IMG/VR virus record: IMGVR_UViG_3300036772_000425
Span: 1-10,923 of that record
DNA from: a virus
DNA: 10,923 nt
Reading direction: 5' to 3' (one strand)
The notes below the pieces were generated by a model. That model was given only the letters and a program-made list of their open reading frames with translations. It did no database searches and was not told the DNA's origin. Each line of letters begins with the position of its first letter. Positions within the stretch are counted from its first letter, which is position 1. Below are positions 1-10,923 of the stretch, piece by piece. The position numbers and the translations under genes were made by a program.

Positions 1-771
1 CTCCACCTCTGTCAACGAAGGGCTGATCCGCTGCATCGCCGACTGTTTCAGCGTCTTGCTGTACTGGTGCATGTTGACCAGATCATGTGCGTTCGTGGAG
101 CTGGGATCCTTGATGGTCCTGTCGACCAGGTCATGCATGAACTTCGTGTTGATCTGAGTGTTCGTTGTGACATGCTTCAAACGCTTGAAGTACTCATTGA
201 GAACACGTGTGCTGGCCTTCGGTTCTGTCAGCCCCTGTTTTTTGGGCCGGGTCGCGGCGGACGATGCGGGCACGTAGAAGGTGGATCCGTGGGCAAGGTC
301 AGGCAGCGTCATAGACCGGAAGATCCAGTGAGGCTTGATGTGCGGCGGCAGCAGCGGGATGAACCGTTGAGCTGCCTTGTAGTGGCTGACATGCTGGTCA
401 TGTTCTTCCTCGAGCGAAGCATGCACGATCGATCCGGAGACCATCTCATGGATCTTCTTGTCGATGTGGCCGTCATGGAAGTGGACCGCGGCGAAACTGT
501 TGGACGCGAAATCATCCTCAGTGACAACCTTGTCGATGTTGTCCAGGATCAACGAACCGTTCTGCTCTCCGGTGTTCTTCAAGGAATTGGCGCGGGCAGC
601 GACCTCGCTGACCGTGCCGCCAACATCCGCGAGCTTGGGTCGATGCCATCTGAACTCGACGAACCTGGGCACGCGGGTCACAGACCACTGGATGAAACCT
701 GAGTCTATCTCGTCAGAGCCTTTCGCAAGGACGTTGGAGGGTACACCCCCGGTCTCATTGACACTTTCATC
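1..771 (-). CDS. Hypothetical protein, partial (C-terminus lies beyond window start). I translated 257 codons by hand from ATG at 771..769: MESVMETGGVPSNVLAKGSDEIDSGFIQWSVTRVPRFVEFRWHRPK...VHFHDGHIDKKIHEMVSGSIVHASLEEEHDQHVSHY...TEVE. Contains a His-rich cluster (HFHDGH, EEHDQH) that may bind metal.
   Basis: Minus-strand codons beginning at positions congruent to 1 mod 3 contain no stop from 870 down to position 1; the nearest upstream stop is 871-873. The first ATG in that frame is the reverse complement of 769-771. Codon usage (ATC, AAG, GAC, TTC, CAG, AAC) matches the other minus-strand genes. The opposing plus ORF 67..702 has antisense-shadow composition. The ORF track omits this frame because there is no in-window stop. 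Confidence 0.6.
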
Positions 772-863
772 CGGGACAAAGAAGTTGTAGAAGTACTTTG
801 ACTCGAAGTTCTTGACCTCCGGGATGTCGATCAGGTAGACCGGCCGCGACGGTTGTGAAACGC
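772..863 (-). promoter_or_regulatory. 92-nt intergenic region between the 1392-aa gene and the downstream partial gene; possible module boundary, promoter or attenuator. Contains CAAAGTAC about 29 nt upstream of ATG and a weak ACCG/CGGT hairpin at 841-856
   Basis: Largest non-coding gap in the window. Shares CAAAGTAY with 8513-8548. No convincing intrinsic terminator: short stem and no U-tract. Confidence 0.2.
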
Positions 864-3800
864 TCACAGATCATCCTCCAAGGTTTCGATTGTGATGAAG
901 TACTTGTCGGTGATCAGATCACCCTGGCTCTTGTCTCGATCTCGGTACCTGAACGCATGCACATCATCGGGCGGTTGTGACTTGATGAAACCCCGGCCGA
1001 GGTTCGGATTGACTGTCAAGGCAAGCAGCGACAGGCCGGCAGAAAGCGCTCGAAGCGTCGGAGCATCGTGTTCGGATGAAACGATGTCGCCCGTCTCCAG
1101 CAGCTGCCTCAACGCGTTCCTACCGTGCGGTGTTGCGTTCGTTTTCTTGGCATTGACCAGGAAGTCCCTCGGATCCACGATCACATTGAACACCCTGTCA
1201 AAGCACTTGGGTGACAGCACCTTGTGGTTCAAAGCCTTGACCTGCGAGAAAGATGTCATGGTACGTGACAGCGATGAAATTGCATGCAACGATGTCATGA
1301 TCAGATCGGTGTGTCGGGCGCTCAAGGATGACAGCGTCAATTTCGCTGGGTCGATCGCGAGCAGCTGATCAGCGCTCTTCTGGGAGGGCACACTGGGCTG
1401 CACCGATCTGAATTCAGAGGCCGGCGATACGTAACCGGCAACACCGGCAGGGTTGCTCATCACGGGATCTATGATGCCGCGCGAACCACGTGCGTTGGTG
1501 ACACCAGTTGAACGTCGGGTTGATGTTCCTGAGAACAGGACGCCTCCCGTGGGGGAATCGGCATTGACAGTACGAGGAACCTTCAGGAGATCTCCCATGT
1601 GTGAGATCGCATGATCCAGAAGCAACTTGACCTCCGCCGATTCCAGCTGCGGGGGCGGAGGTGTGAAATGGTACTCGTGCTCGGCTACGTTGATCCCGGT
1701 CATCAGCTTGATGTACGCCTCCAACAACTGGCTGACGACCTGGTTGTGCAGGATCTCTGTTCGTTGCTGCGGGCTCAGGAAATCGTACCCTCCTCCCTCG
1801 AACGCTCCTCTGGCTCCTTTGATCCCATCTGACCCTGCGATGGCCGTCGATGCATACTCCACTCCGGATGCGATGCTGTTCGAAGTGCCCTTGTTCGGAT
1901 CCTGCGTAAAATTCTGCGTCGGGATCGCAGAGACGATGTCATGAAGGGCTGGGTTCTCAGGCAGGGGCAGCCAGTGTGCTGTGGTGAAACGGGTGGGGAA
2001 CCTGGACAGTTCGAACAGGTACTTCACCGGACGGTAGACAATGTCCGGATGCTGGATGTCCAGCTTGTACACGCAAATCCTGACGATGTCAGAACGCTTG
2101 TCCTCGAACGAAGCCTTCTTCTGATCCTTCAGGGTGACCTTCTGCTTGAGGTTCCGGGTGAAACCTTGGGGGATTCCGACAGTCAGGATCCTCTTGTTCC
2201 TGCCATGGATCCCCGCGAACTCGCCTGTGCCGAAGTACCCCATGATCGCCTTGAGCATCTCCGGAGGTACCTCAGATTCATCCAAAATGGCTGTCTCCCG
2301 ATTGGTGGGCCGACCGGTGGCATTGTACGATCGCCTTTGGGTTCCAACTCCCTTCTGATCCTTGTTTCGTGCATGGGCCGTGAGGAGGCTCTCTACAGTG
2401 GATGCCAACAGCATGATCTGCTGTTCGCTGAATAGCATCTTGATCAGCTCTGCATTGTTGTTCAAGGTGCTCGAGATCTGGTGCAGCTTGTCGAGAGAGT
2501 CCTTGCTGTTGAGGTAGTTGCTGATCCCGAGCAAGGATCCGCTCAATTTCCTCATGGCATTGAGCGTTGTCAGCAGCAGCTGGCGGGTCAAGTATCCCTC
2601 TGCAGACAATCGTTGGATGAGCTCGTTGAATGAAGTGAGATGATTGCTACTGTTACGTGAGACCACGTAGGTTGTCTGTCCGGTAGAAAAGGTGGTCAAC
2701 CCCTTGTGCACCCCGACCAGGTCTTGGTTGCTGTACCTGCTGATGATCGATATCGCAAGGTCGAAAGCGACCATGGCAACGACCGTGTCCTGGGCTCCCC
2801 TGTACCGGGTCAGGTTCCCGCTCAGTGCCTGGGATCGGTTCCGGAACCAGTTCAGAACATCGCTCATGAACCCCTCGACCAGGGTGGTCATCCGGGTACC
2901 AGACTTCAACGCATGCTTGATGCTGTCGTTGGTCAATGAGGCGGTGTTCAGCAGCGGATCTAGCGGATCGTTCACCAACTGCACCACTGTCGGTGACTCC
3001 GGCACCGTGGACTCAAGCAGGTTGACAAGCTGATCGATCAGCTTGTCGACGATGGGGGTGTTGTCTGACCCCGGTGAGGCTGAAAAGAACGGCACGTTGT
3101 TCTTGTAGGTCCGTGCCAACCGGTTCATGGTGTACAGGAAGAGGATGGTTTTGACCTGTGGGTGGGTCCTGGCGTGAGCGTACACAGCCCCCAACCTATC
3201 GTTGATTGCGATGGTGCGGGCCTCACCGTTCCGTGGATTGATCAGTTGATCAACGAGCTGGTGCACCGTGTCGGTGCTGTTTTCCAGGAAAGAAACGTCC
3301 AACATCAGCGGAATGTCCAATCCGAACATGTGCATCACTGTCTGGGACGGGATCGCCATCAGGTTCAACGAATCACAGATCACAGAGAGGTTATCAGCCT
3401 GGTTCTGCAACCTCTTGCTCAGGTTGTCGATGGCCTGGGTGTCGAACTTGGAACCATCGGTGTTCAAAATCCTGTCGAAGTAGAAGTCGGACCCGGGCGT
3501 CAGGGTTCCGTTGTCACCCTCCACGAACTTTGACTCAAACGTAAGGATCCCAGCGTTCTCCACCCGTTCCTGGCCGACGCTCGCCACGGAACGCAGGTTC
3601 GCTGATGGAAAATCTGAGATGTTGTTGACCAGGCTGCCCATCACGGAATTGAACAGGCCCATGTTACGTGTTGGGGTGACCTGGTACCCGTAGAACGATG
3701 ACAACCTTCGCTGCAAAGCAGGGTCAGCAAGGCCGTTCGAGTAGCGGAATTCCCGGGTCAGCAGGTGGGCGAGGGCAGCGATCTTGGTCTCTTCATTCTT

Positions 3801-5042
3801 GAAGAAAACATCCTGGTAGATCTTGCCGAATGCTGTGGACAGGGTCTGGACGGCCTTTGCGGAACCTGCGGGTTGCAGTTTCACGAGGTCCTCCAGCGAC
3901 ATGACCTGTGGCAGGTCTGTGATGAAATCGAACCTTTTGGTGGGCGGGTTGAGGATGGTGGATGGGTTCTGATCCTTCTTCTGTTGGGTTGGATCGATGT
4001 CAAGCAACCGGTACGAATGGTGCTGGAGGATGTGCCTGAGATCGGTCACGGTCTGCAGCCAGATCTTTGTCGATGAGAAGAATTTTCGGGCCAGATTCTC
4101 CTTGTACCCGAGGTCCGTCAAACAATCCACAAAGTTGTATTTCGGCCGTGGAGCGCGCTGGACGAGCAATGATAGGATGTGAGGTGCAAGTTCGGGCGCC
4201 ATGTAGGGCCGTTGTTGGGCAAAGTTCTGCAGGAAGAAGGTGGCAACCTCTGTCGGATCGACCTCGTAGAGGTCGTGCCGCAGGTCGAGCTGGCTCTTCT
4301 GGCTCTCAACGAGCCGCACCAGGTTCAACATGAAGCCCGCGTCGTCCTTCAGGCTGAAGATTGCACGTGTGAAATTGTCCTCACGTAGACGCAGGTGCTG
4401 CTCCACCTGGGCGTACCTGGTTCGAACGGACTCAATGCTCCGATGGATGTTGAATGCATTCAGGTTCCGCATGTGGAACTGAGCATCAATGTACCTGCCT
4501 GCATCGGTGATGAAATGCGACAGGCCTGCCGCCTCAAATGCTTCGATGTAGGCTGGGACGGTGCTGCTGGTGGCCCTATCGTAGAGGGGCAGGAACTCCG
4601 TCATCATCACAATCTCAGGACGTTCGTGAGTGATCCCAGTCAGGTTCGTGTACACCTGGAACTTCGTTGCAGTGGACGCTAGGTTCTGAAGCAACCTTGG
4701 GTCCAAGGTTTTCCCAGAATCACGGGCAAGCGGGTAGGTGGGGATGATGTTGCCGCCTGCAGACCGTTGCGGGATGATCATCCCTGATTCGCTGGTCAAT
4801 CCGTCAGCGATCTGTTCCAACGTGGGTTCAGCGGTCACGTTCAAACCGCCGCTGTCGGTGGAGATGACCGGATGGGGCAGCTGCACCTGGTGCGCTGTGG
4901 GCACCGACGTGGACAGGGTGTGGGTGGTCTGCGATGTTTGCTGCTTTGCGGCAGCCTGCAGGTTATCATCCGGTGACAACGGTTGAGTATTGACAGCTAC
5001 GTTCGCGAATGAACCGTTGTTGGACCGCAGGGTCTTGATCAT
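864..5042 (-). CDS. Hypothetical giant protein (1392 aa), N/Q/S/T/D-rich, with no recognisable catalytic motif; candidate large virion, internal or tail-associated protein
   Basis: Uninterrupted 4.2-kb ORF. Start ATG at 5042..5040 overlaps the TGA stop of the upstream 820-aa gene as ATGA. Strong C/G-ending codon bias consistent with neighbouring genes. Weak GGTGGAAG purine-rich stretch 4-12 nt upstream of the start. All plus-strand ORFs inside it are short and R/D/V/L-rich. Confidence 0.85.
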   Translation of the reverse strand: MIKTLRSNNGSFANVAVNTQPLSPDDNLQAAAKQQTSQTTHTLSTSVPTAHQVQLPHPVISTDSGGLNVTAEPTLEQIADGLTSESGMIIPQRSAGGNIIPTYPLARDSGKTLDPRLLQNLASTATKFQVYTNLTGITHERPEIVMMTEFLPLYDRATSSTVPAYIEAFEAAGLSHFITDAGRYIDAQFHMRNLNAFNIHRSIESVRTRYAQVEQHLRLREDNFTRAIFSLKDDAGFMLNLVRLVESQKSQLDLRHDLYEVDPTEVATFFLQNFAQQRPYMAPELAPHILSLLVQRAPRPKYNFVDCLTDLGYKENLARKFFSSTKIWLQTVTDLRHILQHHSYRLLDIDPTQQKKDQNPSTILNPPTKRFDFITDLPQVMSLEDLVKLQPAGSAKAVQTLSTAFGKIYQDVFFKNEETKIAALAHLLTREFRYSNGLADPALQRRLSSFYGYQVTPTRNMGLFNSVMGSLVNNISDFPSANLRSVASVGQERVENAGILTFESKFVEGDNGTLTPGSDFYFDRILNTDGSKFDTQAIDNLSKRLQNQADNLSVICDSLNLMAIPSQTVMHMFGLDIPLMLDVSFLENSTDTVHQLVDQLINPRNGEARTIAINDRLGAVYAHARTHPQVKTILFLYTMNRLARTYKNNVPFFSASPGSDNTPIVDKLIDQLVNLLESTVPESPTVVQLVNDPLDPLLNTASLTNDSIKHALKSGTRMTTLVEGFMSDVLNWFRNRSQALSGNLTRYRGAQDTVVAMVAFDLAISIISRYSNQDLVGVHKGLTTFSTGQTTYVVSRNSSNHLTSFNELIQRLSAEGYLTRQLLLTTLNAMRKLSGSLLGISNYLNSKDSLDKLHQISSTLNNNAELIKMLFSEQQIMLLASTVESLLTAHARNKDQKGVGTQRRSYNATGRPTNRETAILDESEVPPEMLKAIMGYFGTGEFAGIHGRNKRILTVGIPQGFTRNLKQKVTLKDQKKASFEDKRSDIVRICVYKLDIQHPDIVYRPVKYLFELSRFPTRFTTAHWLPLPENPALHDIVSAIPTQNFTQDPNKGTSNSIASGVEYASTAIAGSDGIKGARGAFEGGGYDFLSPQQRTEILHNQVVSQLLEAYIKLMTGINVAEHEYHFTPPPPQLESAEVKLLLDHAISHMGDLLKVPRTVNADSPTGGVLFSGTSTRRSTGVTNARGSRGIIDPVMSNPAGVAGYVSPASEFRSVQPSVPSQKSADQLLAIDPAKLTLSSLSARHTDLIMTSLHAISSLSRTMTSFSQVKALNHKVLSPKCFDRVFNVIVDPRDFLVNAKKTNATPHGRNALRQLLETGDIVSSEHDAPTLRALSAGLSLLALTVNPNLGRGFIKSQPPDDVHAFRYRDRDKSQGDLITDKYFITIETLEDDL

Positions 5043-7501
5043 GGAGCTTCCACCACTAGGGTATTGGTGACGGTGGGGGAGCCCACCTTGTAATCGCTGT
5101 AGATCGGAACGATGACGAACTGCAGCGCTCCCACGTCAGACGAAGTGATCTTGTGAATGTACTGGCAACTACCGTTGGTGAATTCCGAATGAGCCTTGCC
5201 GATCGCTGTCCTGATCCCATGAACCTGCTTCATGATCAGGAAATGATCGACCTGGGTGATGTCACCCGTCAAACGCCAGGTCACGAGGTTCAACTGCCTG
5301 TCGAAGTTGGCGGCGACGGCCTCGGTGATCGTTGCCGTCTCTTGGTCGAATGAGACCTCCGTGGAGGTGATGGATCCGATCACTCCGTGGGCCATCGGAT
5401 CCTTGGCATACCGCAGCACGGCACCCTTTGAGGTGACAATGACCCCTTTGTTCAAGGTGAGTGGATGCAGGAATTTTGCAGGTGAGAAGGTATATACCTT
5501 CTTGGTGATTGGGTCGGTTGCAGTTTTGACGAATGAATCAAAGAGCGTTTCGGGTTGGCGCAGCAGCGGATAGATCACGTACCTGTACCGATGACCGTAC
5601 TGGAGTGCTGCGATGGACTGGTTCTTCCGCAGTGATTCATCATCGAAGTTGGGGACAGTGATCGTCCCAAAGTTCTCAAGGAGACCCGTGTTCAGGTCGA
5701 TCCGATGGATTTGGTGCGCGATCAACCTGGTCAGCTGGTCACGTTGGGCCTCAATGTCACCGGTGAAGTACGAACTGAGACCTTGATTGTCAAGCATCTG
5801 CTTGAAAGCGTCCAGATCAGTTCCGACAACCGTTGTCGTGACGGTGAAAGAAACGTTCGGAGTGGTGTCAGTCACCACCTTCAGATCCGTGATCTCTGTG
5901 TCCACCTCTCCGGGCGATGGGTTGACGAACTCGATGGTCGCTGCGCCGGCTGGGTTCACGTCACCGTCGATGTAGATGAGTTCGACGGTGTACTGGTACA
6001 CGTGGTCGTACGTAACATCAGTGTCGATGAGGACGAGCAGGTCAGCCTCCCTGGTGGCATCATCTATGAAACCAACATCATCTCCCACCGTCTCAGGATC
6101 CGACTCAAAGATTGATAGGTCAACCCTCAGGAATCTGACAGCAACCACGTTGGTTGGGAACTGCCTCACCTCGAGCTGGATGCCCGTGTCGACCTGTAGG
6201 GCGGTCAAGGAGATGGATTTCACGGGCGTGTAATGCGCAGGTTTCACCACGACGTTGGTGTACTCGAACCCCTGCAGCGATTGTGAACCTTTCGGTATCA
6301 CCCGGTACAGAGCCGGAGACGAGGTGGGTCGATCGACCTGCACCAGCAACGATTGATCCATGGTCGTCAACGGGTACGTACCGATCAACGTGTAGTCATC
6401 CACCTCTGGTGTAGAGATCCAGAATGATTTCTTGTACACGTCGACGGTCGTTGCGCCGGGATCCAGCTGTTTCACCTCCAGGTTCACCTTCGAGGAAACC
6501 TCGGATGCCGACAACTTGACAGTCGGCGGTACCTTCGGAGTCCTGTACACCTGGACATGCTGAGTGATGTCCAACAGTTTCGTGGCAGAATCGATCGCCA
6601 TTCCGCTGTCTGGATCCAGCAGCTCAAAGACAACCTGAACCTGCGTGAGGGGAGCGCCCTCGAGGTTCAGTTTCCCGACCGGGATTCCCAACGGCACCAC
6701 GATCTCGATCTGATCGTCAGGGGTCGACGTCAGGATCTGGACCAGCTCTGTGTCCACCAGGTTGTCGGTGGTCGTGGGGGGAGCAAGAGACGACGGCGGG
6801 AAGAGATGGTAGTTCAGGAGGCGCGGCGCAGGGTCTGTCTTCGTCTCTTGCGCGCGTTGTGTGTTCGACAGGCCACCGTGTGTGGCAGCTTCAGGGGAAG
6901 CGCGGGGGGTCAGGTTCAGTATCTGGCTGGGATCTTGGCCCTGTTGGACGATCATCCTGTGCATCAGGGTCGTGGGCTCCTCGATCAGAGAGGCTGAGAG
7001 CAGGCCTTGGATGTCGGGAACAATGACAGTGTGCAGGATAGGTTGAGGGTCGTTCGCCTGCTTGGTCTGCAGGGCGGAGCTCAACGTCAGCTTGGGTCGA
7101 TTCAGGCTTGGAATCTCTGAGACAGGCGCCTGAGCCAGCAACTGCGGAACGATCTGATTGTTGATCTTGGAGGAGATGTCGCTGAGCTTGGACGCAAGCA
7201 CGTAAACTGTCTGCTGATCGACTGTTGTCTTCGCATCGGTCACCATGGTGAGCACATTGTCCACGATGGACTGTGCATCTACGTAGCCCTTGGTGCTCTG
7301 CTGCAGCACGTTCTTCCGAGCAACTGTCCTTGCCACGATCTTTGTGTTGACCTTCAGGGCACGGTACGAGACCACCTGCTTCTGAGAAACCGAGTACGTG
7401 AACCGGAAGTGCAGGTTGCCAAGCTCGTCGATCAGCCTGAGATGCGCAAAATTGTCCTCCACGACGAGGATCTGGGCCTTGTTCTGGTACCTGAAGTACA
7501 T
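5039..7501 (-). CDS. Hypothetical protein (820 aa). N-terminal roughly 190-aa region, then a Pro/Thr-rich linker (…PAPRLLNYHLFPPSSLAPPTTTDN…), then a long V/T/D-rich, probably beta-rich C-terminal region; candidate fibre, tail-tube or baseplate-type structural protein
   Basis: 2.46-kb ORF. Start ATG at 7501 lies only 3 nt after the TAA stop (7505-7507) of the upstream gene, on the minus strand TAAAGCATG. Its TGA stop is embedded in the ATGA overlap with the 1392-aa gene. Same codon bias as neighbours. Confidence 0.85.
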   Translation of the reverse strand: MYFRYQNKAQILVVEDNFAHLRLIDELGNLHFRFTYSVSQKQVVSYRALKVNTKIVARTVARKNVLQQSTKGYVDAQSIVDNVLTMVTDAKTTVDQQTVYVLASKLSDISSKINNQIVPQLLAQAPVSEIPSLNRPKLTLSSALQTKQANDPQPILHTVIVPDIQGLLSASLIEEPTTLMHRMIVQQGQDPSQILNLTPRASPEAATHGGLSNTQRAQETKTDPAPRLLNYHLFPPSSLAPPTTTDNLVDTELVQILTSTPDDQIEIVVPLGIPVGKLNLEGAPLTQVQVVFELLDPDSGMAIDSATKLLDITQHVQVYRTPKVPPTVKLSASEVSSKVNLEVKQLDPGATTVDVYKKSFWISTPEVDDYTLIGTYPLTTMDQSLLVQVDRPTSSPALYRVIPKGSQSLQGFEYTNVVVKPAHYTPVKSISLTALQVDTGIQLEVRQFPTNVVAVRFLRVDLSIFESDPETVGDDVGFIDDATREADLLVLIDTDVTYDHVYQYTVELIYIDGDVNPAGAATIEFVNPSPGEVDTEITDLKVVTDTTPNVSFTVTTTVVGTDLDAFKQMLDNQGLSSYFTGDIEAQRDQLTRLIAHQIHRIDLNTGLLENFGTITVPNFDDESLRKNQSIAALQYGHRYRYVIYPLLRQPETLFDSFVKTATDPITKKVYTFSPAKFLHPLTLNKGVIVTSKGAVLRYAKDPMAHGVIGSITSTEVSFDQETATITEAVAANFDRQLNLVTWRLTGDITQVDHFLIMKQVHGIRTAIGKAHSEFTNGSCQYIHKITSSDVGALQFVIVPIYSDYKVGSPTVTNTLVVEAP

Positions 7502-7504
7502 GCT

Positions 7505-8512
7505 TTACTCGAACACGAGGGTGAACAGGTGCAGGAAGGTGTCAGTGCCCTTTTCGTCGACCTCAACCTTGCCGACAAAGAAGATGTCAGCGATTGGCGC
7601 TGCATCGTTCCCAGTGTGGAAATTCCCGAAATGGACAACGTCCAGCTTCTTCAGGCCGTTGGCCGTCCGTTCGAAGAACTGGCCGACCAGCTGGTTGTCA
7701 CGTGAACTTGGATCAAAGTTGATCACCCGTTCGTACCCCATCATGGAGTAGTGAGCCAGTTCCGCCATCGTCTGTTTGTACGTCAACCCGAACACCTGCG
7801 TTCGACCCCACGGGAAGTACCAGCCCAGGAAGAGCTTGCTGAACTCGCGATGGTCGCTTCGATCCAGTGAAGTATCGTTCGTCTTGTTGATCGGGGGCAG
7901 GAACTTGAAGTTGGGGCGCGTGCTGAACCGAGGATCGCTGAAGATGCTATCGAGCGCGCTGACATGGGTGGTCTGCTGCTCGGCTCCGGCAATGGGACGG
8001 TTGTCATGGATGGCGAACGTCACATCGTTGGGCCCAAGGGCGAAACCATCATCATCGAAGATGGTGTCACGCGTTGCGATCAGCATCATCCGCTTGAAGT
8101 TCTTCAACGAAGAGCTCAGCAGGAGCTCCGCACCGTCCTCGAAGGCCGCTCCTTGAAGCGTGATGACATCCTGAGAAAACCCGACAAAGGTTGAACCGGA
8201 TACAGCATTGAACGAGTAGTCCAATATCCTGCCACCCGCGGTGGGTACGTCGTCGGAGCTGCGGAAAGGTTGCAGGTTCCCATCATCGTCAGCCCTGAAG
8301 ACGATGTCGTCCTGCGGCAGCTGGCACGATTCCAGGTACAGACGTTTCGTCGCGTCCTCGCTGCCGGTGTCCGCGTCCGCCCTGTAGTACGTGGCCCCGT
8401 CCGTGAAGGAAACGTACTTGATATCGACACCGCCCTCCGACAGCTGCCGGCGGCCCTCGGTGGTGATCACGGTGTCAATGATTCGGGATTTGCTGTCCAG
8501 GATCCCTGACAT
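7505..8512 (-). CDS. Hypothetical acidic protein (335 aa; D+E far exceed K+R); candidate capsid or virion component
   Basis: 1-kb ORF with the same codon bias. Preceded by the 36-nt AT-rich intergenic spacer 8513-8548 and followed by a 3-nt spacer before the next gene. Confidence 0.8.
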   Translation of the reverse strand: MSGILDSKSRIIDTVITTEGRRQLSEGGVDIKYVSFTDGATYYRADADTGSEDATKRLYLESCQLPQDDIVFRADDDGNLQPFRSSDDVPTAGGRILDYSFNAVSGSTFVGFSQDVITLQGAAFEDGAELLLSSSLKNFKRMMLIATRDTIFDDDGFALGPNDVTFAIHDNRPIAGAEQQTTHVSALDSIFSDPRFSTRPNFKFLPPINKTNDTSLDRSDHREFSKLFLGWYFPWGRTQVFGLTYKQTMAELAHYSMMGYERVINFDPSSRDNQLVGQFFERTANGLKKLDVVHFGNFHTGNDAAPIADIFFVGKVEVDEKGTDTFLHLFTLVFE

Positions 8513-8548
8513 GTCTCAAATATACTTTGGGCTCGATAACGCTGCCGT
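8513..8548 (-). promoter_or_regulatory. Candidate internal promoter, or leaderless-transcript start, for the 335-aa gene: AT-rich island …GTTATCGAGCCCAAAGTATATTTGAGAC immediately before ATG
   Basis: This is the only AT-rich stretch in a GC-rich block. TATATT ends 7 nt before the A of ATG, the geometry of a -10 element driving a leaderless mRNA. Alternatively TTAT at -27..-24 fits archaeal-type TATA spacing. The CAAAGTAY motif is shared with the other intergenic gap. Confidence 0.3.
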
Positions 8549-8992
8549 TCAGCGTCGTACAAGCCTGACACGCTGCGGTTGGTGCCGTTGCGATGAGTAC
8601 GTTTTCTTGAACCGTGTCAGATCACGCTGCGGAAGTTCAGGTTCTGGTTCCTCTGGAGGGGCTGGGAACACATCCCATTCACCAGATCCCACACCCTGGT
8701 TGGTGGTGGGATTCTGGTCTGACACGGCCGACGTCCGATCCTGGCTCTCGCTCAGGATCTCGTGAGCGCCCCAGGTGTTCATGAGCCCACCCCAACTGCC
8801 GGACTCCAACGTGCCGATGTCAACTCCGGAGTTGGCACCGAATGTATTCATCAGCCCACCCCAACTGCCGGTCTGCCAGCTGGAGACAGTGTAATCCAGT
8901 GCCAACATCGAGTTGCTGTTGGCGGACGGGTACCAAGCACCCGTGATGAACGTGTTGGTTTCAGAGGTTGTCAGTTCAACGATGGATGCCAT
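8549..8992 (-). CDS. Hypothetical small protein (147 aa from the internal Met, MASIVELTT…; the ORF track gives 165 aa from 9046). Contains a tandem 23-aa repeat carrying GSWGGLMNT[F/W]GA, an acidic Pro/Glu segment, and a basic C-terminal tail (RFKKTYSSQRHQPQRVRLVRR)
   Basis: ORF 8549..9046. Starting at the first Met would overlap the upstream 535-aa gene by 50 nt. The in-frame ATG at 8992..8990 lies 4 nt after that gene's TGA (8997-8999), minus strand TGAGATCATG, which matches the tight-junction pattern elsewhere in the block. The 9046 start remains possible. Confidence 0.6.
   Translation of the reverse strand: MASIVELTTSETNTFITGAWYPSANSNSMLALDYTVSSWQTGSWGGLMNTFGANSGVDIGTLESGSWGGLMNTWGAHEILSESQDRTSAVSDQNPTTNQGVGSGEWDVFPAPPEEPEPELPQRDLTRFKKTYSSQRHQPQRVRLVRR
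8771..8872. repeat. Imperfect direct repeat of about 32 nt with a 69-nt period (…gt[g/a]ttcat[g/c]agcccaccccaactgccgg…) encoding the duplicated GSWGGLMNT[F/W]GA peptide
   Basis: agcccac occurs at 8784-8790 and 8853-8859 with the identical downstream run cccaactgccgg. The offset is 69 nt, i.e. 23 codons. Confidence 0.5.
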
Positions 8993-8996
8993 GATC

Positions 8997-10604
8997 TCAG
9001 AGTCCGTTGATTCCGCCCCAAGGCATGTACATGCCGCCCAAGGCATGGAACCATTGCATGTTGGTGTCGACAGTCGACCACGAAGGTTGCCCTGTCACCC
9101 TGCCGAACCGGGCGATGGGAACTCGACCCATCCTTCGAGGTTCGATCGGGAACACTGCATTGTCCGAGTAGTTCCGGTTGTTGTCCAGCGTACCTGCGTA
9201 CAGGTCGGAGGTGGTGAGCTCGGTGGCGTTCAGGAAGGGTGAATCTCCGGCAGCCACATCGAACCTGATGCTACTGGAGTTTGCCGGTGAGGCAGAAACG
9301 TATGACAGGCTTGACATCACGCACGACAGCGGGCCGTTCCTGCTGTCCAAGGAGTACGCCATCCCGCTGACACCCTCTACCTTGGCCGCGCCGCAGCGCC
9401 AATCTACACCAGCAAGAAACCCACGTTGGGTCTGACCGACCACGAAAAGACTTTGGGCACTGGAAGCACCCGGCACGGGAGTCTCACCCTCAGGTTGTCC
9501 GAACATCGCAAAGACATGGCTCGCGCTCGATTGGTTACGCAGCATCACGAGGCAGGTTCCGGTGACATCGTCAGCCCAAGCATAGAAACGGTAGCTGATC
9601 GCAGTACCGGCCTGAGGACCACCGGTTGAAGATCCGGTGGTGGCGACAGCGAGAGCATCGATGCCGGGCATCGATCCCACGTATGCGGCGGCGTTTGCAT
9701 ACGAAAAATTGAACCACTGCGGACCGTGGAGGTGCAGCGCGGCCGGACTGCCGAACTGTCCCACCGGGAAATCACCGTTCGATCCACCCATTCCAGGGAT
9801 CGCGGTGAAAGCTGGGTTACCGGTGCTCTCAGAACCACCGAAGCTGATCGTGGCGGTGGACTCCAAGGCCAACCTGACATTCCAGTTCAGTGATGAAGGG
9901 CTCTTCATCAGGAGCCGCGGGTAGGTGCTGCCGCCCTGTCCCTGGTACTGGGTCGTATCACCCGTGGCTCGAAGTGAATTGAAGGTTGGCCATGCAACTC
10001 CCGTTCGAACGGGTCCCCGACCGAAAGATCCCGTGCCGGTGTCAGAACCGGGCGGCGGCAACCAGATCGATGCGACCACGTAGCTGCCTGTCTCGTTGAG
10101 GGTGGGTGAAGTCGACCTGTAATCGATCTCGATGGAATTCTGGGACAACCAGCTGGACACGTCAGTGATCCGAAAGATCCCAGAGTTCGCCAGTGGGTTC
10201 TGGGTGCTCTTGATCACGGCCCAACTTCCGAGCAGTGGGTTCTGGCTGGGCCATGAACCGGACGATTGGGGCCAGTTTGTCGGGAACGCTGCGCTCATCA
10301 GGTTGACCATGTCCTGCGAGAACCGCAGGAGCGTATGACCGCCCGACCCAGAAATGAAGCAGCACGGTGTGCTCTCTGGTATGATGGAGGAACTGACGGT
10401 GCTGAAGGCACTGCCGTTCCAAGAATCATAATTGATGGTTTGGGATGGGTTCAGGTTCGGCAGCAGGCTTCCCGCGGAGCTCTGTGTCGTGTAACCCACA
10501 ACACCCTTCAGGAAGACAGCCAACGCCCACATCGTATCGTACGAACCGGTGGCAAGCTGTCGCGAGCCACCCAGGACCAGATCACGGCATGCGTGGATCG
10601 TCAT
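8997..10604 (-). CDS. Hypothetical G/S/T/A/N-rich, Trp-containing protein with very few charged residues (535 aa from MTIHACRDL…; 562 aa if started at 10685); candidate capsid, fibre or surface-exposed structural protein
   Basis: 1.69-kb ORF. The internal ATG at 10604..10602 forms an ATGA overlap with the TGA stop (10603..10601) of the upstream partial gene, the same architecture as the 5039-5042 junction. AGGGA lies 4 nt upstream of this ATG. The track start at 10685 would overlap the upstream gene by 84 nt. Confidence 0.75.
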   Translation of the reverse strand: MTIHACRDLVLGGSRQLATGSYDTMWALAVFLKGVVGYTTQSSAGSLLPNLNPSQTINYDSWNGSAFSTVSSSIIPESTPCCFISGSGGHTLLRFSQDMVNLMSAAFPTNWPQSSGSWPSQNPLLGSWAVIKSTQNPLANSGIFRITDVSSWLSQNSIEIDYRSTSPTLNETGSYVVASIWLPPPGSDTGTGSFGRGPVRTGVAWPTFNSLRATGDTTQYQGQGGSTYPRLLMKSPSSLNWNVRLALESTATISFGGSESTGNPAFTAIPGMGGSNGDFPVGQFGSPAALHLHGPQWFNFSYANAAAYVGSMPGIDALAVATTGSSTGGPQAGTAISYRFYAWADDVTGTCLVMLRNQSSASHVFAMFGQPEGETPVPGASSAQSLFVVGQTQRGFLAGVDWRCGAAKVEGVSGMAYSLDSRNGPLSCVMSSLSYVSASPANSSSIRFDVAAGDSPFLNATELTTSDLYAGTLDNNRNYSDNAVFPIEPRRMGRVPIARFGRVTGQPSWSTVDTNMQWFHALGGMYMPWGGINGL

Positions 10605-10923
10605 ACCATCCCTGCAAAGATGTCCCGGTTGGGGACGATAGAGTGATCCCAAGGCAGCACGATACCGTTGCCCGCATGGATCCAACGGCCGCCAGCGGCA
10701 TCATCGAAGCGAGCGAACCGTGAGAACCCGCTCATGTACTTCACTGAACGGATCCGAGCCCTGACCAGGCTGAACTGCCCGGTCGCAGAAACCTGCCCGT
10801 TGATGGTGGGCAACGAGAGGAACGGATCGGGAAGCAGGACCTGGTTCGTGATCTTGTTGTACAGGATGGGCCACCTGCTGTTCTGAACGCTGTCAGTGGC
10901 ACTGTTCGGCCACATGGATGAAT
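10601..10923 (-). CDS. Hypothetical protein, partial (N-terminus lies beyond window end). Visible C-terminal part: …NSRWPILYNKITNQVLLPDPFLSLPTINGQVSATGQFSLVRARIRSVKYMSGFSRFARFDDAAGGRWIHAGNGIVLPWDHSIVPNRDIFAGMV
   Basis: Open minus-strand frame from the window edge to the TGA at 10603..10601. Codon usage like neighbours. The reported Met at 10915 is only 2-3 codons from the window edge, so the true start is probably outside the window. Confidence 0.55.
   Translation of the reverse strand, partial: SSMWPNSATDSVQNSRWPILYNKITNQVLLPDPFLSLPTINGQVSATGQFSLVRARIRSVKYMSGFSRFARFDDAAGGRWIHAGNGIVLPWDHSIVPNRDIFAGMV

Follow-up and report, generated by a model that had tools for sequence, protein, structure and literature searches.

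Described clusters closest to the locus

In phage T4 the wedge and short tail fibre genes (gp6-gp12) form a cluster of large co-directional structural genes following the gp6-type wedge gene, in which neighbours overlap or abut tightly. In the cultured Flavobacterium phage vB_FspM_immuto (Immutovirus; NC_055915, gp113-gp101) the genes after the wedge gene run co-directionally toward genes annotated as tail fibre and tail spike. The literature on immuto phages was searched for virion proteomics, and none was found. Huge uncultivated phage genomes are known from metagenomes (Al-Shayeb et al. 2020, PMC7162821), and FN3-fold domains decorate the outside of phage tail proteins (PMC8718954).

The stretch of DNA analysed here (the window) comprises 10,923 nucleotides of IMG/VR record IMGVR_UViG_3300036772_000425, and is part of an approximately 340-kb uncultivated T4-like bacteriophage genome. 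It carries seven genes, denoted gA to gG, of which gD to gG form a conserved cassette. The locus resembles the T4 cluster in its co-directional large genes, which in distant relatives come after a gp6-type wedge gene, in protein size (660, 1032, 334 and 602 aa in the T4 cluster) and in the tight spacing of neighbours. The order of sizes differs, however, and sequence similarity was not detectable when profiles of the locus were compared with gp2-gp28; only the wedge gene of the relatives is recognisably gp6-like, via PHROGs. A metagenomic huge phage, LR756508 (484 kb), is likewise a very large uncultivated genome, and shares the major capsid protein (MCP; 50% identity), the wedge protein (31%) and the N-terminal domain of the protein denoted c4, but tblastn of gD, gE, gF and gG gave no match there.

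The window derives from a phage with a T4-type head

A gD protein identical to that of the window is recorded on a 340,433-bp contig. The same block occurs in a 369,475-bp IMG/VR relative, whose gD is 55% identical, together with T4-type head genes. In a PHROGs search this relative had TerL (phrog_2, 5.5e-51), portal (phrog_213, 4e-71), prohead protease (phrog_207, 1e-43) and gp23-like MCP (phrog_138, 2e-75), all located 15-35 kb downstream of the block. The MCP matches T4-like phages across GenBank. With all four hallmark genes present on the relative's genome, the window is assigned to a tailed phage with a T4-type head module (Caudoviricetes, T4-like). The terminase, portal and MCP genes are those that an earlier reading of the window, made from its letters alone (the sequence-only reading), had proposed to look for in the extended context.

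Gene layout

Every long ORF with gene-like behaviour is on the minus strand, as the sequence-only reading had stated for its seven co-directional genes, and an independent gene call on the same contig (L006) gave identical starts. After reverse complementation the ATGA overlaps and the 3-4 nt spacers read as had been described. ATGA joins gA (10601-10923) to gB (8997-10604, 535 aa) at 10601-10604, and gE (5039-7501, 820 aa) to gF (864-5042, 1392 aa) at 5039-5042. The gB/gC junction at 8990-8999 is TGA-GATC-ATG, GATC being the spacer between the gB stop and the start of gC (8549-8992, 147 aa), and the junction between gD (7505-8512, 335 aa) and gE is TAA-AGC-ATG, around 7499-7507. Tight overlaps of this type are ordinary in phage operons. 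The description of the block as tightly joined fits most junctions but not gC/gD, which are separated by an overlooked 36-nt gap (8513-8548). Also overlooked was the GTGA overlap at 864-867, where the GTG start of gG overlaps the gF stop codon. Of gG (1-867) the window contains the first 289 of 658 residues, the full length being taken from L006, which belongs to the same genome. The beta-rich character ascribed to the proteins has been shown only for gE; in gB and gC, Ser, Gly and Thr are abundant.

Paralog families upstream of the cassette

The gA frame is open to the window end. Its 5′ end lies outside, the ATG at 10915 being an internal codon, and the window contains only the 3′ part of the gene; in L006 the protein has at least 166 aa. 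The gene belongs to paralog family X, whose members measure about 430-475 aa in relatives, and the encoded part aligns to the C-termini of X-family proteins of two related loci, L012 and L014, with 25-38% identity. The gB protein is a member of paralog family Y. Six Y paralogs of L012 and L014 align with it at 27-30% identity, and Ser, Thr, Gly and Asn make up 38% of the gB residues. Relatives carry Y genes in tandem arrays alternating with X genes. The X/Y array is found only in some genomes. Immediately upstream of gD there are variable paralog arrays, either X/Y or Z. Such arrays are typical of genes diversifying for host recognition, and gB is a candidate for a variable distal or receptor-binding component.

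In L012 and L014 the corresponding position is taken by gC homologs of 162-163 aa. The gC protein contains two copies of an internal repeat, SGSWGGLMNTxGA, and its C-terminal motif, TRFKKTYS, also ends some long Y proteins as a C-terminal extension. A relationship between X and Y was rejected (hhalign probability only 12%) despite their similar C-terminal motifs, as was a relationship of either family to gD (probabilities <1%).

The four-gene cassette

The order and strand of gD, gE, gF and gG are kept in 69 of 80 IMG/VR loci, and across cassette loci gD identity goes down to 33%. The most conserved protein of the block is gD, which anchors the cassette: the first search yielded 576 homologs, and in public metagenomes the family comprises 725 clusters at 50% identity (E<=1e-3). 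The largest cassette protein, gF, has a low-complexity N-terminus and conserved blocks throughout; its homologs are 34-45% identical in eight genomes, and it is syntenic in 69/80 loci. For gG the corresponding values are 49-60% in nine genomes and 70/80 loci.

The sequence-only reading had recognised no named family, and this was borne out by the searches. None of the seven window proteins matched Pfam or PHROGs; neither did 45 diverse gD relatives match PHROGs, nor 10 long gD variants with insertions Pfam. When profiles for gD, gE, gF, gG, X, Y and c4 were searched against PDB sequences, no match was significant. Among GenBank phages (50,697 genomes) the window had no megablast match, and tblastn queries with gD, gE, gF, gG and a distantly related gD had none at a cut-off as loose as E<=1. 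NCBI and JGI name the homologs only 'hypothetical protein'. Because the gD family is absent from Pfam, PHROGs, PDB and the 50,697 phage genomes, about 10 kb of conserved genes are left blank in automatic annotation, and this affects many large soil and freshwater phage contigs. As a marker gene for the phage clade gD is useful.

Homology of the window proteins to the T4 wedge proteins gp6, gp7, gp8, gp9, gp10, gp11, gp53 and gp25 was not detected with hmmsearch or PHROGs. Profiles of gD, gE, gF, gG, X and Y gave only noise against 36 T4 structural proteins, gp2-gp28 among them (hmmsearch), including the best score, that of gG with gp3 (E 0.0045 at 6 bits). Identity of gD with gp8, which has equal length and a similar C-terminus (...LFTF), was ruled out (E 3-8). 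The T7-like tail tubular and internal virion proteins (gp10, gp12, gp15, gp16), considered on account of the sizes 335/820/1392, had no PHROG or Pfam match, and this reading was rejected because the genome is about 340 kb and has a T4-type head. The earlier analogy with an internal-protein module found no support. Nor did gF qualify as a tape measure protein: there was no PHROG, Pfam or PDB match, and the gene lies between gE and gG rather than beside chaperone or hub genes.

A confident predicted model was obtained for gE. The N-terminal region of gE is alpha/beta; after it come several fibronectin-III/Ig-like beta-sandwich domains, which in the model are seven-stranded and of FN3 topology, gE thus being predicted to form a chain of FN3-like domains. 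Three fold searches with this model returned generic FN3 domain matches only; FN3 domains are generic, so they name no function. The FN3/Ig-like tail proteins (the FN3 extension of SPP1 gp17.1*, lambda gpJ-type tips, the T1 tail fibre 9l9p_S) match gE only at the level of domains (TM 0.1-0.2). Pfam fn3 models miss gE, and its N-terminal 250 residues and overall architecture have no counterpart. The AF2 model of gD (30 homologs) had a pLDDT of 46 and was unusable.

Position of the cassette in a baseplate cluster

In 16 distant loci the cassette is part of a longer series of genes on one strand: a gp6-like wedge gene, c9, c7, Z proteins, gD, gE, gF, gG, c4 and c5. The wedge gene of these loci matches phrog_219 and phrog_6, and its product is 30% identical to the annotated baseplate wedge protein of immuto (98% of the query, E 5e-68). 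In immuto the order is wedge (gp112), gp111 (c9, 1e-25), gp109 (c7, 3e-14) and gp107 (c4, 6e-24), and the tail fibre and tail spike genes come after gp107. Since the order wedge, c9, c7, c4 is common to both, the cassette is flanked by two members of a gene cluster that is also conserved in a cultured myovirus. Baseplate clusters containing c4 are present in immuto, Mel-JY01 and LR756508, and in the genome of the window, too, c4 comes after the cassette (E 1e-92).

Besides the four homologous genes, immuto shares a T4-type MCP (42% identity). It differs in lacking gD, gE, gF, gG, X and Y; a single 403-aa gene stands in the place of the Z array and the roughly 10-kb cassette of the metagenomic clade, and the immuto genome is 160 kb, whereas those of the clade are about 340-370 kb. 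A further difference concerns the window's subclade, in which the cassette has moved 34-42 kb from the wedge gene, the wedge-c9-c7 genes being on the opposite strand. In this subclade the genes upstream of the cassette are PhoH (PhoH-PIN), an XPD-like helicase, ClpP and a GroEL-like gene, and those downstream are RuvC-like, primase and SbcCD genes. One relative carries a tmRNA.

The N-terminal half of gD is probably homologous to c4 (immuto gp107). Profile comparison by hhalign (45 gD sequences) gave a moderate profile-profile score (probability 85.5%, E 5.6e-6, 151 columns), the gD profile scored 14.9 bits against gp107, and the N-terminal motifs of gD and c4 are similar. Relationships of gE, gF and gG to c7 or c9 were rejected (hhalign probabilities <1%).

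Function of the cassette

Gene context and the one predicted fold, that of gE, point to a structural role, and the cassette is probably a lineage-specific baseplate or tail-fibre appendage. We suggest that the N-terminal domain of gD, as a duplicate of that of c4, would dock the appendage onto the baseplate, and that gE (the FN3-like chain), gF and gG would make up its body at the baseplate periphery; the X/Y paralogs (gA, gB) and gC would be exchangeable distal parts touching the host surface. The sequence-only reading, which had proposed an uncharacterised viral structural module close to tailed-phage tail modules, is supported by the T4-type head genes of relatives, by the lack of a relative in GTDB genomes and by the position in the baseplate cluster of distant relatives; the structural role itself is deduced from context and one fold, not from a direct match. 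Several observations count against an appendage: no window protein has a sequence or fold match naming a function, the six family profiles matched nothing among T4 gp2-gp28, the cassette is not beside the wedge gene in the window's own subclade, the score linking gD to c4 is moderate, and the conservation of gD is unusual for a fibre component.

That conservation would suit a core machine part, and the subclade neighbours (PhoH-PIN, XPD-like helicase, ClpP, GroEL-like; RuvC-like, primase, SbcCD) are non-structural. Together with the lack of a structural family match for any of the proteins, these features favour non-virion proteins, such as an intracellular scaffold or a host-takeover or replication-associated complex specific to the jumbo-phage clade. 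We consider this unlikely: 16 distant genomes have the cassette within the baseplate cluster, in the same direction as the genes around it, its companion c4 belongs to that cluster also in immuto, Mel-JY01 and LR756508, and a multi-FN3 protein like the predicted gE would be unusual in the cytoplasm. If the proteins do belong to the virion, they could be head parts, either Hoc-like capsid decoration or internal head proteins for a very large capsid. T4 Hoc is made of Ig-like domains, much as gE is predicted to be built of FN3-like domains, and of 36 T4 proteins it was Hoc that gave the Y profile (gB) its best score, one without significance (E 0.077). Paralogous head-protein families are frequent in jumbo phages, and paralog arrays are present at the locus. 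The cassette, however, associates with the wedge gene, c9, c7 and c4 and not with head genes, portal, protease and MCP forming a separate cluster 15-35 kb away, which makes a place in the head quite improbable.

Large beta-rich FN3-like proteins also occur among bacterial surface proteins, and homology to cellular families had been named by the sequence-only reading as evidence against a viral module. That the locus is an adhesin or secretion operon of a bacterial chromosome is effectively refuted: a GTDB scan of 185,579 bacterial and archaeal species (one genome per species) found no relative, no Pfam adhesin or secretion domain matched, and every related locus is on an IMG/VR viral contig that bears phage hallmark genes.

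A bolder form of the appendage reading, which we regard as rather doubtful, is that gD-gG constitute a previously undescribed four-protein virion organelle. It would define a large, globally distributed uncultivated T4-like clade, consist largely of folds without a solved relative, have been acquired by duplication of a baseplate anchor (c4 to gD) and be movable as a unit. In that case the organelle could serve host recognition or cell-envelope penetration as a new type of device, distinct from ordinary tail fibres. The cassette is viral dark matter of a familiar sort, and no new kind of system; general principles of phage biology are unchanged by it. Its placement in the baseplate module yields a testable model, with a c4-duplicated anchor, an FN3 arm and variable distal paralogs, which is a concrete starting point for annotators and structural biologists.

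Translation starts and the gC-gD intergenic region

The sequence-only reading had found no Shine-Dalgarno (SD) sequences and had favoured a host with SD-independent initiation. A perfect GGAGG is present at 875-879, 7 nt ahead of the gG GTG. The other five starts are weak (anti-SD duplex dG -1.5 to -4.9 kcal/mol). Among 76 gene starts from the window's genome and its relatives, 33% had an anti-SD duplex of <= -6 kcal/mol and 13% reached -8 kcal/mol, compared with 9% and 2% of random positions. SD use in the clade is moderate, not absent, with about one third of the starts SD-like. This enrichment and the gG GGAGG speak against SD-independent (leaderless or Bacteroidota-type) initiation in the clade, and weaken the argument from missing SD sequences to an SD-independent host. 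Judged by capsid and wedge genes, the nearest cultured relatives have a Flavobacterium and a Microcystis as hosts, whose two phyla are among those earlier listed; the fit is loose and does not identify the host.

The intergenic region between gC and gD (8513-8555, minus strand) contains a hairpin (8539-8555), which overlaps the gC stop codon, and the conserved octamer TATATTTG at 8517-8524, 4 nt ahead of the gD ATG. The part with the hairpin folds at -21.2 kcal/mol (z-score -2.7). An Rfam search gave no match, and sigma-70 promoter and terminator scans were at chance level only. In five different genomes each locus has a single copy of TATATTTG, located 4-12 nt before the gD start. The region is a candidate promoter with a very short or absent leader, and gD, which is without an SD sequence, may be nearly leaderless. 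The gD-gG unit would begin at this promoter-like box of its own and be translated as one coupled unit through its overlapping or near-abutting stop and start codons.

Gene organization of the window

All seven genes of the window lie on one strand, as the sequence-only reading had claimed; it is the minus strand. gA extends from 10601 past the window end and encodes the C-terminal part of a protein of the X family. It is followed by gB (8997-10604, 535 aa, Y family), gC (8549-8992, 147 aa), gD (7505-8512, 335 aa), gE (5039-7501, 820 aa), gF (864-5042, 1392 aa) and gG (1-867, residues 1-289 out of 658). Independent gene calling on L006, the Logan assembly of the same genome, gave identical starts. 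The quoted junctions are present on the minus-strand reading: ATGA at 5039-5042 and 10601-10604, TAA-AGC-ATG at 7499-7507 and TGA-GATC-ATG at 8990-8999. The gF-gG junction, a GTGA overlap at 864-867, had been overlooked. So had the 36 nt separating gC from gD, and the tight joining described for all seven genes does not hold there. The seven-gene observation is real yet ordinary in form.

Searches for named relatives

None of the seven window proteins matched Pfam or PHROGs, and when the PDB sequence set was searched with profiles, all matches were insignificant (E at least 0.04). The gD, gE, gF and gG proteins had no tblastn match in 50,697 GenBank phage records (gE, gF and gG none even at E<=1). 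gF and gG remained without a match in any of these searches. Megablast of the window against GenBank phages, Rfam and ARAGORN detected no related phage, RNA family or tRNA, respectively. Comparison of six family profiles with 36 T4 head and tail proteins yielded only noise; the identification of gD with T4 gp8, suggested by length (335 and 334 aa), is unsupported.

The families are nevertheless widespread. Among 5.8 billion proteins in one collection, 576 were homologous to gD, many of them encoded on contigs 320-370 kb long; an identical gD protein is recorded from a contig of 340,433 bp. When 1.84 billion representatives were scanned in full with HMMER, 725 gD clusters (50% identity) passed E<=1e-3, and 351 passed E<=1e-30. 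No source labels these homologs as anything beyond 'hypothetical protein'; the families were previously unannotated, although phage tail modules as such are a familiar type of system.

The conserved cassette and the variable zone

With a diverse gD alignment we retrieved 80 IMG/VR loci (gD 33-67% identical). Local profile searches showed that the order, strand and close spacing of gD-gE-gF-gG (the cassette) were kept in 69 of the 80; in most of the others the contig ends within the block. gD stands without gE, gF and gG in four loci (L231, L246, L257, L259), indicating that it can occur independently of its cassette partners. In these four, gD closes a co-directional block and is followed by a 330-aa gene or by opposite-strand genes. 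Downstream of the cassette, c4 (238 aa) was found in 62 loci and c5 (about 410 aa) in 38; the window's own genome likewise has c4 3′ of the cassette (L006:13058, E 1e-92).

The AF2 model of gD was poor (pLDDT 46, 30 close homologs). In a profile-profile comparison, gD residues 1 to ~160 were probably related to c4 (probability 85.5%, E 5.6e-6), and the N-termini are alike: MSGILDSKSRIIDTVITTEGRRQL in gD, MGFLD.STNNIILDAVLTDTGRQFL in c4. About one-tenth of the gD-family representatives are longer (446-509 aa; P0194, P0238, P0242, P0244, P0245, P0254, P0257, P0279, P0291, P0316), owing to an insertion of ~120-150 residues after about residue 100, which had no Pfam match.

gA, gB and gC form a variable zone adjoining the upstream side of gD. 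Some relatives carry three alternating tandem pairs of X (about 430-475 aa) and Y (about 440-560 aa) followed by a gC homolog, others none of these, and copy number varies among genomes (window 8997-10923; L014:996-9461; L012:918-9461; also L195, L197, L200, L201, L206). In distant relatives an unrelated array, Z, takes the place of X/Y. The C-termini of X and Y are alike, with an Arg-rich stretch followed by W.H..NGV..PW. The longest Y paralogs of L012 and L014 end in an extension, TRYKKTYSYFRQP, that repeats the C-terminal motif of gC, TRFKKTYS; this shared motif suggests that gC may be a detached Y tail. Within gC, a peptide is directly repeated (GSWGGLMNTFGA / GSWGGLMNTWGA).

Phage origin and baseplate context

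The 369,475-bp IMG/VR contig 3300005529_000001 bears the same block (gD 55% identical). Walking downstream from the block we located RuvC-like, primase, SbcD and SbcC genes, then large terminase (phrog_2, 5.5e-51) and portal (phrog_213, 4e-71). Beyond these lay genes for a prohead protease of gp21 type (1e-43), peptide deformylase and a major capsid protein of gp23 type, 640 aa in length (2e-75). The terminase, portal and capsid genes proposed as a check on the sequence-only reading were thus all found, in this relative. The upstream side of the block has genes for a GroEL-like protein, ClpP, an XPD-like helicase and PhoH-PIN. In GenBank, 2,569 records of T4-like phages were hit by the capsid protein, the nearest being Microcystis phage Mel-JY01, huge metagenomic LR756508 and LR756511, Flavobacterium phage immuto and Rhodothermus phage RM378. 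These hallmark genes, together with the lack of any gD relative among 185,579 species (one genome scanned per species), indicate that the element is almost certainly a jumbo tailed phage belonging to the T4-like assemblage. By the same evidence a cellular operon is so improbable that it can be practically disregarded. Genes of homing-endonuclease type (NUMOD3, TnsA-like, GIY-YIG) interrupt the conserved gene order in some relatives (L012:17766-18269; L008:18668-19528, 22413-22811; L034:14125-14886); one in L012 lies between gF and gG.

Sixteen of the more distant loci have the single-strand order wedge, c9 (about 516 aa), c7 (about 1140 aa), two or three Z, gD, gE, gF, gG, c4, c5. Among PHROG families, the first gene matched two for the baseplate wedge (2.8e-10 and 2.5e-9), and the full 614-aa protein aligned with the annotated baseplate wedge protein of the cultured myovirus immuto (30% identity, 98% of query, E 5e-68); it also matches wedge genes of Mel-JY01, LR756508 and PA5oct type. 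The immuto cluster comprises baseplate assembly protein gp113, wedge gp112, gp111 (c9, 1e-25), gp110, gp109 (c7, 2.7e-14), gp108, gp107 (c4, 5.7e-24), gp106, gp105, tail fibre gp104, tail spike gp103, gp102 and tail spike gp101. The c4 N-terminal domain also occurs in Mel-JY01 and LR756508, 6-7 kb 3′ of the wedge gene. The shared wedge/c9/c7/c4 order places the cassette between c7 and c4 in a cluster conserved in immuto, and no other observation speaks as strongly for a tail role. In the window's subclade wedge-c9-c7 lies 34-42 kb off on the same contigs, in opposite orientation, so that the cassette with c4 and c5 is separated from the wedge; PhoH now precedes the cassette. c7 has a weak pentraxin/LamG-like stretch (profile positions 222-334; e.g. 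L233:2755-6201) with the motifs W.HVA.VWD and IDELRIW (top PDB match E 0.001).

This context favours reading the window as viral and structural. The cassette probably encodes a lineage-specific appendage, situated at the periphery of the baseplate or belonging to a tail fibre, of a T4-like jumbo phage known only from uncultivated material. In such an appendage gD, as a presumed duplicate of the c4-type domain, would serve as anchor, gE, gF and gG would form the body, and the X/Y paralogs could be variable distal parts. A non-virion function seems unlikely, and a head-associated one is a rather remote prospect.

Regulatory elements and translation signals

A hairpin in the gC-gD gap (8539-8555, minus strand, z -2.7) overlaps the gC stop codon. 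On its 3′ side lies the octamer TATATTTG (8517-8524, minus strand), which occurs once per locus, 4-12 nt 5′ of the gD start, in five genomes with otherwise divergent intergenic sequence. It is reminiscent both of the late promoter of T4, TATAAATA, and of the -7 box of Bacteroidota, TAnnTTTG. It is a candidate promoter opening the gD-gG unit, which would yield a nearly leaderless gD mRNA. The octamer is also similar to ATACTTA-type boxes of the 369-kb relative: (G)ATACTTA or CTACTTA recurs 20-25 nt upstream of several head-module genes including capsid, with SD-like sites next (L016:17315-17353; L034:16772-16829; L034:18951-19000). This box may be the clade's late promoter.

The reported absence of Shine-Dalgarno sequences applies to most window starts, which are weak, and fails at gG: a canonical GGAGG (875-879), the sole strong site in the window, precedes its GTG by 7 nt and falls within the gF 3′ end. 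Of 76 starts taken from the window's genome and from relatives, 33% have an anti-SD duplex of <= -6 kcal/mol, against 9% of random positions. Given these sites, the proposal of a host with SD-independent initiation is weak. The 369-kb relative encodes a tmRNA (L114:14203-14572), ~3 kb beyond the capsid gene, with the tag ANDNGFADDVRLAA. ANDN...RLAA tags presumably resemble those of Alphaproteobacteria, e.g. Sinorhizobium; if so, the tag would point to another host group than the Bacteroidota suggested by the capsid relatives.

Follow-up and report, generated by a model that had tools for sequence, protein, structure and literature searches.

The window, the whole 10,923-nt stretch of viral DNA analysed here, lies at one end of the 168.7-kb Logan contig L001 and reads from the minus strand over its full length. 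The first-pass annotation had picked out two adjacent giant ORFs, and both are present between positions 864 and 7501, with the 820-aa gene (C2) upstream and the 1392-aa gene (C3) downstream on the minus strand. They are flanked by two further genes, C1 and C4, and the features of this four-gene block are as follows, in the order of reading.

8517..8525, minus strand: promoter-like motif GTATATTTG, 6 nt upstream of the C1 start codon (putative function)
7505..8512, minus strand: C1, 335 aa, which opens the block and lies directly before C2 in 34 of 34 loci
5039..7501, minus strand: C2, the 820-aa ORF, multidomain and beta-rich, with predicted FN3-like sandwiches
6245..6523, minus strand: C2 residues 327-419, first predicted FN3-like seven-strand sandwich, from the strand pattern of the model
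5927..6211, minus strand: C2 residues 431-525, second predicted FN3-like sandwich, from the strand pattern of the model
5051..5392, minus strand: C2 residues 704-817, predicted C-terminal beta-sandwich, from the model strands, in the better-conserved C-terminal third
5039..5042, minus strand: ATGA overlap of the C2 stop and C3 start, read directly and recurrent in most relatives
864..5042, minus strand: C3, the 1392-aa ORF, between C2 and C4 in every locus, with 71 full-length homologues
4698..4982, minus strand: C3 residues 21-115, poorly conserved, probably disordered, containing "ARDSGKT"
1323..4697, minus strand: C3 residues 116-1240, large and mostly alpha-helical predicted core, without structural analogue
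867..1322, minus strand: C3 residues 1241-1392, conserved C-terminal region with near-invariant columns
864..879, minus strand: C3/C4 junction, with GGAGGA at 879..874, the C4 GTG at 867..865 and the C3 TGA at 866..864
1..867, minus strand: N-terminal 289 codons of C4, which continues beyond the window (open frame 1..870)

The ATGA coupling of C2 and C3 that had been proposed for this pair is genuine: the start ATG occupies 5042..5040 and the stop TGA 5041..5039. In relatives, a spacing of -4 nt is scored in 12 loci and the same ATGA is seen in two more, and the remaining readable C2/C3 junctions span -8 to +7 nt. The next junction has a similar form, a GTGA overlap between C3 and C4 (867..864) with GGAGGA 6 nt ahead of the GTG start, and a -4 overlap is found here in 10 loci. 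A spacer of 3 nt separates the end of C1 from the ATG of C2. Within the block, matches to sigma-70-type promoters and intrinsic terminators are not above shuffled expectation. In 20 of 34 loci, by comparison, the sequence TATA[AT]TTG lies no more than 60 nt from the start of C1, and the whole 675 kb has only 31 plus-strand occurrences, these 20 included. A variant of the motif, GTATAGTTAC, stands ahead of C12, a gene further downstream, and some other genes have related forms before them; no copy lies within C1-C4. Taken as sequence patterns, these features suggest that a C1-C4 transcription unit is likely to start at the promoter-like motif before C1. The motif stands 6-13 nt from the start codon, from which a near-leaderless C1 message is predicted. 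A late promoter common to C1 and the head genes was considered and rejected, since the motif stands ahead of C1, of C12, and of some genes that are small or serve replication, and is not clearly present before the portal or capsid genes. It therefore gives no indication of expression timing.

Both ORFs are certainly genes, because they have full-length homologues with tightly kept lengths at 24-68% identity: 71 for C3 (1271-1446 aa, 24-53% identity) and 68 for C2 (mostly 817-860 aa, 40-68% identity). All of these homologues are metagenomic, and none carries a Pfam domain or a source name. When sequences are clustered at 50% identity, a profile search with C2 recovers 907 clusters up to an E-value of 1e-3, of which 522 stay at or below 1e-30, and nearly all of the 150 matches listed are full length. 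Relatives are found on contigs of 310-370 kb that IMG/VR classes as viral, and a separate 340-kb JGI contig encodes an identical 820-aa protein. The C2 profile finds no prophage copy in GTDB searched with one genome per species, and neither ORF gives a tblastn match in 50,697 phage records. The first reading had recognized no motif in either protein, and this agrees with Pfam, PHROGs, and NCBIfam, none of which has a match for C2 or C3. Across the window proteins and their neighbours, the same three collections match only homing endonucleases; in relatives they identify ClpP, a GroEL-like protein, a helicase, PhoH-PIN, and sigma region 4. Profiles of C1, C2, C3, C4, C5, C6, C0a, and C0b find nothing significant among all PDB sequences. 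C2 and C3 are thus real, old, and widespread genes that are unannotated rather than orphan. The label of ORFans holds in so far as annotation is absent, but not as lineage restriction, given the 907 clusters of the C2 family. The chance that the pair is an assembly artefact, or the product of fused or chimeric ORFs, is practically nil: the two genes are found together at full length in no fewer than 34 independent loci, their homologues are collinear and keep the same gene order in dozens of independent assemblies (Logan, ENA, JGI, NCBI), and the identical copy of C2 lies on a separate contig.

The AlphaFold2 model of C2, built on an alignment of 39 sequences, reaches a pLDDT of 80.1 and a pTM of 0.72. 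It begins with a mixed alpha/beta region (residues ~1-250), followed by a small beta domain (253-320), the two FN3-like sandwiches, a mixed region (533-703), and the C-terminal sandwich. Single FN3 domains superpose on the model over 86-96 residues at 2.2-2.4 Å, although these superpositions are not resolved by sandwich and the assignment to residues 327-419 and 431-525 rests on strand topology. In its predicted structure C2 therefore has one or more FN3-type seven-strand beta-sandwich domains, which places it among FN3/Ig-like proteins. The C-terminal sandwich is modelled mostly at pLDDT 82-92, with conservation of 0.56-0.74 per 20-residue window. The Pro/Thr-rich linker described earlier (residues ~220-250) does not survive as such: the stretch is moderately conserved and mostly modelled with confidence, with pLDDT values per 10-residue block of 57-86 over residues 201-250. 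C2 evolves slowly, and the lengths of both C2 and C3 are strictly conserved. The model is best read as a structural protein of several domains, rich in beta strands, in which two FN3-like domains stand in tandem and a third sandwich closes the C-terminus. FN3-like modules are typical of exposed phage structural proteins, although FN3 domains also occur outside virion proteins.

C3 begins with a conserved N-terminal 20-mer, after which residues 21-115 form a variable stretch with conservation of only 0.27-0.42. The "ARDSGKT" sequence falls in this variable part, and other members of the family have LDAGRV or similar sequences there (alignment residues 100-160), in line with the earlier judgement that it is not a P-loop. 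Neither C2 nor C3 has a 19-residue stretch as hydrophobic as a membrane helix, which bears out the earlier remark on transmembrane segments. The model of C3 covers residues 116-1240, within the 1200-residue limit of the prediction; its first 22 residues (116-137) have pLDDT values below 50. The pTM of 0.74 predicts a compact multi-helix fold. The confidently predicted helical core of ~1,100 residues has no analogue in the PDB or BFVD. Residues 1261-1320 and 1361-1392 are conserved at 0.53-0.75, and the C-terminal motifs FDRVFNVxVDPxDF, FRYRDRDKxQGDL, and KYFxTIET consist of invariant and near-invariant columns. A tape measure protein was rejected as an identity for C3: the model is compact, tape-measure matches in BFVD have E > 3 and a TM-score of 0.05, and the gene context differs. 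As modelled, C3 is best read as a large, compact, mostly helical protein with a fold that lacks precedent. The structure prediction and fold search suggested with the first-pass annotation thus yielded FN3-like sandwiches for C2 and no structural match for C3.

The outer genes of the block are likewise dark. C1 has no match in Pfam, PHROGs, or the PDB. Its N-terminal ~90 residues align with the N-terminus of C0a, the product of a gene downstream of the block (hhalign probability 80.6%, E = 1.3e-5, 89 columns), and a local hmmsearch with C1 also matched the N-termini of proteins of Mel-JY01, RM378, and immuto. With moderate support from these alignments, the N-terminal domain of C1 is related to that of C0a-type fibre-module proteins. 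C4 is 658 aa long in the parent contig L001 and is present in 34 of 34 loci; its translated N-terminus, MSVSQPS, agrees with the family consensus MSISQPSK. Weak, non-significant FN3-like sequence matches link it to titin and KIAA1496.

The neighbourhood of the block was analysed by calling and clustering ORFs in 34 loci. The order C1 (335 aa)-C2 (~825 aa)-C3 (~1383 aa)-C4 (~652 aa) is invariant in all of them. The block is always followed, after occasional homing endonucleases, by C0a (238 aa) and C0b (~415 aa), and these in turn by C12 (~835 aa) wherever the locus extends far enough. Further downstream are genes for an endonuclease, RuvC, primase, SbcCD, TerL (phrog_2), and portal (phrog_213). 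Upstream of C1, most genomes carry GroEL-like, ClpP, helicase, sigma-region-4, and PhoH-PIN genes. In the main clade, which includes the genome of the window, the block is accordingly flanked by non-structural genes on both sides. The subclade of the window itself has tandem C6/C5 paralogue pairs and C20 immediately upstream of C1.

On one contig the genes can be followed without a break from C3 as far as the portal and a protease of the T4 gp21 type, and in a syntenic relative a gp23-type capsid protein comes next. This capsid protein matches 2581 phage records, with the best matches in LR756508, immuto, Mel-JY01, XacN1, and RM378, and the T4 gp20-type portal of a 369-kb contig bearing C1-C4 matches 2572 T4-type phage records. 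No tail sheath gene was seen in the stretches of the loci covered. The T4-type portal, protease, and capsid identify the virus as a jumbo member of the T4 superfamily rather than a podovirus. The best explanation is that the block is carried by uncultivated, contractile-tailed jumbo phages of this superfamily with genomes of ~320-370 kb.

This identity bears directly on the original suggestion, drawn from podovirus-like modules, that the two are internal-core proteins that are ejected or proteins of the tail tube; T7 gp15 and gp16 would be their counterparts. C2 and C3 are near these proteins in size, C3 is helical like them, and in both cases two large genes are adjacent, here with translational coupling. 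However, the virus type and neighbourhood are different, with T4 gp20-type portal, gp21-type protease, and gp23-type capsid genes and a baseplate/tail-fibre setting. Neither C2 nor C3 matches the fold of a core protein, hydrophobic segments are absent, and the lytic transglycosylase or peptidase sub-domain that was to be looked for was not found. The podovirus frame is not supported, and ejection of this kind is very unlikely.

The position of the head module invites a different reading, in which C2 would be a Hoc-like FN3/Ig capsid decoration and C3 a packaged internal protein, both expressed near the head genes. Capsid decoration proteins also carry FN3/Ig-like domains, the TerL, portal, protease, and capsid genes start ~10 kb downstream of the block, and the conserved N-terminal 20-mer of C3 with its variable, disordered stretch would suit a targeting peptide. 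The immediate and invariant neighbours, however, are fibre-module families and not head genes, replication and recombination genes stand between the block and the head module, and no T4-type protease cleavage motif is evident by eye in the N-terminus of C3. A head-associated role is therefore quite improbable.

Of the families near the block, only C0a and C0b have relatives in cultured phages, namely the Flavobacterium phage immuto, the Microcystis phage Mel-JY01, and the Rhodothermus phage RM378. In immuto and Mel-JY01 the two families directly follow a run of four genes: a gp25-like gene, one for a gp6-like wedge protein (phrog_6/219, E = 1e-18 to 1e-22), X370, which encodes 370 aa, and a giant ORF of 1265-1336 aa. 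After C0a and C0b come several fibre-sized paralogues that share the C-terminal domain of C0b. In immuto, the annotation at the place of these paralogues reads tail fibre and tail spike; the C0b profile also matches C12. The N-terminal motifs of C0a and the C-terminal motifs of C0b may resemble the tail-collar fibre domain of P2 gpH. The same order from the gp25-like gene to C0b is found in the 484-kb LR756508. By capsid and portal protein, immuto, Mel-JY01, and LR756508 are the nearest cultured or deposited relatives, and they share with the present phages the C0a and C0b families as well as the downstream primase/SbcC arrangement. They nevertheless lack C1-C4 (tblastn is negative, as are HMMs on LR756508), and their giant ORF (1265-1400 aa) is unrelated to C3 or C2. 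In a further 80 IMG/VR loci with a gp6-like gene, C1-C4 occur in none (0/80) and the giant ORF in 45.

The connection between the two arrangements is found in L031, L033, and L034, which represent the most divergent C2/C3 lineages. Here baseplate-cluster genes lie on the same strand, two to four genes upstream of C1-C4-C0a-C0b-C12. The giant ORF is present upstream of C1-C4 in all three loci (E = 1e-9 to 1e-17) and X370 in L031 and L033; the gp6-like gene (E = 2e-33) is seen only in L031, whose sequence starts within this gene. C1-C4 are therefore a discrete four-gene insert in the baseplate/tail-fibre cluster, specific to one clade; the nearest known relatives of that clade lack it. Several simpler equations were tried and rejected. 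C3 is not the giant ORF of immuto, Mel-JY01, and LR756508, as both genes coexist in the three loci and hhalign against the giant-ORF family (the immuto_161 type, >2000 members) gives probabilities of 0.5% for C3 and 0.1% for C2. The same coexistence with baseplate-cluster genes rules out a replacement of the gp25/gp6 wedge by C1-C4. Very divergent forms of gp25, gp6, and X370 were considered as identities for C1, C2, and C4, with hhalign probabilities of at most 1.4%. Pfam and PHROGs, searched with C1-C4, also give no match to the baseplate wedge families gp6 (Baseplate_J), gp25, or gp7.

A virion-structural role remains the best guess for these proteins, as it was in the first reading, now with a context in the baseplate/tail-fibre cluster. 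We consider the odds slightly better than even that C2 and C3 have a structural role, specific to this clade, at the baseplate periphery or in fibre attachment. Several observations are counted against this assignment: the setting, with non-structural flanks in the main clade and C5, C6, and C20 upstream in the subclade of the window; the lack of a sequence or profile tie between the block and any known baseplate protein; the wider occurrence of FN3 domains; and the failure to see a tail sheath gene in the stretches covered. A rival reading is a non-virion function, in which C1-C4 would be an intracellular machine or an assembly factor (a tail chaperone or scaffold, or proteins of host takeover or anti-defence) that merely sits beside fibre genes. 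Most genomes place the block between PhoH, helicase, and sigma-like genes on one side and endonuclease, RuvC, primase, and SbcCD genes on the other, the helical fold of C3 is unprecedented and has no analogue among structural proteins, and C1-C4 lack homology to known virion proteins. Set against this are the baseplate-cluster genes on the same strand upstream in three divergent lineages, the presence of C0a, C0b, and C12 after the block in all, the domain that C1 has in common with C0a, the FN3-like sandwiches of C2 and the weak FN3-like matches of C4, as well as the strictly kept lengths and the slow evolution of C2. A non-virion role is unlikely on balance.

Under the baseplate-periphery assignment, the four proteins would be produced from one message in fixed proportions by way of overlapping stop and start codons, and would come together in a complex at the baseplate periphery or at the fibre attachment. 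C1 may dock through the N-terminal domain that it has in common with the fibre-module protein C0a, and C2 and C4 would provide exposed FN3-type modules. C3 could act as a large scaffold that joins the periphery to the conserved wedge, and might help to carry the fibre-like proteins C0a, C0b, and C12 encoded just downstream. A bolder version is rather improbable: C3 would be a new-fold, ~150-kDa helical protein at the core of a peripheral baseplate apparatus not seen before, acquired once by a very large and globally distributed clade of jumbo T4-type phages, or else a new-fold enzyme or an effector carried and delivered by the tail.

Large unannotated proteins beside baseplate genes are common in big myoviruses, and the category is to that extent already known. 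What is new is the delimitation of two large protein families, one of which has a confidently predicted fold without an analogue, and their organization as a coupled, clade-specific operon of very wide distribution. T4-type jumbo phages are abundant in environmental metagenomes, and their host-recognition hardware is almost wholly unannotated. In each genome, the present analysis allots ~3,200 residues of so far unannotated protein to the baseplate/tail-fibre cluster. If confirmed in virions, the C1-C4 proteins would be useful as clade markers and would offer a target for structural work on the diversification of large baseplates; if they are not virion proteins, their tight linkage to fibre genes itself needs explanation.

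In T4, peripheral baseplate proteins connect the wedge to the fibres. T4 gp7, gp8, gp9, gp10, gp11, and gp12, together with large unassigned structural proteins of T4-like cyanophages, serve as a working analogy for C1-C4, based on the encoding of large, lineage-variable proteins beside conserved wedge genes and on the T4-type head genes of the present phages. However, neither the sequence and profile searches nor the fold searches brought out a resemblance to these proteins, and the gene order differs from that of T4. A search of the literature on Mel-JY01 and immuto, and on the sample and contig identifiers, gave nothing informative. For C2, the FN3 modules in the central tail fibres of siphoviruses (T1, 9l9p_S; lambda J, 9e7m) offer a likeness at the level of domains only: 145-154 of the 820 residues align at 6-8% identity, and cellular FN3 domains match equally well.

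Genomes of the window's subclade have, upstream of C1, the first gene of the invariant four-gene block C1-C4, between one and three pairs of genes arranged in tandem; the genes belong to two paralogous families, C6 (~430 aa) and C5 (450-740 aa), with pairs noted in the window and at loci L002, L003, L006-L008, L016 and L018. In other subclades, PhoH lies immediately before C1 in place of C5/C6. The features of the window that are treated here are as follows:

8517..8525, - strand, AT-rich short motif GTATATTTG before C1
8997..10685, - strand, C5 (ORF)
10604..10921, - strand, C-terminus of C6
67..702, + strand, ORF

The copy number of C5/C6 differs from genome to genome, and neither family has a match in family databases or the PDB. 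The pairs look like a hypervariable gene array, possibly of receptor-binding genes. With regard to gene limits, the ORF-scan frames of 165 aa (8549..9046, - strand) and 562 aa (8997..10685, - strand) overlap by 50 nt. Since the gene calls of the parent contig are shorter (147 aa, 8992..8549, and 535 aa, 10604..8997), the true starts of both frames are probably internal. Every + strand ORF in the window (60-211 aa), including 67..702, is antisense to conserved - strand genes and in all likelihood not a real gene. Over the entire window, GC skew is positive.

In 20 of the 34 compared loci (L001-L034), the motif GTATATTTG is found before C1, 6-13 nt from its start codon; the variants are GTATAGTTAC, TATACTTAC, and TATATTTA. 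This distance implies that the leaders behind the motif are very short. Among loci L044-L079, a motif of the same kind also precedes C12, a fibre-module gene downstream of the block, and related forms occur before the primase gene as well as before small genes ahead of TerL and portal. The -7 promoter consensus of Bacteroidota is TAnnTTTG, with which TATATTTG is compatible; this sequence match may be a clue to the host.

Homing endonuclease genes, of GIY-YIG, DUF7487/HNH-like and TnsA-like/NUMOD3 types, are inserted at many loci, including the following:

L001 (parent contig of the window), 13878-14771
L002, 17888-18547 and 19594-20220
L010, 21145-22002

Their insertion points among C4, C12 and the fibre-module genes C0a and C0b differ by lineage. 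This shows that mobile elements move within a gene order that is rigid apart from them.

In each genome, several proteins with lengths of 300-950 aa have in common a C-terminal domain of ~100 residues, FNYSxNP...ITTVGLYDxxxxLLAVAKLSKPxxK...VKLDY, which is without a Pfam, PHROGs or PDB match. It is found in phages Mel-JY01 (five copies), immuto, RM378 and LR756508 and in the window's clade; the copies were noted at loci L039-L041 and L160 and in the clade's C0b/C12 genes. The domain probably serves a set of fibres as their shared module for attachment or trimerisation.

One contig of this phage clade (L042, the 199-kb JAHZTO010000048.1 of NCBI GCA_020049755.1) is filed inside a bacterial metagenome-assembled genome. 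Because a C2 profile scan found the gene in none of the GTDB species representatives, the contig seems to be there through contamination in binning, and not as a prophage.

Some lineages carry a small gene for histone H1-like Hc1 (PF07432) flanked by helicase and PhoH genes, and a - strand gene of ~95 aa nearby bears sigma-70 region 4 only. The Hc1 gene lies at:

L036, 1690-1920
L037, 4067-4330
L038, 1037-1300
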